From the IMG/VR virus record IMGVR_UViG_3300045988_086091: DNA of 44,722 nucleotides. The stretch is one strand, 5' to 3'. The DNA is from a virus. This document shows, one piece after another, positions 1-44,722 of the stretch. A program made the translations under genes and the position numbers. How positions within the stretch are numbered: the first letter of the stretch is position 1; each line of letters starts with the position of its first letter. The notes under the pieces were generated by a model. The model had not been told where the DNA came from and searched no databases. It saw only the letters and a list, made by a program, of their open reading frames with translations.

Positions 1-96
1 AAAATAGGGTCCGTATATGGACCTTATCAAAGAAAATAGGGTCCGTATATGGACCCTATTCCGAAAAATAGGGTCCGTATACGGACCCATAATAAA
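1..96. repeat. Three tandem 32-bp repeats, each with an 18-bp palindrome GGGTCCGTATA(T/C)GGACC(C/T)
   Basis: Units at 1-32, 33-64 and 65-96. Palindromes at 7-24, 39-56 and 71-88; 71-88 is perfect. The first 23 nt of each unit are conserved and the last 9 nt vary. Confidence 0.95.
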
Positions 97-128
97 ACAG
101 TGGTCTTATAAACTTAATAAACAGTGGT
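91..128 (+). repeat. Direct repeat AATAAA(A)CAGTGGT, two copies
   Basis: Copies at 91-104 and 116-128, between the 32-bp array and the integrase gene. Confidence 0.85.
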
Positions 129-141
129 GGTGATCTTCTCC

Positions 142-160
142 TGTGCGCGCGCGTGCGCGT
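142..160. repeat. 19-nt perfectly alternating pyrimidine-purine tract (TGTGCGCGCGCGTGCGCGT)
   Basis: Read directly from the sequence. It has Z-DNA-type composition and lies upstream of int. Confidence 0.9.
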
Positions 161-270
161 AAAGAGTGATAGTCAGGTTTTGGGGTGACTTCCTCGGATT
201 TGGGGAGTTTTCTTCTCCCTGGCCTCTCAGAGCCCGTCAGAGCGCCGCAAGGCTGCACAGGGGAAAGTAT

Positions 271-1407
271 ATGCCCAGGACGCCTCTCGCGTGTCCTGGG
301 CCATCCTGGCCCGCGTGTGGCATTAAATTCATCGACCATGGGGAGGCGATTTCTATTCCGGCCTATAAAGACGAATTGCGGAATACCTGGTATGCATCCT
401 TCTACTACACGGACTGGCAGGGGAAGCGGCGGCTCAAGAAGAAGCGGGGCTTCCAGCGCAAGAAGGACGCCCTGGCCTTCGAGGATGAATTTCTCAAGGT
501 CCGGGCCCGGAGCTGCGACATGACCTTCCGGTCCTTCCTGGAGATATATCTCAAGGACATGGAGCCGCGGCTCAAGCAGAGCACCATGCAGAACAAGCGG
601 TATCTCTACGAACACCGCATACTGCCATTCTTCGGCGATCTCAAGCTGAACGAGATCACGTCGGCCCACGTGCGCCATTGGCAATCCGATCTGCTGGCGG
701 AGAACGTGGCGCCGACCTACGCGAAGACGATCAACAACCAGCTTTCCGCGGTCTTCAACTACGCCTGCAAATACTACGGCCTGGGCACAAATCCCGTCAG
801 AATGGCCGGCACGATAGGGAAGAAGAACGCCTCCGAGATGTCCTTCTGGACCGTTGATGAGTTCAACCAGTTCATCGGCCACGTGAAGAAGCTTCCGGCC
901 AGGACGGGCCTGTCGGTCCTGTTCTGGACCGGCCTCCGCATAGGGGAGCTGCTGGCCCTGGCCCCGTCCGACATCGACCTGGAGGCCCACACCCTGACCG
1001 TCCGCAGGACCTTCCAGACGATAGACGGGAAGGAGATCATCACGGAGCCGAAAACGCCAAAAAGCCGCCGGGTGGTGCCGCTGCCGGAGAAGCTATGCGA
1101 GGACATCAAGGCGTACATGGCCGCCCTCTACGAGCCCCAGCCAGACGACCGGCTGTTCCCGTACACGAAGCACTACTTCCGGCAGCAGATGTTGAAGGGC
1201 TGCCAGGCGGCCGGCATGGAGCCGATCAGGCTCCACGATCTCCGGCACTCCCACGCCGCCCTGCTCATCCGACTTGATACTCCTATCCTGCTGGTGAGCG
1301 AGCGCCTGGGCCACGAGGACATCGAAACGACCCTCCGCATATACGGCCACCTGTACCCCTCCGCGAACGACGAAACGGTCAAAAAACTGGATGATCTCAT
1401 GCGGTAA
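271..1407 (+). CDS. int: Tyrosine recombinase (phage integrase) with arm-binding-type N-terminus
   Basis: Lies in ORF 166-1407. Catalytic-region motifs HDLRHSHAALL and GHEDIETTLRIYGHLY. N-terminal YKDELRNTWYASFYYTDWQGKRR. Start is ambiguous: ATG 271, or ATT 355 lying 8 nt behind GGGGAGG. Confidence 0.9.
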   Translation: MPRTPLACPGPSWPACGIKFIDHGEAISIPAYKDELRNTWYASFYYTDWQGKRRLKKKRGFQRKKDALAFEDEFLKVRARSCDMTFRSFLEIYLKDMEPRLKQSTMQNKRYLYEHRILPFFGDLKLNEITSAHVRHWQSDLLAENVAPTYAKTINNQLSAVFNYACKYYGLGTNPVRMAGTIGKKNASEMSFWTVDEFNQFIGHVKKLPARTGLSVLFWTGLRIGELLALAPSDIDLEAHTLTVRRTFQTIDGKEIITEPKTPKSRRVVPLPEKLCEDIKAYMAALYEPQPDDRLFPYTKHYFRQQMLKGCQAAGMEPIRLHDLRHSHAALLIRLDTPILLVSERLGHEDIETTLRIYGHLYPSANDETVKKLDDLMR

Positions 1408-1426
1408 TGCCAAAATAATGCCACGG
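1404..1426 (+). repeat. 23-nt direct repeat copy 1 (GTAATGCCAAAATAATGCCACGG), overlapping the int stop codon
   Basis: Matches 1649-1671 at 22 of 23 positions. Confidence 0.9.
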
Positions 1427-1438
1427 GCAAAAAAAGAA

Positions 1439-1480
1439 GGCCCCTACCAGAACGAAAATGCTCTGGTAGGGGCCTTTTTC
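1439..1480 (+). terminator. Rho-independent terminator of int
   Basis: Perfect 13-bp stem (1439-1451 with 1462-1474), 10-nt loop, then TTTTT at 1475-1479. Confidence 0.85.
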
Positions 1481-1648
1481 TCTCGTTTTCTCCGTTTTTC
1501 TTGACTTTTCAGAAGCCTTTCCAAAAACGGTCCATTATTCCCACTCGATTGATGTAGTGTGGCTTGCGTTATATCAGGGGCTTTTCCGGTCTTTTTGAGG
1601 GCGCTTCGTTTGCCCGTTTCCTCTCAGTCTACGTGCCTCCGAGGTCCC

Positions 1649-1671
1649 GTAATGCCAAAATAATTCCACGG
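1649..1671 (+). repeat. 23-nt direct repeat copy 2 (GTAATGCCAAAATAATTCCACGG)
   Basis: Lies in the non-coding gap between the convergent int and endolysin genes. Confidence 0.9.
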
Positions 1672-1717
1672 CTTCGACCGGGGCCGCCCGTGATGAGCAC
1701 GCTCTATCACGCCGCAA

Positions 1718-2740
1718 TTATACCACAGACAGATAGCTCAGGGCAACCCAGGAATTGATCTCGGAGAGAAGGGCCTCCTGGGTGCCTTTGTGGGTGGCGA
1801 TCTGTTTCACGGTATAGCGCCGGGCGGTGCCGGAGACATAGGACGGGACCTTTGCCCCTCTGGCCGCCGTCAGGCCGCCGTACACGGCGTTCGTAGCGAC
1901 GGTGACGGTACTGCCTACCGTGACGGCCTTCGTGCCGCTGGAGGCCGCTCCGGTCTTCGTGGCGTAGTCCAGAGAAATCCAGCCAATGCCGGATTTGAGC
2001 TTGCCCCACTTCGAGGCGCCGGTTCCGCTGGCCTCGGCCACGATGGTATAGACACCGGGGGCGATGGTGCCCTTGGTGCCGTAGTTGGTGCCGGGGCCGC
2101 TGCGGATGTTGAGGTTGGTCGCCGTGATCTTCACCGTGTAGTTTACCGCAGTCTGAGCGCCGCCGCTGGTGCCGGTGCTGGGAGTGCTGGGAGAGGCAGA
2201 GCCCCCGGCCAGGCGCTTGTTGACCTCAGCGGCGATCTCATCATGCAGGTTATACAGGTAGTCACCGGGGCAGCTCTTGTTGGAGAACCAGCGATGGACG
2301 GTCATCACCATTTCCCCGGCCTTCGGCTGATAGGCGAGGGTCTTTGCCTTATCGCCAAACCAGAGGATCTTCGTTTTCCCGTTCCGGCGGCAGATGTCCG
2401 TCACCAGGTCCAGCAGCGTAGCATAGGCCGCGCTCGTGACCTTGTAGGGAGCGTAGGTATCAGAGGCAACCTCGATAGTGACAGCGCGGTTATCGTTGTC
2501 TGCGTTCGAGCTGCACCAGGAACGGTCCTTCTCTTCCACGTACATACCAACCTTGCCGTCCTTACCAATGCCGTAGTTGCTGCTGGCCTGCTTAGAGCTG
2601 GGGGCGAAGATACCGCCGAGGCTCTGGACCGTCACCTGGCCCACGACACAGTGGATGGTAATGCGGGTGATGTCGTACTTCCGGGGGCTGCTCTTATTCG
2701 GGCTGATCTGCGTATAGCTGACAAGGCTGCTGTTACTCAT
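1718..2740 (-). CDS. Endolysin: N-acetylmuramoyl-L-alanine amidase (Amidase_2/PGRP-like) with C-terminal SH3b-like domains
   Basis: Motifs ITIHCVVGQ, NADNDNRAVTIEV and HRWFSNKSCPGDY. C-terminal KWGKLKSGIGWISLDY-type repeats. ATG at 2740 overlaps the end of the holin gene. Confidence 0.85.
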   Translation of the reverse strand: MSNSSLVSYTQISPNKSSPRKYDITRITIHCVVGQVTVQSLGGIFAPSSKQASSNYGIGKDGKVGMYVEEKDRSWCSSNADNDNRAVTIEVASDTYAPYKVTSAAYATLLDLVTDICRRNGKTKILWFGDKAKTLAYQPKAGEMVMTVHRWFSNKSCPGDYLYNLHDEIAAEVNKRLAGGSASPSTPSTGTSGGAQTAVNYTVKITATNLNIRSGPGTNYGTKGTIAPGVYTIVAEASGTGASKWGKLKSGIGWISLDYATKTGAASSGTKAVTVGSTVTVATNAVYGGLTAARGAKVPSYVSGTARRYTVKQIATHKGTQEALLSEINSWVALSYLSVV

Positions 2741-3101
2741 GGTCGGTTTCCACCTTGTCCTCGGTGATCTCGGTGGTCGTCTCGATAGTAACGCCTTCAA
2801 TGGGGATGATACCCTGATTGAGCTCGTAGACGGCGGCCTCGATCAGGGCGTCAAGCTCATTCTCATCAACGGTGAAGCCGCGCTCTTTCAGCCAGGCGAT
2901 GACGTACTGCTTTTTCTCTTCGCCGCGTCCGCTGCCCTTGAAAATCTGCTCAGCAGCAGAGACGGCGATCTTCACCCAGGCATTGATCTCCTTCTGCTGC
3001 TCTGCGGTGGTCTTGGACCGGATGAAGGGAACGAGAATACAGGTGATGACGACGCCGATCAGGGCGGCGACAGCTTCGATAATAGGGGTCAGATCGTACA
3101 T
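2733..3101 (-). CDS. Holin, LL-H-like family
   Basis: N-terminal TM helix followed by an AEQ...G.G..K helical tail. SD AAAGGAGG. Directly upstream of the endolysin. Confidence 0.7.
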   Translation of the reverse strand: MYDLTPIIEAVAALIGVVITCILVPFIRSKTTAEQQKEINAWVKIAVSAAEQIFKGSGRGEEKKQYVIAWLKERGFTVDENELDALIEAAVYELNQGIIPIEGVTIETTTEITEDKVETDHE

Positions 3102-3119
3102 GGTAAATCCTCCTTTGTG

Positions 3120-3458
3120 TTATCCGATGGTGGGCGGGTCGCTGTTGCCGGACCCGTCCCCGGTGGTGGTGTTTGTGGTGTTGCTGGTGTTGAATGGCCT
3201 GCCGTCGGCGTCTATGCCGTGGCGGTTCCGGCTGACCTTTTCGGTCGCCGAGGCGGCGGCGTAGGATACCAGGTAGCCGATACAGGCAGTAAAGATGGTG
3301 GTGGTGACGTCGCTGGCAGTCTGCTTGTCCTTGAAGGCCAGGACATAGGAAGCCACCGCCGCAGCGGTGGCTATCACAACGGCCCAGGCGGCCAGCTTCT
3401 TCTTGAACTCCCACGGGCGGCGCTCTGGCTCTCTGGCCCGCTTCCCTTTGTATCCCAC
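3120..3458 (-). CDS. Two-TM membrane protein of the lysis cassette (holin/antiholin candidate)
   Basis: GTG start behind GAGGGGG. Two hydrophobic segments and a Thr/Asn-rich tail. Confidence 0.55.
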   Translation of the reverse strand: MGYKGKRAREPERRPWEFKKKLAAWAVVIATAAAVASYVLAFKDKQTASDVTTTIFTACIGYLVSYAAASATEKVSRNRHGIDADGRPFNTSNTTNTTTGDGSGNSDPPTIG

Positions 3459-3470
3459 GGCGGTTCCCCC

Positions 3471-3815
3471 TCAATCCATCAGGGCGCTTACGCCCTGCTT
3501 CGTGAGAAATTCCTTCTGCCGGTGCTTTACGGTGGTCGCATACTCCATGGCGCCTTTCATGTCGCCGTTGCAGTGTGCTTCCGGGATACGCTGGACGGCC
3601 TTTGCCGTGGCTTCCCCCAGGGCAATAGAGGCGCTGGTGCTCTCCACCAGAAGGACCATGAGGTCCTTTTGGGACTTCTCGTGCTGCTGGGCTTCCTTCT
3701 CCCGATCATCAATGCGGCGCTCCAGCTTCCACACGATAAAGCCCATGATCGCGCCGGGAATACCCATGGCCGCGACGAAGGCGATCAGGGCCTCGGTCAG
3801 GTTAATGGTAATCAT
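3471..3815 (-). CDS. Single-TM membrane protein with coiled-coil tail (holin or XhlA-like candidate)
   Basis: N-terminal hydrophobic helix LIAFVAAMGIPGAIMGFIVW, then a charged helical region. SD AAGGGGG. Confidence 0.55.
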   Translation of the reverse strand: MITINLTEALIAFVAAMGIPGAIMGFIVWKLERRIDDREKEAQQHEKSQKDLMVLLVESTSASIALGEATAKAVQRIPEAHCNGDMKGAMEYATTVKHRQKEFLTKQGVSALMD

Positions 3816-3826
3816 GGGCAGCCCCC

Positions 3827-4606
3827 TTACTCAGCGTCGGCTACCTGGTAGTAATCGTCGATCAGCGCCGGAGGGGCCCAATTCGCCTGCTTATTGAAGG
3901 CTCGCAGGACCTCATACTCGGTCCCGCCGTAGGTGAAGTGATCGCCCACCTGGAAGGTGTGGCCTTCATCCAGATCATCCCAATCCGGGACGTCGCCGGG
4001 CTCCGGCTCAGGTTCCGGGCCAGGTTCCGGCTCCGGCTCTTCGTAGAGCTTGTACTCGGACGGGACAAGGTGCGGGTAATGGGGCTCATAGAGCGTGACG
4101 CCCGCCTCCTTGATGGGGGTGTAGAGCTGATCGTCGATGGGGTCCCGCCGGACCGCGCCGAACGGGACGTGCTCTCCCCAAATGAAGTCCAGGTAGACGC
4201 CGGGCTCCTGGGGCTCGCTGCGAAGGGGACGGAACAGAGTGCGCCCTCCCTCGGTGCCGGGGGCCCATCCGGCCTGTGCCTGGTGCTGCACCTGGCAGAT
4301 GTAGAGCTCGCTGTCAGGGCCCACAATGGGCTCATCCTTGAAGACGGTCCCCATGCTGGCGCTCCAGACGCGGGTCCCGTCCGCGGCAGCAATCTGCTTG
4401 AGATCGTCGTCGGTGAAGTCACCGCTCACGACCTCACCGGCGCGAATGAGGTTCGCCTTGGCCCGGTTCACGTGGAGCTCAGGCAGGCCGGGCCCGCCCA
4501 GGGCCACCAGGGCCTCATGCGTTGCCAGGATGGCGGACCAGAGCTCGGAGGTGTCGTTACTCTTTTCCTGCTTCTGGTAGGCTCTGGCCTCTTCGAGATT
4601 TTTCAA
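3827..4606 (-). CDS. Tail-associated protein with two CBM5/12-like aromatic carbohydrate-binding motifs and a (PE)n linker
   Basis: TTG start behind GGGGAGGAA. C-terminal GDHFTYGGTEYEVLRAFNKQANWAPP and internal YICQVQHQAQAGWAPG. Linker EPEPEPGPEPEPEPG. Confidence 0.5.
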   Translation of the reverse strand: MKNLEEARAYQKQEKSNDTSELWSAILATHEALVALGGPGLPELHVNRAKANLIRAGEVVSGDFTDDDLKQIAAADGTRVWSASMGTVFKDEPIVGPDSELYICQVQHQAQAGWAPGTEGGRTLFRPLRSEPQEPGVYLDFIWGEHVPFGAVRRDPIDDQLYTPIKEAGVTLYEPHYPHLVPSEYKLYEEPEPEPGPEPEPEPGDVPDWDDLDEGHTFQVGDHFTYGGTEYEVLRAFNKQANWAPPALIDDYYQVADAE

Positions 4607-4621
4607 CGGTAATTCCTCCCC

Positions 4622-6319
4622 TTAGATGTAGCTGGCGGACAGAGAATAACAGGCGATGGCCTCATACCCTCCGGCCTTGGTGATGGTGACGCGGACGCCG
4701 ACGGCCCAGCTCTCAGCGGTCTTTGTGGTATTGCTGAAAATGTGCTTGAGGCCGAGCTGGGCGGTTTCCCAGGTGGGCGCTGCGTCGTTGTAGTTGTTGC
4801 AGACCTGCACAGTCACGCCGTCCTCGTGGGCGTTGTAGCGCATGGACACGAGGATTTTTTCAGCCGCCGCGCTGGTGTCGTCGACCTTCCAGTCAAAGTC
4901 AATGATGGAGACGGACCGGGAGAAGGTGATCGTCCGGGTGACGCTGTTCCCGGCGCTGTCCGTGACCTTGATCGTCATGGTGTGCTGCCCGGTGAGGCCG
5001 GCGAACTGTGCTTCGGTGAGGGCGAAGGTGTAACTCTGGTTCCGCGTGGCCGGGTCGATGGTGCGGACCGCTACGCCGTCCAGGCTCTCCACGATCACCA
5101 GCGGATCCGCCTCGTCGCCGTCGTTGACCGTGTACTGGTAGGACGGCGGGCTCGTGATGGTGCCGAGGTTCTGATCGGTGCCGCTGACCGTCGGGTCCAC
5201 GTTGTGGGTGACGGTCAGCGTCGGGCTGGTGGTGTATCCGCTGTATGCGTTCTTGCTGTCCTTTGCGCGGACGCGGTAGGCGACGGAGTTCATCGCCGTG
5301 GTGATCGTGTCGGTAAACTGCGTCGCGGCCCCGTCGTAGATTTTGGACCATGCGCCGCCGTTGTACTGCCGCTCCAGCTCATAGCTCACGGCGTCGGTGT
5401 CCGGGTCCACCGACGCCGCCCAGGACACGGTGAGGCCCTTCCCACTCCGCACATCTTCGGGCACGGTGATGGACGGGGGTGTGGTCGGTGCGTTGTTCCA
5501 GACAATCGTGTAGTATCCTTCACTGTCAGGAGTATCAGATACCAAGATGTCAGAGCTCAGATTCAAAGCCGGGCGCACGCCCCCGCGGCCGCCGTACGCG
5601 CTGAGGCTGTAGAGGCTCCCGTCCGAGTACACGCAGCGGACGCCGTCCGCGCTCGACGAATACGGGGAGCGGAGCCACCAGTACCAATACTGCGAAGCAC
5701 TCAAGCTGCTGTTGGTGTACTCGCTGTTGCTCACGGCCTGGGCCGTAGGCATGGCGCGTCTGCTGTTGTTATCGCTGAACATGGCGAGCTTGCTGCCCTC
5801 GGAAATTCCGTTCTCAGAACCGAGGCCGACCTCTGCCATAGACAGCAGGAAAACCTTGTCCTGCACAGTTTCGGAACCGCTGCCGTCCACGCTGGGCTTT
5901 GCAACGGTCAGGGTGGTGGTGAGTAGGGCGGCCAGCATTTCAGGGCTAAAGCCCGTCAGGAAGCCCGCCTGGGCGTCGTACTCGTTGTAGTTGCTCCAGA
6001 CATAGGCGTTGGAGGGGGCGCGGTCATAGCTGTGCTGCGCCTGATACCAGCCGGTGCCGCTCTTATTGAGCCACTGGCGGATATTTGCAAGGGAATAGCG
6101 GTTGTTACCGTAGTTCCGGCGGTCGTTGTTCCCGCCGCTCTCCGTGGCGTCGAAGCAGCAGATTTTGATGATCCGCTCGGTGACGAGGGTAACGGAGTTT
6201 GCAGGGTATCCCGCATGGCCTTTATCACCGATCACAAATCCGATGGGGACGCCGTAATATTTGGTGTTCGTATCTCTGACCTTTGCCAGGACAGGAAGGT
6301 TGCTGATCTTCTGCGGCAT
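4622..6319 (-). CDS. Receptor-binding/tail fibre protein: DUF6273-type domain, fibronectin type III domain and C-terminal domain
   Basis: YWYWWLRSP...GVRPALNL motif. FN3-like LTVSWAASVDPDTDAVSYELERQ...YRVRAKD. SD AAAGGAG. Confidence 0.75.
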   Translation of the reverse strand: MPQKISNLPVLAKVRDTNTKYYGVPIGFVIGDKGHAGYPANSVTLVTERIIKICCFDATESGGNNDRRNYGNNRYSLANIRQWLNKSGTGWYQAQHSYDRAPSNAYVWSNYNEYDAQAGFLTGFSPEMLAALLTTTLTVAKPSVDGSGSETVQDKVFLLSMAEVGLGSENGISEGSKLAMFSDNNSRRAMPTAQAVSNSEYTNSSLSASQYWYWWLRSPYSSSADGVRCVYSDGSLYSLSAYGGRGGVRPALNLSSDILVSDTPDSEGYYTIVWNNAPTTPPSITVPEDVRSGKGLTVSWAASVDPDTDAVSYELERQYNGGAWSKIYDGAATQFTDTITTAMNSVAYRVRAKDSKNAYSGYTTSPTLTVTHNVDPTVSGTDQNLGTITSPPSYQYTVNDGDEADPLVIVESLDGVAVRTIDPATRNQSYTFALTEAQFAGLTGQHTMTIKVTDSAGNSVTRTITFSRSVSIIDFDWKVDDTSAAAEKILVSMRYNAHEDGVTVQVCNNYNDAAPTWETAQLGLKHIFSNTTKTAESWAVGVRVTITKAGGYEAIACYSLSASYI

Positions 6320-6473
6320 GGTTTGAGGTTACACTCCTTTCAAAGATCGAGGCGCAAACCGCGTCGTACTTGGTGATAAGGGACCGGCATTGACCGTGGG
6401 AAGCATGAGCTCTCCAGCTCTGGTAGCTCTCTTCGATCTGCTTCCGGGTCATGGCCCCGTTTTCATACATCAC
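6225..6473 (-). CDS. Hypothetical ORF, possibly the out-of-frame C-terminal part of the Avd-like gene
   Basis: Overlaps the fibre gene start by 95 nt. No clear SD of its own. Confidence 0.25.
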   Translation of the reverse strand: MMYENGAMTRKQIEESYQSWRAHASHGQCRSLITKYDAVCASIFERSVTSNHAAEDQQPSCPGKGQRYEHQILRRPHRICDR

Positions 6474-6705
6474 CGCGTATTTCCGCAGCTTGCGCCTCAG
6501 CGACGGTCCGAGGAAATATCTCGTTGGCCGCTATTATGTCGTGAAGGATTTGAATTGAGATGTTCTGCATACGCTGGCAGAGGGTGAACCGCACCTTCTT
6601 CGGAAACAACTTCGTGTTGTTCGTGAGCTGCAAGGTATGATTTACAAGGTCTTTCGCCTTACAAACGATGGTTAGTTCACCGTGCCGGTTCTGCAAACCG
6701 GACAC
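6463..6705 (-). CDS. Avd-like four-helix-bundle protein, apparently truncated
   Basis: The segment LFPKKVRFTLCQRMQNISIQILHDIIAAN matches my recollection of the DGR accessory (Avd) consensus FPK..RF.LG.RI.N..L.IL..LI.A. It stops after about 77 codons. TTG 6696 behind AGGAGG is the likely start. Confidence 0.45.
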   Translation of the reverse strand: MSGLQNRHGELTIVCKAKDLVNHTLQLTNNTKLFPKKVRFTLCQRMQNISIQILHDIIAANEIFPRTVAEAQAAEIRGDV

Positions 6706-6920
6706 CTCCTTTCGCGCATGGCCTCGATCTCTTCCGCCGGTACGCCGTCCACTTCCAGGACGCCGGGCCGCACGCGGATGACGACCTTCTGGCCTTTATA
6801 TCCCAAACCGCAAAGCACAAGCCCCTCAATCCCTTCACAGGGACAAGGGGCTTGAAGTTCTGCGATCAGGTTCGGAATTAGGCAGCTCGCCTCTTCGGCG
6901 CTGCACAGGACGCCGCTCAT
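6672..6920 (-). CDS. Cys-rich 82-aa hypothetical protein
   Basis: ATG 6920 forms an ATGA overlap with the fibre gene stop. Motifs CPCEG and CPVCRTG. Confidence 0.5.
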   Translation of the reverse strand: MSGVLCSAEEASCLIPNLIAELQAPCPCEGIEGLVLCGLGYKGQKVVIRVRPGVLEVDGVPAEEIEAMRERRCPVCRTGTVN

Positions 6921-7648
6921 GCGGTGATGGAACGGCTGGTCTGGCTCCAAATGCCGTCCCGGATGACAATGCCGGTCAGGTTGAGGAAGTCCGCCGTCCT
7001 GTTGATACCGCCGGGCATATCGCCGGACATCAGATCATTCAGCAGGTCGATGTCCGTCTGATGATCGTTCAGAATGTCTTGCAGGCCGATAATATCGGCG
7101 ATCTCGTGGCTGTGGCCGATCAGGGCGTAGTCCTCAAGATCGACAATGCGGGCGAGCGCGTTCGGGTTGATGATCGCCTGGACGGACGTCGCGCTGGAGA
7201 TAATACTCTGGATTTCAAACGTGACAAGGGAGTTTGTAGCCCCTCCAGACGCCCGAATCCAGGACGGGTGCTCGTGCAGGTCCAGATAGGTGTAGGCCAC
7301 GTCGGCGCCGGTGTCCGGGTCCTCAACATAGAGGACCACGCCCTTACAGGGGAAGCCCACAGCAACGCCGATACTGGTCGCCTGGACCGTGACGGTCGCC
7401 TCGCCGGTTCCGGTGTTTTCAACCTTGGCGATCATTCCTTCTCCGGCCTCCTGGATGGGGCCGGTCAGCTCTTCGATCACGGTCCCTTCCGGGAGATCGC
7501 CGCTGTCAAGAAGAGCCTTTGTGTACTTAACGGGCCCGGCCTGGGCGAGGATACGGCCCAGGACCTCATAACCGCTATTGAGCGGCACGGCCCCGTCGTT
7601 GTCGGGTGTCGATTCGACCATGGGGTCGAGCTCAAAATCGTTTGGCAT
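6917..7648 (-). CDS. Tail fibre protein
   Basis: GHSHEIADIIGLQDILN motif typical of fibre proteins. Follows the baseplate genes. SD AGGAGG. Confidence 0.7.
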   Translation of the reverse strand: MPNDFELDPMVESTPDNDGAVPLNSGYEVLGRILAQAGPVKYTKALLDSGDLPEGTVIEELTGPIQEAGEGMIAKVENTGTGEATVTVQATSIGVAVGFPCKGVVLYVEDPDTGADVAYTYLDLHEHPSWIRASGGATNSLVTFEIQSIISSATSVQAIINPNALARIVDLEDYALIGHSHEIADIIGLQDILNDHQTDIDLLNDLMSGDMPGGINRTADFLNLTGIVIRDGIWSQTSRSITA

Positions 7649-7653
7649 TTCTG

Positions 7654-8340
7654 TTACCTCCTGTTTGCTCCGGTGATGATGATGTCCTCAAAGACGGTGG
7701 TCGCCACATAGAACCGGGCCGCCCCGCGCTGCGTGGTCGCCTGCCGGATTTTGGCCGTGTGGTCTGTCTGCTCAAGGGCAGCGATACCGAGATAGCTGCG
7801 GCCGCGCCCGCTCTGGTAGGTTCTGAGGAAGACGCGGGTCCCCACCCCCGCCGCCGCGATACGCTTCATCAGCTCGGCAATGAGAGGGGCCGCCTCCAGG
7901 CGCTCGGCGTCCAGAATATCTTCATCCACGTAAATCCAGATTTTCGCCGGGAAGAGCTCTTGTACCTCGATCTCGGAGGCGTCCACGTTGAACAGCGAGG
8001 CCGCCGCCGTGATGATGGTGTTGATGTCTCCGCCTGAGAGCAGCGCAATCATCTTGACCTTGATAAGAAGGCGGTAGAAGGTGTCGTCCGCACCGCCACG
8101 GGCAACGCCGAAGTTGGCCCCGTAGCGGTCCAGGACGTCCCCGACCGCATTGTCGATGTCATCCCATAGCTTGAGCCGGTCGGCGTTCTCGTGGATGATC
8201 TCAAGGCCCCAGGCAAGGGTCCCGAAGAGGCGGCCGATGTTGGTTTCGAGGGGGAGGCTGTGGCGGTCGTTCCTCATGTCCTGCCGGGCATAGGCGCCGG
8301 TCAGGTACTCCAGCATTTGGGACAGGTGTCCGTAGCTCAT
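7654..8340 (-). CDS. Baseplate/tail protein, Mu gp48 / XkdU-like (DUF2313-type)
   Basis: Position directly after the baseplate J gene, with ATGA coupling. Confidence 0.65.
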   Translation of the reverse strand: MSYGHLSQMLEYLTGAYARQDMRNDRHSLPLETNIGRLFGTLAWGLEIIHENADRLKLWDDIDNAVGDVLDRYGANFGVARGGADDTFYRLLIKVKMIALLSGGDINTIITAAASLFNVDASEIEVQELFPAKIWIYVDEDILDAERLEAAPLIAELMKRIAAAGVGTRVFLRTYQSGRGRSYLGIAALEQTDHTAKIRQATTQRGAARFYVATTVFEDIIITGANRR

Positions 8341-9530
8341 GCGCCCACCGCCTTTGTGATGGTGATTTTGCTGTTGTCCGTGACGGCCTTCTCCCTGGTG
8401 TCAATGACGATGTTGCCCTCTCCGTAGTCGCTGCCGGTTTCGCTGATCGCAAGATCGAAGTCCACGACACCGGGAACAGAGAGGATGACGTCAGGAAGGG
8501 TCATGTACCGCACATCGCTCCCGATGGTGAGGCCGCCGCGCACGTCACCGCCGATGTAGTCGATCAGCGCGGACTTGATACGGTCGTCCCCGTCCGCCGG
8601 ATAGTCCGTGTCAGTTTCCAGGTTGGACACCTGGATATAGACCGGGACCGTAGTCGGCCTGGAGAAGTTGATGTTGATACTCTGGCCGCTGGCGGCGATG
8701 ACGGCAATCGTGGTGCTACCGAATGTCTGGATACCGGCGGCCTTGCGCCGGAAGATCGCCTGGGCGATGTCTGCGTCCAGACCGCCGTAGACCACCGCCT
8801 CAATGCTGTGGGGAGGGAGGCCGAGGTCGTCGGTTTCGTCGGTGTCGTTCTCATAGCAGATCGCGGAGTACACGCTCTCGACGTTCTGCATGATCTCACC
8901 GGCGATGGCGTCGGCATTGACGCCGCCCGCGTAGTCCACCGACTGGTAGTATCGGTCCCGGAACTCTTCGTCGGTTTCCCGCCCCCGGCCTCCGTCGATG
9001 GCCGCCGGGTTAGAGCAGCTGCTCACGCCGTCCATGGGGTTTGTGATCTCCTTGACCGTGCCTGCGGCCACGTTGTAGTCGCCGCCCGTTTCCACGGCCT
9101 GGACGGGCAGGGTAACGGTTCCATCGTCCCCTATGCGCCCATCCGTCAGGACCGCATACTGGAGGCCGGCCACGGTGCGGACCAGGAAGCCCGTCGGAAT
9201 GGCCGTGCCTGCGGTGCCGGTAAAGACCACGTAGCCGCTCGCCTTCTGAGCTGGCAGCAGGCTCAGGCCGATTGCCTTCCCCAGGTTGTATAGGCTCGTG
9301 CCTACCGCCGTGTCGATAAACCGGCTGTTGTAGACGTCCTCCATGAGGCTGAACAGGATATTCAACATCCATGCGAAAATCCGAAGGAAGATCCCCAGGG
9401 GGGACCGGACCGTTAGGTTTGCCTTGCTACCGAACAGCTCCCGCGCTTTGTATTCGATGGCGTCCAGCAGCTCAACATAGGTGGGGCGATGGAAGCCACG
9501 CTCGGTTACACCCCACTCCTGATCGTTCAT
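8337..9530 (-). CDS. Baseplate J-like protein (Mu gp47 / XkdT)
   Basis: 397 aa. Position and size fit the conserved W-J-I gene order. Confidence 0.75.
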   Translation of the reverse strand: MNDQEWGVTERGFHRPTYVELLDAIEYKARELFGSKANLTVRSPLGIFLRIFAWMLNILFSLMEDVYNSRFIDTAVGTSLYNLGKAIGLSLLPAQKASGYVVFTGTAGTAIPTGFLVRTVAGLQYAVLTDGRIGDDGTVTLPVQAVETGGDYNVAAGTVKEITNPMDGVSSCSNPAAIDGGRGRETDEEFRDRYYQSVDYAGGVNADAIAGEIMQNVESVYSAICYENDTDETDDLGLPPHSIEAVVYGGLDADIAQAIFRRKAAGIQTFGSTTIAVIAASGQSININFSRPTTVPVYIQVSNLETDTDYPADGDDRIKSALIDYIGGDVRGGLTIGSDVRYMTLPDVILSVPGVVDFDLAISETGSDYGEGNIVIDTREKAVTDNSKITITKAVGA

Positions 9531-9901
9531 TCTGCGCTCACCTCCGTAGTGATGGTTCTGCCGCTCTGGAGGCGGCCAGTGACGGAGATTTCCAGGCCCC
9601 GGCCCTCAAGCTCGTACTCCACGCTGCTGACCTCGGCTACCTGCGGTTCCTGGAAGACGGCGGCCCGAATGACCTCCGGTACTTCGTCTTCCTCCAGGTC
9701 GCGGCGCTTGCGGCCCATAATGCGCTTGTACTCGGTCCCGTGGGTGGGGTCGAAGGGAAATTCCCCTTTGTAAACCTCCAGCGTCAGGCGGACGGCCTGC
9801 GCGGTGGTTTCGTCGCCGGATACCGTTTCCAGCACTCCGGCGTCATCCAGGATGATGTCCCTGCTGTCAGGGTCGATTTTCAGTGTCCAATTCTCATCCA
9901 T
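9527..9901 (-). CDS. Baseplate wedge protein (gp25/W-like, XkdS-like)
   Basis: 124 aa, immediately upstream of the J-like gene with ATGA coupling. Confidence 0.65.
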   Translation of the reverse strand: MDENWTLKIDPDSRDIILDDAGVLETVSGDETTAQAVRLTLEVYKGEFPFDPTHGTEYKRIMGRKRRDLEEDEVPEVIRAAVFQEPQVAEVSSVEYELEGRGLEISVTGRLQSGRTITTEVSAE

Positions 9902-9903
9902 GC

Positions 9904-10242
9904 TTACCCTCCGATCAGGACGTCCCCGCTACCAGCAGAGACGGCGCCGGTGCCGTTGTGGGCGGCCAGCGCGTCCCCTATGCGGGCAGCAGGTTTTCCG
10001 TTGATGTAGACGCTTCCGCTGCCCTGGGCGACGGCCCCTTGGCTGCTGCCGCAGCAGGCGTCATTTTCGGTTGTGGTGCTCCCGACGGTGGCCGCCGGTT
10101 GCCCGTTGATGAAGACATCTCCAGAGCAGCCGCCGGAGATGTTTCCGGTGATAGGAAGGGGGCCGTGCGGGGTGGCGTGGCCGGTATGCTCTCCGGCGGT
10201 CGTCCCCTGTATGGCGTCATTGAGCCTTGCAGCTCCAGGCAT
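9904..10242 (-). CDS. PAAR-repeat spike-tip protein
   Basis: Gly-rich repeats containing GQPAATVG and GKPAARIGD (PAAR motif). Follows the spike gene. Confidence 0.8.
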   Translation of the reverse strand: MPGAARLNDAIQGTTAGEHTGHATPHGPLPITGNISGGCSGDVFINGQPAATVGSTTTENDACCGSSQGAVAQGSGSVYINGKPAARIGDALAAHNGTGAVSAGSGDVLIGG

Positions 10243-10255
10243 ACAGACACCCCCC

Positions 10256-10792
10256 TCAGTTCAAGTTGACCGTGCCGCCGGAGGTCGTGAGGTCCCCGGT
10301 GATGGTGACATTTCCCTTGATGTCAATGCCGGTCTTGGTGACAGATAGGTAAACGCTGCCGTCTGGCGTCCCCAGGCAGAGGGTTCCCGACGGTAGCCCG
10401 GATATGGTGTTGCCCCCGGTCCTCACGCCTCCGAGGAAGATCGCGTCGTCGCCGCTGTGAAGCCGCTCCGTGTTTGGGTCAGCCTCCGCGCCGCCCGCGA
10501 TCACCGCGTCGCTGTCCCGGTCCAGGTAGACCACCACGCCGATGTCCCCGGCCTGGTAGACCGGCCGGACGACAAAGCCGCCCCCGTAGATCATAGCCAC
10601 GGGGACGGCCAGCACGGGAGGCTTCGTCTGGAAGGTGTCTTCATCCGGGTATCTGGTGATCGGCTGGACGTCTACGGTCATGGCGCTTTCGTCGAAGGCC
10701 AGGACCTTCACGATGTCTGCAACGCAGAGGCCGGCGGCCTCCGCCTGCTGCTTCGCGTCCTCGTAGGCCCGCTTTCGGTTTTGCCTTGGCAT
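10256..10792 (-). CDS. Baseplate central spike protein (gpV / Mu gp45-like)
   Basis: 178 aa with a beta-rich C-terminus (IDIKGNVTITGDLTTSGGTVNLN). Position between hub and PAAR genes. Confidence 0.65.
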   Translation of the reverse strand: MPRQNRKRAYEDAKQQAEAAGLCVADIVKVLAFDESAMTVDVQPITRYPDEDTFQTKPPVLAVPVAMIYGGGFVVRPVYQAGDIGVVVYLDRDSDAVIAGGAEADPNTERLHSGDDAIFLGGVRTGGNTISGLPSGTLCLGTPDGSVYLSVTKTGIDIKGNVTITGDLTTSGGTVNLN

Positions 10793-10806
10793 AGATCATT
10801 CCCTCC

Positions 10807-11652
10807 TTACGCCGGGCGCATTTCAAGCGTCGTCTTCCAGTTCCCTTTCGGGGTTCCGGTGTGCTTTCCCTTCGCAACGATGAACCGGCCATTGAGGGAC
10901 TTGGATTGAATGGTGATCTGCTCAGCAGGCCCGATATGGTAGTTGAGCAGGCACTCGCGGGTGACGTAGTTGCCTTCCTCGCTCTTAGTGCTTGAGCTCT
11001 TCTGACTGTCGCTGCCGACGGCCACGACGCTTTCCTCGACCTCATCTCCAGAGAAGAGAAGGCCGCTCTGAGGGGTCAGAACAATGCCGTTTGCGAGGCC
11101 AGAGGCCGGGTCGTTGATGTAGACGCTGCCGGTCCTGATGAGGAACCGGCTCTTGCAGTCGTTGACGACAATCTTCTTGAGCTCATCCTTGACCTTCCCG
11201 CTGCACACAAGGCCCCGGTCATAGACCTTGTTGACGGCGAGGGTAAACTCGCCGATCTCAAGGCCGAAGATGTTCAGTAGGTCGGACACGATCTCCTTTG
11301 CGGTGCTGCCCTTTGCATAGGTCTTGGACACCTTCGAGCTGAGCCACTGGTCCATCGCGGCGGTCGCGGATATTTCGGTGATCCACTCCGTGTTCTGGTG
11401 CTTGTGGCTGCACGCGGATACCTGGCCGACGAAGATTGCCCCCACGTCGCCCTCATAGCCCGCGTTTAGGATGATGACGTCCCCGCGCTTGATACCCTTC
11501 CTCGTGGCCTCAGACAGGTTATAAGCCTTGAATTTGGCCGTCTGGAGGGTGTCGCTGTCCTCGAACGGGACTTCAAACTCGAAGTACAGATCATCCATCC
11601 CATACCGCTTGCCGCCGATCTGGAGGCTTGCCTCTCTCATCCAAAAGCTCAT
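10807..11652 (-). CDS. Baseplate hub protein (P2 gpD / Mu gp44 / XkdQ-like)
   Basis: 281 aa. Assigned by synteny within the Mu-like baseplate module. Confidence 0.6.
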   Translation of the reverse strand: MSFWMREASLQIGGKRYGMDDLYFEFEVPFEDSDTLQTAKFKAYNLSEATRKGIKRGDVIILNAGYEGDVGAIFVGQVSACSHKHQNTEWITEISATAAMDQWLSSKVSKTYAKGSTAKEIVSDLLNIFGLEIGEFTLAVNKVYDRGLVCSGKVKDELKKIVVNDCKSRFLIRTGSVYINDPASGLANGIVLTPQSGLLFSGDEVEESVVAVGSDSQKSSSTKSEEGNYVTRECLLNYHIGPAEQITIQSKSLNGRFIVAKGKHTGTPKGNWKTTLEMRPA

Positions 11653-12005
11653 AGGCTCCCCTCCCGATCATACAGGTACAGTTTGACTTCCTCCCCGAAG
11701 TTCTCCCAGGTCACGGTGTCCACATCGTCGCCGGATAGGCAAAGAGGGATGATGACAGGAAGAGGGAACCGCTCATCCTCGATGGGGCCGAACAGGGGGC
11801 GTCCGTAGCGGATGGGGTCGCCGTAGGCCAGCACCTCGCCGGTGGCCGATACAGACAGGTCCACGGTGAAGAAGCCGCCCACGTCGTTGTAGCGGACTGT
11901 GAAGGAATAGGTCTTGTCGCTCAATCTGACGGAAAAGGTGTAGGGGATTTTGCTCACGTCGATGTCGATATACTCGACGGTCCTTCCAAGGTCAATAAGT
12001 TGCAT
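11649..12005 (-). CDS. Hypothetical tail/baseplate protein
   Basis: 118-aa ORF with SD AGGAGG and ATGA coupling to the hub gene. Confidence 0.6.
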   Translation of the reverse strand: MQLIDLGRTVEYIDIDVSKIPYTFSVRLSDKTYSFTVRYNDVGGFFTVDLSVSATGEVLAYGDPIRYGRPLFGPIEDERFPLPVIIPLCLSGDDVDTVTWENFGEEVKLYLYDREGSL

Positions 12006-12011
12006 ATCCCG

Positions 12012-12635
12012 CTACCTCCTTCCCGTGTTGGTGGGCGTGGCCCTTGACGTCGGGCCCGCGCTGCTGTCGGGCTTGCTGTTGAAGCTGTCCACATAGGAAG
12101 CATAGGCGCTCGCCGAAATGCTGGTGGATACTGTGGTCTTGAGGCCGTCCGCCCGCGTCTTCGCGGTCTGCGAGGACGTCTTCTGAACGGCCTTGCTGGT
12201 GCTGGCAGGCAGGGACGCGGCCGCAGCCGTGTCCTGCTCTACCATGGTGGACGTACCGCTCCCCTCAGAGCTCCCCAGGGTGATTTGCTTTAGGGTGGCC
12301 GTGAAGGAGAAGCCGGTCTTGTGGGCGGCATCGTGTGTGCTCCTGAGCTGCTGAATGACAAGGTTCTCAATCCTGTTTCGCCCGGTGTAGGTGATGATGT
12401 CCCCGGATTTCCACATCTTCTGGAGGGCAGAGATCGTGTCCGCGCCGTTGATCGCCACGCCGCTGATCTGGAAGCTGAGCGGTTGGTGGAAAACATGGTC
12501 CTGGATATTGGAACCGCCCTCCACGGGGTTGTCCGTGATCGTGCTGCTCCGGGTGACGTCCTCAGAATTGACGACGCCGGTTGTGGTGGGCTCAAAACGG
12601 ATGGTGCCGCATTTGCGCCCTTCGAGTGTATACAT
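12012..12635 (-). CDS. Tail/baseplate protein at the position of Mu gp43 / XkdP
   Basis: 207 aa directly after the tape measure gene, with a Ser/Thr/Ala-rich C-terminus. Ends with TAG. Confidence 0.6.
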   Translation of the reverse strand: MYTLEGRKCGTIRFEPTTTGVVNSEDVTRSSTITDNPVEGGSNIQDHVFHQPLSFQISGVAINGADTISALQKMWKSGDIITYTGRNRIENLVIQQLRSTHDAAHKTGFSFTATLKQITLGSSEGSGTSTMVEQDTAAAASLPASTSKAVQKTSSQTAKTRADGLKTTVSTSISASAYASYVDSFNSKPDSSAGPTSRATPTNTGRR

Positions 12636-12650
12636 ACTGCTGGCACCCCC

Positions 12651-15149
12651 TTACACGAAGCCCGCTTGCATAGAGCGGTCCGTATAGTCCTGCTCCTGGG
12701 CCTCTTGGTAAAGCTCGTTGAACAGGGCGCGAAGCTGCTCTTTGATGTTGGAGGCGGTGGAGGCGTCCCCTCCCGTGACCGTGATCTGCACGCTGGGGGA
12801 AAGAACGATGGACCGGCCGCCCTGGTTGTTGGTTACATTGTTGGTGTAGGACCGCATGAGGCGGTCTGTCTGATCTGCCGGTATGATGGCCGTGCCCTGG
12901 GGGAGGATGGCGAGCTCGCCGCCTTCCTCATTCATCCATGTGGGGCCGCCCTCGAAGTTGTCGGTGCCGCCTGCGTTGTGCGGAACATTGGCCCCCACCT
13001 GGATACTGGACGCCGCGCTCGCCTCACGGGCAGCAGCAGCGATCCGGTTGAACTGCGCAACGATGGAATCGGCTCCGCTCGCTGCGGCGCTCTTCATGGC
13101 AGCCCAGGCGCTTTCTGCGTCGGTCTGCATGGTGCCGTAGGCCGCCGTGGCCGAGGCGCCCATCGCCATGAAGTTTACGTCGGTGATCTCCGCCGCCTGG
13201 GTGGTGCTCTCTGTGACGGCCTCCGCCGTGGTGGTGGCCGCTCCGGTGACTTCCTCCTTGTACTGCGAAGTGTCCACAACAAGGGAGGTTTCCTTCCCCG
13301 CCGCTTCGTCCAGGCCGTTGATAGACCCGCTCAGGTCATTCACGGCCGCCTCACTCTCTTTGGCTCCGCCGAACAGGTTCGTAAAGAAGCCTACCACCTT
13401 GCCTACGCCGTCGGCCAGCCAGCCGACTACGGTCCCCAGGACGTCAGCGATGACGCCCAGGACGTCGCCTATCACGCTCAGCACAGGGCTCATCGCCTCC
13501 AGGATGGGGGAGATCAGGCCCAGCAGTTGCGCTATCGGCGGGAGAAGCGCCTCCGCGATTTTCTGAATGACAGGAACAAGGGGCTGAATGATCGACGTGC
13601 TCAGAGTGGAAAGAATATCCACAAGAGGCGGCATGACCGTCTCGGCGATCATACCCACGATATTTGCAACTGGCGGAAGGATGGTCTGTGCAAGCTGGCC
13701 GAATACCTCCAGGAGGGGTAGGCCTGCCTGGAAGACGGTCCCCAGGACGTCGGTCAGGACGGGCAGCAGGGTCATACCAAGCTCCGTGATGATCGGCATG
13801 GCCTGGGCGAGCCCGTTGCTCAGCATATCAACAAATTGCATGAGCATGGGCTCGATGGTGGGCCAGCTATCCAGGATGACGTTGAATAGGCTCTCGATTA
13901 CCGGCGTGAACCGGCTCCCGGCGTCGGCCATGAACTCGCTCCAGATACCCTTGAGGTCCTTTGTGCTGTTCACCAGGCCGCCGGTGCTGTTGGCCGCCGA
14001 CTGCTGGATTTTTTCGGTCTGCCCCAGCAGGGCGTTCATGCGGACCTGGGCCAGGGTAGCTTCGTCCATTTCGTCGATCTGGTCCCCCAGGCCCATAGAC
14101 AGAGCGGTGTTTTTGAGGGCCACGTCGTCAATGTGGACGCCGTACTCTTCCAGGGCAGCGGTGTTGCCGCTGATGTAGTCCTGGACCACGGCCAGGGCCT
14201 CGGCGTCGTCCATAGCAAATGCGTTGCCGAAGTCATACGCGAGGGAGGTCGTGATCTTGGATAGGTCGGTCGCTGCCTCTCCAGTGATACCCAGCTCGCC
14301 GTACATGGCCTTGTTGGATACCATGAAGGACTTGACCTCATCGGTGCTCCGGTGAACGGCGTCGGCGTAGTTCTCCGCCCACTCTGCGGCGTCCGTGCCT
14401 GCAAAGTTGGCGTCAAACTTGCGCCCCGTGCTCTCAGCAGCACCGGCGGCCTCCAGGGCAGCAGCGCCCAGCTCCTTGAGCATATCAATACCGGCCTGAA
14501 TGGCCTCGAAGCCGATAAAGGCAGCAAGGGCGCCCTTGATGGCGTCCTTGATCTGCGATCCTGCGCTGTCGCCCTCATCCCCCATGTCGTCGAGGTCTTT
14601 TCGGGCGTCGTCGGCGTCATCGCCCAGGCCGTTGAGCTTATCCGCTGCGGCCTCGATGGCCCCCAGGAATTTCCCCTTGATTGTGGAGATCGGATGAGTA
14701 AAGGCGGTGCCTATGCCCTTTATGCCGGTCTTGACCTTGCCGGTGAAGCCGGTGATCTTCTTTTCGGTGTATCCGATGGCTCCGTCGAAGCCAGCCTTGA
14801 TGGTCTTTGTAACGCTGTTGCTCTCCTTCGCAGCAGCGCCCATGGATTTCCCGACGGCGGACCCGAAGCTCTCGGCCTCACGGCCCATATCCCGGAAGCT
14901 GAGCTGGACGTCATCGGCTCCGTCGCCGAGGTCGTCCAGGGCGTCGTCGGCGTCCCTGGCCCCGTCCACAATGGCGTCTGTCCCTGCACGGAAGCGGGCC
15001 CCCATGTCTTGGGCGGCGTCTTCTGCGTCCTCCGCCGTGCTAGTGATCCGCTCCAGGCGGTCTATCGCGTCATTGAGCTTTCCGATGGCGTCGTCAAGCC
15101 CAAAATCCATGCCAAAAGTGAGCTCCCGGCTGTCTGCCACTGGCCCCAC
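12651..15149 (-). CDS. Tail tape measure protein
   Basis: 832 aa, Ala/Gly/Leu-rich and helical. GTG start behind AAAGGAGG. Lies between the chaperone and baseplate genes. Confidence 0.85.
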   Translation of the reverse strand: MGPVADSRELTFGMDFGLDDAIGKLNDAIDRLERITSTAEDAEDAAQDMGARFRAGTDAIVDGARDADDALDDLGDGADDVQLSFRDMGREAESFGSAVGKSMGAAAKESNSVTKTIKAGFDGAIGYTEKKITGFTGKVKTGIKGIGTAFTHPISTIKGKFLGAIEAAADKLNGLGDDADDARKDLDDMGDEGDSAGSQIKDAIKGALAAFIGFEAIQAGIDMLKELGAAALEAAGAAESTGRKFDANFAGTDAAEWAENYADAVHRSTDEVKSFMVSNKAMYGELGITGEAATDLSKITTSLAYDFGNAFAMDDAEALAVVQDYISGNTAALEEYGVHIDDVALKNTALSMGLGDQIDEMDEATLAQVRMNALLGQTEKIQQSAANSTGGLVNSTKDLKGIWSEFMADAGSRFTPVIESLFNVILDSWPTIEPMLMQFVDMLSNGLAQAMPIITELGMTLLPVLTDVLGTVFQAGLPLLEVFGQLAQTILPPVANIVGMIAETVMPPLVDILSTLSTSIIQPLVPVIQKIAEALLPPIAQLLGLISPILEAMSPVLSVIGDVLGVIADVLGTVVGWLADGVGKVVGFFTNLFGGAKESEAAVNDLSGSINGLDEAAGKETSLVVDTSQYKEEVTGAATTTAEAVTESTTQAAEITDVNFMAMGASATAAYGTMQTDAESAWAAMKSAAASGADSIVAQFNRIAAAAREASAASSIQVGANVPHNAGGTDNFEGGPTWMNEEGGELAILPQGTAIIPADQTDRLMRSYTNNVTNNQGGRSIVLSPSVQITVTGGDASTASNIKEQLRALFNELYQEAQEQDYTDRSMQAGFV

Positions 15150-15160
15150 CTCCTTTCTGC

Positions 15161-15197
15161 AAAAAGATAAGCCGCAGGGCTATCCACCCTGCGGCTT
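15161..15197 (-). terminator. Terminator-like hairpin between the chaperone extension and the tape measure gene
   Basis: Perfect 11-bp stem (15169-15179 with 15187-15197) and 7-nt loop containing the TAG of the extension frame. Followed on the - strand by AUCUUUUUG. Confidence 0.45.
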
Positions 15198-15359
15198 GCT
15201 CCACACTTCGTTGTAGAGTATGCGGGCCTGTATGACTTCCTGGTACTCTGCAAGGTCCATGGTCTTAAAATCATGGTAGGACAGGCCGCCCCCGGAGAAT
15301 ACCAGCACCCACATATTCCGGTTTCGTTTGGCCGCGCGGATGGCGCGGTCTACGTTGAG
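15180..15359 (-). CDS. Frameshift extension of the tail assembly chaperone (gpT-like part)
   Basis: 60-codon open frame in the +1 frame relative to the chaperone gene. It has no SD or plausible start of its own (NVDRAIRAAKRNRNMWVLVFSGGGLSYHDF...). Confidence 0.5.
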   Translation of the reverse strand, partial: LNVDRAIRAAKRNRNMWVLVFSGGGLSYHDFKTMDLAEYQEVIQARILYNEVWSKPQGG

Positions 15360-15360
15360 T

Positions 15361-15630
15361 TCACTCTCGAAGAAACTGCTCGATGGCCTTAATCAGCTTC
15401 TCCGGGGTCTTGATGTCGTCCTTCTCGTCGAAGTAGGAAATGCCCTCGGACTTGACCTCCGGGGGAGAGATCACCACGTTTCTGAGCATGGTGTCGATGT
15501 ACTTCGTGGTGTCGCGGCGACCGTTGCCGGTCATGCCGCAGTCGTCGTTGGCGTTGAAGTACCAGGTCGGAGAAACAGACTGGAGGGTGTACTCCTGATC
15601 GTTGATCTTGACAACTTTCTGCTTAGCCAT
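15361..15630 (-). CDS. Tail assembly chaperone (gpG / XkdN-like)
   Basis: Small acidic protein between the tube and tape measure genes. ATG at 15630. Confidence 0.65.
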   Translation of the reverse strand: MAKQKVVKINDQEYTLQSVSPTWYFNANDDCGMTGNGRRDTTKYIDTMLRNVVISPPEVKSEGISYFDEKDDIKTPEKLIKAIEQFLRE

Positions 15631-15709
15631 AAATTTTCGGTAGCCCCTTTCAGACAATGATTTCGGCCGGTTCGGCCAGTTTGGGTAGCCCTTCATGGGT
15701 CATCCCCCT

Positions 15710-16123
15710 TTAGCGGGGGACGACTGAGGGCACGTAGATGTTGACGGTGACGGTGCTCTGCTCCTTCTGGCGGGCAAGATCGGGCATTTTCATCACGCGG
15801 CAGTTATCCGCCGCCAGGGTGAAGGCGTCGGCGTCGTTCGCGTCAGAGATGTTGACGGAAACCGCCCGGCGCTTCGCCTCGATCTCCCGCAGATAGGAGA
15901 GGCTGGAGGACGTGGACATGAGGGTGAGGGCGACGGTGCCGCTCTCGTTGGCGTTCTCAGAGTAGGTGACGTCACCCTTTGCCCCCACAGAGGGGGTTAC
16001 GCTGTCCTCGTTCTTGGTGATCGTGACGATACCATCAGCAGCAAAGCCGGTGATGGTGCGCCCGCCCACAATGACAGTGACCTTTTTAGGGTCATAGCTT
16101 GCGATTTCAATACCTTTTGCCAT
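15710..16123 (-). CDS. Tail tube protein (XkdM-like)
   Basis: 137 aa directly after the sheath gene. SD GGGAGG. Confidence 0.7.
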   Translation of the reverse strand: MAKGIEIASYDPKKVTVIVGGRTITGFAADGIVTITKNEDSVTPSVGAKGDVTYSENANESGTVALTLMSTSSSLSYLREIEAKRRAVSVNISDANDADAFTLAADNCRVMKMPDLARQKEQSTVTVNIYVPSVVPR

Positions 16124-16142
16124 GGTGTGTTATCCTCCCTTC

Positions 16143-17216
16143 TTACGCGCTCAGGGTGGCCCGCAGCACGCCCTTGACCTTAACGCTGTGGACAGCGCCC
16201 TCAAGCTGAGCTTCCCAGGTAATGTCCGGCATTTGCCGCGCCCTGGCCTGCTCATCGGTGGCAGAGGCACGCTTCGGGACCACGACGGTATAGACGCCCT
16301 GGTCGCTCTCCGGGTCGTTTGCGATGATACCGAGCTCAACAGCGCGGTTGAGCGCAGAGTACACACCAGAGGCCACGAGGGCGAAGCCTTCATCGGTGTA
16401 GCCGATCTTGGCATTCTCCAGGAAGATTGCGTACAGGTTCTCGCGCATGGTCTTTGCGATGTAGTCGGCCCCCATCTGCACGTCGATGAACTCGCCGTCG
16501 GCGCAAACGCCGTTCTTGACGTACTCCTGTTTGTACTCGACGGTCAGGAAGTTCACGTTTGCCTCTTCCAGGGCATCGCGCTCAGCCAGGGTCAGGTCCG
16601 GTACGGAGATACCGTCCGGGCGCTTAAACTTCCAGGTCACGCTTTCGGGATAGAAGGGCCCCACGTTGCCCACGTAGGCGGCGTCAGGATACTCGTTGGC
16701 CTGGTCGCCATAGATCACGATGGCCCGGCGGTTGGTGATCTCAAGCTCCTTGTTCTGCGTGCGGCCGAAGTAGAGCTTGCGGTGATCTTCCTCACCGGCT
16801 CCGAGCTCTGCTTCGGTGGGCTCGGTGCCCTCAGCCCAGGCGGCCAGGGCTTCCACGTATTCGTCGCCGTCCTGATCGACAAGCAGGATATACCAGTCAT
16901 CGTCAGTCTGGCGCAGGGTTTCGATGGCGGTCACAAGGGCCGCCGCCTTCTCGGCGTCGCCGGTTCCGGTGAGCTCTGCGATACCGGCGATCTTCACCTT
17001 TCGGATGAGGGTATCGGCAAGCGTGCCGCCCTGGTCGAACAGAGCTTCGGCCATGGCCGCTACCTTCTTGCCGGTGTAGTCGGTCCTGATGACGTCGAGG
17101 TCCCGATAAATCTTTACGTCCTTCTGCCCCTCGGTGGAAAGCAGCAGAATGTCCAGGCTCTCGGTGCCGTTGGGCTTAGCGTCGATGTCAACGACCACAA
17201 CAACGTCTTTCGGCAT
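16143..17216 (-). CDS. Tail sheath protein (XkdK-like)
   Basis: 357 aa upstream of the tube gene. SD AAAGGAG. Confidence 0.75.
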   Translation of the reverse strand: MPKDVVVVVDIDAKPNGTESLDILLLSTEGQKDVKIYRDLDVIRTDYTGKKVAAMAEALFDQGGTLADTLIRKVKIAGIAELTGTGDAEKAAALVTAIETLRQTDDDWYILLVDQDGDEYVEALAAWAEGTEPTEAELGAGEEDHRKLYFGRTQNKELEITNRRAIVIYGDQANEYPDAAYVGNVGPFYPESVTWKFKRPDGISVPDLTLAERDALEEANVNFLTVEYKQEYVKNGVCADGEFIDVQMGADYIAKTMRENLYAIFLENAKIGYTDEGFALVASGVYSALNRAVELGIIANDPESDQGVYTVVVPKRASATDEQARARQMPDITWEAQLEGAVHSVKVKGVLRATLSA

Positions 17217-17221
17217 TCAAA

Positions 17222-17764
17222 TCACTCCTTTACGGTTCCAATGATGTTAGGCTGTTCAACCTCGCTGACAGCAGCATGGTCGGACCGGGTGTAGCGTAGG
17301 CGGACGTCAAAGCCGAACCGGCGGCCCATTTCGTCCAGCTCCAGAGCGTCCCGGCTCGTGGCGTTGCTGATGTCAACGACGACGAAGCCGGCGTCCGAGA
17401 TCGCGTCCCGGCCGGTGTGCAGGAAAAAGCCCTGGGCCAGCGTTGCCAGCTCCAGGGCCTCATCCGCGCCCAGGACCTCGACCTGGACGCCGTTGTCGTC
17501 ATAGCAGCGGTTGATACTGCAAGCAGTAAATGACAGGGTGGCGGTCGGCTGCTCTACCCTGGCCGACACCAGATCATCGGGTGTAGCACCTTCCTCCAGT
17601 GAATAGTGACCGAGGCTTCCGTCCGGGATATAGTCGGCGGTCACGGAATAGATGATGAACGGAGGGTCGGCCTCCGGCTGCACCTGAGAGGCAAGCAGCA
17701 CCGGAACGCCCACTACCTTGTGAAGGGCGGAGATGAGCGCGTTTCGCTTCTGGACGAAGCTCAT
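17222..17764 (-). CDS. Tail completion/terminator-like protein
   Basis: 180 aa between the connector genes and the sheath gene, with ATGA coupling. Confidence 0.5.
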   Translation of the reverse strand: MSFVQKRNALISALHKVVGVPVLLASQVQPEADPPFIIYSVTADYIPDGSLGHYSLEEGATPDDLVSARVEQPTATLSFTACSINRCYDDNGVQVEVLGADEALELATLAQGFFLHTGRDAISDAGFVVVDISNATSRDALELDEMGRRFGFDVRLRYTRSDHAAVSEVEQPNIIGTVKE

Positions 17765-18150
17765 ACGGAGCTGCCCCCTTTCGGCGCGGCGCTGGTTCTG
17801 GCCTCCACCAGATACCGCTTCATCGGGTGAATACTGTTGTGCCCTAGCTCCTGGGTCACTGTGTAGGTGTTCCCACTGTCAGGGTCGTAGACCTGCGCTC
17901 CGGTCTTGAGCGCATGGCCGTTGGTGTAAATCTTCTCGCTCAGGTCGCTTACCGTGCCGGTGATCTCTCGACGAAGATCCCGGTCACTGACCGGGAGGAC
18001 CGCGCCCTCGAAGGCGACGCGCTCTTCCTCGCCCTGGACCCACTGGCCGCCCTTGCTCTGGTCGTAATGGCCGCTCGCCCTGATCTCATACATGGTATGA
18101 AGCAGGCCGGACGGTATCATCGGCTGAGCCATTTTGAACAGGATACCCAT
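17761..18150 (-). CDS. Head-tail joining protein (hypothetical)
   Basis: ATG 18150 overlaps the upstream TAA (TAATG). Assigned by synteny. Confidence 0.5.
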   Translation of the reverse strand: MGILFKMAQPMIPSGLLHTMYEIRASGHYDQSKGGQWVQGEEERVAFEGAVLPVSDRDLRREITGTVSDLSEKIYTNGHALKTGAQVYDPDSGNTYTVTQELGHNSIHPMKRYLVEARTSAAPKGGSSV

Positions 18151-18791
18151 TACTCTTCCACCTTCCATGTGATCGAATTTCTAAGCCGTCCAGTCACCAT
18201 CAGGGGGCTGTCCGCATAGGACGGGGCCCTTGCCCTCTGGATACTGCCTTTCGGGGTGAAGTTACCGGCCTCGGACATAAACTGCTGGATGAGCCCCACG
18301 GCCTGGCCGCCTATCCAATCGGCGGCCTGACGGGCCGTAGTTTTCCCCTGGTAGATGTCTGCGACCGCCTGCTGGACAAGCTGAGCCAGCTCGTTTTTGT
18401 TGTGGTCGAAGCCAGCGCGGATGAAGCTGCGCTCAGGGATAGTGACGGAGGGCAGAAGCAGGAACAGGAAGTTGAGATTATTCGCGTTCTCCGTGTTCTT
18501 CCGGCCCTTTTTGGCCGTCACTCCGAACAGGTATCCGTCCTTGGACCGGATAAAGAAGAGGTCCTGGAAGTCCCTGGGGCTCTTGTCGTAGCTGTCCTTG
18601 TGGATGGGGATACAGAGGTTTTTGGCGCTCTTCGCTGTGATCGTGGCCCCGTACTCATGCACGTTGGCGATCATCAGCAGCTCGCTATCCGCGTCCCCCT
18701 GGATACCGACCTTAATCCGCAGCTTGTTCAGTGTTTCCATCTCCGCCTTCACCTTGCGAAGGTACGGGACGATCTCATCGTTTACCCTCAT
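18150..18791 (-). CDS. HK97 gp10 / Mu G-like virion morphogenesis (tail completion) protein
   Basis: C-terminal LMVTGRLRNSITWKV motif typical of this family. Confidence 0.6.
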   Translation of the reverse strand: MRVNDEIVPYLRKVKAEMETLNKLRIKVGIQGDADSELLMIANVHEYGATITAKSAKNLCIPIHKDSYDKSPRDFQDLFFIRSKDGYLFGVTAKKGRKNTENANNLNFLFLLLPSVTIPERSFIRAGFDHNKNELAQLVQQAVADIYQGKTTARQAADWIGGQAVGLIQQFMSEAGNFTPKGSIQRARAPSYADSPLMVTGRLRNSITWKVEE

Positions 18792-18795
18792 AGGC

Positions 18796-19449
18796 TCACC
18801 ACCTCATGTAGTGGGCGAGGGTTTCCATCCACGACGCCCTGGGCTCCTTGTCGAATGTCCAGCTCACGTCAGAGATGGAGAAGGCGGAAAGCCCCTGAGC
18901 CCCATTCCGCAGGATGGAGAACTCCTGTTCTGCGATACCCCACACAATGGCGATGATGTCAGCCGGCAGGTCGGACGGCTCATCCTCCGTGGCGTCCTTG
19001 GGAAGGACATAACCGGCGGTGAATTTGACTTCCAGATACCGCTTCGGGGCCAGGTAGTCATTTGCCAGCCCGCCGATGTATCCACGGAATATCCAGCCAG
19101 CGTCCCGGTACAGCACGCCGACGTCGCCGGTCATGGTGAAGTCGTAGCTGTCCGGGTCGATGTTCTGGCCGGTGTCCGTGTCCTTGACGTACTCAACGGA
19201 CCGGATAGGGTACTGAGTGAGCACGAGCTCCTGAGCTCCGGGGGCGACGTACCTGTGGGTGTAGGTGGCCTTCCCGAACTTCCGCCCGGTCATGGTTTCA
19301 ATCCAGGCTGAGGCCGAATTGATAAGCCGGATGATGTTATTCTTGACGGCGGTGTCCGCAGCCTCGGCAGGTATCCCCAGGCGCTCCATCGTGTCTTCGA
19401 GTGTAGTCATGGCGTTATCGGCCAGCTCCACGGTCGGCTCGTTTGCCAT
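18796..19449 (-). CDS. Head-tail connector/adaptor (gp6-like)
   Basis: N-terminal LEDTMERLGIP...IRLINSASAWIETMTGRKF motif. Confidence 0.6.
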   Translation of the reverse strand: MANEPTVELADNAMTTLEDTMERLGIPAEAADTAVKNNIIRLINSASAWIETMTGRKFGKATYTHRYVAPGAQELVLTQYPIRSVEYVKDTDTGQNIDPDSYDFTMTGDVGVLYRDAGWIFRGYIGGLANDYLAPKRYLEVKFTAGYVLPKDATEDEPSDLPADIIAIVWGIAEQEFSILRNGAQGLSAFSISDVSWTFDKEPRASWMETLAHYMRW

Positions 19450-19479
19450 ACTGTCGCCTCCCTTCTGGAAGGGCGCGGA

Positions 19480-19602
19480 TTAGTCCTCCGCGCCCTCCTT
19501 CTCAGACTTGCCGCCGCTGTTGGCGGTTTTCTTCTCCTTGGGGCCCGCCTCGCGCTTGTTCTCGGCGGGTTTCGTCTTGGGGGAAGGATAGGACCTTACC
19601 AT
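19480..19602 (-). CDS. 40-aa basic hypothetical protein (below the ORF-track cutoff)
   Basis: ATG lies 8 nt behind AGGAGG. Sequence MVRSYPSPKTKPAENKREAGPKEKKTANSGGKSEKEGAED. Confidence 0.45.
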   Translation of the reverse strand: MVRSYPSPKTKPAENKREAGPKEKKTANSGGKSEKEGAED

Positions 19603-19638
19603 GATTAAAACCTCCTTGTAGGGCCTCTCAGGGCCAAA

Positions 19639-20052
19639 TTAGACGGGGACCTCGGAAGCGTCGCCCAGGGCAAGAGCCGCGGTAGCGGTGCAAGAGGGAG
19701 TGGAGCCGCCGGTGCAGACGATCTCGAACTTGATCTTGACGAACTGCTTGCAGCCCACCAGGTCCAGATCGAAGTCCACCAGGGCGCCGCCTGCGGCGTC
19801 GGTGTCAACAGAGATCGCGCCGTCGGCGTCCAGGGCCTTGTCGATGGGGATGAGCTTGTCAGCAGCAGGGGTGTAGCTGCCCGCCTTTTCGTCGCTCTCG
19901 GTGACGGTCAGCTTCACAGCCATGCCGGTAGGGGTGCCGGTGGGAGTGCCCACCAGGACGCCCAGGACCGCAGAGAGGAAGCCCTCACGGTTGATGGCGT
20001 CCTCACTGGTATAGGGGGTCACTTTGACATTCTGAATAAGTGCGCGTTTCAT
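19639..20052 (-). CDS. Capsid-associated hypothetical protein (decoration candidate)
   Basis: 137 aa immediately after the major capsid gene. ATG at 20052. Confidence 0.5.
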   Translation of the reverse strand: MKRALIQNVKVTPYTSEDAINREGFLSAVLGVLVGTPTGTPTGMAVKLTVTESDEKAGSYTPAADKLIPIDKALDADGAISVDTDAAGGALVDFDLDLVGCKQFVKIKFEIVCTGGSTPSCTATAALALGDASEVPV

Positions 20053-20106
20053 GTGGTTTTTCCTCCTTGTGTTGAAAAATGGAGATCGGGGCACGAGGCC
20101 CCGATC

Positions 20107-21660
20107 TTAGAACGCCTTGATGTTCTTGACGTGCAGGAAGCTCTCCTTATGGCGAGCGGCGATGTCAACGTACATCAGCGCACGGGTAGCCGCGAGGTTT
20201 TCCTCGAAGGCGTTGTGCTGATTGCCGTCCTCATCGACCCAGGAGCCGTCCAGGGTGGTGTAAGTCTCAAGGCCCATCTGCTCGCCCACCAGCAGATCAG
20301 CCCAGTTGCCGAAGGCCAGCTCAGTGAGGCCGGTGCTGTCGGTGGTGATCTGGTTGGACACGCGGTAGGGGAAGCCCAGCAGCTTGCCGGTGTTCATTTC
20401 CTCGCGGTAGATGTAGGCGCCGGTGGTGGTCTTGAGGTTCATCAGGTAGCCTTCCAGCACGGAGTTGAAGGCCCAGCCGAGCTTCTGATCGTCCACGTTC
20501 TTTGCCAGAACCTTAGAGCGGACGTACACAGGGAAGTCCGCCGTGATCTTGCCGTTGGTGTCGGCCAGATCGGTGTTGCCCACAGTCTTGGCGTCTACGT
20601 GCTCAACCTCCTTGTCGGTGAAGACGCCGAGAGGCTGGAACTCGCCGCCCTTACCGAACATAGCGCCGAAGTCGAGGCCCAGCTCCATCCGACGGGTCAG
20701 GTCATTGGCGAAGAGCTGATCGGCGGAGTAGTTGGTGCTCATCAGCAGCTCGCGGGTCTGAGGCACGATAGCCTCCAGGCGCTTTGCGGACAGCCGAATG
20801 TTGCCGTAGGTGGGCTGGGTCTTGGCGATCTTGCGAGCCTCACCGCCCCAGGTGGCACGAGCGCCGCCGGTCATCTTGGGAATGTTCAGGTTGCCGTTCG
20901 CCATGGGGACCTTCTGAGCGCCCAGCTCAAAGATCACAGTCTTGGAGTACAGCAGCTCAATGATCTGGTCGAGGTAAATCTCAGGGATGAGATAGCCGCC
21001 CGCAGCGGGGTTGGTGGCGGACAGAGCCTTGAACTCGCGGGCCATGTCGCCGTCGTCGTACTTGCGCTGAGCGTAGAAGGCGGCGGCGTCAGGGTCATGC
21101 TTGCCGAAGACGTCCAGGCACTTGATCGCACGGGCGAGCTGGACGGCGGGAGGCACAGACTTCTTGGCAGAAGCCGCAGCAGAGCCACCCCGGCTCATGT
21201 AGATGTTGCTGTACTTACGCTGCACGGGGGAGGCCGCGCTCTTGCGGCCGCTTTTGGTCTGGTGCTTGAAGGTGGCAGCCTTCCGGCGCTTCGCCTCATC
21301 GGTGGCGACGCCCTCATCCTCCTTCATCTCTTCGTCTTCCACGCCGTCGCTCTCCTTGGTTTCGTCCTGGGTGGCGTCGATGATCTCACCGACGGCCTCC
21401 ATGACCTCATCGGCGGTGACGTCGCCCAGCTCTTCGCCGGCCTCCTTGCGGGACTTCCGCTTCTCAGCCACGACATCCATCGCCTGCTCGATCAGAGCGG
21501 AGATGTCAGCGGGGGCAGCTTCCACGGCAGGGTCGCCGCCTTCACCCTCGCCCTCAGCCTTCGCCTCGGCCTGCTCATCCAGAGCCTCCTTGACGCAAGC
21601 CTTGATCTTCTCGGTCAGCTCATCAGCTTCCATTTTCACGGACTTACGATTGATAGCCAT
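20107..21660 (-). CDS. Major capsid protein, HK97 fold, with long acidic N-terminal scaffold (delta) region
   Basis: ATG 21660 behind AGGAGG. About 190 aa of Glu/Asp/Ala-rich N-terminus, then an HK97-type body. Position after the protease gene. Confidence 0.85.
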   Translation of the reverse strand: MAINRKSVKMEADELTEKIKACVKEALDEQAEAKAEGEGEGGDPAVEAAPADISALIEQAMDVVAEKRKSRKEAGEELGDVTADEVMEAVGEIIDATQDETKESDGVEDEEMKEDEGVATDEAKRRKAATFKHQTKSGRKSAASPVQRKYSNIYMSRGGSAAASAKKSVPPAVQLARAIKCLDVFGKHDPDAAAFYAQRKYDDGDMAREFKALSATNPAAGGYLIPEIYLDQIIELLYSKTVIFELGAQKVPMANGNLNIPKMTGGARATWGGEARKIAKTQPTYGNIRLSAKRLEAIVPQTRELLMSTNYSADQLFANDLTRRMELGLDFGAMFGKGGEFQPLGVFTDKEVEHVDAKTVGNTDLADTNGKITADFPVYVRSKVLAKNVDDQKLGWAFNSVLEGYLMNLKTTTGAYIYREEMNTGKLLGFPYRVSNQITTDSTGLTELAFGNWADLLVGEQMGLETYTTLDGSWVDEDGNQHNAFEENLAATRALMYVDIAARHKESFLHVKNIKAF

Positions 21661-21676
21661 GTGAATAATCCTCCTG

Positions 21677-22663
21677 TTACAGTAAAATTTCGATGGTGTT
21701 GCCGGAACGGGACGCACCCTTCACGGCGGGTTTTTGCTTCGGGTTGACAGACTTCTCGGTTTCGCTCGCCTCCCGGATGATACTGTCGAGGGCCTTCGTT
21801 GCTGCCTTCATGGACGCGCTGGCGTCCTTGAGGGCTTTCAACCGGGCTCCGCTGATCTTCCGGCCGGCCTTGACCTCTGCTGTCGCCTCTTCCACCAGGG
21901 AAACGGCGTAATCCGCAACATCGCGGGCCTGCTTGTAGTCGGTGATGACCGCCTCCGGGTTCATGGCCCAGGTGACGACCGACACTTCCCACAGCTTGAC
22001 TTCCCGCAGGTGGCGGATACCGTTTTCGTCGTAGTCGAAGACGATAGGGTCGTATCCGATGGAAAGCTCGTTGAGTACCCCGTCTTTCAGCAGCACTTTG
22101 ATGTCGCGTCCCATCGAAGTGTCGCTGATCTTGGCCTTGATGAACAGGCCGTTGCTGTCCTCCCTCAGCTCAAGAGGTCTGCCAATGGGAAGCCAGCAGT
22201 CGTTGTGTAGGGCAAGGATTTTCACCCTCTCCCAGCCTTCGGCGATTGTCTTCGTGAAGGCTCCGGGCTCGATGATGTCGCCGCCGCTGTCCACATTCCC
22301 GTAGACCGCAGCATAGCCGCTGAAAATGCCGCTCTCTTCGTCGTACTCATCGGTGCGGAAGGATAGGGTCTTGTACTCGGTTTTCACGCTCTTCTCCTTC
22401 ACCCCATTTCTGAGCGAGCTTTCCCGGGCTTTAAGCCCCCGCCTGGGGGCATAATAAGACGGCGACACCCGCAGGTGAGATACCGCGAGCTTCGCCGTCA
22501 GAACGGGGTCATCGTTGGTGATATTGGTATCCGGGTGCGCGGTGCCGTGCTCCAGCTCCGCAGTCATCCCGGCGGCCAGTGATTTCAAGTCGAAGTGCTC
22601 GGCCTCCAGGTTTATCCCGGCGGCCTGAGCTGCTTCCCTGGCCTGCTGTTCAGTAAATTCCAT
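21677..22663 (-). CDS. Prohead protease (HK97 / S78 family) with an extra N-terminal domain of about 85 aa
   Basis: Core FSGYAAVYGNVDSGGDIIEPGAF...LSIGY. N-terminal AGMTAELEHGTAHPDTNITNDDP segment. Confidence 0.8.
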   Translation of the reverse strand: MEFTEQQAREAAQAAGINLEAEHFDLKSLAAGMTAELEHGTAHPDTNITNDDPVLTAKLAVSHLRVSPSYYAPRRGLKARESSLRNGVKEKSVKTEYKTLSFRTDEYDEESGIFSGYAAVYGNVDSGGDIIEPGAFTKTIAEGWERVKILALHNDCWLPIGRPLELREDSNGLFIKAKISDTSMGRDIKVLLKDGVLNELSIGYDPIVFDYDENGIRHLREVKLWEVSVVTWAMNPEAVITDYKQARDVADYAVSLVEEATAEVKAGRKISGARLKALKDASASMKAATKALDSIIREASETEKSVNPKQKPAVKGASRSGNTIEILL

Positions 22664-22676
22664 GGGGCAGTCCTCC

Positions 22677-24905
22677 TTACTTGTCGAACGTCAGGAAACA
22701 GTGGCAGTTGACGACCTCGGCGGGGTCGTTGCAATCCGGGTCGCAGGGCCGCATAAGGCCGTTGGAGAACTTGGCGTCAATGGGTACGCGCTCTCCGTTC
22801 AACCTCTTGTGGGACGGCCTGGCCGCTGCCATGTTGGCGACGTGCCAGGTCTTCCAGGCGGCTCCAGCCTTCCTCATCATGTCGTAGTGGCCGGTCAGCA
22901 GAGAGGTGTTGCACTCCTGGGTGGCGATGGTCCGCGCCCTGGAGGCCGTGGTCCCCATTTCCTGCTCGATCTGCTTTGCAATCGTGGCCCGGCTGTCGCC
23001 GTGCTCCAGGCCGGTAGAAACAATGCGGGCGATGGACTGCTGGGTGGTCTGAGTGATACCCTTGACGCGGACGCCGCCCCGGAGCTTCGCCGTGCTGATG
23101 AGCTCCGGCCTCTGGATGGCCTGGAGGTTGTAGAGCTTCGCGGAGAGGCCCGCGCCCTTGTCGTAGCTTTCCTTCCACAGGGGTTCAAAGATGTTCAGCA
23201 GCGACGTTTCCTCCTGGGGCCAGTCGATCAGGCCCAGGGTGAAGCCGGACACCAGGCGCTCCCGCTCTGCTTCCGAGAGGGCCGCCCAGGCCGCCGCGCT
23301 CTGCTCCGCGGCGTCTTCGCTGTTCGGGTCATAGCCAGGGATGGAGGACATCAGAATGTCCCACACGCTCCGGTCGTCCTTCGTGGTGCCGCCCATGGCC
23401 TCGCTCACTCGGCGGCCCTGCTCCCGCAGGTACTTGAGGGTCGCAATCTCGAATTTGTGGGTCTGGTCCCGCTCCGCCTGCAATAGGGCCCGCTGGGCAG
23501 CCTGGACGCGCAGGTCCTTGAGCTCTTCCGGCGAAGCACCCTTGGAGGAAGTGATTTCAACCGTCCCTGCGCCCTCTCCGGCGCTTTCTGAGCCGTTTTC
23601 AGCGTCCAGGGGTATCCCATCATCCGTGATCTCGATTTCCTGCTCTCCGCCCGTCTCAAGCGGTGGTGCGCCCTCTGAGAACTGGAGGTTTGCAGCAGCG
23701 GTAGAGATCGCCACGGGGTCGTCATCCTCGTGCAGGTAGACGTCGGAGAACTGCGTCTTGTAGACGTCGCCGCCGACCTTGGCCGGGGGCATACCCAGCT
23801 TCTCGCGGGCCTCATCCTTGGTGAGCAGGCCGGCGTTCCAGCCGTCGATACCCACGGCCTTGTCGAACTCTTGGTTCCGCGGGATGATGTCGTTGAAGCG
23901 CCACACCAGGTCCGGCCCGAAATAGGGGATGATCTGGTGATTGATCGCCTCTTCCCGGCGGCGCAGGTTCGGCATGAGTACGTTTTGAGCGTAGATGAAC
24001 TGGGCCGCCTCGCTGGTGGCCCGGTTACTACTCTCAGTAATGCCCATGATCTCCCGCGGCACGCCAAAATGCTCCAGGACGGCGTTTCGGAGGAAGGTCC
24101 GGCCATTCACCATGTCCATGTCCTTCATCGTTTCGCCGATCTTATTCACGGTCACGTCGCCGTTGACGGTGGCGACGCCGTGGCTCTGGAACATACCCCG
24201 GAACCGCTCAAGCCATTCCGCCCGGAACCGCTTCCGCTGGTCCTCGGTGCTCTTCGGCATGGATATAATCAGGTTCGGGGTGGCGTCGTTGAAGAAGAAG
24301 CGCTTCTGGAATTTCGCGGCGTACTCATCGGTTTCGATCTCATCCGCCAGGGCCTCAGACTGGCCCAGTCCGCGCTTGAACGGGTCCAGCGGGTTCAAAT
24401 CCTTCATCACGAACATATCGTCAACGGAAACATTCATCAGAAGGCCGTTGGTGAGCCGGACCGTGTAGTACGGGTGATCCTGGTACGGGGTCATCTGGAC
24501 CCAATGCGTCGGGACCGGCCAGAGCTCCGCCGGGATACCGAGCGCCGTCTTCTCGATGATGAAATATCCCTCGCCCTTGAGCTTGAGGTAAATCTCCAGG
24601 AGGCGCCACAGGGCAGCGTTGCTCATCTCGTGGAGAGGGTTCGGGTTCGCCCAGAAGTCGAGGAATGGGTGGGCGGTGAGCTCGTGCTCTTCTCCGTTTT
24701 TGTCCACACGGTAGAGCTTCCCCTCGGCGAAAGAGAGGTCCGAGGCTATGCGCTCGATGACCGCGAGGCGAGGGATCGATCTGTACGCCTCAATCCATTC
24801 CTGGGTGTTCCTCTCAGGCGGGTTTGTCCAGCGGGGCAGCATGATACTCTCGCTTTGGTACGCGCGGCTTGCACGCCCTCCGCCGCCCCTATTCCAAAAA
24901 GGCAC
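22677..24905 (-). CDS. Portal protein fused to a Mu F / SPP1 gp7-like head morphogenesis domain
   Basis: 742 aa. N-terminal portion is HK97-type portal. C-terminal region runs from ARTIATQECNTS to VVNCHCFLTFDK (MuF-like). GTG start behind GGGAGG. Confidence 0.8.
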   Translation of the reverse strand: MPFWNRGGGGRASRAYQSESIMLPRWTNPPERNTQEWIEAYRSIPRLAVIERIASDLSFAEGKLYRVDKNGEEHELTAHPFLDFWANPNPLHEMSNAALWRLLEIYLKLKGEGYFIIEKTALGIPAELWPVPTHWVQMTPYQDHPYYTVRLTNGLLMNVSVDDMFVMKDLNPLDPFKRGLGQSEALADEIETDEYAAKFQKRFFFNDATPNLIISMPKSTEDQRKRFRAEWLERFRGMFQSHGVATVNGDVTVNKIGETMKDMDMVNGRTFLRNAVLEHFGVPREIMGITESSNRATSEAAQFIYAQNVLMPNLRRREEAINHQIIPYFGPDLVWRFNDIIPRNQEFDKAVGIDGWNAGLLTKDEAREKLGMPPAKVGGDVYKTQFSDVYLHEDDDPVAISTAAANLQFSEGAPPLETGGEQEIEITDDGIPLDAENGSESAGEGAGTVEITSSKGASPEELKDLRVQAAQRALLQAERDQTHKFEIATLKYLREQGRRVSEAMGGTTKDDRSVWDILMSSIPGYDPNSEDAAEQSAAAWAALSEAERERLVSGFTLGLIDWPQEETSLLNIFEPLWKESYDKGAGLSAKLYNLQAIQRPELISTAKLRGGVRVKGITQTTQQSIARIVSTGLEHGDSRATIAKQIEQEMGTTASRARTIATQECNTSLLTGHYDMMRKAGAAWKTWHVANMAAARPSHKRLNGERVPIDAKFSNGLMRPCDPDCNDPAEVVNCHCFLTFDK

Positions 24906-24907
24906 GG

Positions 24908-25081
24908 TTACTCGCCTCCCTTGCTTTTGGGCTTCTTGCCGAGTACCTGCACCGGCCTGGGGTTAGAGGGCCCTCCGGTGATCTTCTGCCAGATCGCGCG
25001 GGCCTCCTTCATGGTGCCGGCTCGGATATACTTCATCGGCCAGCCGTCGGCTGACACAAGGTAGCTGCATTTCTTTTTCAC
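24908..25081 (-). CDS. 57-aa hypothetical protein between terminase and portal
   Basis: GTG 25081 behind AAGGAGG. Confidence 0.45.
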   Translation of the reverse strand: MKKKCSYLVSADGWPMKYIRAGTMKEARAIWQKITGGPSNPRPVQVLGKKPKSKGGE

Positions 25082-25092
25082 GGTGTCCCTCC

Positions 25093-26529
25093 TTAGTCGA
25101 TGGTCCAATCGCTGATTTGCGGGTCATGCAGGGCCAGGGCCAGGGCGTCGCCCATGTCAGGGGACGACAGGCCGCGTTTCTTCATGGCCTCTTTCTTCTC
25201 AAGCTCGATCTTTCCAGCGCTGTTCACCACGTACTTCCGGTTGGAAAGCTGGCTGATCTGCTTATCGTCATACCAGAGCTTGAGGCTTTTGGTCCGCAGC
25301 GCCTCCCGGACCGCGCCCCACATGAGGCCGGTGCTGTTCTGGTAGTCGATGGGGTCATCGTCGCTGATCGTGCCGCCCTCTCCGCCAAAATGGCACTCCA
25401 CGATCTCCAGGGAGAGGGGTGGGGGCGGGTCCTCGCTGTCTGCAAAGAGGCGGTCCCGCTGGTCGTTTACTTCCTCTACGATCTGGTCCCGCAGCTCCAT
25501 GAGGCGGTCGAACACGCCGACGCCCAGGCCGTCGCAGTCAATCTTGACGTGGATTTCGGCCCACGGCTGTGCCAGAGCATACCGCTTGATGAGCCGGACA
25601 GCCTTGCCGCTCAGCTCCATGGTGTCGTTGTGGTGGTAGACCTCCGGCTGCTCCTGGAGCTTCTTGTCCAGGACAGGGGACAGCACGGAGCTGTCGTCGC
25701 CGTAGCGGGCGACGTCAATCCCGATGTCCACGCGGGCCGCACGCTCGATCTCAGGGGCCTCGGCCTCGCTGGCCCGCTCTGCCCACTCCATAGGGATGAA
25801 GCTGTCCGGCAGGGCCTTTGGGAACTCCCCAGCGACACGCACCCGGAAGACGTCGCTGTCCTCGCCAAACATATCAATGATGGTGTCGATGAACTGCTGG
25901 TCCACACGGCTGCTGTCCCGCCCGTCAATGTGCATGGCGTTGTAGAGCTCACGCGATTTGTGGTGGCTGTCATAGAAAAAGCCGGTGATCTTGGTGGGGT
26001 TCCCACACATCACCAGCTTTGCGCCCTCGGTGGACAGGGCGCCGAGGACAGGCTCGAATATCTCATCTCGGACGCCGGAGGCTTCGTCGATGATGTAGAG
26101 GACGTGCTCAGCATGGAAGCCTTGCAGGGCGTCCGGCTTGCTGGCCGTCCGGCCTACCGAGAACCACTCTTCGGGGTGGCCCCTCATGTAGACCTTTTCC
26201 TTCGTCCAGATGAGCTCCTGGGACAAGGCCGGGTTGCTTCTCAGCCATTTGGCGATCTCGGCCCACAAGATGTCCCATAGCTGGTGCTGGGTGGGAGCGG
26301 TGCAAGGTATCTTCGGATAGGGCCTGGTGGTGAGGAACCAGATCGCAAGCCAGCTCTCCACCGCGCTCTTCCCGATACCGTGGCCGCTCCGAACGGAGGT
26401 CATGGGGTACTTGGCTACGCTGTTCAAGATGGCCCGCTGATTGCTGTCCGGCTTCGCCCTGATAATGTCCTCCACGAAGTCAACCGGATTGTCCGCATAG
26501 TAGAGAATGGCGTCACTTGTCAGGTTCAT
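25093..26529 (-). CDS. terL: Terminase large subunit
   Basis: 478 aa with Walker A-like SGHGIGKS and DE motif YIIDEASG. Position after terS. Confidence 0.9.
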   Translation of the reverse strand: MNLTSDAILYYADNPVDFVEDIIRAKPDSNQRAILNSVAKYPMTSVRSGHGIGKSAVESWLAIWFLTTRPYPKIPCTAPTQHQLWDILWAEIAKWLRSNPALSQELIWTKEKVYMRGHPEEWFSVGRTASKPDALQGFHAEHVLYIIDEASGVRDEIFEPVLGALSTEGAKLVMCGNPTKITGFFYDSHHKSRELYNAMHIDGRDSSRVDQQFIDTIIDMFGEDSDVFRVRVAGEFPKALPDSFIPMEWAERASEAEAPEIERAARVDIGIDVARYGDDSSVLSPVLDKKLQEQPEVYHHNDTMELSGKAVRLIKRYALAQPWAEIHVKIDCDGLGVGVFDRLMELRDQIVEEVNDQRDRLFADSEDPPPPLSLEIVECHFGGEGGTISDDDPIDYQNSTGLMWGAVREALRTKSLKLWYDDKQISQLSNRKYVVNSAGKIELEKKEAMKKRGLSSPDMGDALALALHDPQISDWTID

Positions 26530-27028
26530 TCTGCTGCCTCCTTCGCTCCCATGCCTCGGAGATCACGTCGGCAAGGCTGCTGCTGGCGGCTTCGGCTCCG
26601 GTGTCCGGGTTGGTATCCTTTACGATCTCCGTTCGGTTTTCGCGCTCCAGCTTCGTAGCCTCCCGGATGAAGGCGACAAGGTTCTTCGGGTCGATGTCCC
26701 GCGGGTCCATCTCTTTCAGAGCTTGAAGCGCCTTCTGCTGCATTTTCATGGCAATGCTGATATGGCGGTCTGCCATCTGGCGGGCCTTCTTGACCGCCTC
26801 GGCGTGGGCCTGGCGCTGGAGGTCATTCTCGTAGGCTGCCACCCTTTCTACCCACTGGTAGTTGGCACTCCACCGGCTGATGAGCTGCCTACTTTTGGAC
26901 AACTGCTCGCTAACAAGCCGTTGACTTCGGGTTTCTCCCAAATTTAGGTAACACTGAAATGCCTCATACGCCTTTACGCTCTCGCCCTCTTGCCGCTCCC
27001 ATGGCTTCGTGTCGCTGCGTTTCGGCAT
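26513..27028 (-). CDS. terS: Terminase small subunit
   Basis: 171 aa with N-terminal HTH-like AYEAFQCYLNLGETRSQRLVSEQLSKSRQLISRWS. Overlaps the terL start. Confidence 0.75.
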   Translation of the reverse strand: MPKRSDTKPWERQEGESVKAYEAFQCYLNLGETRSQRLVSEQLSKSRQLISRWSANYQWVERVAAYENDLQRQAHAEAVKKARQMADRHISIAMKMQQKALQALKEMDPRDIDPKNLVAFIREATKLERENRTEIVKDTNPDTGAEAASSSLADVISEAWERRRQQNEPDK

Positions 27029-27060
27029 TTCGTTTCCCCTCCTTCCAGGGCCGGAAGCCG

Positions 27061-28044
27061 TTACTTAACAGCTATCCAGCCGCAGAAGTTGAGGCAGCGC
27101 CAAAACATATCCACCTTTCGGAAACCGGCGGTCCGCAGCAGGTCCGCATTCCACTCGGCCTTGAGCGGCGACAGCACATTTTCAAGGCTCCGGCGCTTCG
27201 CCGCGATCTGCTCTTCGGTGTATCCGTTTTCCCGCTTCATCTCGTAGTAGAGCTCGACCATCAGGTCGTCCATGCTCTCGCTGAGGATTTTCTCAACGAA
27301 GATCAGGGCCCCGCCAGGCTCCAGGCCGTCGTAGATCATCCGCAGCATGGACGGGCGGTAGGCCGTCGGCATGAACTGCATAGACAGGACGGACAGGACC
27401 AGGCTCGCCCCCTTCTTGAGCGGCAGGAAGCTCCAGAGGTTCCCCTCCTGGACGGACACTCTCGGCTCATCCTGGAAGCGATCTCGGCAGGCCGCGGCCA
27501 TGGCGGGGGCGTTGTCGATCAGCAGGAAGTCGTTGACCTCTCCGTACTTGGTGACGAAGGGCTCCACAGCCAGGCCGGTGCTGCACCCCACGTCTACGAT
27601 CAGGGTTTCCGGCTTGATGAACCGCTCCCCCAGCTCGTCGCCGATCTCTCCCAGCAGATCGTCAATATCGGATTGCGTGAAGCCGGTGGACAGCAGGTTT
27701 TCGCCGTCGTCGATGAGCTCCTGGAGAATGTCTGCCAGCTGGCCGTAGTCCCATTCGCCGTCCAGCTTGTTCAAGGCGATACAGAGGGCTTTTGCCTGGG
27801 CCTCCGGCATATCCACGACAACGGCGACCGTTTCCGTTTCACCGGCTGCCAGCAGCACGGAAAGCCTCTGGTGCCCGCCGATCAGGCAGTTGTCCCGGAG
27901 GTTCACCACCAGGGGCAGCACCAGGCCGTTTTCCGAGATACTGGCGTCCAGGGCTTTGTACTCCTGGTCTTTGGCCGTGAGCTGCACCCTGGGGTTGTAG
28001 GGCGCAGGCTTGATGTCGGCCAACTTAATTACTCGCGTTTCCAC
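27061..28044 (-). CDS. ParB/Srx-like N-terminal domain fused to a CmoA-like class I SAM-dependent enzyme domain
   Basis: GTG 28044 behind GGAAGGAG. N-terminal IKPAPYNPR...LIGGHQR. C-terminal VGCSTG, IDNAPAM, GLEPGGAL, KRENGYTEEQIAAKRRSLENV and FWRCLNFCGWIAVK align to E. coli CmoA as I recall it. Confidence 0.75.
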   Translation of the reverse strand: METRVIKLADIKPAPYNPRVQLTAKDQEYKALDASISENGLVLPLVVNLRDNCLIGGHQRLSVLLAAGETETVAVVVDMPEAQAKALCIALNKLDGEWDYGQLADILQELIDDGENLLSTGFTQSDIDDLLGEIGDELGERFIKPETLIVDVGCSTGLAVEPFVTKYGEVNDFLLIDNAPAMAAACRDRFQDEPRVSVQEGNLWSFLPLKKGASLVLSVLSMQFMPTAYRPSMLRMIYDGLEPGGALIFVEKILSESMDDLMVELYYEMKRENGYTEEQIAAKRRSLENVLSPLKAEWNADLLRTAGFRKVDMFWRCLNFCGWIAVK

Positions 28045-28073
28045 TTTTCCACTCCTTCCGGTTAAAAATGGGT

Positions 28074-28104
28074 ATAAAAAAGCGGGGCGCTTTCGCGTCC
28101 CGCT
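28074..28104 (-). terminator. Rho-independent terminator after the HAD-like gene
   Basis: 10-bp stem (28081-28090 with 28095-28104, one mismatch), then UUUUUU on the - strand. Confidence 0.6.
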
Positions 28105-28121
28105 GGTGGCCGGGTGTTCGG

Positions 28122-28586
28122 TTATCCAAATAGGCTGCACTGGTCGAAGGACGGAACCTTCACCATGCCCGCCGTCTTGATGAAGCGGTCATAAGGCTGA
28201 GCCTCAATTCCATACCGGGCATACATGGTCCGGGTCTTCGGGTTGCTCTCCACAGCGTAGTAGAGGCTCCCGGTGCTCCCGTGCTTCGGGAAGATGAACC
28301 GCTGGAGGGCGCTCTCCTTGAAGACTGGGGGCTCCCCGTTGATGTCGTTGAAGTACCACTCCTGGGGCTGCCAGCCAGTCTTCCGCTTGATGTTCTCCGT
28401 GGTCTGCTTCATCTGGTAGTCCGGGCGAGCCGTCACGATGATAACATAATCATCCTTGATCGCCTCGATCAGGTCGGCCCGGTATTCCTCGGCCTCCATG
28501 CGCCGGGAGAAGGGGCGAAGCATACGGGTTGTAGCTTGGTTTCCCACAAGGGTATAGTTGAGGTCTAAAAGACAAATCCGCTTCAT
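28122..28586 (-). CDS. HAD-superfamily-like hydrolase (tentative)
   Basis: N-terminal LLDLNYTL (DxDxT-like with Asn at the second Asp position) and VTARP motif. Confidence 0.4.
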   Translation of the reverse strand: MKRICLLDLNYTLVGNQATTRMLRPFSRRMEAEEYRADLIEAIKDDYVIIVTARPDYQMKQTTENIKRKTGWQPQEWYFNDINGEPPVFKESALQRFIFPKHGSTGSLYYAVESNPKTRTMYARYGIEAQPYDRFIKTAGMVKVPSFDQCSLFG

Positions 28587-28624
28587 AGTAGGTTCTCCTT
28601 TTCGGTTGTTATTTTCGCACTATT

Positions 28625-28653
28625 ATTATACCACTTTCCGGGTCGTTTGTCGC
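28625..28653 (-). promoter_or_regulatory. Sigma-70-type promoter for the HAD-like gene
   Basis: On the - strand: GCGACA, 17-nt spacer, TGGTATAAT (extended -10). The leader begins with GUGCGAAAAUA. Confidence 0.5.
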
Positions 28654-28683
28654 AGGTTTTACCAAAAAAGAGCGGATTTTTGC

Positions 28684-28718
28684 AACAAAAAATCAGCCGG
28701 AGATCGTGCTACCGGCTG
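28684..28718 (-). terminator. Rho-independent terminator
   Basis: Stem CAGCCGG/CCGGCUG (28694-28700 with 28712-28718), 11-nt loop, then AUUUUUUG on the - strand. Confidence 0.65.
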
Positions 28719-28758
28719 CTGATCGTGAAGGGAGTATTCAGGTGCAACTTCACATCAT
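28684..28758 (-). ncRNA. Candidate 75-nt small RNA or late-operon leader RNA (6S-like)
   Basis: Bounded by the promoter at 28765-28793 and the terminator at 28684-28718. First hairpin (28725-28753) exposes UUGCACC and CUCC in a 17-nt loop. No ORF. Confidence 0.4.
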
Positions 28759-28764
28759 AAAGGC

Positions 28765-28793
28765 ATTATAACACGTAAAATTGCACCAGTCTA
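28765..28793 (-). promoter_or_regulatory. Sigma-70-type promoter (candidate late promoter)
   Basis: On the - strand: TAGACT, 17-nt spacer, TGTTATAAT (extended -10). Embedded in the GTGCAA repeat array. Confidence 0.5.
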
Positions 28794-28823
28794 TTGCACG
28801 ATTTTTGCACCGATAAATTGCAC
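28781..28823 (-). repeat. Four direct GTGCAA repeats at 13/11/13-nt spacing
   Basis: TTGCAC on the + strand at 28781, 28794, 28805 and 28818. An inverted fifth copy (GGTGCAAC) lies at 28741-28748. Confidence 0.9.
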
Positions 28824-28827
28824 GCCG

Positions 28828-29337
28828 TCACTTTATGGCTTCCGCTCCGTATAGCCAGACCGCGAGCCTTTGCACAAGCCGCTTCCGGTTCCTCCAGACG
28901 GTTGTTGTGTCGCATGGAATGAGCTCCGCCACGCGCTCATCCGGGAGATCGTCAATGTACCTGCCGGTCACGGTCAGGTAGTAGTCGTCCTTCTCGATGG
29001 TGGCAAGGGCCCGCTCCATGGCCTCGATCTCGTATTCATCCGCGGCGATGGTGGCCTCCAGGTCTATCACCGCTGCCTCGAAGATTTCCTCCGGGGTAAG
29101 CCGGACCCCCGACTTGCTGAACCGGGTAATGCTCTTGCTCCGGCCTCTGGGCCCGTACTGCTTGAGCTCTTCCAGGCGCTCCTTGTCATCATCCCGCTTA
29201 TTCCGCAGGACCGGCAGCGCGTAGAGGCGGCGCTCGGTGGCCTTGAAGGCGTCCTTGGCGGTCCTCTCCGCGGATATGCGGCCATCCTCAACGGCCTGGC
29301 GGATGATGTCTTGCGTGCTCTCTTTTGGTTTGCCCAT
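28828..29337 (-). CDS. RinA/ArpU-like late transcriptional activator (sigma-70 region-4-like HTH)
   Basis: ATG 29337 behind GGGAGG. C-terminal DERVAELIPCDTTTVWRNRKRLVQRLAVWLYG. Located upstream of the terminase block. Confidence 0.6.
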   Translation of the reverse strand: MGKPKESTQDIIRQAVEDGRISAERTAKDAFKATERRLYALPVLRNKRDDDKERLEELKQYGPRGRSKSITRFSKSGVRLTPEEIFEAAVIDLEATIAADEYEIEAMERALATIEKDDYYLTVTGRYIDDLPDERVAELIPCDTTTVWRNRKRLVQRLAVWLYGAEAIK

Positions 29338-29345
29338 TGAAATGT

Positions 29346-29402
29346 CGCCTCCCGTGTGGTAAAATAGCTTTGTCACGGGCTGTCTTCCCTTCGGGGGAGG
29401 CG
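29346..29402 (-). promoter_or_regulatory. SD-sequestering structure in the leader of the late activator gene
   Basis: 8-nt CGCCUCCC (29395-29402) is complementary to the SD region GGGAGGCG (29346-29353). An alternative pairing is CCCGUG/CACGGG. Confidence 0.35.
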
Positions 29403-29412
29403 GCTTTTCTTT

Positions 29413-29742
29413 TTACTTACCGTTTACTCCGTTGACCGCCGTCTGGAGCAGGAAGCCCAGGAGCTTCCACACCTGGTCCCTGATCTTGCCCATGCAGATG
29501 TCGCGGCCCACGGGCTCGCTGTAATTCTCCTTGCTGACACAGGCGGAGGCTTCCACGATCTCGAAGCCGTTCCGCAGCACAGCGCGGACAACGGTCGTCT
29601 TATCGCCCATGGTCTGGGTGTGGGTTTCCGCGATGAAGTCATCGACCATATTCGCCCCAATGCTGGGGGCAGAGGCCCCAAGGTCCTCGTTGACGTCCAG
29701 GGCCAGGTCGTTCAGTTGCTCGATGATCTCGTGCTTGTTCAT
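29413..29742 (-). CDS. N4 Gp49 / Sf6 gp66-family protein
   Basis: TTVVRAVLRNGFEIVEASACVSKENYSEPVGRDICMGKIRDQVWKLLGFLLQ matches the family pattern as recalled. SD GGAGG. Confidence 0.6.
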   Translation of the reverse strand: MNKHEIIEQLNDLALDVNEDLGASAPSIGANMVDDFIAETHTQTMGDKTTVVRAVLRNGFEIVEASACVSKENYSEPVGRDICMGKIRDQVWKLLGFLLQTAVNGVNGK

Positions 29743-30284
29743 GGTGTTTCCTCCTTGATGTTTATTCCCTCCAGGAAGAGCAGCACGCCGGGGCCGCCTA
29801 TGCGGACCTCGAAGGGCGCCGCCTCCTGGGGCGTCATGTACTTGTGCCCGTATCGGGCCTTCATGTCCCGCCAGACCTCCCATGGTATCCGGTAGAAGCC
29901 CACCGAGCCGAAAGAGCAGAGGACGAAGGCCAGCGCTCCGAACTGGTGCGCCCTCTCCAGGCGGTCGGCCTGATCTGGTGTCACGCGGTCCTGGTTCATT
30001 CTCTCGGTGTCGGTGTACTTCGCCTCGAAGTTGACCGCCCGGCCCCCGAACAGGAAGCCCTTGTAGTCTGCCTGGGCGGTGCTGACGTAGTGGGCGATGA
30101 ACTTCCCGCCGCCCAGGTCCTTGGTCGGCTGCATGGGCTCCGGCGTCTTCTCGATGTCCGCAATCTGACGGAGCCGGTAAAAGTCGCAGGCCCCGTTTAT
30201 CATCTGCTCAAAGAAGGCACCCTGAGCCCGGTTCTTGCGGTTCTGGTATCTGAGGGCGGCCCTGGCCCTCTCGCTCGGTGTCAT
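29739..30284 (-). CDS. recU: Holliday junction resolvase RecU
   Basis: Motifs GAFFEQMI, ADYKGFLFGGRAVNFEAK and HQFGALAFVL. SD GGGAGGAAG. Confidence 0.75.
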   Translation of the reverse strand: MTPSERARAALRYQNRKNRAQGAFFEQMINGACDFYRLRQIADIEKTPEPMQPTKDLGGGKFIAHYVSTAQADYKGFLFGGRAVNFEAKYTDTERMNQDRVTPDQADRLERAHQFGALAFVLCSFGSVGFYRIPWEVWRDMKARYGHKYMTPQEAAPFEVRIGGPGVLLFLEGINIKEETP

Positions 30285-30429
30285 GCTCTATGATCTTCCT
30301 CCCTTCGGCCTCGGTGAAGAATACGGTCTTCCCCCACGCCTCCAGCATGGAGAGCGTGAAGGGGACCGCCTCGACAATGCGGCGCGGAGTTACGACCTCT
30401 CCAAACAGGAATATTTCGGCCTGCTGCAT
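30208..30429 (-). CDS. Hypothetical 73-aa protein
   Basis: ATG 30429 behind TTAGGAG. Its 3' end overlaps recU by 77 nt. Confidence 0.4.
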   Translation of the reverse strand: MQQAEIFLFGEVVTPRRIVEAVPFTLSMLEAWGKTVFFTEAEGRKIIEHDTEREGQGRPQIPEPQEPGSGCLL

Positions 30430-30447
30430 TGTCAATACTCCTAACTT

Positions 30448-30639
30448 TTAAGGTTTATTTCTTGTTGTTTCACGTGAAAATCCACAATTTCCACCAACTT
30501 TTGCACAGGGTCGGGCAGCTTTCACAAGCTCATCAACGATCCTCCCCTCAGACGTGCCGGCCTTCCGAGCCATTTCCTACAGGTGGAAGGCGGTCTGGCT
30601 GGTAACGCGCAGCGTGATCTTCTTCTTGTGCAGGCTCAT
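30448..30639 (-). pseudogene. Ribbon-helix-helix (CopG/Arc-like) gene interrupted by an in-frame TAG at codon 21
   Basis: ATG 30639 is ATGA-coupled to the upstream gene. Sequence MSLHKKKITLRVTSQTAFHL*EMARKAGTSEGRIVDELVKAA... with the TAG at 30577-30579. Confidence 0.6.
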
Positions 30640-30920
30640 GCCTCGCCCTCGGCTTCTGGCAGGAAGCCACGGCAACGTGCGAGCGTCTTCATTTTGCGGA
30701 TGGTCTGATCGCTCACGCGGATACCGTCTTCTCGGCGGATACCGAGCTCGACCAGGAAGTCGTTGATGATCTCTTCCTTGGTGGGGCCCGCCGGACGCTG
30801 GCCGGCGGCCAGGCTGTCCAGATATTCGCAGAGCTGGGCGTCGGTCATCTTGCGGACCCTGATCGCCCGTTCGTGCTGTTCCTGCTCAAAGTCAGTCCTT
30901 CGGCAGCTTCGCTTCTTCAT
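30636..30920 (-). CDS. Hypothetical 94-aa protein
   Basis: ATG 30920 behind GGAGAAAGGAG, ATGA-coupled to the upstream gene. Confidence 0.55.
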   Translation of the reverse strand: MKKRSCRRTDFEQEQHERAIRVRKMTDAQLCEYLDSLAAGQRPAGPTKEEIINDFLVELGIRREDGIRVSDQTIRKMKTLARCRGFLPEAEGEA

Positions 30921-31664
30921 GTGCTGTTTCTCTCCTTTCTCCTGGGGCACCAGGGCGGCGAAGATCGGGTGTAGCGGCCTGGCACCGGGCGGGCCGGGCG
31001 GTCGTCGTAGCCCTCCGCCTCCCATCCGATCTGACAGGCAATCGCGGTGCCGCGGCGTCCCTGGGGCGTTTCCTCCCGGTGCTCGCACTCCTTGCAATGA
31101 GGGACAGGGCCGGGGCCCTCTGGCATGGATTTCATGCCGTCCGGGAGCTCCCGCATGAGATCATCGCCCCACACAGGCTTGAGGCTGTCTTTCATAAAGA
31201 CCGCCGCGCCTGTGATCTTTGCGGCCTCCACGATCTTCTCCACCCATTCCCGTTTCGGCTGGTGGTATTTACTGCCCGGCCCCGTCATGGCCCCGACGAT
31301 GAGCCAGCGGACGCCCCCGAAACTTCCGACGTCAGGGTCGATGTCTTCCAGCAGGGGTTCAATGCTGAGGAAGGTGTTATAGCCTACGCCCTCGGCGAAG
31401 GCGGGCGCTCCCTTCCCGGTGACGCTGGTCCCGTACCAGAAGTTCGGTTCCGCCGGCAGCTTCCCGGCGTTGGCAAGATCGCAATAGCGCTGGGGGTTCT
31501 TCGTCAGGAACATATAGACGTGCCGGGTCCGGCCTCTCGCAGGCGTGCGGTGCAAACCGGGCGGTAAAGCGCCGGGCATAGCAGTATTCGCAGCCGTGGC
31601 GGCAGCCGGTGACGGGGTTCCAGGTGTGTGTCGCCCACTCTATGGCGGTTTTATGTAGGTTCAT
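30917..31664 (-). pseudogene. DUF5131 (phage Gp37/Gp68) family gene split across two frames
   Basis: N-terminal [25 protein letters not shown] lies in ORF 31377-31664. The remainder (FLTKNPQRY...FLSIEPLLEDI...WLIVGAMTGPG) lies in ORF 30917-31579. The junction is near 31525-31545. Confidence 0.6.
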
Positions 31665-32016
31665 TGCTATTTTCCTTTCCCGTTTTCAGCCAGCCACAGC
31701 GGAGATTGCAGTCCTTGGAGCAGGCGGCGCAGCAGTCGTAGGGCTCCTGGCAGTACGCCGCCGCGCCGCAATGGCCGGATGGGCTCAGGCCGGTTACGCA
31801 AGCCCCGTTGAGGGGGCTCTTTTCCGCTTCCGGCGGCTCCGTCTCCATGTCGAACAGGGAGCATTGGTTCTCATTCATCCGGCGTTCTGCTTCCTCTTGC
31901 CGCATTTTCCGCAGGCAGCAGGGTCCGTATCCATCCCGTATGCCCTGGGCGGAGGTCAGAAGACCTCCGCACCGCTTGCACCTTCGGGCAGGAATGGTGA
32001 ATACATCATCGCTCAT
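31651..32016 (-). CDS. Cys-rich zinc-ribbon-type hypothetical protein
   Basis: N-terminal [22 protein letters not shown] and a C-terminal Cys cluster [19 protein letters not shown]. Confidence 0.55.
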
Positions 32017-32168
32017 AGGGCCCAGGCAGCCAGGATGGCTGCCGCGATCAGGCCCGCCGAGGCTACCTTCGCGCCGTTGCTCCGGTCCGTGACGGTCTTA
32101 CCGCCAAACGCGAAGCAGACGGCAAAGAAGGTCATCAGCAGCACGAAGACAATCACAGCAATTCTCAT
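32013..32168 (-). CDS. 51-aa two-TM membrane protein (below the ORF-track cutoff)
   Basis: ATGA-coupled at both ends. Sequence MRIAVIVFVLLMTFFAVCFAFGGK...[13 protein letters not shown]. Confidence 0.5.
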   Translation of the reverse strand: MRIAVIVFVLLMTFFAVCFAFGGKTVTDRSNGAKVASAGLIAAAILAAWAL

Positions 32169-33052
32169 AAGATGTCCTCCATTCCTACCAGGCCGGACAG
32201 GTGGGCCAGCTTCTCCAGCTCCTTTTCGGTGTTGTCCCCGAAAATCACATGAAGCTGGTTGAGCATGATCTCCACGTCGGCCCGCTCTTCCGCGATGTGG
32301 GCGAGGATTTCCTCCTTGTTGCCCTGCCGGAAGTTGACGTACCGCTTGTACTTATTGAGGGCCACGATCAGCTCCGCCATTTCCTCGGTGGCCTGGTCGA
32401 TCTGGGCGATCTCCCCGAACTTCTCGACAGCGGCCTCATAGAGCGCCATTTCCCGCTGTTCCGGCGTCATGGCCTCTTCGCTGCCGTCCTCCGTCCCAGG
32501 GACAGATACCAAGAGATCAGATTTCAGCGTCAAAGCCGGGCGCACGCCCCTGCTGCCGTAGTACGCGCAGTCGTTGCTGAGGCTCCCGTCCGAGATCACG
32601 CAGCGGACGTAGGAGGTCCCGGAGCTGGCCGGGGTGCCGTCAGGGGTGATAAGCCAGCGCCAGTGTTCCGGCGCGGGGTGCAGATCACGGGTGGCCCGGT
32701 ACTCATCGGCGGTCAACATCGTCACCTTGTCCAGGCACGAGCCGTAGTCCTTGAGGCCGTCGTCCGCGGTCAGGTCCCGGTATGTGGGGACAATGGCGTC
32801 CGCCAGCTCCGGGCACTTCTCGATCAGCTCTTCCAGGAAGGGACCGTTAAGCCGCTTCCGCAGGCTCGCGCCCTTCCAGTCGTTGTTGTTGTCCTCATCG
32901 AAGGCGGCCTGGAACAGGTCTTCCGTGGCCTCGCAGAAGCAGTTGGCCGGGGCGTTCGGATAGGCCGGCGGGTCAACGTGCAGGACCTTCCAGTTGATAC
33001 CGGCCAGATAAAAGGTGCTGCCTCTCTGGAAGGCTTCGAGCTTTTTCTTCAT
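32165..33052 (-). CDS. DUF6273-type domain fused to a MazG-like NTP pyrophosphohydrolase domain
   Basis: ATG 33052 behind GGAGG. Motifs RWLITP...YVRCVISDGSL...GVRPALTL. C-terminal EEMAELIVAL...EERADVEIMLNQL. Confidence 0.6.
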   Translation of the reverse strand: MKKKLEAFQRGSTFYLAGINWKVLHVDPPAYPNAPANCFCEATEDLFQAAFDEDNNNDWKGASLRKRLNGPFLEELIEKCPELADAIVPTYRDLTADDGLKDYGSCLDKVTMLTADEYRATRDLHPAPEHWRWLITPDGTPASSGTSYVRCVISDGSLSNDCAYYGSRGVRPALTLKSDLLVSVPGTEDGSEEAMTPEQREMALYEAAVEKFGEIAQIDQATEEMAELIVALNKYKRYVNFRQGNKEEILAHIAEERADVEIMLNQLHVIFGDNTEKELEKLAHLSGLVGMEDIL

Positions 33053-33165
33053 GGTGTTATCCTCCATTCGTATGCCGGAACGGGCACCGCTCCGGGTCTT
33101 TTCCACAAGTCGTATCCCACATCATCCCCGGCAGCAGGCCGGCGTGGGCTCTACACTGTACTGAG

Positions 33166-33435
33166 CTAAATCCTCCGCAAAGCCAAATCCCCCTCATACT
33201 CCGGGCAGTTGCTTCGCTCGAAGGGTATGCCCTTCTGGACGAAGACCGCTCCGGGCTCATCCGGAGTAACTACTCTGTCTACCCAGGCGAACGGGAGGCC
33301 CTTGCTACGAAGGTGTTCCCGTGCTTCCTCGAAGCCCGGAAGGTCCCACTGGCCGTCCGTGACCGGCGGGCCCGTGTCAAGGTTCGGCCTGTCCTCCTGG
33401 ATGAGGTCAAATAGGCTTATTTGTTCCAGGTTCAC
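33166..33435 (-). CDS. Hypothetical 89-aa protein
   Basis: GTG 33435 behind GGAAGGAG. Ends with TAG. Confidence 0.45.
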   Translation of the reverse strand: MNLEQISLFDLIQEDRPNLDTGPPVTDGQWDLPGFEEAREHLRSKGLPFAWVDRVVTPDEPGAVFVQKGIPFERSNCPEYEGDLALRRI

Positions 33436-33619
33436 TTCCGTTCCGCTCCTTCCTCCCGTACCTCTTGGCCGTCGGTCTGGCCTGGCCGCACCGCTCCGGG
33501 CCATTCAGACACGGGTTCTTGCAGTTGGTATTCCGGTATCCGCAATCGGAGCAGCAGAAGTTACCACGCCGCCGGTCACAGGTGAAGATCATGCAGCCGC
33601 GGGGAGAGGTTTTACTCAT
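33407..33619 (-). CDS. Cys-rich 70-aa hypothetical protein
   Basis: ATGA-coupled. Contains CMIFTCDRRRGNFCCSDCGYRNTNCKNPC. Confidence 0.45.
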   Translation of the reverse strand: MSKTSPRGCMIFTCDRRRGNFCCSDCGYRNTNCKNPCLNGPERCGQARPTAKRYGRKERNGSEPGTNKPI

Positions 33620-34065
33620 GGGTCATCCACCGTCCTCTCAAATCTAATTTTCATTTGGGCCGGGTATAGATCGACCTGCGGCCTTCGCTTCCCGGTCCAT
33701 CGAAGCCCACCTGCCTTCCCGACGCACTTCCATCCAGAGGCCCGGAGGCTTGCCCCTGTTTCGCTCTCCAAAATGTAGGTCACCAGGCGCTTATATCCCA
33801 TGGCCCTTGCCGCTCTCCAGGAGGCCGCATAAAGCATGGAACAGGCATTACGGGTCCCATCTGTACACAATCGAGTGACTTCCAGGGTCCATCCGTCATC
33901 CAGAAATCGACCGACCGGGCGGCCTACTATGGCTACGCCCACGACCTTCTCTCCATCAGATACCCCTATGGAGAATTTGTGTCCCACCACGGGCTTATGG
34001 TGTCTGTGGTACTGCTCGACGAAAGCGTTGGCCTCCCGGAGGGTCATTGGAATTAGCTCAAGCAT
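33616..34065 (-). CDS. GNAT-fold-like protein of the type annotated as XF1762 family
   Basis: Motifs LREANAFVEQYHRHHKPVVGHKFSIG, GVAIVGRPVGRFLDDGWTLEVTRLCTDGTRNACSMLY and TGASLRASGW. Confidence 0.6.
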   Translation of the reverse strand: MLELIPMTLREANAFVEQYHRHHKPVVGHKFSIGVSDGEKVVGVAIVGRPVGRFLDDGWTLEVTRLCTDGTRNACSMLYAASWRAARAMGYKRLVTYILESETGASLRASGWKCVGKAGGLRWTGKRRPQVDLYPAQMKIRFERTVDDP

Positions 34066-34066
34066 T

Positions 34067-34639
34067 TTACCCCTCCCCGTATGGGTCCGGCAGGCTCCAG
34101 TCCCAGGTGTCGCCGGTCTTCTCATACTCCTTGCGGAAGTGGTTCTCCAGGCCGTCCCCCTCAAAGAAGAGGTAGTCCTCCGGGAGGGTCCGGCCCACGT
34201 CCTCGACGCCGTTCTGTTCCAGATACCAGCGGTACAGCACGTCGTCGGCCAGGGCCAGGAACTCATCCGTGACCGGGGAAGCCGGGTCGTAGGCGAACTG
34301 GTAAGGCTTGCTGAGCACTTCGGCCAGGGTGTCGCCGAATGTGCCGGCGTCCAGCCGGTTCAGAGCACACCAGGCCACGGCGGCCTGCCGGGCCGTGCTG
34401 GGGACGCCGCGGGCCTCGGCCCATATCGTCTTTGCCAGCATTTCTACTTCCTCATAGGTCCAGGGGAGTGCCGCGGCTTCCGGGGAGGACATAGGCTCCG
34501 GTGCGGGAGCGGTGGACAGGAGCGGCGTCGGCGCTTCTTCCAGCTCGGCCCCTCCGGCGCTGTTCGGCTCCAGGCCGACAGTCGCAAAGATCAGCACGCA
34601 CAAGGCGCAGCAGATCAGGGTGATTGCTTTCTCTTTCAT
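34067..34639 (-). CDS. Secreted SleB-type cell wall hydrolase
   Basis: N-terminal hydrophobic signal (ITLICCALCVLIFA). Core LAKTIWAEARG...AVAWCALNRLD...PYQF. Confidence 0.7.
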   Translation of the reverse strand: MKEKAITLICCALCVLIFATVGLEPNSAGGAELEEAPTPLLSTAPAPEPMSSPEAAALPWTYEEVEMLAKTIWAEARGVPSTARQAAVAWCALNRLDAGTFGDTLAEVLSKPYQFAYDPASPVTDEFLALADDVLYRWYLEQNGVEDVGRTLPEDYLFFEGDGLENHFRKEYEKTGDTWDWSLPDPYGEG

Positions 34640-34654
34640 GGGTCCCTCCATCGC

Positions 34655-35350
34655 TTAGCGCCTTCGGCGCATTTCTTCGTAGTCCATGGCGTCGTCTACG
34701 GTTTTAATGCCACGGGCCCTAAAATTATCATAGATACCGCCTATATACCCCCAATGCAGTTTCCCTTGAGTGCGGGCCTGATCGAAGGCGTATGCAAGAA
34801 GCTCCTTCTTTTCCTCCGGGAAGGTCATGGTCCATTGACCGTCCTCGTGGTGCGTCTGCTCCTTGATGTAGTAAAAGACCTTCCGCACATCGTCCGGCGT
34901 CGGGTTCTGCTTCGGGTAAAACTCCAGCCACAGCTTCTCGGTGATCTCCCGGAGCTCCTGGCCCAGGGCCTCGGTATAGCCGAAATAGGTCGTGATGTCG
35001 TCCTTGACCTCTCCCAGGAAGTCTTCGTCCTCCGGCGGCCCTGGGGGTATGTACGGGCCCTCCAGGGCGTCCACGGAGTTCATGTGGTAGGTGCTGGGCT
35101 TCCCCTTGACGCCGGGGGTGAAGGCGATGAGGCCGGCCTCCACAAGCTCCTTTCGAGCGTCAAGCGCCATCCCCTTTGACCTGGTGTTAATCATTTCCAT
35201 CACCCTTTTGTTATCGAGCTGGAAATCGTCCGGCCATCTAAGCACATTCGCAAGGTCCATGAGCTTGTACCATAGGAGCTGAGCGTTTGTGGAGAGAGGG
35301 GCCCGCCGCATACGCCGGGCGAAGGCGTTGATCTCTCGCAAGTAGTTCAA
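34655..35350 (-). CDS. DnaD-like replication initiation/replisome organizer protein
   Basis: TTG start behind AAGGAGG. C-terminal WGYIGGIYDNFRARGIKTVDDAM motif. Confidence 0.6.
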   Translation of the reverse strand: MNYLREINAFARRMRRAPLSTNAQLLWYKLMDLANVLRWPDDFQLDNKRVMEMINTRSKGMALDARKELVEAGLIAFTPGVKGKPSTYHMNSVDALEGPYIPPGPPEDEDFLGEVKDDITTYFGYTEALGQELREITEKLWLEFYPKQNPTPDDVRKVFYYIKEQTHHEDGQWTMTFPEEKKELLAYAFDQARTQGKLHWGYIGGIYDNFRARGIKTVDDAMDYEEMRRRR

Positions 35351-35401
35351 CGGGCGGGCCCTCCTTTCCGTAGGTATTCGGGGCCGCCCGGCCCCTGGGT
35401 C

Positions 35402-38400
35402 TTATTCTATCGCCACGACGCTGCCGTCTTCTCCGGCGGTCACGACGATATTCTGGTTGAACCGTGCCTTCATGGTCGGGTCGTGAGAGATTGCCAGGAT
35501 ACGCATATTCGGGTTGCGGGTCGCCATGTTCAGCAGCGCGTCGGCATAGGCGTCCGTTCCGTCGGCGTCCAGGAAGGGGGGCTCGTCGATGAACAGCATT
35601 CCGAGCTGCACGCCCGCCCGGCGGGCCTTGACGTCCGCCAGGCCCAGGGTAACGGCCAGCGCGATCTTGACCTTCTCGCCGCCGCTATGGCTCTGGTAGG
35701 GTCGTGTTCCACCGGCCAGGGTGTTTATCCAGACCTCCAGGCTGTTGACGATCTGCTTCGTGGACTTCTGCTCCCGCTCGGTGCGGATGTCCACGGCCAT
35801 GCGCCCGCCGGTCATGGCAGCCAGAATATCGTTGCTCTGGCGCATGATCTCCGGCACGACGCCCCGGATTATCATGTACTGGATACCATCGAGGCCGAAC
35901 GCCTGGACCAGCGTCGTGTAGTCGTTGAGGGAGGCGGCGGCCTCTTCCACTTCCCGCCGGAGCTGGGCGGTCTGGACCTCCGCCTCGGAGATCGCGTCCA
36001 GTTTCGCCTTGATGGTGCCGCGCCGTGTGGCGCGGTCGGTTACTTTCTTCCGGCGGCTGTTCAGTATGGCCCGGAGCCCTTCTGGGTTCCCCTGGGCCTT
36101 CGGGGCCCGCTGCCTGATTTCCTCGGCCTCCTGGTGTGCGGCGAGGACCTTGTTTGTCAAATCGTCGATCTCGGAGCGCAGCCGCTCAAGCTGGGGAGCC
36201 AGGGCGTCGGCGGTGGCCCCTGCCGCCTGACAGTCTGCCAGGTGCGCCGCGATGGGCTCTTCAATCTCGATGGTCTGCTGGGCCCTCTGGTACTCCATAA
36301 CCGCCAGCCCCAGGGCCGCCCGCTCGGCGTCGATCTCCAAGGACCGCTTCTCGGCGTCCTGGATGGTCTTCTCTGCCGCCTGGATGGAGGCGGCAATCTC
36401 TTCCACCTTCGCCTCTGCGGCAGCCAGGCGCGGGGTCTGGTCGGCCAGCTCCCGGTGCTTTCGCTCTTCGCGGTCCAGCTCAGAGAGCTCCGCCGCCGGG
36501 TCGCCCATGGCCTCGTCGGCGGCCTTGGCCTCGTTGTAGACCTTCATCAAGTCCTCATACCGTTGCCGGTCCTCCGCCTTGGTCTGCTCCAGAACCGAGG
36601 ACAGGTCAGGGATGGCGGCATGGGCGGCAATGGCGGACGTCAGGAATTTACAGGTAGCCTCTCCAGGGATGGGGCAACCGCTGTCGGCCAGCTTCTCCGC
36701 TTCCGCCTGGGCAGCCTTCAACCGGCTTTGCAGGTCGGCGATCCTCACGCGGCTGTCTGCCACGTGCTGATCGACCGCAGCCTTCGCCTCGTTCATGGCC
36801 TTCTCGGTTTCATAGGCCCTCATCAGGCGGGCGTGGGCGTCCTCCTTCCGGGCCACCAGGGCCTCAATCGCAGCCTGGGCGACCTCGATCTCCGCCTTCC
36901 TGGAGAGGATGGCTTCATACTGCCGCTGCTTCCACCGCAGGTCCACCAGGTCAGCTTCCGCGCTGCCGATGGCTTTCTCCAGGCGAGCCTTCTCCTTCAA
37001 GAGCTCCTTGTCCCGCTCCACCTGGGGGGCGAGTTCCTGGAGCTTTGCCCTGGCAGCAGCAAGCCTCTCGGTGGCCTCTTGGGCGGCGCTCAGGCCGTTT
37101 TTCATGTGGAGGGCATTGGAGTATTTCAGCTCCAGTTCTTCGCGCTCCTGGGCCTTCCGGTCCCTTTCGCGGTCATATTCCAGGCTTTGGGCCTCCTTCT
37201 CGCTGGCCTGCCGAAGTACCTCCTTGAGTAGGGCCTCGGCGCTCTCCAGGGCGCGGAGGTCCGCTTCTCCGACCTCGATCTCGTGGTTGAGCTGGTCGAT
37301 CTCTTCGGAGAGCACCATGTCGTTGTCCAGCAGATCGTCCTTCGCGCTGATCTGCTCCCCCAGGACGTTGATACGTTCCTTGAGGGCGGCGATCTTCCGG
37401 CGCTGCTCCGTGGCCGCTGCCTTGGCGATGTCCTCCATGCGCCCGTAGATGTCCAGGCCCAGGAGGGCGGACAGGACCTCCATCCGCCGGTCGCTGTCGG
37501 CGTCCAGGAAGAGGCCGTAGGCGTCCTGGCGGATAAGGGCGATGGAGCAGAAGGTATTGCAGTCCATGCCGAGCAGCCGCTCGATCTTCGCCTGGGTCAG
37601 CTTCATGGTGGTATCGCTTTCATCGGCCCACGCCTGGGCGTCCTGATTCCACCGCTGGAGGGCCAGGGTGCCGCGCCCGCTCTTCGTGCGGGTGCGAATG
37701 ACCCGGTAGTCCTGGCCGCCCATGCCGAACGTGAAGGAGATACTGCCGCTTTTGGTTCCGTCCCGGACCCAGCCGCCGATGTCCTCCTTGCGGGTCTGCT
37801 CATAGAGGCAATCCGCGATGGCGTCCATGAAGAGCGAGGACTTCCCGACGCCGTTCTGGCCGTTCACCATAGCCATGTGGACCGGCTCGAAGTCAAAGGA
37901 CGCCTCCGTGTAGCTCCGGTAGTTCTTCACCTCGATCACCTTCGGCATGAAGGCGCCGGTGTGCTTGCTGTCCTCGCGCCCATCGTCGGCCTGCTTGATG
38001 ATCGGAGCCGCCAGCTCCAGCAGCCGCGCTGCCTTCTCGCCGGTGATCTCGTTGGTGTCCAGCCAGCGGGCCAGGCACTCAGCCGGGCCGTCGTGCTCCG
38101 TGAGCTGGTCTTTGGCGTCCAGGGCCTCCACGTCCTCCGGGAATATCTCAGCCACATGGAAGGCACCGGCGGCGACAATCTGCTTCTGGAGCTCGGCACG
38201 GTTGAAGGCTTTCTCCTGTTCCGCCGTGCAGCTATACCGCACGCGGATGATACGGCCCTCCAGGTTGGCCGGCATACGGAAGGAGCCGGTGGAGATGAAG
38301 TCCGCGACCTGTTGGGAGTTCAAGCGGACCGTCAGGTGCTCCCGCTCCGGGGTTCGCTTGAAGGTGCTTACCACCCTGCCCTGGTCTATCTCGTGAATGT

Positions 38401-39184
38401 AGAAGCCGTGCTCCGTGCCCTCATCGTTGAAGGTGAGCTGGTTCGGGCTCCCGCAGTAATAGGCAGGCGTGTTGCAGGCGAGGCGCTGGGGCTTGTGGAT
38501 ATGTCCGAAACAGCCCAGGGTCACGCCCGCGGCGTCGATGGTGGCCGGAAGGACCACCACGTCCTGACCGGCCAGGAAGGTGCTGCCGTTGTCCGCCTCG
38601 CTCCCGCTGACCGTGTAGTGGGCCGTCAGGATGGAGGGGATACTCCGGTCAAGCTCCGTACTCAGGCCCAGAATGATGTCGTTGACAAGGGCGGTCGCGT
38701 TCCGGTTCTCGGTTTCCTTGTCCGCCCCAGGGCAGAAGAGGCGCAGCCGGGCTTTGTCGAAGCCGGGCACGGCCATGATCTGGACCGGGCCGCCGCCGGT
38801 GGAGATCGTTTCCACCTTTGGCTCGGTGTAGATGTGCAGGTTCTTGAGGTCTGCCGTCGCCTTGCGGATGACCTCGAAGGCGCGGGGGTTATCATGGTTC
38901 ATCGTCCCGAACAGCAGCACCACCGCGCCGCTGCACTTGCAGATAGGCCGGATGAACTGCTCCAGGGCGTCGTTGACGTCATCCAGGGCGGTGTCCGCCC
39001 ATACGCGGGACCTATTGAACAGGTCGCCCGCGATGATCGTCACGTCCGGCTCCGCGAGAAATGCCTCGTGATAGACGGCCTCCATACACCGCAGGGTGTC
39101 CAGGCGGCGCAGATTCTCGCCGTCCTTGGTGGGCCCGGCCAGATCGCCCAGGTGAATGTCGCCGGTGTGCAGTATCTTAATCAT
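35402..39184 (-). CDS. Fused SbcD/Mre11-like nuclease and SbcC/Rad50-like ATPase
   Basis: ATG 39184 behind GGAGG. N-terminal ILHTGDIHLGD...GHIH phosphoesterase motifs, Walker A GQNGVGKSS, a long coiled coil, signature SGGEK and Walker B LFIDEP. Confidence 0.8.
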   Translation of the reverse strand: MIKILHTGDIHLGDLAGPTKDGENLRRLDTLRCMEAVYHEAFLAEPDVTIIAGDLFNRSRVWADTALDDVNDALEQFIRPICKCSGAVVLLFGTMNHDNPRAFEVIRKATADLKNLHIYTEPKVETISTGGGPVQIMAVPGFDKARLRLFCPGADKETENRNATALVNDIILGLSTELDRSIPSILTAHYTVSGSEADNGSTFLAGQDVVVLPATIDAAGVTLGCFGHIHKPQRLACNTPAYYCGSPNQLTFNDEGTEHGFYIHEIDQGRVVSTFKRTPEREHLTVRLNSQQVADFISTGSFRMPANLEGRIIRVRYSCTAEQEKAFNRAELQKQIVAAGAFHVAEIFPEDVEALDAKDQLTEHDGPAECLARWLDTNEITGEKAARLLELAAPIIKQADDGREDSKHTGAFMPKVIEVKNYRSYTEASFDFEPVHMAMVNGQNGVGKSSLFMDAIADCLYEQTRKEDIGGWVRDGTKSGSISFTFGMGGQDYRVIRTRTKSGRGTLALQRWNQDAQAWADESDTTMKLTQAKIERLLGMDCNTFCSIALIRQDAYGLFLDADSDRRMEVLSALLGLDIYGRMEDIAKAAATEQRRKIAALKERINVLGEQISAKDDLLDNDMVLSEEIDQLNHEIEVGEADLRALESAEALLKEVLRQASEKEAQSLEYDRERDRKAQEREELELKYSNALHMKNGLSAAQEATERLAAARAKLQELAPQVERDKELLKEKARLEKAIGSAEADLVDLRWKQRQYEAILSRKAEIEVAQAAIEALVARKEDAHARLMRAYETEKAMNEAKAAVDQHVADSRVRIADLQSRLKAAQAEAEKLADSGCPIPGEATCKFLTSAIAAHAAIPDLSSVLEQTKAEDRQRYEDLMKVYNEAKAADEAMGDPAAELSELDREERKHRELADQTPRLAAAEAKVEEIAASIQAAEKTIQDAEKRSLEIDAERAALGLAVMEYQRAQQTIEIEEPIAAHLADCQAAGATADALAPQLERLRSEIDDLTNKVLAAHQEAEEIRQRAPKAQGNPEGLRAILNSRRKKVTDRATRRGTIKAKLDAISEAEVQTAQLRREVEEAAASLNDYTTLVQAFGLDGIQYMIIRGVVPEIMRQSNDILAAMTGGRMAVDIRTEREQKSTKQIVNSLEVWINTLAGGTRPYQSHSGGEKVKIALAVTLGLADVKARRAGVQLGMLFIDEPPFLDADGTDAYADALLNMATRNPNMRILAISHDPTMKARFNQNIVVTAGEDGSVVAIE

Positions 39185-39317
39185 GGCCTTTCGCCTCCTC
39201 ATCCTCTCGTTTCTGTGCCCTTGCACCGTCAAGATAGGCCGCCCAATAGCGGGCGTCATCAAGGTTGATGCCGCTCTCTTCCTCCAGCCGCTTTTCCGCG
39301 AACTCAATAACCGTCAT
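39177..39317 (-). CDS. 46-aa acidic hypothetical protein (below the ORF-track cutoff)
   Basis: ATGA-coupled to the SSAP stop. Its TAA overlaps the SbcDC start (ATGATTAA). Confidence 0.45.
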   Translation of the reverse strand: MTVIEFAEKRLEEESGINLDDARYWAAYLDGARAQKREDEEAKGHD

Positions 39318-40369
39318 CTCCGCGCTCCTTTCATCTTCTCCTGGCACTCAGGGCAGAGGACGCGGCCATAGGTCCGCTGGCTGTATCCGGCGATGTCCTC
39401 CGGCGTCCACTTCCTGCCGCTCCGGGCCTGCCCGCCGGTGATCTGCCGGTGGCAGTCGGAACAGTAGATACCCTGGGGAGGCTCCGGGGCCTCCGGGGGT
39501 TCCTCCCAGGCCGGCGGTCCGTTGTACTGAGGCTCACGGCTCCAGCTATCTTCCGGCTCTTCCGGGGCCTCCGGCCAGGGCATTTGCCCCGGTGCCTCAT
39601 CGTCATAGGGCGGAATTACTTCGGCCTCCTGGGCGGTAGGCAGGGCCGCCGGTGCCGCGTGCCCAGGCATTTCAAACAGCATTCCCATGGACTGGAGGTA
39701 GCTGCTGGCGACCGCCTGCTTGATCTCCGGCGCGTCCAGGTTGGGGACCACACGCGCCACCACAAACGGCTTTTTGAGGTCTTCAAGGGAGTATGTACCG
39801 GCAAGACCCAGGGCGGCCCGGATGGCCCGCATGAAGGCTTTACTTTCCGCCATAGCGGTTCTGTGGGGTAGGAAGCGCCGGTACTGCTGCCCGTTGATAC
39901 CGTCCTTCATGCCGGAGGCTTCCAGGGTGCAGTCGATTTCCTTCGTGGCCTTCATCATGCGGAAGCCCCCGGAGGGCTCCGGCACTCGAATGGTAACGGT
40001 TACGGCGACGTCGTGGACGTGCTCGCAGTTGCCGCACACCCTCGGCTTCCCGGTGGCCCGCGCCATTTCAATGCACCGCTGGCAGCCCTCAGTCCGTCCG
40101 GGCTGGGTGTCCACAATGCTGATGTTGGCAGCCGCGGCCAGCTTCATCCCGGCCACCTTCGTGATGGCGAATGCGCCGCTGGACCGCTCAAAATAGATGT
40201 CCTTGCTCGGCCCGTGGTTGGAGCTGTCCTGCCTGGTGTCGAGCTGAACCTCGGAAACGGTGATCCGCTGGAGGTTGGACGCCACCTGCATAGTGGTGAC
40301 AGGCACCAGCACGTTATACCTGTCGGTGGGGTACTTATTGAGCTGGACAATGGTCTGACTTAAATCCAT
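39314..40369 (-). CDS. Putative single-strand annealing protein (Rad52/ERF-like) with two zinc-ribbon motifs
   Basis: ATG 40369 behind AAAGGAG. AESKAFMRAIRAALGLAGTY resembles the SSAP core. CQRC..CGNC and CSDC..CPEC motifs. Adjacent to the nuclease gene. Confidence 0.45.
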   Translation of the reverse strand: MDLSQTIVQLNKYPTDRYNVLVPVTTMQVASNLQRITVSEVQLDTRQDSSNHGPSKDIYFERSSGAFAITKVAGMKLAAAANISIVDTQPGRTEGCQRCIEMARATGKPRVCGNCEHVHDVAVTVTIRVPEPSGGFRMMKATKEIDCTLEASGMKDGINGQQYRRFLPHRTAMAESKAFMRAIRAALGLAGTYSLEDLKKPFVVARVVPNLDAPEIKQAVASSYLQSMGMLFEMPGHAAPAALPTAQEAEVIPPYDDEAPGQMPWPEAPEEPEDSWSREPQYNGPPAWEEPPEAPEPPQGIYCSDCHRQITGGQARSGRKWTPEDIAGYSQRTYGRVLCPECQEKMKGARR

Positions 40370-40386
40370 GATGATCTCCTTTCGAC

Positions 40387-40416
40387 TTGACACAGCCGGG
40401 TGGAGAGTGCTATAAT
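40387..40416 (+). promoter_or_regulatory. Near-consensus sigma-70 promoter on the + strand (antisense to the early operon)
   Basis: TTGACA (40387-40392), 18-nt spacer, TGCTATAAT (40408-40416). Confidence 0.55.
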
Positions 40417-40422
40417 ACTAAC

Positions 40423-40487
40423 AGTAGGTTAGCTATTTTCGCACTTGGCCGCTTCCCGTTGCACCGGGGGCGGCCTTTCCCTTTCCC
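40423..40487 (+). ncRNA. Candidate oop-like antisense RNA
   Basis: Starts downstream of the promoter at 40387-40416. Contains a 6+4-bp hairpin (40447-40475) with a UUGCAC loop, followed by CUUUCCCUUUCCC. Antisense to the 3' end of gene 40433-40933. Confidence 0.35.
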
Positions 40488-40933
40488 AGGCCAATCAACA
40501 TAATGTCCGTGATACTCTCTTCCAGCTTCCGTAGGAACACGAGCACGTCCTCGAAGTCCTGGCGCTCATCCTGGGAGATCACGCCGTCGAAGGCGATCTC
40601 TTCCAGGCGGTCCGCTACGGCCTGCCCATCCCCCAGTAGGCGGCTCACCCGCAGGGTGGCATGAGGGAGAGGACGGTCCGTGGCCGTCCTCCCGGTGGCC
40701 TTGCCTACCGGGCAGGTGGCGCAGTAGCGTGGGAGAATGTCGGGGCTTTTGTAGCACTCCGCGTAGACCATGACGTCTTCCGGCTCCATTTCGACGTCCC
40801 CGCGCTCATGCCGGCCTATCGTTTCTGGGGAGAACGGAACCGCCGTTGACGCCGTTTCCCTATTTGCATATCCGGCCCTGATACGTGCCTCCCTCAGATA
40901 TGAGGGAGGTATCTTTTTTATCGTTGCAGACAT
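40433..40933 (-). CDS. XRE-family HTH regulator
   Basis: N-terminal LREARIRAGYANRETASTAVPFSPETIGRHERG. Ends with TAG inside repeat copy A. Confidence 0.6.
   Translation of the reverse strand: MSATIKKIPPSYLREARIRAGYANRETASTAVPFSPETIGRHERGDVEMEPEDVMVYAECYKSPDILPRYCATCPVGKATGRTATDRPLPHATLRVSRLLGDGQAVADRLEEIAFDGVISQDERQDFEDVLVFLRKLEESITDIMLIGLGKGKAAPGATGSGQVRK
40447..40475 (-). promoter_or_regulatory. GUGCAA-loop hairpin, copy A
   Basis: Outer stem GGCCGC/GCGGCC, inner stem CCCG/CGGG, loop GUGCAA. Followed by GGCCAAGUGCGAAAAUAG. Confidence 0.6.
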
Positions 40934-40965
40934 TCAGGTCATCTCCTTTCTGGGGTATAATTTAA

Positions 40966-41330
40966 TCAGCAGATAGGAGCGATCTGCTCAATCCGGCGGG
41001 CCGCGCGGAACGCATTGTCGGTAAGCTGCCGCTGCCACGCCCCTTGAGAAGGGGCCCACCGGAAGCCCTCGCTCTTGAGCTCCGCCCGGAGATCGGCGTC
41101 CGGCTTGCCGTCGAAGATGATCTGGAGCCGGTTCTCATCGGTGTTCACGACCACCTGCCCCCCGTCAAACTCCCAGCCCTCCGGGGCCGGTTCCGTCTGG
41201 CGCTCGGCCAGGGCGGCAGCGCGACCGCCTTCCGATAGGAGGCGGTCGCGCTGCCCTCCTTGTAGTCGGAAAAACTGTTCATGTTCTTCGCCCGGCGGGC
41301 GGCGTCTTTGTTGATGGGATAGTAGGTCAT
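40966..41330 (-). pseudogene. Gene split across two frames (N-terminal MTYYPINKDAARRAKNMNSFSDYKEGSATASYRKAV; C-terminal NRLQIIFDGKPDADLRAELKSEGFRWAPSQGAWQRQL)
   Basis: ORFs 41145-41330 and 40966-41154 overlap out of frame. The second frame is open upstream back to about 41235. Confidence 0.4.
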
Positions 41331-41352
41331 GTTATTTTCTCCTTTCAGTTGC

Positions 41353-41745
41353 TCAGACGGTTGCACCCGCCATCTTTCGAGGTTCCACTCTTTTCCCGAT
41401 GAAGCAGTTGCCGCAGTAGTACCACAGGCCGTCGCGCTGGGAGAAGGTGGTATAGGTGGGCCTCCAATGCCCGGTGTCCGGGTCGTACTGGTGGCTGACC
41501 GGCTCCCCGCACTGGACCAGCGTCGCGGAGTTCGTGGCCGGAGGCAGGACGTTGAGGAAGTTCTCGACGATCTCATCCGTCACGAGGTCCCCAGGGCGGG
41601 CGGCCTTCTCGAAGTCACCGGCGCGGCGCCAGTCGTCCATCGTTATGATCTTGCGCTCCGCTGCTCCAGCCTCTTCCCTCCGGCAGTCGCAGACTTCGCA
41701 CGGGTCAAGGGCTGCTCCGCAGTAGTCGCAGAAGTAGTTGTGCAT
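41353..41745 (-). CDS. Hypothetical protein with N-terminal zinc-ribbon motif
   Basis: ATG behind GGAAAGGAGAG. Contains CDYCGAALDPCEVCDC. Confidence 0.55.
   Translation of the reverse strand: MHNYFCDYCGAALDPCEVCDCRREEAGAAERKIITMDDWRRAGDFEKAARPGDLVTDEIVENFLNVLPPATNSATLVQCGEPVSHQYDPDTGHWRPTYTTFSQRDGLWYYCGNCFIGKRVEPRKMAGATV
41356..41371 (-). promoter_or_regulatory. GUGCAA-loop hairpin, copy D
   Basis: Stem GGCGG/CCGUC with a G-U pair on the - strand only. Spans the stop codon of 41353-41745, about 25 nt upstream of ATG 41330. Confidence 0.5.
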
Positions 41746-41975
41746 TTCGTTCTCTCCTTTCCCTGGGTCGTCCAGGTCTTGAGCTCCCAGCCGCAGAACA
41801 CCAGAATGAAGGCGTAGGCCGGGATACAGAAAGCTCCGGCGTTCTCAATCTGGAGCTGTATCATGTCGATCATCAGCAGGACCAGGCGGGCGGTCACCAT
41901 GGCGGCCAGGGCCAGCAGCGCCATTCGGTAGTAGCTCCGAACATAGGCGCGAGTTCTCTTTCGCTTTCTCTCCAT
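41643..41975 (-). CDS. Two-TM membrane protein
   Basis: ATG behind AGGAGG. The hydrophobic helices are followed by a tail that overlaps the next gene by 103 nt. Confidence 0.5.
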   Translation of the reverse strand: MERKRKRTRAYVRSYYRMALLALAAMVTARLVLLMIDMIQLQIENAGAFCIPAYAFILVFCGWELKTWTTQGKERTKCTTTSATTAEQPLTRAKSATAGGKRLEQRSARS

Positions 41976-41984
41976 GATGTCCTC

Positions 41985-42209
41985 CTATGCCCGCTTGCGG
42001 GCGGCAGTTTCCGGCTCTTCCAGGCCGTACCGCTCGTTGAAGTATCGCTTGATGACGCGCCCTTCGCAGGTGCATTTCCCCTTGGCTTCCAGCTCCCGGT
42101 TGAGCGAGGCGATCACCTTGTAGCTCTTCGATCTGGAGTAGCCCAGCAGGCGCATGATGTCCTCCACGAAGTAGAACATATCGCGGGAGGTCTTCAAGGT
42201 CGCCGCCAT
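41985..42209 (-). CDS. Small HTH DNA-binding protein (excisionase/MerR-like fold)
   Basis: FYFVEDIMRLLGYSRSKSYKVIASLNRELEAKG...RVIKRYFNERYG. Confidence 0.55.
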   Translation of the reverse strand: MAATLKTSRDMFYFVEDIMRLLGYSRSKSYKVIASLNRELEAKGKCTCEGRVIKRYFNERYGLEEPETAARKRA

Positions 42210-42212
42210 AGG

Positions 42213-42419
42213 TCACGCCTCCTTCCGGGAAAAGTTCTCCATGAACTCGCGGACCACGGGAATGAGCTGGTGCCCAGCGCAGCGCCCGGTGGTCGTTTCG
42301 ACCAGGGTCGTGTACTTCACACCGGACCGCTCGGCCAGTTCCTTGACCGTCATGCCGTTTTGAGCGGTGAACACGCGGACCTCAATGCCGAAATCCGTCT
42401 TAGGCTTGCGAATTGCCAT
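42213..42419 (-). CDS. Cro-like XRE HTH protein
   Basis: 68 aa. Contains NGMTVKELAERSGVKYTTLVE. SD AGGAGG. Confidence 0.6.
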   Translation of the reverse strand: MAIRKPKTDFGIEVRVFTAQNGMTVKELAERSGVKYTTLVETTTGRCAGHQLIPVVREFMENFSRKEA

Positions 42420-42687
42420 AGTCGTTTCCTCCTTCTTGATTTCCTTGTTTTTGAGGCATTTTCGTGTTATACTGGAATTGGTTCCAGGTGACGCGGTGCG
42501 GGACGAAGGTAAATTCGGCCTGTACCGGGTCGCAGGGCTCGCCGGTGCGGAAGGTCCCGTTGTCGATGAGGACGTGGGTTCCGACGATCCCGTAGTCGTC
42601 GGTCTTGCTCACGTCGATGCGGATGGTGGGGTACTGCTTGAAGTTGATCGCCTTGGCGATCTCGGTTCTGGTTTCGAGGAATTTCAT
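42400..42687 (-). CDS. Hypothetical 95-aa protein
   Basis: ATG 42687 behind AAAGGAG, preceded by hairpin copy B. Confidence 0.55.
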   Translation of the reverse strand: MKFLETRTEIAKAINFKQYPTIRIDVSKTDDYGIVGTHVLIDNGTFRTGEPCDPVQAEFTFVPHRVTWNQFQYNTKMPQKQGNQEGGNDYGNSQA

Positions 42688-42709
42688 GGTTAGCTCCTTT
42701 CGCATTTGG

Positions 42710-42727
42710 CCGCCGTTGCACCGGCGG
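42710..42727 (-). promoter_or_regulatory. GUGCAA-loop hairpin, copy B
   Basis: Stem CCGCCG/CGGCGG, loop GUGCAA, then GGCCAAAUGCGAAAGGAG. Lies 22 nt upstream of ATG 42687. Confidence 0.6.
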
Positions 42728-42728
42728 G

Positions 42729-42937
42729 TCACTTCCGATTGTGGATTTCTTCGAGCTCGTCGAGGGTCGCCATATCGCCTCCAGGGCGTCGATCATGTTC
42801 TGCAATCCGTCGGCCAGCTTCTTTGCCTCAGGATGGGCCCCGGCCCCTTCCAGGGCCTTGTCCTGCATTTGGCGGTATTCGTTGATCTTGGATTGCACGC
42901 CCTCACGGGCGTACATCAGGATTTTCAAGTAGGTCAT
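42729..42937 (-). CDS. Small helical hypothetical protein; the natural end appears to need a frame change
   Basis: ATG 42937 is ATGA-coupled. The frame as given runs on to 42467 across two genes. An alternative frame ends MATLDELEEIHNRK* at 42729, just before hairpin B. Confidence 0.35.
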
Positions 42938-43407
42938 CCGATCTCACCCCCTCCAGCCGTGGCAGCGTTGATATACTCGAACATATCGAAGTAGTGCTCC
43001 CTGGTGAGCTCGTTCCGCATATCGTAGAGCTGTTCCCGGAGCAGTTTCCGGGCCACCTCTTTCGAGGTCATCATGCCGATCACGCAGTCCACATAGCTGT
43101 ACGTGAATTTCTCGCCCTTCATCTCTTCCCGGACGTCAATCCACTGGACGCCCTTGTAGACCTTCCCGGTAAATCGGGTGATGATTTCGTCGATCTCCGC
43201 TTCCTGCTGCCGGATACTGTCATTGACCGCGCAGCGGACGAAGGTGTTTTCCATGCCGCTGTCCCGCATTGCCTCGCAAGCGCCGATAAGCTGCTGGTAG
43301 CAGTTGAAGGCGATCCGGCGGTCATCGCTCTGCTTCTCGAAGTCAGGCATGAACTCGGCATATTTCCGGGAGATCAGGTCGGCCTTCTGTTCGTAGTGGT
43401 TCATCAT
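42934..43407 (-). CDS. First early-operon protein (hypothetical, 157 aa)
   Basis: ATGATG at 43402-43407 behind AAAGGAG, preceded by hairpin copy C. Confidence 0.6.
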   Translation of the reverse strand: MMNHYEQKADLISRKYAEFMPDFEKQSDDRRIAFNCYQQLIGACEAMRDSGMENTFVRCAVNDSIRQQEAEIDEIITRFTGKVYKGVQWIDVREEMKGEKFTYSYVDCVIGMMTSKEVARKLLREQLYDMRNELTREHYFDMFEYINAATAGGGEIG

Positions 43408-43431
43408 GGTAGGTAGCTCCTTTCGCACCTG

Positions 43432-43447
43432 GCCGGTTGCACCCGGC
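43432..43447 (-). promoter_or_regulatory. GUGCAA-loop hairpin, copy C
   Basis: Stem GCCGG/CCGGC, loop GUGCAA, then CCAGGUGCGAAAGGAG. Lies 24 nt upstream of ATG 43407. Confidence 0.6.
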
Positions 43448-43807
43448 GATCTGGTTCCCCCTCCCGCTCTCACTTGTGCGGTAACTTCCGTTCATCCTAT
43501 GCGTACTCGGCCGGTCTTCACGGCTCATCCAGGTCCTCCGAATTTACGGCTCCACGCTGTTTCCGCTTTCTACCCGGCGAATACTTGATCGGCTATTCCT
43601 TGGCCCCCCTGCCAGCTTCTTTTTGGGCGGGTCACTCCGGGCGGTGTTCAGTTGTCGGGGTTTCTTGAGAAGGTGGGCTGGAGGTTGCCGTTCGTACCGC
43701 CGTTACCGCCTGCCGATCATCCCCGGAGCTTGCTCCGCTTCCGACCCGGCTTCCACTGCCGCTTCCTGTTTTATCCTCCGGCCCGCCTGGGCCTTTCCTT
43801 TTAACTG

Positions 43808-43837
43808 TTTACCTTATTTCTTCGGCCTGATTATATT
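43808..43837 (+). promoter_or_regulatory. Candidate repressor promoter, back-to-back with the early promoter
   Basis: TTTACC, 18-nt spacer, TATATT. Its -10 overlaps the -10 of the - strand promoter. Confidence 0.3.
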
Positions 43838-43863
43838 ATACTCCTCGAACACACGGAAGTCAA
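43835..43863 (-). promoter_or_regulatory. Early lytic promoter (PR-like)
   Basis: On the - strand: TTGACT (43858-43863), 17-nt spacer, TATAAT (43835-43840). Confidence 0.6.
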
Positions 43864-43873
43864 GTATATCTTC

Positions 43874-43904
43874 AAATAATTCCAGTCGAAAACTGGAATT
43901 ATTT
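43874..43904. promoter_or_regulatory. Perfect 13-bp inverted repeat AAATAATTCCAGT-N5-ACTGGAATTATTT (operator or leader attenuator)
   Basis: Lies between the early promoter -35 and the SD of the repressor gene. On the + strand it runs into TTTTT. Confidence 0.6.
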
Positions 43905-43918
43905 TTGGAGGTTTTTCC

Positions 43919-44560
43919 ATGGATTCAAGTGAACACGCCCGTTTAATAGCGAATAGAATAACCGAGCTTTCCTCTATTCGAGGAATTTCCATAAACCGTA
44001 TGCTGTCGGTAGCAGGTCTAAACAAATCGGTCGTAGATCGAATGAAAACCGGGAATATGCCTTCTGCTGATAAGCTCGCAGCTATTGCACAAGTTCTGGA
44101 CGTCCCCACCGAGTACCTTCTCGGAAGCGGCGTGTTTGAGAAATGGGACCTGCTGCTCCGGCAGAAGCCGGCGGTTCTAAGAGCCATAGTCGGGATGATG
44201 GAGGACTTGTCAAAGGCCCTGCCCTCCGGCACAGATGACCTATCCTTCGCAAAGCTCGTCAGCATTTTCAAAGTCGATCTGGAGGAAGGCAGCGATCCAG
44301 CGGGAACCGAGATACTGGTGATCTCACCCATCCCCACCTACGACACCCCGGAACCGGGCGGCTCTGAGGCTGCCCGTCTGGAGATAGAAAAAGCGCCCGC
44401 CCCGGAAATCTCCGAGAACGGGCGGGAAATGCTGGACCTATACGAGCGCCTTTCTGAGCGCGAGCAGCTTCTCTTGCTGGGGCGGCTCCAGGAGATGGTC
44501 GCCCCCATGCTCGGCGAAGGTAAAGGGGCTCCGCAATCCTCCGCCGGGAAGGCCGTGTGA
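43919..44560 (+). CDS. XRE-family repressor (cI-like)
   Basis: N-terminal HTH LIANRITELSSIRGISINRMLSVAGLNKSVVDRMKTG. Divergent from the early operon. SD GGAGG. Confidence 0.7.
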   Translation: MDSSEHARLIANRITELSSIRGISINRMLSVAGLNKSVVDRMKTGNMPSADKLAAIAQVLDVPTEYLLGSGVFEKWDLLLRQKPAVLRAIVGMMEDLSKALPSGTDDLSFAKLVSIFKVDLEEGSDPAGTEILVISPIPTYDTPEPGGSEAARLEIEKAPAPEISENGREMLDLYERLSEREQLLLLGRLQEMVAPMLGEGKGAPQSSAGKAV

Positions 44561-44603
44561 TCTTCGTAGACTTCCGGCGGCGGTGACGATTGTTGAAAAC
44601 TCT

Positions 44604-44625
44604 GTGGAAATCCGAGGTTTTCCAC
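44604..44625 (+). terminator. Hairpin downstream of the repressor gene (weak terminator candidate)
   Basis: Stem GTGGAAA/TTTCCAC with an 8-nt loop. No clear T-tract. Confidence 0.25.
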
Positions 44626-44636
44626 GATCAGCCCCG

Positions 44637-44722
44637 AAAATAGGGTCCGTATATGGACCTTATCAAAGAAAATAGGGTCCGTATATGGACCTTATCAAAG
44701 AAAATAGGGTCCGTATATGGAC
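44637..44722. repeat. Same 32-bp repeat family: two full units plus 22 nt of a third at the window end
   Basis: Units start at 44637, 44669 and 44701. 44669-44722 equals 1-54. Confidence 0.95.

Follow-up and report, generated by a model that had tools for sequence, protein, structure and literature searches.

The window, the 44,722-nt stretch of viral DNA that was analysed here, has a gene at positions 27061–28044 (minus strand) that encodes a ParB-like domain followed by a CmoA-like domain. The gene arose by a deletion in a four-gene cassette. It is best read as a recent in-frame remnant of this deletion that is probably inactive, and we give this reading a probability of roughly 0.8. The eye-catching domain fusion is a deletion scar, and to label it a "ParB-CmoA DNA modification enzyme" would be a mistake. 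The cassette is widespread and strictly syntenic in gut phages, and couples a CmoA homologue with an uncharacterised ParB-fused, methyltransferase-fold protein instead of CmoX.

The fusion gene and its surroundings

The open reading frame that ends at position 27061 (minus strand) has its longest reading, 359 aa, from a GTG at 28140. The GTG at 28044, the start given in the preliminary description, yields 327 aa and a stop codon. The homologous 203-aa ParB-like proteins begin at the same point (P0078; tblastn), and a Shine-Dalgarno-like sequence, GGAAGGAG (28051–28058, minus strand), is found 6 nt 5' of it. GTG 28044 is the credible start because of these two properties and because the reading from 28140 overlaps the 5' gene. 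The GC3 value is 0.81 for the fusion ORF and only 0.62 for a large overlapping antisense ORF, and the antisense ORF is therefore taken as spurious.

The N-terminal 120–140 residues are ParB-N-like. They match PF02195 with 23.7 bits, just below the Pfam cut-off of 26.3, phrog_620 ('ParB-like partition protein') at 4e-40, and Spo0J structures at 3e-6 (1vz0). The conserved GxxR nucleotide-binding motif of the ParB-N fold is present as GGHQR. Codons 1–140 (27625–28044, minus strand) correspond to residues 1–140 of an ancestral 203-aa ParB-like protein and encode the nucleotide-binding ParB-N domain and a helical segment; by tblastn these residues align to positions 28044–27625 with 99.3% identity.

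The C-terminal ~190 aa are CmoA-like. Codons 141–327 (27061–27624, minus strand) correspond to residues 45–231 of an ancestral 231-aa CmoA-like protein; this part still has the Rossmann core and lid helices α6/α7, but not the N-terminal 44 aa. Matches to E. coli CmoA (4iwn/4gek, E = 1e-29) and H. influenzae YecO (9e-27) are well ahead of the next non-CmoA methyltransferase (3e-12), and phrog_4752 is matched at 1e-63. The match to TIGR00740 (NCBIfam) is 8e-38 with 130.4 bits, under the cut-off of 193.3, and covers profile positions 38–239 only. The intact relative P0003 is also under this cut-off, with 163.4 bits. The fusion does not reach whole-protein similarity at the curated CmoA equivalog cut-off, but the match is still CmoA-specific. 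A Foldseek search with the model of the fusion has 4iwn/4gek as the best match (1e-15, 30–34% identity), with CysG/BelI-type enzymes close behind. Profile searches, structure prediction and Foldseek thus agree that this domain is CmoA-type and not merely a generic class I fold. The four segments on which the preliminary description had based its CmoA assignment (IDNAPAM, GLEPGGAL, KRENGYTEEQIAAKRRSLENV and FWRCLNFCGWIAVK) are present and align with E. coli CmoA, including WFQCFNFGSLVALK.

The presence of a ParB/Srx-like N-terminus and a CmoA-like C-terminus in one gene, as first described, is confirmed by profile and structure-database matches, and so is its location next to the terminase genes. 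It is directly upstream of terS (26513–27028, minus strand) and terL (25093–26529, minus strand). The small terminase is named by position only, directly upstream of the putative terL and of the portal gene (22677–24905, minus strand); position and size are the basis for terL, and precomputed Pfam matches on the 742-aa homologue of relatives for the portal gene. terS is 100% identical to its homologue in the related locus L008 and represents the right-hand border of the dispensable cassette. On the other side, the conserved syntenic block begins with a 154-aa gene (phrog_32036, function not known; 28122–28586, minus strand) that is intact in the window. Nothing relevant came out of Rfam, tRNA and repeat scans around the fusion gene. 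Between the 154-aa gene and the fusion start, at 28076–28105 (minus strand), there is a GC-rich hairpin followed by TTTTTT (gcgggacgcgaaagcgccccgctttttt). It resembles an intrinsic terminator inside an operon and was not listed by the consensus scan.

In its gene content the window resembles an almost complete temperate phage with a Flavonifractor/Pseudoflavonifractor-type host. A tyrosine integrase gene is at the left end (166–1407, plus strand), and the lysis, tail, head, packaging and replication genes are all on the minus strand. A 1,301-aa ORF (35402–39307, minus strand) has an N-terminal calcineurin-like phosphoesterase (SbcD/Mre11-like) and an SMC/AAA_23 ATPase (SbcC/Rad50-like) in one polypeptide. 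Upstream of the cassette in relatives, a Tad2-like gene (PF11195, anti-Thoeris family) alternates with a Phage_gp49_66 gene at one position, around 5842–6315 in L005, L006, L009 and L012, which corresponds to 29413–29883 in the window. The window has the gp49_66-type variant, as judged by nucleotide alignment to L007, L008 and L010.

Deletion within a four-gene cassette

The closest relatives in the protein search are two separate proteins and not fusions: P0078 (203 aa), which is 99% identical over the shared part, and P0003 (231 aa), which is 94% identical. The window is collinear by blastn with loci L005–L010, with 96–98% identity on either side of a 2,525-bp gap. The segment absent from the window is positions 8421–10945 of L008 (2,525 bp). 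In the blastn alignments the two flanks overlap by 14 nt (window 27625–27638). The deletion junction, at 27625–27635 (minus strand), is a microhomology, AGCTGGGGGAG, which appears as GAGCTGGGGGAG in the ParB gene of relatives and as AAGCTGGGCGAG in their cmoA. The consensus is AGCTGGGnGAG with G or C at the variable base, AGCTGGG(G/C)GAG, i.e., 11 nt with one mismatch. The window has GACGAGCTGGGGGAG followed by CGGTTC; in relatives, GAGCTGGGGGAG is followed by GATGAG in the ParB gene and AAGCTGGGCGAG by CGGTTC in cmoA. The deletion is in frame and joins ParB residues 1–140 to CmoA residues 45–231. The ParB C-terminal domain, a second ParB gene, a 519-aa gene and the CmoA N-terminus are lost. 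The 2,525 bp were lost by illegitimate recombination at the 11-nt microhomology, which linked codon 140 of the first ParB gene to cmoA codon 45.

The N-terminus that is found only in the split-form CmoA is homologous to residues 17–51 of bacterial CmoA. This shows that the split genes are ancestral and the fusion is derived. The opposite order, an ancestral fusion with split genes produced by insertion, is rejected on the basis of this match. Codons of the CmoA part have 0–1 nonsynonymous differences from L005–L010, and the deletion is therefore considered recent; with so few changes, a test for relaxed selection after the deletion is uninformative.

Four separate genes upstream of terS are found in at least 15 related prophage loci, the closest being 96–98% identical to the window. 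The order is the 154-aa gene, a ParB-like gene of 203 aa, a ParB-like gene of 224–225 aa, the 519-aa gene, the CmoA-like gene of 231 aa, terS, terL and portal, and the start of cmoA overlaps the stop of the 519-aa gene by 4 nt. The intact cassette is present in L001–L002 and L005–L010, which are human gut metagenome contigs, with the same order in all. The block that extends from the 154-aa gene through terS is also intact in divergent phages with other portal/terminase types (L017, L018 and L020), and in loci from Flavonifractor/Pseudoflavonifractor genomes (L022–L025), including the isolate Pseudoflavonifractor sp. Marseille-P3106 (LT827125.1). The host of the window phage is likely of this clade, since the intact block occurs in these genome assemblies and the 60% GC of the window fits.

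The 519-aa protein (phrog_5475, function not known, 1e-183; L008 9272–10831) is the most conserved product of the cassette, with identities of 59–92%, and 59–70% in L017, L018 and L020. Its gene is found in L001, L005–L010 and L017–L025, always immediately upstream of the cmoA homologue and overlapping it. Members in metagenomes number in the thousands, with no annotation that goes beyond 'ParB N-terminal domain-containing protein', and VDFGAG and FNSVPF are among the invariant motifs. The AlphaFold2 model (pLDDT 87.6) displays two ParB/Noc-like N-terminal regions and a C-terminal class I SAM-methyltransferase fold. In structure searches this fold matches only generic small-molecule methyltransferases, and not CmoB or DNA methyltransferases. 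Pfam gives weak matches to ParB_N and Methyltransf_23 only, and there is no match in a PDB sequence search or in NCBIfam. The class I fold is seen in the predicted structure only. According to the preliminary description, no CmoB-like partner is visible in the window, and this fits the window ORFs that were scanned, among which no other methyltransferase turned up; the only candidate transferase, the 519-aa protein, was in the deleted segment, which explains the missing partner.

Deletions in the cassette are recurrent. The metagenomic proteins that were fetched reveal at least 17 other in-frame junction classes in which the 154-aa gene, either ParB gene or the 519-aa gene is joined inside cmoA, a count that comes from protein searches and is biased to in-frame chimeras (P0002, P0007–P0014, P0019, P0027, P0049, P0062, P0073, P0082, P0087, P0092, P0095, P0104, P0110 and P0238). 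All junctions retain the 3' end of cmoA next to terS. For example, P0019 consists of residues 1–219 of the 519-aa protein and CmoA residues 78–231, and proteins of the P0007/P0012 type have only the last 73 aa of CmoA left. The breakpoints are scattered, which argues for chimeras that are accidental products of cassette loss over an architecture under selection, and since some keep only the last 73 aa, an intact CmoA domain is not preserved in them. The cassette appears to be a hotspot of deletion. The many independent deletions could reflect counter-selection, e.g., by modification-dependent restriction. Elsewhere in the window, the DUF5131 (Gp37/Gp68-like) gene (30917–31664, minus strand) is missing 265 bp relative to 337-aa homologues in L007 and L008. 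This deletion is at a CCCGG microhomology with a junction near 31522–31523, and the resulting frameshift leaves ORFs of 95 aa and 220 aa. A second microhomology deletion fits a prophage that is shedding accessory genes.

Probable inactivity of the chimera and other readings

The deletion takes out the residues equivalent to positions 1–51 of E. coli CmoA, including helix α1 and most of the lid/dimer helix α2. In E. coli CmoA, helices α2, α6 and α7 form a lid and the cofactor is almost inaccessible to solvent; α2 contributes to the dimer interface, Tyr39 makes a hydrogen bond to the methionine moiety of the cofactor, and Arg199 forms a salt bridge with the carboxylate of carboxy-SAM (Byrne 2013, PMC3663124). 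The ylide chemistry proposed for CmoA needs a hydrophobic, closed pocket (review PMC10491745). The Tyr39 equivalent, which the fusion lacks, is conserved without exception in an alignment of eight full-length CmoAs. These are the CmoAs of E. coli and S-B43, for which activity has been demonstrated, two further phage homologues, and those of four intact gut-phage relatives. Because the invariant cofactor-binding Tyr, α1 and most of α2 are lost, the chimera, judged from its sequence, is probably inactive as a carboxy-SAM synthase.

The ParB half is also incomplete. Residues 141–203 of the ancestral ParB (63 aa), which form its acidic linker and C-terminal domain, are deleted, and the C-terminal dimerisation domain of ParB-type activators is absent from the fusion. 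In the one system studied, a phage ParB activator of a DNA-modifying enzyme requires both its nucleotide-binding and C-terminal domains (O'Toole 2026, PMC13229309). By analogy with this activator, the loss of the C-terminal domain suggests that the fusion is probably inactive as a ParB-type activator. The fusion protein as a whole is likely to be inactive. Any carboxy-SAM-dependent modification made by the intact cassette, whatever its kind, would then have been lost in the window phage.

Several properties count against inactivity. The frame is preserved and the retained codons display no signal of decay, although this is expected anyway if the deletion is very recent. Most cofactor-contact positions are also retained. 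SAM-binding motif I (VDVGCS) and IDNAP, which has the Asp89/Asn90 equivalents, are conserved, and the Arg199 equivalent is kept, with KRRSLENV in the window aligned to K198-R199-SMLENV of E. coli. The contact positions kept are the equivalents of Asp62, Gly64, Ser66, Asp89, Asn90 and Arg199. The ParB helix that is now before the Rossmann core could partly replace α2. The AlphaFold2 model of the fusion has a mean pLDDT of 77, with values above 90 in the Rossmann core and 67–90 in the N-terminal domain, and with 37–59 in the junction helix and 58–73 in lid residues ~251–300 (α6/α7). The low confidence in the lid and junction, read from the fusion's own model, is only suggestive, and speaks for inactivity. 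Two contigs are on record with the same fusion protein, which hence persists in nature; this counts against the remnant reading.

An unlikely alternative to the remnant reading, and essentially the idea of the preliminary description, is that the protein works as a carboxy-SAM synthase tethered to DNA. Its ParB-N domain would bring the CmoA core to phage DNA or to the packaging machinery, and the cofactor would be used by a host transferase or an unrecognised phage transferase. The in-frame ORF with its good ribosome-binding site, the intact Rossmann core and Arg199 equivalent, and the high AlphaFold2 confidence of the core are consistent with this, as is the association of CmoA with ParB-domain proteins in other phages. 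In Synechococcus phage S-B43, the phage CmoA makes carboxy-SAM; CmoX, a C5-methyltransferase homologue with an SPPC motif and Arg350, makes 5-carboxymethylcytosine; and CmoY, an asparagine-synthetase-like amide ligase, adds glycine to give a glycine amide (Yang et al. 2025, PMC12783734). In the same study ParB-domain proteins are frequent neighbours of phage CmoA systems, their role not being known, and no N6/N4-type (non-C5) carboxymethyltransferases were found associated with CmoA. Other ParB–CmoA chimeras exist, and one of them, P0002, retains the Tyr motif.

Against a tethered synthase are the origin of the fusion by deletion and the absence of the invariant Tyr and of α1/α2. The best tblastn match to SpCmoX in the window has E = 7, there is no DNA_methylase Pfam match in the scanned ORFs, and a search with SpCmoY has no significant match in the window or in related loci. 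No other methyltransferase is present among the window ORFs scanned against Pfam or PHROGs. Moreover, the chimeras occur rarely and as singletons; their junctions are scattered, and at several of them the CmoA domain is destroyed. Intact 231-aa forms dominate, in far larger clusters of up to 1,060 members. The suggestion of a "DNA-directed" methyltransferase is not supported, as the fusion is no designed architecture but the in-frame scar of a 2,525-bp microhomology deletion. The other suggestion made at first, a carboxy-SAM-type cofactor for DNA modification, stands in part: such a role is experimentally established for a phage CmoA (PMC12783734), but the fusion in the window is a deletion scar. 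Phage carboxy-SAM DNA modification has been known since December 2025, so the idea is no longer new.

Less probable still is that the truncated CmoA core binds or consumes SAM as an anti-defence factor, by depletion or sequestration and independently of DNA modification. SAM depletion by phage CmoA has been raised as a possibility (Yang et al. 2025, PMC12783734), and motif I and the ribose-binding residues are kept in the fusion. However, the lost Tyr contact and partial lid should weaken cofactor binding, and the gene is in a late/packaging operon of a temperate phage and not among early genes.

An assembly or sequencing error at the junction, with the cassette intact in the actual genome, is very improbable: the window is a metagenomic contig, and the longest contig recorded for the fusion protein has the same length, 44,722 bp, but 11 nt with a mismatch is too short for a k-mer assembly join, the protein is recorded in two contigs, another deletion variant of independent origin, P0019, is seen in three samples, and there is a second microhomology deletion elsewhere in the window.

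The cassette compared with known systems

The four-gene cassette from which the remnant derives probably serves DNA modification. As a working guess from gene adjacency and fold, the CmoA homologue would make carboxy-SAM, the 519-aa protein would transfer the carboxymethyl group to phage DNA, and the small ParBs would be activators. The 519-aa protein is the candidate user of carboxy-SAM because it is strictly adjacent to the cmoA homologue. It is a tentative proposal that the cassette represents a second, CmoX-independent route to carboxy-SAM-dependent phage DNA modification, with the 519-aa protein as a new type of DNA carboxymethyltransferase. No description of the CmoX-less cassette was found in the literature searched, and it may be an undescribed carboxy-SAM-linked system. 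If the 519-aa protein uses carboxy-SAM on DNA, natural DNA carboxymethylation would extend beyond C5-cytosine enzymes. The window phage would then be a natural knockout, and natural deletion variants like it would be ready-made negative controls.

Bacterial CmoA (E. coli P76290, 4GEK/4IWN; H. influenzae YecO, 1IM8) is the best sequence and structural match of the fusion, which shares with it motif I and the Asp89/Asn90 and Arg199 equivalents. The fusion differs in that residues 1–51, including Tyr39, are absent, the match is below the equivalog cut-off, and there is no tRNA context. In this phage lineage, moreover, Asp117 is replaced by Asn and Asn132 is not conserved.

The CmoA of intact relatives has the same length as SpCmoA (231 aa) and matches it by tblastn at 1e-21 to 1e-27, but the identity is only ~29–31%. 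ParB-domain proteins are found in the neighbourhood of the CmoA–CmoX–CmoY system as they are in the gut-phage cassette. The closest annotated phage homologues, from Erwinia jumbo phages (~44% identity), adjoin an asparagine-synthase-like, CmoY-type gene. In contrast, the window and 15 related loci have no CmoX or CmoY, and the conserved neighbour is the 519-aa protein; tblastn with SpCmoX gives no match at E ≤ 10 in L001 and L005–L011, and none at E ≤ 1e-3 in L017–L025. Compared with S-B43 CmoA, the copy in the window has lost its N-terminus and is part of a fusion.

The ancestral 203-aa and 225-aa proteins share the layout of the phage ParB-like activators of O'Toole et al. (2026, PMC13229309), as judged from their sequences and the AlphaFold2 secondary structure of the fusion: a ParB-N nucleotide-binding domain, a short helical segment, an acidic linker and a small C-terminal domain. 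Like these activators, they have no obvious DNA-binding domain and are located in a cluster of DNA-modification type near the terminase. Unlike in that system, the partner enzyme in the gut-phage cassette is not a dioxygenase, and the ParB of the window is without linker and C-terminal domain.

Phage ParB-N–DNA methyltransferase fusions are represented by phrog_498 (633-aa 'DNA methyltransferase'), whose N-terminus is matched by the ParB-N domain of the fusion at 8e-35. As in fusions of this type, the gene in the window adjoins packaging genes. It differs from them in that the methyltransferase-fold part belongs to the CmoA type, which synthesises a cofactor, and is no N6/N4 DNA methyltransferase, and in its origin by deletion.

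Follow-up and report, generated by a model that had tools for sequence, protein, structure and literature searches.

A candidate late-gene switch downstream of an Ltr-type regulator gene in a phage of Oscillospiraceae-type Clostridia

The control of the late genes sets the timing of DNA packaging and lysis in temperate phages, and in staphylococci it also times the mobilisation of pathogenicity islands. The accepted picture for phages of Gram-positive bacteria is that of a simple activator; the geometry of one of these regulators, RinA, was called puzzling by its own authors in 2011. The locus analysed here lies in a viral DNA of 44,722 nucleotides (IMGVR_UViG_3300045988_086091, referred to as the window), and it raises the question of how transcripts reach the packaging genes from a promoter that is followed by intrinsic terminators. 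An earlier note, made from the sequence alone, had described it as a late-control locus, and this is supported by a module shared among the relatives of the window. The best explanation that we can offer is that the locus serves a temperate phage, infecting Clostridia of the Oscillospiraceae type, as its only late-gene switch. The features discussed are listed in Table 1.

Table 1. Coordinates of the features of the late-control locus and of related elements in the window
Feature	Position	Strand	Description
Late regulator gene, 169 aa	29337-28828	(-)	stop TGA 28830-28828
Four GTGCAA boxes	28823-28818, 28810-28805, 28799-28794, 28786-28781	(-)	spacing start-to-start 13/11/13
Late promoter P1	28793-28765	(-)	-35 TAGACT 28793-28788, 17-nt spacer, extended -10 TGTTATAAT 28773-28765
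Conserved initially transcribed block	28759-28743	(-)	Gibbs motif, shuffle comparison, nhmmer profile
Hairpin 1	28757-28720	(-)	17-nt loop UUGCACCUGAAUACUCC; folding of 28760-28675
Intrinsic terminator T1	28718-28687	(-)	stem 7+2 bp, dG -13.7
Extra TTGCAAAAAT box	28685-28676	(-)	just past T1, ~24 nt before the -35 of P2
Promoter P2	28653-28625	(-)	GCGACA, 17-nt spacer, TGgTATAAT; scan
154-aa gene, phrog_32036	28586-28122	(-)	between P2 and T2
Intrinsic terminator T2	28104-28074	(-)	dG -16.6, U6; directly 5' of the ParB-methyltransferase gene
ParB_N + methyltransferase gene	28044-27061	(-)	first late gene
Small terminase gene	27028-26513	(-)	profile matches
Large terminase gene	26529-25093	(-)	profile matches
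End-of-operon terminator	1476-1437	(-)	past the endolysin gene; 17-bp stem, dG -34.5, then CU7
Early GGUGCAAC hairpins	40459, 41361, 42716, 43437		next to ribosome-binding sites

The regulator and its direct repeats

The regulator gene is located 3' of RecU and gp49/66-like early genes and 5' of the genes for ParB-MTase, TerS and TerL. Its product matched phrog_36 ('transcriptional regulator', 2.4e-14) and, weakly, TIGR02937, and its homologs form 419 clusters. In the profile searches, no match to RinA, ArpU or any Pfam family was obtained, and NCBIfam returned only weak sigma-70-ECF matches under the cut-off. Some of the homologs matched Sigma70_r4_2, Sigma70_ECF or DUF1492, the last with a best E of 0.019 in two of 29. 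Neither the protein nor the profile of its family found anything significant among the PDB sequences. In the AF2 model (pLDDT 82.5), a long two-helix hairpin forms the N-terminal part, and the C-terminal domain is an HTH like that of sigma-70 region 4, which superposes on the sigmaE region 4/-35 DNA complex (2h27) with an rmsd of 1.9 A over 56 residues; the BFVD matches of this model were phage Sigma70_r4, DUF1492 and 'transcriptional activator' proteins. From this fold and from its context, the protein is predicted to belong to the Ltr superfamily, with domains like those of the Ltr/DUF1492 late regulators. It had previously been called RinA-like, a term that stands at the level of superfamily and fold, but that is too narrow for a protein lacking the family matches mentioned above and having an acidic character (pI 5.5, both halves acidic).

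The first GTGCAA box begins 5 nt past the stop codon of this gene, and the four boxes occupy positions of about -65 to -60, -52 to -47, -41 to -36 and -28 to -23 relative to the predicted transcription start. Box 3 adjoins the -35 element of P1, and box 4 is placed inside the -35/-10 spacer. The array was thus found as the earlier note had given it. The window was simulated 300 times with a first-order Markov model, and at most two same-strand GTGCAA copies, never four, fell within 50 nt. The relatives keep the boxes as TGCAA(T/A)n, and in those of the TGCAA class box 4 (TGCAAT) is always found 9-11 nt upstream of TGnTAnnnT. Moreover, the sequence of the boxes covaries with the recognition helix of the regulator across three classes. 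It has been reported that the direct repeats bound by RinA/Ltr-type regulators start immediately past their own stop codon (PMC3753634). This placement, together with the change of the boxes along with the recognition helix, agrees with the proposal that the array consists of RinA/Ltr-type sites, and we infer that the GTGCAA boxes are the putative binding sites of the regulator.

A different view of the same protein is offered by the Roseburia phage Shimadzu, the only match in a protein search among GenBank phages (at the DNA level, no similarity to GenBank phages was found). The genome of this phage (LR596903) has the same module at 43831-44000. Its orf59 is annotated as 'RNA polymerase sigma factor', and the window protein could likewise be a minimal alternative sigma factor that reads GTGCAA as a '-35' with a -10 of its own. 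The weak sigma70-ECF matches of the protein, the Sigma70_ECF or Sigma70_r4_2 matches of some homologs and the presence of whole ECF sigma factors among the weak Foldseek matches are in line with this. However, the ECF scores are far under the cut-offs, and the model contains no sigma-2 domain, its place being taken by the two-helix hairpin. In addition, a tandem of four boxes does not make a -35 element, and the distance from a box to the -10-type hexamers is 20-22 nt, unlike that of the sigma-70 family, whereas TAGACT-17-TGnTATAAT fits sigma A. This alternative also leaves the problem of the terminators unsolved. Given the unfit geometry and fold, it was rejected as highly improbable.

Promoter, leader and terminators

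When some 90 related loci were compared, most of them from Clostridia (Oscillospiraceae and others), one conserved module per phage emerged, composed of the regulator gene, its cognate direct-repeat boxes, a sigma-A-type promoter with an extended -10, a conserved leader, a strong terminator and the first late gene. One of the boxes lies in the -35/-10 spacer, there is no room for another promoter before the first late gene, and no other late-promoter site was found in the relatives. The order is conserved in 71 distinct downstream regions and in 32 hand-checked diverse representatives, down to ~30% protein identity; it reads stop codon, boxes, -35, 17-18-nt spacer, TGn-10, leader motif, terminator and ribosome-binding site.

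The promoter scan over 2.5 kb of the window yielded three promoter-like sites where 0.9 were expected, and P1, with a predicted start at A28758, was among them; the minus-strand promoter flanked and overlapped by the boxes that the earlier note had proposed was thereby recovered. The P1 equivalents of the 32 relatives match the -35 consensus at 4.06 of six positions on average (null, 2.49) and the -10 at 5.12 of six, and 26 of them carry the TG. P1 thus keeps a sigma-A geometry throughout the family, including the clades that have different boxes.

Downstream of P1, the initially transcribed block has the -10-like TATGAT (28759-28754, about -1 to +5), which is followed by G28753, by a stretch of purines and by TTGCA (28747-28743). 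The family leader is built in the same manner, with an nAnnnT hexamer at about -1 to +5 followed by G, an A-run and TGYG. The Gibbs motif, tGaAAAAnTGYG, reached 11.6 bits compared with at most 6.8 in shuffles. The A2/T6 hexamer at about -1 to +5 was present in 25 of the 32 representatives, against 29% in shuffles, although this '-10-like' rule is loose and an A-rich block further downstream also yields A2/T6 hexamers in 21 of the 32. The window TTGCA aligns with the family TGYG, so that the UUGCACC highlighted earlier is a local variant of the leader motif; at the predicted pause, the window carries CA and not YG. An nhmmer profile of promoter and leader had a single match in the window (28800-28742), and among the relatives it occurs in one copy per phage, always directly 3' of the regulator gene. 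All three recognition-helix classes keep the leader motif, so that the site of specificity must lie elsewhere. The interpretation of the motif as a fifth box was rejected as a general explanation, since it persists in clades with other boxes and recognition helices. An exact direct copy of the box does occur in the leader of one relative, L105.

The RNA predicted to extend from a start near 28758 to T1 would be about 67-72 nt long, slightly less than the roughly 75 nt suggested before. As had been claimed, it contains no ORF, apart from AUG-AUG-UGA. An attenuator acting in cis would be in line with this small element and with the AUG seen at about +4 in many leaders; in such an attenuator, T1 would be set by a leader peptide or by RNA structures that alternate, with no protein on the polymerase. 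Nevertheless, many relatives carry AUA, ACG, CUG, AUC or AUU in place of the AUG, and the leaderless or leader-peptide reading was rejected on this lack of conservation. Furthermore, the ORFs have no SD and vary in length between two and over 14 codons, the leaders are short (35-70 nt), the predicted folds leave the conserved motif unpaired, and a conserved antiterminator pairing was not seen. Rfam 15 gave no match at the gathering score in the whole window, and only chance-level matches (E >= 0.09) in 28550-28900; a known RNA family was discarded both at the gathering score and at a relaxed E-value. This absence of a family also counts against an attenuator, which we consider hardly credible.

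Folding reproduced the proposed hairpin with a 17-nt loop (hairpin 1), and its GUUGCACC sequence is the exact 8-nt reverse complement of GGUGCAAC in the loops of four early hairpins. These observations would suit a trans-acting sRNA of ~70 nt whose loop kisses the four early loops by their ribosome-binding sites and shuts down the early genes; one report on Stx phages indicates that terminated PR' transcripts can moonlight as sRNAs (PMC7547250). In contrast, hairpin 1 and its UUGCACC loop occur only in relatives that are 98-99% identical, and the fold of the whole leader is unexceptional (z = -1.6), on which grounds a conserved sRNA structure was rejected. The lineages L009/L011/L012 and L017/L018/L021/L022 keep the early GGUGCAAC hairpins with leaders that have no complement; contigs that combine the early hairpins with such leaders are 3300045988_104080, _104787, _098572, _108747 and _089355, and 3300029856_000349. 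Since phages with the early hairpins have leaders without the complement, kissing was rejected on co-occurrence, and neither the CUCC tract, taken earlier as anti-SD-like, nor a stand-alone sRNA is supported; of the pairing claimed before, the exact complementarity stands and its conservation does not. The TTGCAC of the window aligns with the family TGYG, the order of CUCC and GUUGCACC is wrong for a colinear pairing with hairpin plus GGAG, and an Rfam match is absent here too. A covariation check of early loops and leaders, using a 1301-aa early protein as bait, returned only contigs that are 99% identical. We therefore regard a trans-acting sRNA as very unlikely.

T1 was confirmed as a clean intrinsic terminator that closes the predicted short RNA, with a CAGCCGG...CCGGCUG hairpin (28718-28694) followed by A and by U6 (28692-28687). 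A simple terminator scan missed it because the gap of 11 nt between the outer arms exceeds the 3-8-nt loop limit of the scan. An equivalent exists in about 26 of 33 diverse relatives (dG -14 to -43, U5-7), with a stem of up to 18 bp in L035. Four relatives (L009, L015, L017 and L024) lack a strong T1; T2 is present in L009, L015 and L024, where it could replace T1, and the L017 locus is too short to show it. The second terminator that had been placed past the next gene, T2, is also real, and it is kept in all the P2-bearing relatives whose locus is long enough, regardless of whether a strong T1 is absent.

Between both terminators, P2 (which is absent from the earlier note) is kept as CTGTGACA-N17-TGGTATAAT only in relatives that have the 154-aa gene. 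It appears to drive this gene, and P2, gene and T2 would make up a moron-like, self-contained cassette whose insertion separates T1 from the late genes. A TGCAA box lies within the P2 spacer in L024-type relatives. On the minus strand, only weak promoter sites were detected by the scan from P2 to the endolysin region. The late operon is 27 kb long and includes internal hairpins; the terminators found in series in the window are T1, T2, one past the major head gene, another ahead of the tape-measure gene and the 17-bp one that closes the operon.

Passage of the polymerase through the late terminators

Where relatives lack P2, the first late gene, of ParB-methyltransferase type, has its start codon within ~15-40 nt past the T-run, and for this reason late transcripts must cross the terminator. 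This suggests a switch similar to those of Q and AlpA, in which a factor loads at the promoter and the polymerase then reads through the terminators, a reading that we judge about equally likely to be right or wrong. The product of the last early gene, a predicted Ltr-superfamily member whose DNA-binding domain resembles sigma region 4, would bind the four GTGCAA boxes in and upstream of P1, a presumably strong promoter of the host sigma A. When the regulator is absent, polymerase coming from P1 or from the early operon would halt at T1, leaving a non-coding RNA of ~70 nt. The initially transcribed block may hold the polymerase near +13 to +16, and the box-bound regulator would be loaded onto this paused polymerase, making it resistant to terminators as lambdoid Q and Pseudomonas AlpA do. 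The modified polymerase could then run through T1 and T2 and over the hairpins inside the late operon, and halt at the very long terminator past the endolysin gene; long terminator stems are described in one study as resistant to processive antitermination (PMC10325885). Binding of the regulator, pausing, loading and antitermination are all inferred from the layout, and P1 may or may not be constitutive.

Plain activation of the Ltr type is a possible but somewhat doubtful alternative. According to it, the regulator recruits or activates RNA polymerase at P1, and T1 and T2 insulate the late genes against early read-through and basal P1 activity; late expression would then come, with the same restrained probability, from activated transcripts that leak past the terminators. 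The role described for RinA, ArpU, LtrC and Alt is that of activators, with two to four direct repeats right past their own gene as binding sites, the fold of the regulator is shared with DUF1492 and Sigma70_r4 phage regulators, and two of the four boxes are upstream of the -35, as in Alt (-76 to -32). In phi13, a P23 reporter that extends from -200 to +50 still requires Ltr (PMC13123087). In our reading of AF424783, this construct ends at the hairpin stem and excludes the T-run; its dependence on Ltr therefore points to control of initiation, even at a near-consensus promoter. On the other hand, an insulator would be better placed upstream, and the family terminators are downstream of the promoter in nearly all lineages. 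These terminators are strong, and the window has two of them in series before the terminase genes. Besides, a promoter with the -35 of P1, a 17-18-nt spacer and a TG-extended -10 usually needs no activator, and plain activation assigns no role to the spacer box and the initially transcribed motif, both of which are conserved. Should it nonetheless be correct, the locus would still represent a well-defined, family-wide late promoter architecture in an uncharacterised phage group.

Comparison with known late-control systems

The closest parallel by context is the Ltr superfamily (Quiles-Puchalt 2013; RinA, ArpU, LtrA/Sigma70_r4, LtrB/DUF1492, LtrC and TP901-1 Alt), whose members share with the window regulator the position as last early gene, with the packaging genes next, and a sigma-region-4-like C-terminal domain. 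Two to four cognate-specific direct repeats follow their stop codon, as do the boxes of the window, which are putative sites. A terminator between the regulator gene and terS has been described in these systems as well (PMC3152322, PMC3753634, PMC13123087), and the sequences of 80alpha, phi13 and TP901-1 show the same order of elements as the window. In contrast, the members of the superfamily are basic proteins of ~130 aa, compared with the acidic 169-aa regulator of the window, which moreover has a box inside the promoter spacer and a conserved leader motif.

In the literature that we searched, antitermination by Ltr proteins is not proposed, and those studied are described as activators; a conserved module of promoter, predicted pause and terminator behind an Ltr-type gene is a concrete alternative to the simple activator. 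It would extend Q-type antitermination to abundant phages of human-gut Clostridia and provide compact orthogonal protein/box pairs, of at least three specificity classes, for the synthetic control of read-through. We tentatively raise the possibility, which we consider unlikely on present grounds, that the whole superfamily (RinA, ArpU, LtrC, Alt and the sigma-4-like clade) consists, at least partly, of promoter-loaded processive antiterminators. If this were true, it would account for the functional terminator that is always found between the Ltr box array and terS, for the 59-nt repeat block that gives specificity to heterologous downstream regions, and for RinA's need for sequence lying >155 bp upstream of terS, counted from its mapped 5' end. 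It would also represent a further independent structural solution to the problem solved by Q.

The unit formed by P2, the 154-aa gene and T2 resembles morons, the cassettes of promoter, gene and terminator known from phage late regions, in being self-contained and in being present in only some relatives, but differs from them in that some of its versions have a TGCAA box in the P2 spacer.

With regard to mechanism, the comparison is with the lambdoid Q proteins and the lambda PR'-6S RNA-tR' region. No Q-lambda, Q21, Q82 or AlpA match was found for the window regulator in Pfam, in the PDB sequence and profile searches or among the best 50 Foldseek matches to the PDB, and it is unrelated to the lambdoid Q proteins in sequence and overall fold; the window host is Gram-positive. 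The window also differs from lambda in having four boxes that reach -65 and a nearer terminator (+40 to +75 versus about +190). The regulator gene is directly upstream of a single late promoter in both cases, and the Q binding element is situated within the promoter, between -35 and -10, where box 4 would be its counterpart. In 21Q, an HTH resembling sigmaR4 binds a pair of 6-bp direct repeats within the promoter (PMC6606751). Lambda further has a long late operon with internal terminators, a short terminated RNA (predicted in the window) and, where its transcript begins, a -10-like hexamer, for which TATGAT is the candidate in the window. Intrinsic terminators placed behind the promoter and ahead of the regulated genes, like T1 and T2 here, are typical of the Q-type class.

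AlpA of Pseudomonas aeruginosa, which acts on alpBCDE, is a different protein with a single 6-bp site and operates outside phage late operons, unlike the window regulator. Its site is also placed between -35 and -10, with a terminator just downstream, and PalpB has the -10-like CACGAT at -1 to +5 (PMC9371919), close to the CACAAT consensus of the window family (TATGAT in the window). The likeness to lambda PR'-tR' put forward earlier is borne out by the promoter, conserved leader, strong terminator and first late gene of most of the 32 relatives, and by the leader register, in which the putative -10-like hexamer, the G behind it and a pause-like TGYG parallel PR' and PalpB: hexamer(1-6)-G7-...-Y16-G17 corresponds to AACGAT G ... 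C16 G17 of lambda PR' (J02459).

Architecture of the late-control locus

The minus strand carries every gene of the window (44.7 kb). The early genes come first, including a RecU-type resolvase and a gp49/66-like gene, and end with the 169-aa ORF of the regulator; the late region (~27 kb) has the endolysin gene as its last gene. The boxes, promoter, hairpin and two terminators that the earlier note described are all present, and four same-strand GTGCAA repeats within 50 nt appeared in none of 300 Markov simulations.

Features of the late-control locus and related elements
Feature	Coordinates	Strand	Description
Early hairpin loops	40459-40464, 41361-41366, 42716-42721, 43437-43442	-	Early operon, intergenic
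Regulator ORF	29337-28828	-	169 aa; end of early gene set
Four GTGCAA boxes	28823-28818, 28810-28805, 28799-28794, 28786-28781	-	Array starts 5 nt past the regulator TGA
P1, late promoter		-	-35-like TAGACT, 17-nt spacer, TGTTATAAT; box 3 abuts TAGACT, box 4 inside spacer
Hairpin with 17-nt loop	28757-28720	-	Inside the transcript if the start is A28758
T1, terminator after P1	28718-28694 (stem), then A + U6	-	dG -13.7; would end a transcript started at A28758
P2, promoter	28653-28625	-	GCGACA-17-TGgTATAAT, extended -10; drives 154-aa gene
154-aa gene	28586-28122	-	phrog_32036; between P2 and T2
T2, terminator	28104-28074	-	dG -16.6
ParB_N + methyltransferase, small and large terminase genes	after T2	-	Head of late region
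Terminator-like hairpin	20107-20083	-	After major head gene; dG -19
Terminator-like hairpin	15197-15169	-	Before tape-measure gene; dG -24
End-of-operon terminator	1437-1476	-	After endolysin gene; 17-bp stem, dG -34.5, then CU7
TP901-1 hairpin	L136 4519-4539 + TTTATTGTT		AF304433; end of alt-terS intergenic region

A fifth GTGCAA (28870-28875, minus strand) falls inside the regulator gene itself and codes for V-Q in its conserved RLVQR helix; since relatives read GTGCAG there, it is probably a coding coincidence outside the array. Just upstream of the regulator gene, a 13-bp GC hairpin (29365-29406) has a T-run on the plus, non-coding strand and none on the coding strand, and is adjoined by a plus-strand promoter-like TTGAAA-17-TAAAAT (29337-29365). 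This hairpin may block antisense transcription, or act in pausing or stability.

The regulator had no match in Pfam and only sub-threshold sigma-70-ECF matches; it matched phrog_36, 'transcriptional regulator' (2.4e-14). Its AlphaFold model (pLDDT 82.5) combines two long helices, at 8-61 and at 82-113, with a small helical domain at the C-terminus, which superposes on ECF sigma region 4 (2h27, 3hug, 3vep). No Q protein was among the top structural matches. Among viral models, the best matches were phage proteins annotated as Sigma-70 region 4, as DUF1492 or as transcriptional activator; the first two labels correspond to branches LtrA and LtrB of the Ltr superfamily, late transcriptional regulators of Gram-positive phages (PMC3753634). 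Ltr proteins are described as 'small basic', whereas this regulator is acidic (pI 5.5).

Conservation of the module and of its boxes

The regulator has 419 homologous clusters. We compared 103 loci from IMG/VR and species genomes, including Oscillospiraceae, Flavonifractor, Pseudoflavonifractor, Oscillibacter and Muriventricola, with Desulfitobacterium, Christensenellaceae, Lachnospiraceae and Selenomonas as distant members. One order recurred in 71 distinct regions downstream of the regulator. Two to five direct repeats are followed by a -35-like hexamer and, across a spacer of 17-18 nt that itself holds one repeat, by TGnTAnnnT; a short leader then precedes a GC-rich hairpin, its T-run and an RBS. 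Among 32 diverse representatives, the mean match was 4.06/6 for the -35 (null, 2.49) and 5.12/6 for the -10, and the TG of the extended -10 was present in 26. A strong terminator (dG -14 to -43), with its T-run beginning 40-76 nt past the -10, was found in about 26 of 33 relatives. An nhmmer search with a profile covering both promoter and leader matched the window once (28800-28742, E = 1.7e-8) and each of 91 loci once, and none twice. The locus is a real, conserved, single-copy late-control module. Its box array is of the already known Ltr kind; the pairing of such an array with a Q/AlpA-like promoter-pause-terminator anatomy is new.

Only some relatives carry P2, the 154-aa gene and T2, which behave as an inserted, moron-like cassette; T2 is present in every P2-type relative with a long enough locus, including those without a strong T1. 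In relatives without P2, the start codon of a gene of the ParB-methyltransferase type lies ~15-40 nt past the terminator, which leaves no room for a promoter there. The 154-aa protein begins MKRICLLDLNYTL, which by eye is reminiscent of a HAD phosphatase. A TTGCAAAAAT box lies upstream of P2 at 28685-28676 (minus strand), and one type of relative (L024) has a TGCAA box within the P2 spacer.

Recognition helix and repeat sequence covary across relatives. The helix (S/T)TVWRNRKRL accompanies TGCAA boxes, even in L082, a locus whose regulator has only 31% overall identity; TQ(L/V)WKQRxR(L/I) accompanies GCGAA, GTGAA(A)C or CCCATAAA, and RTVRxxKxxL accompanies GTGTCC or TGCCAAAA. Because of this covariation and of the Ltr paradigm, in which repeats directly past the stop codon are necessary and sufficient for specificity (PMC3753634), we strongly infer that the boxes are the binding sites of the regulator.

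The leader motif and the early hairpins

A Gibbs search of the 40 nt past the -10 returned tGaAAAAnTGYG (11.6 bits; shuffle maximum, 6.8), with the T, G, Y and G columns kept in 29, 27, 30 and 25 of 32 sequences. It is preceded by an nAnnnT hexamer (e.g., CACAAT, CATGAT, TACGAT; TATGAT in the window) that starts 4-6 nt past the -10 in 25/32 sequences (shuffled leaders, 29%), a call loosened by the A2/T6 hexamers that the A-rich stretch also gives (21/32). A role of the motif as a specificity element was ruled out, since it is kept in all three recognition-helix classes. The register parallels that of lambda PR' (TAAATT, 6 nt, AACGAT, G, ..., C16 G17; read from J02459), and the hexamer parallels CACGAT at -1..+5 of PalpB (PMC9371919).

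The window has CA in place of YG, and its UUGCACC is a local version of this family motif, nothing special. The earlier note described UUGCACC as complementary to the loops of the early hairpins. All four hairpins are real, with covarying GC stems (CCGG/CCGG, CGCCG/CGGCG, AGCGG/CCGCU, CCCCG/CGGG) and an invariant 6-nt GUGCAA loop, followed after 5-20 nt by a conserved RBS block, (A/G)UGCGAAAGGAG-CUAAC-AUG. A pattern scan found the element in 22 IMG/VR contigs (L112-L133); it had no match in Rfam. Several of these contigs also hold regulator loci of the L009/L011/L012 and L017/L018/L021/L022 types, whose leaders contain no sequence complementary to the early loop. The complementarity thus holds in the window and is not a conserved interaction. 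In sequence, the loop hexamer matches the DNA box of the regulator exactly, and the element may serve as an RNA operator bound by a protein, or in processing or stability.

Read-through or activation: comparison with known systems

The terminators are strong and lie after the promoter, not before it; no alternative promoter is available, and P1 has the look of a self-sufficient one; its spacer always contains a box, and an initially transcribed motif is conserved. From this arrangement we argue that transcripts started at P1 would be handled at the terminator differently from read-through transcripts, which is the logic of Q. Promoter-proximal loading of the regulator, leading to antitermination, is the reading we favour, at roughly even odds. 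Further terminator-like hairpins follow in series along the window, after the major head gene and before the tape-measure gene. The terminator that closes the late operon is far stronger than T1 and T2, and its 17-bp stem fits the reported resistance of long stems to processive antitermination (PMC10325885).

Alternatively, the regulator would simply activate P1 and the terminators would be leaky insulators, which we consider less likely; a mixed role, activation plus antitermination, is also credible. Both stay credible because activation is what the Ltr literature reports, because we found no homology of the regulator to Q or AlpA, and because a phi13 reporter spanning -200..+50 is Ltr-dependent (PMC13123087). 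In our reading, phi13 has TTGATG-18-TATAAT, a hairpin with a T-run at ~+25..+60, and then the next gene; the reporter presumably lacks the T-run and yet needs Ltr, which suggests that Ltr proteins can act at initiation.

The rinA-terS region of Staphylococcus phage 80alpha (L135 1721-1908; DQ517338 16220-16407) has the module elements in matching order: the rinA stop, two TGGCAGT repeats, TTGATA...TATTATGAT, a ~70-nt leader and a 10-bp terminator with T6, whose T-run ends 42 nt before the terS start. In the published mapping, the terS 5' end falls just downstream of this terminator, 24 nt ahead of the gene. RinA requires sequences >155 bp upstream, for which the authors invoke a 'more complex' mechanism; the same authors report that the intergenic terminator stops read-through from Pcad when no Ltr is present. 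In Lactococcus phage TP901-1, a hairpin resembling a terminator lies downstream of the Alt region and 15 nt ahead of the terS RBS. The alt-terS intergenic region of this phage (577 nt, L136 3986-4563) contains two tRNA genes predicted by ARAGORN (Lys-UUU, 4135-4209; Ala-CGC, 4289-4376). We found no proposal of antitermination by Ltr proteins in the literature searched. The 80alpha and TP901-1 layouts and the Pcad result support the speculative, and in our estimate unlikely, idea that the superfamily might act more widely as promoter-loaded antiterminators.

The cultured Roseburia phage Shimadzu encodes a protein 54% identical to the regulator (orf59), probably wrongly annotated as 'RNA polymerase sigma factor', with the same module downstream (L138 1939-2112; LR596903 about 43831-44004): boxes GTGCAATTT, GTGCAAAAA and ATGCAATTT, TTTACT-17-TGTTATAAT, TACAAT-G..., a hairpin with T6, and an RBS. 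Being cultured, this phage offers a direct experimental route to the module. Similarity to promoter-loaded antiterminators extends beyond layout: 21Q binds a pair of 6-bp direct repeats in its promoter through an HTH that resembles sigmaR4 (PMC6606751), and the AlpA site lies between the -35 and the -10 (PMC9371919), as does the spacer box here.

Follow-up and report, generated by a model that had tools for sequence, protein, structure and literature searches.

A candidate oop-like antisense small-RNA gene convergent with an early regulator gene in prophages of Oscillospiraceae

Antisense RNAs of temperate phages and the setting of the locus

To our knowledge, nearly all of the regulatory RNAs described in temperate phages come from a few phages that infect enteric bacteria. 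In phage P22, the sar RNA is transcribed antisense within arc-ant and covers the ribosome-binding site of the downstream gene ant. The immunity RNAs of P4 (CI) and of P1 and P7 (c4) are processed from sense transcripts, and the repeated sites that they target are conserved parts of these systems. The short oop RNA of lambda originates from a promoter just past cII and ends at a terminator inside that gene, overlapping 52 nt of its 3' end, with RNase III-dependent cleavage of both the RNA and its target (PMC5869508).

We analyzed a locus with comparable anatomy in the IMG/VR virus record IMGVR_UViG_3300045988_086091. The window (the whole stretch of DNA that was analyzed, 44,722 nucleotides) is an apparently complete temperate phage genome of ~44.7 kb and ~60% G+C, with nearly all of its genes on the minus strand and with repeats at its termini that match each other. 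The genes that frame the locus are as follows:

43919-44560, plus strand: repressor-like gene, divergent from the early minus-strand promoter
40433-40933, minus strand: gene for an XRE-family transcriptional regulator of 166 aa (phrog_6499, E 1e-39), the proposed cis target
39314-40369, minus strand: downstream gene, 351 aa (phrog_13782), first gene of the recombination/replication block; the complement of its SD lies at 40376-40382
35402-39307: SbcCD-like fusion, in the same recombination/replication block
34655-35350: DnaD-domain protein, in the same block

The promoter of the early operon (TTGACT-17-TATAAT, 43863-43835, minus strand) matches the consensus at 11 of 12 positions and is the second-best promoter in the window. 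Between it and the first early gene lies an untranslated leader of ~420 nt (43408-43828, minus strand). Two plus-strand terminator-like hairpins in this leader, at 43600-43625 and 43777-43803, would shield the repressor gene and a promoter-like site (43808-43837) from antisense transcripts of the early region.

The XRE gene and the gene that follows it are separated by a gap of 63 nt, which holds the antisense promoter. The phrog_6499 profile covers only residues 11-150 of the XRE protein, leaving its C-terminal tail outside, and the match of the protein to HTH_31 is weak.

As in lambda oop, a dedicated promoter (here predicted) directed against the early operon lies in the gap between an early regulator gene and the replication and recombination genes that follow it. 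In both cases a short RNA (here also predicted) stops at an intrinsic terminator located within the last part of the regulator gene; the predicted RNA overlaps the XRE coding sequence by about 50 nt, close to the lambda value, plus a few intergenic bases. The original prediction, which was made from the sequence of this DNA alone, named oop as the analogue, and the geometry does equal that of pO-oop-tO, with the likeness of the XRE gene to cII being positional only. The two differ in that the target here is a 166-aa XRE-family protein rather than a CII homologue and the host a Gram-positive Oscillospiraceae bacterium.

Rfam searches, at gathering thresholds over the whole window and at E <= 10 over 40300-41000, returned nothing relevant, and neither 39300-43900 nor 40377-40500 had a DNA match among 50,697 GenBank phage records. 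We therefore speak of a unit that may work like oop, not of oop itself. The only regulator homologue from a cultured phage is that of Faecalibacterium phage FP_Brigit (28% identity), encoded directly after a cro-like gene; the corresponding gap in FP_Brigit was searched for the antisense module, which was not found, and contains a small sense ORF instead.

The sar RNA of P22 is likewise a small phage RNA with an intercistronic promoter opposite to the operon and a terminator at its end. In contrast to sar, the predicted RNA starts about 50 nt before the start of the downstream gene (~40 nt from its SD), runs away from it and covers the end of the upstream gene. Taken together, the locus is best read as belonging to a candidate new RNA family, absent from Rfam, that would work like lambda oop.

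The antisense promoter and its terminators

The elements of the putative antisense unit, all on the plus strand, are listed below:

40387-40392, plus strand: TTGACA, the -35 hexamer of antisense promoter P_as1; the SD complement of the downstream gene is 4 nt away
40408-40416, plus strand: extended -10 element TGCTATAAT of P_as1, 18-nt spacer from the -35, TG extension present
40423-40446, plus strand: predicted 5' single-stranded tail of the small RNA, from its predicted fold
40447-40475, plus strand: terminator hairpin T1, GGCCGCUUCCCG-UUGCAC-CGGGGGCGGCC, loop at 40459-40464, within the last ~14 XRE codons
40476-40487, plus strand: U/C-rich tract UUUCCCUUUCCC after T1, weak in the window
40885-40922, plus strand: second antisense terminator T2, GCCUCCCUCA-GAUA-UGAGGGAGG then CUUUUUUAUC, inside XRE codons 5-16
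40955-40960, plus strand: P_as2, TATAAT, a conserved hexamer that resembles a -10 in antisense orientation; the SD complement of the XRE gene is 2-6 nt away

P_as1 matches the promoter consensus at 12 of 12 positions with the TG extension in addition, and it is the sole 12/12 match in the 44.7-kb window. The TTGACA-18-TGCTATAAT promoter that had been claimed for the plus strand is present as described (40387-40416), and it points against both flanking genes (40433-40933 and 39314-40369), which lie on the minus strand. Also upheld was the view that no credible plus-strand ORF follows: a 38-aa ORF at 40387 begins within the -35 hexamer, and the remaining ORFs have no SD. A small peptide encoded by the antisense RNA was considered and rejected, as there is no SD and the sole start is a TTG within the hairpin.

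Relatives were retrieved with the downstream protein (46 viral loci and nine bacterial genomes) and with the regulator (80 viral loci); their bacterial hosts include Pseudoflavonifractor, Flavonifractor, Caproicibacter and other Oscillospiraceae/Clostridia. One family member, L047, is a prophage of Pseudoflavonifractor sp. Marseille-P3106 (LT827125.1, 338426-347454). Of the 54 distinct XRE-family loci, with XRE proteins of 38-100% identity, about 53 carry an antisense TTGAC(A/G/T)-17/18-(TGn)TAnnnT just beyond the XRE stop codon. A strict pattern search matched 43 of these loci, and inspection of the misses added all but one; by chance, the pattern is expected about 0.004 times per 80-nt window. 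In an alignment of 16 lineages, cTTGAC does not vary, nor do three bases of the -10 (T, A and final T), and the G of the TG extension hardly varies. The spacer, of 17 or 18 nt, retains almost no sequence in common. The predicted RNA start falls 2-21 nt past the XRE stop codon in the relatives, and the distance from the -35 to the downstream SD is 2-10 nt in all lineages.

Several loci retain the module beside the XRE gene despite carrying a different downstream gene (L070, L071, L124, L136, L137 and others), and the module therefore belongs with the XRE regulator gene. Scans of 5 kb in three relatives returned the antisense promoter as the best promoter-like match and the T1 and T2 hairpins among the best terminator-like matches. 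A pattern scan of viral contigs for the promoter together with the tail motif (below) recovered two more family members (L074 and L095) and three AT-rich chance matches.

The 17-nt promoter spacer takes the form of a covarying palindrome in three lineages, namely CGGGCTGCTGCCCG, CGGGGAAAGCCCCG and CGGGCCGAGGCCCG (L024/L025, L030 and L031; in L030 at ~603-616, for example). On the sense mRNA, these palindromes form a hairpin just 5' of the downstream gene's SD; alternatively, they could be operators.

From the position of the -10, the RNA would start near 40423/40424, about 10 nt beyond the XRE stop. Its tail is complementary to the XRE stop codon (40433-40435) and the final codons, and contains a motif, GGTTAGTTATTT(T/C)C, that is kept in many lineages. 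T1 follows, with a predicted energy of about -21 kcal/mol; the hairpin with a UUGCAC loop that had been proposed is thus found at 40447-40475, followed by UUUCCCUUUCCC as the U/C-rich tract.

Among the relatives, five of the ten T1 pairs show compensatory changes, giving a covariation score that none of 500 shuffles reached. The alignment also contains about 22 U-G cells, which would turn into C-A mismatches in a sense-strand hairpin. In all 16 lineages, the RNA of the antisense strand has the greater stability, with a mean difference of 3.1 kcal/mol. In the window itself, T1 has equal stability on both strands (-21.4 versus -21.1). Canonical U-runs are found 3' of T1 in relatives such as L034 (UCUUUUUUUG; GGCGGCUCUUUUUUUG) and L039 (UUUUUUCG). 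The short (~60-nt) form of the RNA may be minor in this phage, because its T1 U-tract is poor and its hairpin is equally stable on both strands. The amino acids of the XRE C-terminal tail change wherever the T1 sequence changes (for example in L013). Since the XRE tail varies with the hairpin and lies outside the family profile, selection acts on the RNA and not on the peptide.

T2, a strong terminator that was absent from the original prediction, is conserved in most lineages with an XRE identity of at least 57%. Four of its ten pairs are compensatory through synonymous or near-synonymous codon changes (0/500 shuffles reach the score): Pro-Pro-Ser/Ala/Leu-Glu codons pair with Leu-Arg-Glu codons that use AGG, CGG or CGA. 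The A-run on the sense strand is built from AAA Lys codons, in a phage with an AAG bias of 84%. A readthrough RNA ending at T2 would be ~500 nt long and antisense to the entire regulator gene. As the T1 U-tract is weak in this phage, a substantial fraction of transcripts may read through to T2.

At the position of P_as2, about 56 of 57 distinct related loci have TAnnAT, often preceded by TGn. We found no good -35 for P_as2 and no consistent terminator downstream of it in the relatives, and it may be a weak or activator-dependent antisense promoter. The idea that P_as2 is an analogue of lambda P_RE, reading to the repressor gene at 43919, was considered and is not supported: two plus-strand terminator-like sites and the separate promoter-like site (43808-43837) intervene, and the relatives show no consistent terminator or product after P_as2.

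At the level of sequence comparison, then, the promoter, its spacing, the hairpins and the U-tracts are shown to be conserved and strand-specific, and the unit is shown to be linked to the regulator gene.

Proposed action in cis

We consider it fairly probable that the site is a self-contained, cis-acting, oop-like antisense small-RNA gene. The anatomy matches that of lambda pO-oop-tO and for this reason favors a cis-acting antisense unit. The part of the original prediction that proposed an oop-like antisense RNA held up well, in that promoter, spacing, hairpin and U-tract are conserved across ~54 loci, the hairpin covaries and the unit travels with the XRE gene; its extension to targets in trans did not fare as well (see the next section). 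From this anatomy we infer that the RNA is synthesized, where exactly it begins and ends, and that it affects the regulator.

The near-consensus promoter (40387-40416, plus strand), of the kind used by the housekeeping sigma factor, would fire against the early operon. Transcription would start near 40423 and cross the XRE stop codon and the last ~16 codons of the gene, with most transcripts predicted to end at T1 and its U/C tract (about 40483) as an RNA of roughly 60 nt; polymerases that read through would be stopped at T2 (40885-40922), leaving the ~500-nt form. The RNA would act in cis on the early polycistronic message by pairing with the intercistronic junction and the 3'-terminal part of the regulator mRNA. 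Such pairing may promote cleavage of the duplex or its decay, and head-on transcriptional interference could add to the effect. The outcome would be limited expression of the regulator, of the downstream recombination/replication genes, or of both, or else their uncoupling. The sequence fits RNA pairing and transcriptional interference alike. A purely cis-acting antisense RNA does not explain the conservation of the tail motif GGUUAGUUAUUUYC.

A type I toxin-antitoxin antisense RNA was also considered and rejected: the sole ORF overlapped is that of the 166-aa regulator, and there is no small hydrophobic toxin ORF.

The placement of a backstop terminator at the 5' end of the target gene (T2), conserved in this group, has no counterpart that we know of in oop. 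A second antisense promoter-terminator cassette, not mentioned in the original prediction, was found elsewhere in the window:

29337-29416, plus strand: second antisense cassette with promoter TTGAAA-17-TGGTAAAAT, a ~12-nt tail and then a strong G-U-rich terminator
29377-29406 plus UUCUUUUUAC, plus strand: terminator of this cassette

The cassette lies at the early-late boundary, directly before a regulator/activator-like gene (28828-29337, minus strand; phrog_36/248), with its -35 overlapping the start codon of that gene and its spacer overlapping the SD. It is conserved with compensatory changes down to 67% identity (L160-L164). A search of the window for further plus-strand promoter-terminator pairs returned only this cassette, together with a plus-strand hairpin at 34658 that has no promoter. 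Antisense promoter-terminator cassettes may thus be a general regulatory device of this phage group, as suggested by the two, perhaps three, in this genome. The cassette and P_as2 favor mechanisms that act in cis, whether by antisense pairing or by collision.

If the cis-acting reading is right, a deeply conserved oop-like antisense RNA gene, defined by sequence comparison alone, would be shared by a large set of uncultured prophages from Oscillospiraceae of the human gut (Flavonifractor, Pseudoflavonifractor, Caproicibacter and relatives). It suggests that an arrangement in which a small-RNA gene converges on the end of an early regulator gene arose, or persisted, far outside the lambdoid phages. 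The family is a candidate for RNA databases, and its intergenic -10 box and two terminators would provide an easily mutable handle on the circuitry of lysis/lysogeny or timing.

Complementary leaders and alternative readings

Several early genes of the window are preceded by leaders that resemble the complement of the predicted RNA:

42688-42727, minus strand: copy B, a hairpin (42710-42727, loop GUGCAA) plus the SD/start region of the gene starting at 42687
43408-43447, minus strand: copy C, a hairpin (43432-43447, loop GUGCAA) together with the SD region of the early gene that comes first (start 43407)
41331-41371, minus strand: copy E, a hairpin (41356-41371, loop GUGCAA) 5' of the SD of the gene starting at 41330; duplex -26.5
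28587-28620, minus strand: partial copy D, with GTGCGAAAATA and AACCTACT on either side of the SD that belongs to the gene with its start at 28586; duplex -24.8

The original prediction had claimed that 40427-40452 matches 42688-42713 at 23 of 26 positions and shares words with 28587-28620, and both claims are borne out, the words being AGTAGGTT and ATTTTCGCAC. Its claim of complementarity to the leaders of genes 42400-42687 and 28122-28586 and, in part, of 42934-43407 agrees with duplex predictions of -40.4, -24.8 and -44.0 kcal/mol, respectively. The strongest two, formed by the 5' 30 nt of the RNA with the leaders at 42687 and 43407, reach from the SD to the start codon; the background over the whole minus strand is -15.8 +/- 4.2. 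Leader complementarity in this window is far beyond chance. Copy E, which the original prediction did not list, has an orthologous hairpin in L043 and L016. Copy D has no hairpin and lies downstream of a minus-strand TGGTATAAT promoter.

Four sense-strand hairpins have the exact loop GUGCAA, the complement of the RNA loop UUGCAC, on stems that differ. More generally, GUGCAA-loop hairpins with covarying stems of 4-6 bp occur ~10 nt 5' of the SD of several early genes, and hairpins of this type are also seen in relatives (L016 at ~2245-2260, L043 at ~2467-2484 and L023 at ~350-365, where the loop is GGGCAA). These hairpins may themselves be protein-binding, processing or mRNA-stabilizing elements.

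Short motifs immediately 5' of the start codons of a subset of genes are also found in Cluster K mycobacteriophages as start-associated sequences. They resemble the GUGCAA hairpin and GAAAGGAG-CTAACC leaders of this phage but differ in sequence and host, and a hairpin is present here. We know of no description that links the Cluster K sequences to an antisense RNA.

These matches raise an alternative in which the RNA acts in trans: its tail would anneal to the leaders at 42687 and 43407 over their SD/start regions and, with less strength, to those at 41330 and 28586, and its UUGCAC loop would kiss the GUGCAA loops. We regard such a model as unlikely, and equally unlikely its expected outcome, a block to the translation of several early genes in the manner of P4 CI or P1 c4. 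It draws on the strength of the two best duplexes relative to background and on the GUGCAA loop that is common to four hairpins and exactly complementary to the RNA loop, and it would account for the conservation of the tail. The model resembles P4 CI and P1 c4 in that the RNA is complementary to two or three repeated operon sites, including ribosome-binding regions. The resemblance ends there, as the RNA would be made from an antisense promoter of its own, and a sister phage (L038) with the same RNA lacks the repeats.

Conservation of the putative trans targets was examined by comparison among relatives. BLAST searches with the sense copy against each relative locus found a significant paralogue in the window only, and duplex scans over whole loci likewise gave outliers in the window only. 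The outcome was mixed when the duplex scans were restricted to leaders and compared with shuffled tails in 14 lineages: some leader of the same locus favored the RNA tail over shuffled tails in nine of the 14 (p <= 0.063; eight of them at p <= 0.017), with a matching leader sequence that differs by lineage (ATAACTAACC, ATAACCTATG or AAATAACCATG). Against this, the remaining five of the 14 lineages show no matching leader, the best-matching leaders sit at non-orthologous genes, and lineages with a different RNA loop have no matching hairpins. Most tellingly, copies B, C and E are all missing from the sister phage L038, which carries the same RNA tail next to a different upstream module, and none of its leaders is complementary to the tail (p = 0.83); this comparison rejects conservation of the trans targets.

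The reach to paralogous leaders in the original prediction is real as sequence complementarity, and did not stand as a conserved function. The similarity is explained equally by shared junction cassettes (SD, stop codon and start) homogenized via recombination between mosaic modules, and the spread of such cassettes by recombination appears to be a better account of the leaders than a conserved function in trans. Should the RNA be synthesized, it would still be physically plausible for it to pair with leaders B and C of this phage. A fuller version, in which the antisense RNA is a multi-target repressor whose loop docks on the GUGCAA hairpins by kissing and whose 5' tail then zips across the ribosome-binding sites, strikes us as rather unlikely. 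Were it true, one constitutive RNA of ~60 nt would act in cis on the regulator and in trans on lineage-specific early leaders, forming a layer of RNA-based immunity or timing, with its targets redrawn at each exchange of early-gene modules.

In another alternative, the RNA is incidental and the promoter facing the operon holds polymerase beside the downstream ribosome-binding region, so that head-on collision or promoter occlusion attenuates readthrough from the early promoter into the recombination/replication genes. The position of the -35 within 2-10 nt of the downstream SD in all lineages is consistent with such a roadblock, as are the two tandem terminators, which confine antisense transcription to the XRE gene. 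The cassette at 29337-29416 points in the same direction, with its -35 over a start codon, its spacer over an SD and a predicted RNA of only ~45 nt that is almost all terminator. Collision leaves unexplained, however, why the module is linked to the XRE gene and not to the downstream gene, and why the RNA tail is conserved. As the whole explanation we find it quite improbable; it is compatible with RNA pairing, and lambda oop shows RNA-mediated effects in trans when supplied from plasmids (PMC5869508).

That there is no functional unit at all, and that a chance AT-rich promoter-like patch lies beside a hairpin serving the sense mRNA as an intercistronic stabilizer or processing site, is scarcely credible: T1 in the window is indeed as stable on the sense strand, belongs to the set of GUGCAA hairpins 5' of other early genes and is followed by a poor U-tract, but about 54 lineages, in which the flanking sequence diverges, preserve the hexamers, the length of the spacer and the TG extension at each position, and the U-runs and U-G pairs are on the antisense strand.

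The cis-acting, oop-like unit thus remains our preferred reading of the site. Several further features of the genome were observed in passing. A mosaic breakpoint lies at ~41186: L038 (IMGVR_UViG_3300045988_133877) is 98.6% identical to the window over 35317-41186, and upstream of this point it is unrelated or only 76% identical. A 32-nt repeat with the palindrome GGTCCGTATATGGACC (AAAATAGGGTCCGTATATGGACC...) occurs five or six times across the window ends (1-118 and 44637-44722), beside the gene at 166-1407 and the repressor-like gene. Possible roles for this repeat are those of operators, arm-type sites or iterons, and the window appears to be circularly permuted or terminally redundant.

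Within the early operon, the minus-strand ORF 42467-42937 overlaps gene 42400-42687 by 220 nt, and its Arg/Pro-rich tail seems to be out of frame. An alternative frame over this ORF reads ...MATLDELEEIHNRK and ends at a TGA just before hairpin B, suggesting a frameshift or sequencing error near 42770-42790. The adjacent short minus-strand ORFs 41145-41330 and 40966-41154 match positions 2-37 and 243-301, respectively, of the 306-position "primase" family phrog_19458, and are probably one gene that has been internally deleted or split by a frameshift.

Follow-up and report, generated by a model that had tools for sequence, protein, structure and literature searches.

In a temperate Flavonifractor/Pseudoflavonifractor phage, whose host is a Gram-positive Oscillospiraceae bacterium, the early operon carries three hairpins (B, C and D), and their sequence setting suggests that one small antisense RNA (sRNA) may switch off several phage genes together. 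The sRNA would be made from a site that a preliminary description of the window (the whole stretch of 44,722 nucleotides that was analysed) had listed as copy A of the same hairpin. Our best reading, which we regard as plausible short of calling it probable, is an OOP/sar-like antisense RNA that would also act in trans on a family of start-associated cassettes, by loop-loop kissing and occlusion of the Shine-Dalgarno (SD) sequence. The features concerned are as follows.

28586-28830, - strand: late control region, with repeats, two promoters, a leader RNA and leader-AUG
40387-40416, + strand: putative sRNA promoter (TTGACA, 18 nt, TGcTATAAT), a 12/12 match to the consensus plus an extended -10
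40423-40487, + strand: candidate sRNA of ~65 nt, with an inferred start site
40433-40933, - strand: HTH regulator gene (phrog_6499), its 3' end overlapped by the candidate sRNA
40447-40475, + strand: predicted sRNA terminator hairpin, formerly copy A; on the - strand, this stretch codes for AAPGATGSG, the C-terminal tail of the HTH protein
41328-41355, - strand: spacer and SD of D, UGAGCAACUGAAAGGAGAAAAUAAC, then AUG (41330)
41356-41371, - strand: hairpin D, GGCGG[GUGCAA]CCGUC, with a G·U pair
42685-42711, - strand: cassette B, GGCCAAAUGCGAAAGGAGCUAACC, then AUG (42687) of a 95-aa gene
42710-42727, - strand: hairpin B, CCGCCG[GUGCAA]CGGCGG, beginning 2 nt past the TGA at 42731-42729
43405-43434, - strand: cassette C, GGCCAGGUGCGAAAGGAGCUACCUACC, then AUG (43407) of a 157-aa gene (phrog_38332)
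43432-43447, - strand: hairpin C, GCCGG[GUGCAA]CCGGC, the first hairpin past an early leader of ~390 nt
43835-43863, - strand: early promoter TTGACT-17-TATAAT, divergent from the CI-like repressor gene
43919-44560, + strand: CI-like repressor gene

The four sites of GTTGCACC described earlier on the + strand (40458, 41360, 42715 and 43436) are present and non-random: together with a fifth copy on the opposite strand at 28741, the whole window contains 5 where 1.32 would be expected, and none of the 100 shuffles contained as many. Of the 16 GTGCAA occurrences on the - strand, 5 were in stems of 4 bp or more, compared with a background of 1.9% (P ~9e-6), and the stem sequences were those given before. 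Local folds of the hairpins yielded closing-pair probabilities of 0.76-1.0 with loops 0.92-1.0 unpaired, so that the loops are predicted to be exposed.

Judged from sequence, B, C and D form true RNA hairpins on the sense strand, with the stem-loop form x-G[GUGCAA]C-x, each located between a stop codon or the leader and the following SD sequence. The closing-pair probability of hairpin B was 1.0 in the local fold, and hairpin C folded at -10.6 kcal/mol on the sense strand with a closing-pair probability of 0.90 and a loop 0.95 unpaired. The stability of hairpin D was -8.0 on the sense strand versus -3.0 on the antisense strand, and its ortholog has the stem GACGG/CCGUC, with A-U replacing G·U at that position. 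The ORF upstream of hairpin B probably ends at TGA 42731-42729 after a frameshift, and the gene downstream of D is truncated or frameshifted. Hairpins B, C and D end 22, 24 and 25 nt upstream of ATG 42687, 43407 and 41330, respectively, in agreement with the distance of 22-25 nt reported previously. The conserved block GGCCARRTGCGAAA occurs in perfect form exactly three times, at A, B and C; the claim that it runs into the SD is borne out at B and C but not at A, where it leads into a stop codon (AUAG where GGAG would be expected).

No fewer than 17 viral contigs and 39 metagenome loci carry motif hairpins, in every case on the sense strand of the early operon. Among the relatives, ~13 different stems share one loop with compensatory changes. 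Across 14 distinct hairpins, 85.7% of the cells were paired versus 65% in shuffles, and 16 cells were doubly changed; none of 500 shuffles did as well as the observed set. The compensatory changes that the preliminary description had proposed seeking in relatives exist. Wobble pairs of the B/C/D type occur on the sense strand only (GCUGG/CCGGC, GGCGG/CCGUC and CCCCUG/CGGGGG) and those of the A type on the antisense strand only. The earlier idea of a sense-transcript structure under selection accordingly stands for B, C and D, by covariation and strand specificity, and falls for A, whose antisense strand is the more stable.

These data also weigh on the quite improbable alternative that the hairpins are recombination linkers at module junctions (PeSL-like or boundary-sequence-like), promoting mosaic exchange without an RNA-level role. 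The early gene content is indeed mosaic among relatives, and cassette B is found in identical form in different phages upstream of three unrelated genes and next to differing upstream genes. However, the upkeep of homology would conserve the stems like the loop, whereas the observed stems differ around a fixed loop, the sense-only G·U pairs indicate an RNA-level role, and the promoter component that defines a PeSL is absent. A somewhat less remote, though still improbable, explanation is that of generic intercistronic stabiliser or processing hairpins with a loop conserved for structural or processing reasons only, where GC-rich stem-loops past stop codons would protect the 3' ends of mRNA segments (5' ends in an RNase J host) or insulate the translation of neighbouring cistrons. 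Consistent with this, the hairpins begin 0-3 nt past stop codons, and every clade has a GC-rich hairpin between the stop codon and GAAAGGAG, including the motif-less clades, where it carries unrelated loops; the same arrangement recurs in unrelated phages. Stabilisation would nevertheless leave unexplained both the eight invariant nucleotides (G-GUGCAA-C) over ~13 stems in phages 69-99% divergent and the fact that the loop is the complement of the sRNA loop.

The listing of A as a fourth equivalent copy was mistaken, as it sits within the last codons of the ORF 40433-40933 and the next ATG is ~85 nt off. Copy A differs in kind from the others, being the predicted terminator hairpin of a ~65-nt antisense sRNA. 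The antisense strand of the A-type hairpin was the more stable in 8/8 clades, and C·A mismatches on the sense strand in two of the clades (L085 and L089) correspond to U·G pairs on the antisense strand. The promoter, in the form TTGACA-17/18-TGnTAnnnT, is kept in every clade examined, with an invariant -35 and TGnTAnnnT -10 and a spacer free to vary in 11 clades. The candidate sRNA consists of a single-stranded 5' part AGUAGGUUAGCUAUUUUCGCACUUG, a terminator hairpin GGCCGCU-U-CCCG[UUGCAC]CGGGGGCGGCC and then UUUCCCUUUCCC, a poor U tract; its alifold consensus has 10 pairs, some of them U·G pairs possible only on the + strand. A promoter facing against the operon, a terminator hairpin and a short predicted transcript overlapping the mRNA make up an OOP/sar-type layout. 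Rfam covariance models, which presumably include the c4 family discussed below, gave no match at the gathering score in the whole window and only chance-level matches (E up to 5) in 40300-44000.

The sRNA loop UUGCAC is the exact complement of the B/C/D loop GUGCAA, the 5' part of the sRNA complements the GGCCARRUGCGAAA-SD-spacer blocks of the cassettes, and the complementarity to B and C extends over 24 nt. Cofold ddG after unfolding costs was used to rank 186 candidate start regions as potential targets of the sRNA (mean -7.2, sd 4.6). Cassette B was the predicted target of rank 1 (ddG -32.4, z ~-5.5) and cassette C of rank 2 (ddG -24.5), followed at ranks 5 and 6 by the D start region (ddG -21.3) and the late gene at 28586 (ddG -20.0). 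D-type sites have little in common with the sRNA besides the loop and a short seed. Part of the complementarity between sRNA and cassettes could be due to common descent or concerted evolution of paralogous cassettes. Among the four roles proposed in the preliminary description, only that of kissing-loop targets gained support, and of the two GUUGCACC-bearing RNAs named there as partners, the copy A antisense transcript, with its promoter in all clades, received it; GUUGCACC in the 28.7 kb candidate RNA is retained in the nearest relatives only, and that RNA is lineage-specific.

An unlikely competitor to RNA pairing is a sequence-specific RNA-binding protein of the phage or host that would read the GUGCAA loop on its G-C closed stem, either to control translation of the adjacent gene (cf. 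the MS2 coat and T4 RegA operators) or to load an antiterminator (N on boxB), with A as one more protein site and the sRNA loop match as a by-product. Recognition of a hairpin by a protein is classically marked by an invariant loop on a stem that covaries freely, the position beside the SD is fixed, and sRNA loops vary freely in other clades, so that the sRNA itself has no need for this loop. A phage translational regulator, as suggested earlier, is possible, with no candidate found: the early ORFs gave no match to an antiterminator family, and the sole early ORF that is specific to the hairpin clade and tracks it encodes a small membrane protein with a basic N-terminus (41643-41975). Against a protein, moreover, no boxA lies beside any hairpin, selection on the A hairpin acts on the antisense strand whereas a protein would read the sense strand, and the 24-nt sRNA complementarity to B and C would be unaccounted for.

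The late control region contains four GTGCAA direct repeats around the -35 of its promoter, in the same orientation and at 11-13 bp spacing, which are conserved in all clades, and the promoter adjoins a sigma/ECF-like late regulator gene. A 77-nt leader RNA with UUGCACC in its loop and a U6 terminator is followed by a second promoter, and in the late leader AGUGCGAAAAUA...AACCUACU-AUG both blocks show perfect complementarity to the 5' part of the sRNA. The recurrence of the same hexamer in this conserved array would fit hairpins that are DNA-level sites for the late regulator, the GTGCAA of each hairpin being a single operator. We consider this highly improbable, as the late repeats remain GTGCAA where the hairpin loops are GGGCAA/GAGCAA or the hairpins are missing, a covarying flanking inverted repeat is needless for a double-stranded DNA site, and the spacing from the hairpin to a -10-like element is not conserved.

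Only two loop variants are known here, and both still pair: in L085, an sRNA loop UUGCUC faces a target loop GGGCAA (G·U), and in L262, an sRNA loop UUGCAU pairs with GUGCAA. L089 has an sRNA hairpin with GUGCAA, yet its single sampled early hairpin has a CGAAAC loop. Other clades share the sRNA architecture with the loops CCGGGAA, UUGGCG, CCACGG, CUGCCA and UAGCAG; in these clades no hairpin at an early ribosome binding site (RBS) matches, and kissing is therefore not ancestral. Independent loop co-variation was not found in these other clades, and loop co-variation as such comes down to one clade, L085 (G·U).

In 9 clades, every sRNA is predicted to bind the start regions of its own phage best or joint best, and the sRNA 5' seed co-varies with the start-region spacers. 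The start-associated layout consists of GAAAGGAG and a conserved spacer (CUAACC, AUAACUAACC or AAAUAACC) directly 5' of the AUG. In the L106 clade, 81 kb contain 39 copies of a 10-mer that complements the 5' end of the sRNA, with 38/39 directly 5' of a start codon and 0 on the other strand. All 15 of the 15 single mismatches to it are A>G, giving U·G wobble in the duplex, and several of these are located in the SD, which differs between the A copy and the targets because the A copy is SD-less. A wider reading, possible but doubtful, is that gut Oscillospiraceae prophages of a widespread family share a 'start-associated' cassette regulon, of which one OOP-like antisense sRNA would be the master trans-repressor. 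The 5' end of this sRNA would exactly complement the SD-AUG spacer conserved in many early genes and in the first late gene, and the terminator loop in one clade would additionally have recruited kissing hairpins.

The computation demonstrates the covarying, strand-specific hairpins, the conservation of the promoter and the ranked complementarity; we infer that the sRNA is made, that kissing takes place and that translation is repressed. In the mechanism we propose, B, C and D would be intercistronic stem-loops of the early polycistronic mRNA, each directly 5' of an extended SD sequence, and copy A would be an sRNA gene transcribed in the direction opposite to the early operon from a strong, constitutive-looking sigma-A/sigma-70-type promoter. 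The sRNA would terminate at the A hairpin and overlap in cis the 3' end of the HTH regulator gene, as lambda OOP does over cII. Its template is a paralog of the B/C cassettes without the SD, and the sRNA is therefore collinearly complementary to them. Loop-loop kissing would be the nucleation step of binding; the 5' part would then pair with GGCCARRUGCGAAA, the SD and the spacer as far as position -1 of the AUG, and pairing across the SD region would block 30S binding and possibly trigger RNase III cleavage. A single sRNA would in this way repress a group of early genes jointly, perhaps together with the first late gene.

Two known kinds of element named in the preliminary description proved to be poor matches. 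As in lambda nut (boxA and N-bound boxB), the hairpins are small and GC-rich (~15 nt), have a conserved purine-rich loop and lie in early transcripts; unlike nut, at least 3 sites occur here, tied to RBSs rather than promoter-proximal. The stems have 4-6 bp, and the 6-nt loop is not GNRA-like. The nut/put reading was rejected as no boxA was present beside any hairpin; no N-like protein was identified among the early ORFs. The boxA search (CGCUCUUUA-like; YGCTCTTTA, up to 1 mismatch) gave 11 matches versus 10.9 expected, none on the - strand at 40.4-43.9 kb. PeSL of T4-type phages consist of a strong sigma-70 promoter and a terminator stem-loop (PMC2839356). The cassettes here resemble them as intergenic stem-loops between a stop codon and a variable early gene start at mosaic junctions, but have neither promoter nor U tract. 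The reading as PeSL-like recombination cassettes fails because no promoter lies in the only 13-30 nt between hairpin and ATG; a - strand promoter scan at B, C and D found none, and 3' of these hairpins there is no T run and no terminator flagged on the - strand.

Closer parallels are found among phage antisense RNAs. Lambda OOP RNA lies antisense to the cII 3' end, and sar RNA of P22 to the RBS of ant (PMC12197685). The candidate sRNA is likewise a short RNA with a strong promoter against the early operon; it is predicted, as in OOP, to overlap the 3' end of a regulator gene and to end at a hairpin, and, as in sar, to act by mRNA pairing that includes the RBS. It differs in its additional trans complementarity to several paralogous start regions at other places in the operon and in the loop-loop match, showed no sequence or Rfam relationship to either, and belongs to a Gram-positive Oscillospiraceae host. 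In R1 CopA/CopT, ColE1 RNA I/II and TAR-TAR*, single-target cis-antisense pairs from plasmids or viruses, fully complementary loops of 6-7 nt on G-C closed stems nucleate by kissing, and the adjacent single strand then extends the pairing. The collinear geometry here is alike, whereas kissing is predicted and would have several targets.

P4 CI RNA is grouped with the P1/P7 c4 antisense RNA. The latter is encoded within the operon that it controls, and its loop-exposed sequences pair with repeated mRNA sites around the RBS, the loop sequence helping to determine specificity (PMC12197685). Here too, a loop-exposed sRNA sequence is complementary to repeated mRNA sites at RBSs, with a 5' tail predicted to face the SD region, and the loop sequence would be a specificity determinant. 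However, c4 is processed from the sense transcript and has two loop sites and one target gene, while the sRNA here would be a separate antisense transcript with one loop, a 5' tail and at least 3 predicted target cistrons.

The SAS/ESAS of Cluster K mycobacteriophages are short asymmetric repeats directly 5' of non-structural gene starts, in one orientation and in front of various gene families; some carry an upstream inverted repeat. An 'RNA or protein' binder was proposed for these start-associated sequences, and RNA pairing finds no support in the inverted repeats of the ESAS (PMC3203893). The likeness, a conserved asymmetric one-orientation sequence near the starts of non-structural genes, is an analogy only and involves no sequence relation to GGGATAGGAGCCC. 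In contrast to Cluster K, the stems here covary with G·U pairs, and a complementary sRNA gene, of which none is reported for Cluster K, can be identified. If the wider reading is true, start-associated sequences in phages would constitute an sRNA-addressable translation regulon, which would be the first mechanistic explanation for them.

The window was the complete genome of a temperate phage with a G+C content of about 60%, in which the lysis, structural, replication and early genes all lay on the minus strand. Its lysogeny and early control features were as follows.

166..1407, plus strand: tyrosine integrase
43919..44560, plus strand: CI-like HTH repressor gene, divergent from the early promoter
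43863..43835, minus strand: early promoter TTGACT-17-TATAAT

Both window ends (1-118 and 44605-44722) carry arrays of direct repeats, with 32-nt units AAAATAGGGTCCGTATA(T/C)GGACC... that each include a palindrome of ~16 bp. Across the circular junction, the arrays thus have the CI-like repressor gene on one side and, on the other, the integrase gene, which encodes an arm-binding domain. They may serve as attP arm sites or as operators.

No close cultured relative was found among the GenBank phages, where the sole match to a 5.2-kb region was a weak one to the primase of Faecalibacterium phage FP_Toutatis. Relatives were common in human-gut metagenomes, and a motif scan of genomes returned 21 matches, mostly by chance, of which two were real, being near-identical prophages that bear the motif (in Pseudoflavonifractor sp. 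Marseille-P3106 and a Flavonifractor MAG).

A preliminary description had proposed four equivalent sense-strand hairpins with the loop GUGCAA, at copies A to D of the 8-mer GTTGCACC, upstream of early-gene ribosome binding sites (RBSs).

40447..40475: copy A
42710..42727, minus strand: hairpin B, before the AUG at 42687
43432..43447, minus strand: hairpin C, before the AUG at 43407
41356..41371, minus strand: hairpin D, before the AUG at 41330

The 8-mer was confirmed at all four plus-strand sites, with one inverted copy at 28741, and was in excess over the shuffled window (5 copies against 1.32 expected; 0/100 shuffles reached 5). Read on the minus strand, G[GUGCAA]C was closed at all four copies by the stems originally listed, and the block GGCCARRUGCGAAA occurred in exactly three perfect copies, adjoining A, B and C. 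Stems of at least 4 bp enclosed 5 of the 16 minus-strand GTGCAA hexamers against a background of 1.9% (P about 9e-6), and in local folds of 81 nt the closing-pair probability was 0.76-1.0 with loops 0.92-1.0 unpaired. In the literature, the 8-mer gave primer-type matches only.

The hairpin with its cassette (conserved block, SD and spacer before the AUG) was found by pattern search in 17 viral contigs, and many more such loci were recovered by protein-anchored and sRNA-anchored searches. Every copy of the motif belonged to the early operon and was in sense orientation, started 0-3 nt past a stop codon or past a leader, and ended 1-20 nt 5' of GAAAGGAG. The same loop was carried on about 13 different stems, including CCGG, CGCCGG, CAGCGG, GCCGG, CCGCCG, CGCCG, AGCGG, GGCCG and GACGG as well as the wobble-containing GCUGG/CCGGC, GGCGG/CCGUC and CCCCUG/CGGGGG. 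All three wobbles were G·U on the sense strand and correspond to A·C on the opposite strand. When 14 distinct hairpins were aligned, 85.7% of cells were paired compared with 65% in shuffles, and double changes filled 16 cells over three pairs, with shuffles and slid registers nowhere near. The sense fold of B/C/D-type hairpins was at least as stable as the antisense fold in every case (D, -8.0 versus -3.0; contig L010, -8.9 versus -5.0). A one-mismatch search found GGGCAA as the only loop variant before an SD, in a single clade (L085/L086), and a generic search for CCGCCG-N6-CGGCGG-GAAAGGAG yielded no further variants of the family, most of its matches being in unrelated phages. B, C and D are therefore sense-strand RNA hairpins under selection, and the hairpins are very likely genuine selected features; this part of the original proposal stood, whereas A had been mis-assigned.

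The early leader at 43400-43830 was also considered as a structured RNA and rejected (z = +1.26). An unrelated phage group (L148, L150, L153, L154, L157, L169, L170 and L176) carries a GGCCGCCCCCG-N6-CGGGAGCGGCC hairpin followed about 86 nt on by a second, GCGCCG[CGGGAA]CGGCGC, and some members carry one loop on two different stems. Two probable minus-strand frameshifts were located at ~42731-42780 and 40962-41330: the ORF starting at 42937 runs through hairpin B, its natural C-terminus (…ATLDELEEIHNRK*) being in another frame that ends at the TGA at 42731, and the gene 3' of D is a frame-broken, truncated version of a 285-370-aa protein known from relatives. Both could be decayed genes or assembly errors. 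Among the early genes, only a small ORF at 41643-41975 (minus strand) is present in step with the hairpin-bearing clade; its product has a basic N-terminus (MERKRKRTRAYVRSYYR) plus two hydrophobic segments, and about 100 nt of the ORF are shared with the next gene.

Copy A was found within the final codons of an HTH regulator gene, where its 'block' reaches the stop codon and reads AUAG as opposed to GGAG in B and C.

40433..40933: HTH regulator gene (phrog_6499)
40387..40416, plus strand: perfect sRNA promoter TTGACA, 18 nt, TGcTATAAT, reading into A
40423..40487, plus strand: candidate antisense sRNA

All clades of HTH relatives that were examined, to as low as 61% protein identity, retained the promoter, with an invariant -35, an extended -10 (TGnTAnnnT) and a variable spacer and flanks. 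The predicted sRNA of about 65 nt would begin with a single-stranded 5' part, use the A hairpin as its terminator and end in a tail rich in pyrimidines/U. In 8/8 clades the A-type hairpin was more stable on the antisense strand (-26.1 versus -18.9, -24.6 versus -18.0 and -29.2 versus -21.9), where the C·A mismatches of the sense strand become U·G pairs. Promoter conservation and the antisense-favoured hairpin together indicate that A is the predicted terminator of a conserved antisense sRNA and not a fourth sense hairpin. The candidate sRNA gene is probably a genuine selected feature. The sRNA region had zero matches among GenBank phages, and the sRNA-like promoter and hairpin were absent downstream of the HTH homolog of phage FP_Brigit (28%). 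The promoter -35 (TGTCAA in the sense direction) falls within the loop of a short inverted repeat at 40376-40392 and at the equivalent positions in L058, L069, L106, L119, L089 and L091, one form being GCCGC[UGUCAA]GCGG; in several clades this repeat is just 5' of the RBS belonging to the following early gene.

The sRNA reads antisense to a B/C cassette paralog that lacks an SD, and is hence collinearly complementary to the B and C cassettes. Its loop UUGCAC is opposite the GUGCAA loops of B, C and D, and its 5' part pairs with GGCCARRUGCGAAA-GGAG-CUAACC up to AUG position -1 over 24 nt with 1-2 mismatches. An RNAduplex scan without accessibility placed B and C at the top, poorly separated from GC-rich coding matches, and was superseded by cofold ddG values that include unfolding costs.

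Predicted sRNA targets by cofold ddG among the 186 candidate start regions of the window (mean -7.2, sd 4.6)
B: ddG -32.4, rank 1/186
C: ddG -24.5, rank 2/186
D: ddG -21.3, rank 5/186
First late gene at 28586: ddG -20.0, rank 6/186

Across nine clades, the start regions of the same phage were the best or tied-best partner of each sRNA, and the SD-AUG spacer and the sRNA 5' end varied together. Part of this seed/start-region correspondence could come from concerted evolution of paralogous cassettes.

Start-region spacers and sRNA 5' ends in different clades
GCUAACC: sRNA 5' end GGUUAGC
AUAACUAACC: sRNA 5' end GGUUAGUUAU
AAAUAACC: sRNA 5' end GGUUAUUU
AUUAACCAACU: sRNA 5' end AGUUGGUUAAU

In the clade of contig L106, a 10-mer complementary to the sRNA 5' end occurred in 39 copies in 81 kb, 38 of them directly before a start codon, and 0 times on the other strand. 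Its single-mismatch variants were all A>G (15/15), a change that the RNA duplex would accommodate as a U·G wobble; several were at SD positions, where a difference is forced by the SD-less template. The related contigs L106-L111, L118 and L119 belong to clades without the GUGCAA hairpins. In these phages the start region GAAAGGAGAAAUAACC-AUG is common to 5-6 early genes per phage, and the final 10 nt of this region are exactly complementary to the 5' end of the phage's own antisense sRNA, a pattern that looks like a start-associated-sequence regulon lacking the kissing loop.

Loop pairing was preserved in two variants, L085 (sRNA UUGCUC, target GGGCAA) and L262 (sRNA UUGCAU, pairing with GUGCAA). 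sRNA homologs in other clades have the loops CCGGGAA, UUGGCG, GUUGCAA, CCACGG, CUGCCA and UAGCAG, and their phages carry GC-rich hairpins 5' of RBSs with unrelated loops. No independent loop co-variation was found, since these homologs lacked matched early hairpins; the kissing layer, if real, would therefore be a clade-specific addition.

An invariant loop on free stems is expected if many targets must match one sRNA. A loop-specific protein would equally give an invariant loop and a covarying stem, but the phyletic profile of the operon neighbourhood contained no RNA-binding candidate for a hairpin-specific protein. The preliminary description had also offered nut-like antitermination sites, which fail here: boxA near the hairpins was absent (the search remained at chance level), no N-like protein turned up among the early ORFs, and it is RBSs that the sites follow. 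PeSLs, another of its suggestions, are likewise found at mosaic junctions, as are the cassettes, but the promoter and terminator tail of PeSLs are lacking from the cassettes, which are hence not PeSLs. The best-supported explanation, which we advance tentatively and at somewhat less than even chance, is that an antisense sRNA of the OOP/sar type has targets in trans. In this scheme, 6-nt loops on G-C closed stems would kiss and nucleate sRNA-target binding, pairing would then spread across the SD, beginning at the hairpin's 3' side in the target, and SD pairing would block initiation and may yield RNase III substrates.

The same hexamer as in the early hairpin loops was found in the late control region.

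28828..29376: sigma/ECF-like late regulator gene (phrog_36; TIGR02937 E = 0.0015, below its cutoff)
28781-28823, minus strand: four GTGCAA direct repeats with spacing of 13, 11 and 13 bp, directly after the late regulator gene
28684-28760, minus strand: late-leader RNA of 77 nt with two hairpins, the first with loop UUGCACC, the second a U6 terminator
28653..28625, minus strand: second late promoter, after the 77-nt leader RNA

The repeats surround the -35 of a late promoter, TAGACT-17-TGtTATAAT, and were kept in all clades, even those with different hairpin loops or without hairpins; they are probably operator sites on the DNA for the late activator. A weaker fifth GUGCAA hairpin, GGCUU[GUGCAA]AGGCU (28866-28881, minus strand), is within the 3' end of the late-regulator gene and is kept in the closest relatives only. 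The 77-nt RNA folds well (z = -2.65), and the layout of the leader resembles that of a terminator close to a promoter and controlled by antitermination or an activator. This late leader at 28.7 kb had been suggested as a second 'GUUGCACC RNA', but was rejected as a general partner of the hairpins because its UUGCACC loop was restricted to the nearest relatives and missing in most hairpin-bearing ones. Two blocks in the late mRNA leader (28589-28622, minus strand) are complementary to the sRNA 5' part without mismatch: AGUGCGAAAAUA, a 12-mer that is identical in copy A, and AACCUACU, which immediately precedes the AUG at 28586. The first late gene is hence a predicted sRNA target.

Searches of Rfam returned nothing relevant (whole window at gathering score; 40300-44000 with E up to 5). 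The antisense RNAs of temperate phages, OOP, sar, c4 and P4 CI, are textbook examples, each controlling one gene or site, and nearly all of those known come from enterobacterial phages. The placement of the sRNA over the 3' end of the HTH gene is like that of lambda OOP over the cII 3' end (PMC12197685). What the present phage, an uncultured gut phage, would add is one conserved sRNA gene whose complement occurs at several translation start regions, together with a dedicated contact between loops. If true, this would be a case of an early phage regulon under joint sRNA control in Gram-positive anaerobes, and would also supply a compact and programmable hairpin-plus-seed module. The link to Pseudoflavonifractor sp. 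Marseille-P3106 and Flavonifractor prophages makes the idea testable. For the repeated start regions, the closest analogy is the SAS/ESAS of Cluster K mycobacteriophages, whose function is unknown and in which the inverted repeats of the ESAS were reported not to support RNA pairing (PMC3203893). If true, the sRNA reading would also suggest why identical sequences precede unrelated genes in some phages, as with the mycobacteriophage SAS.
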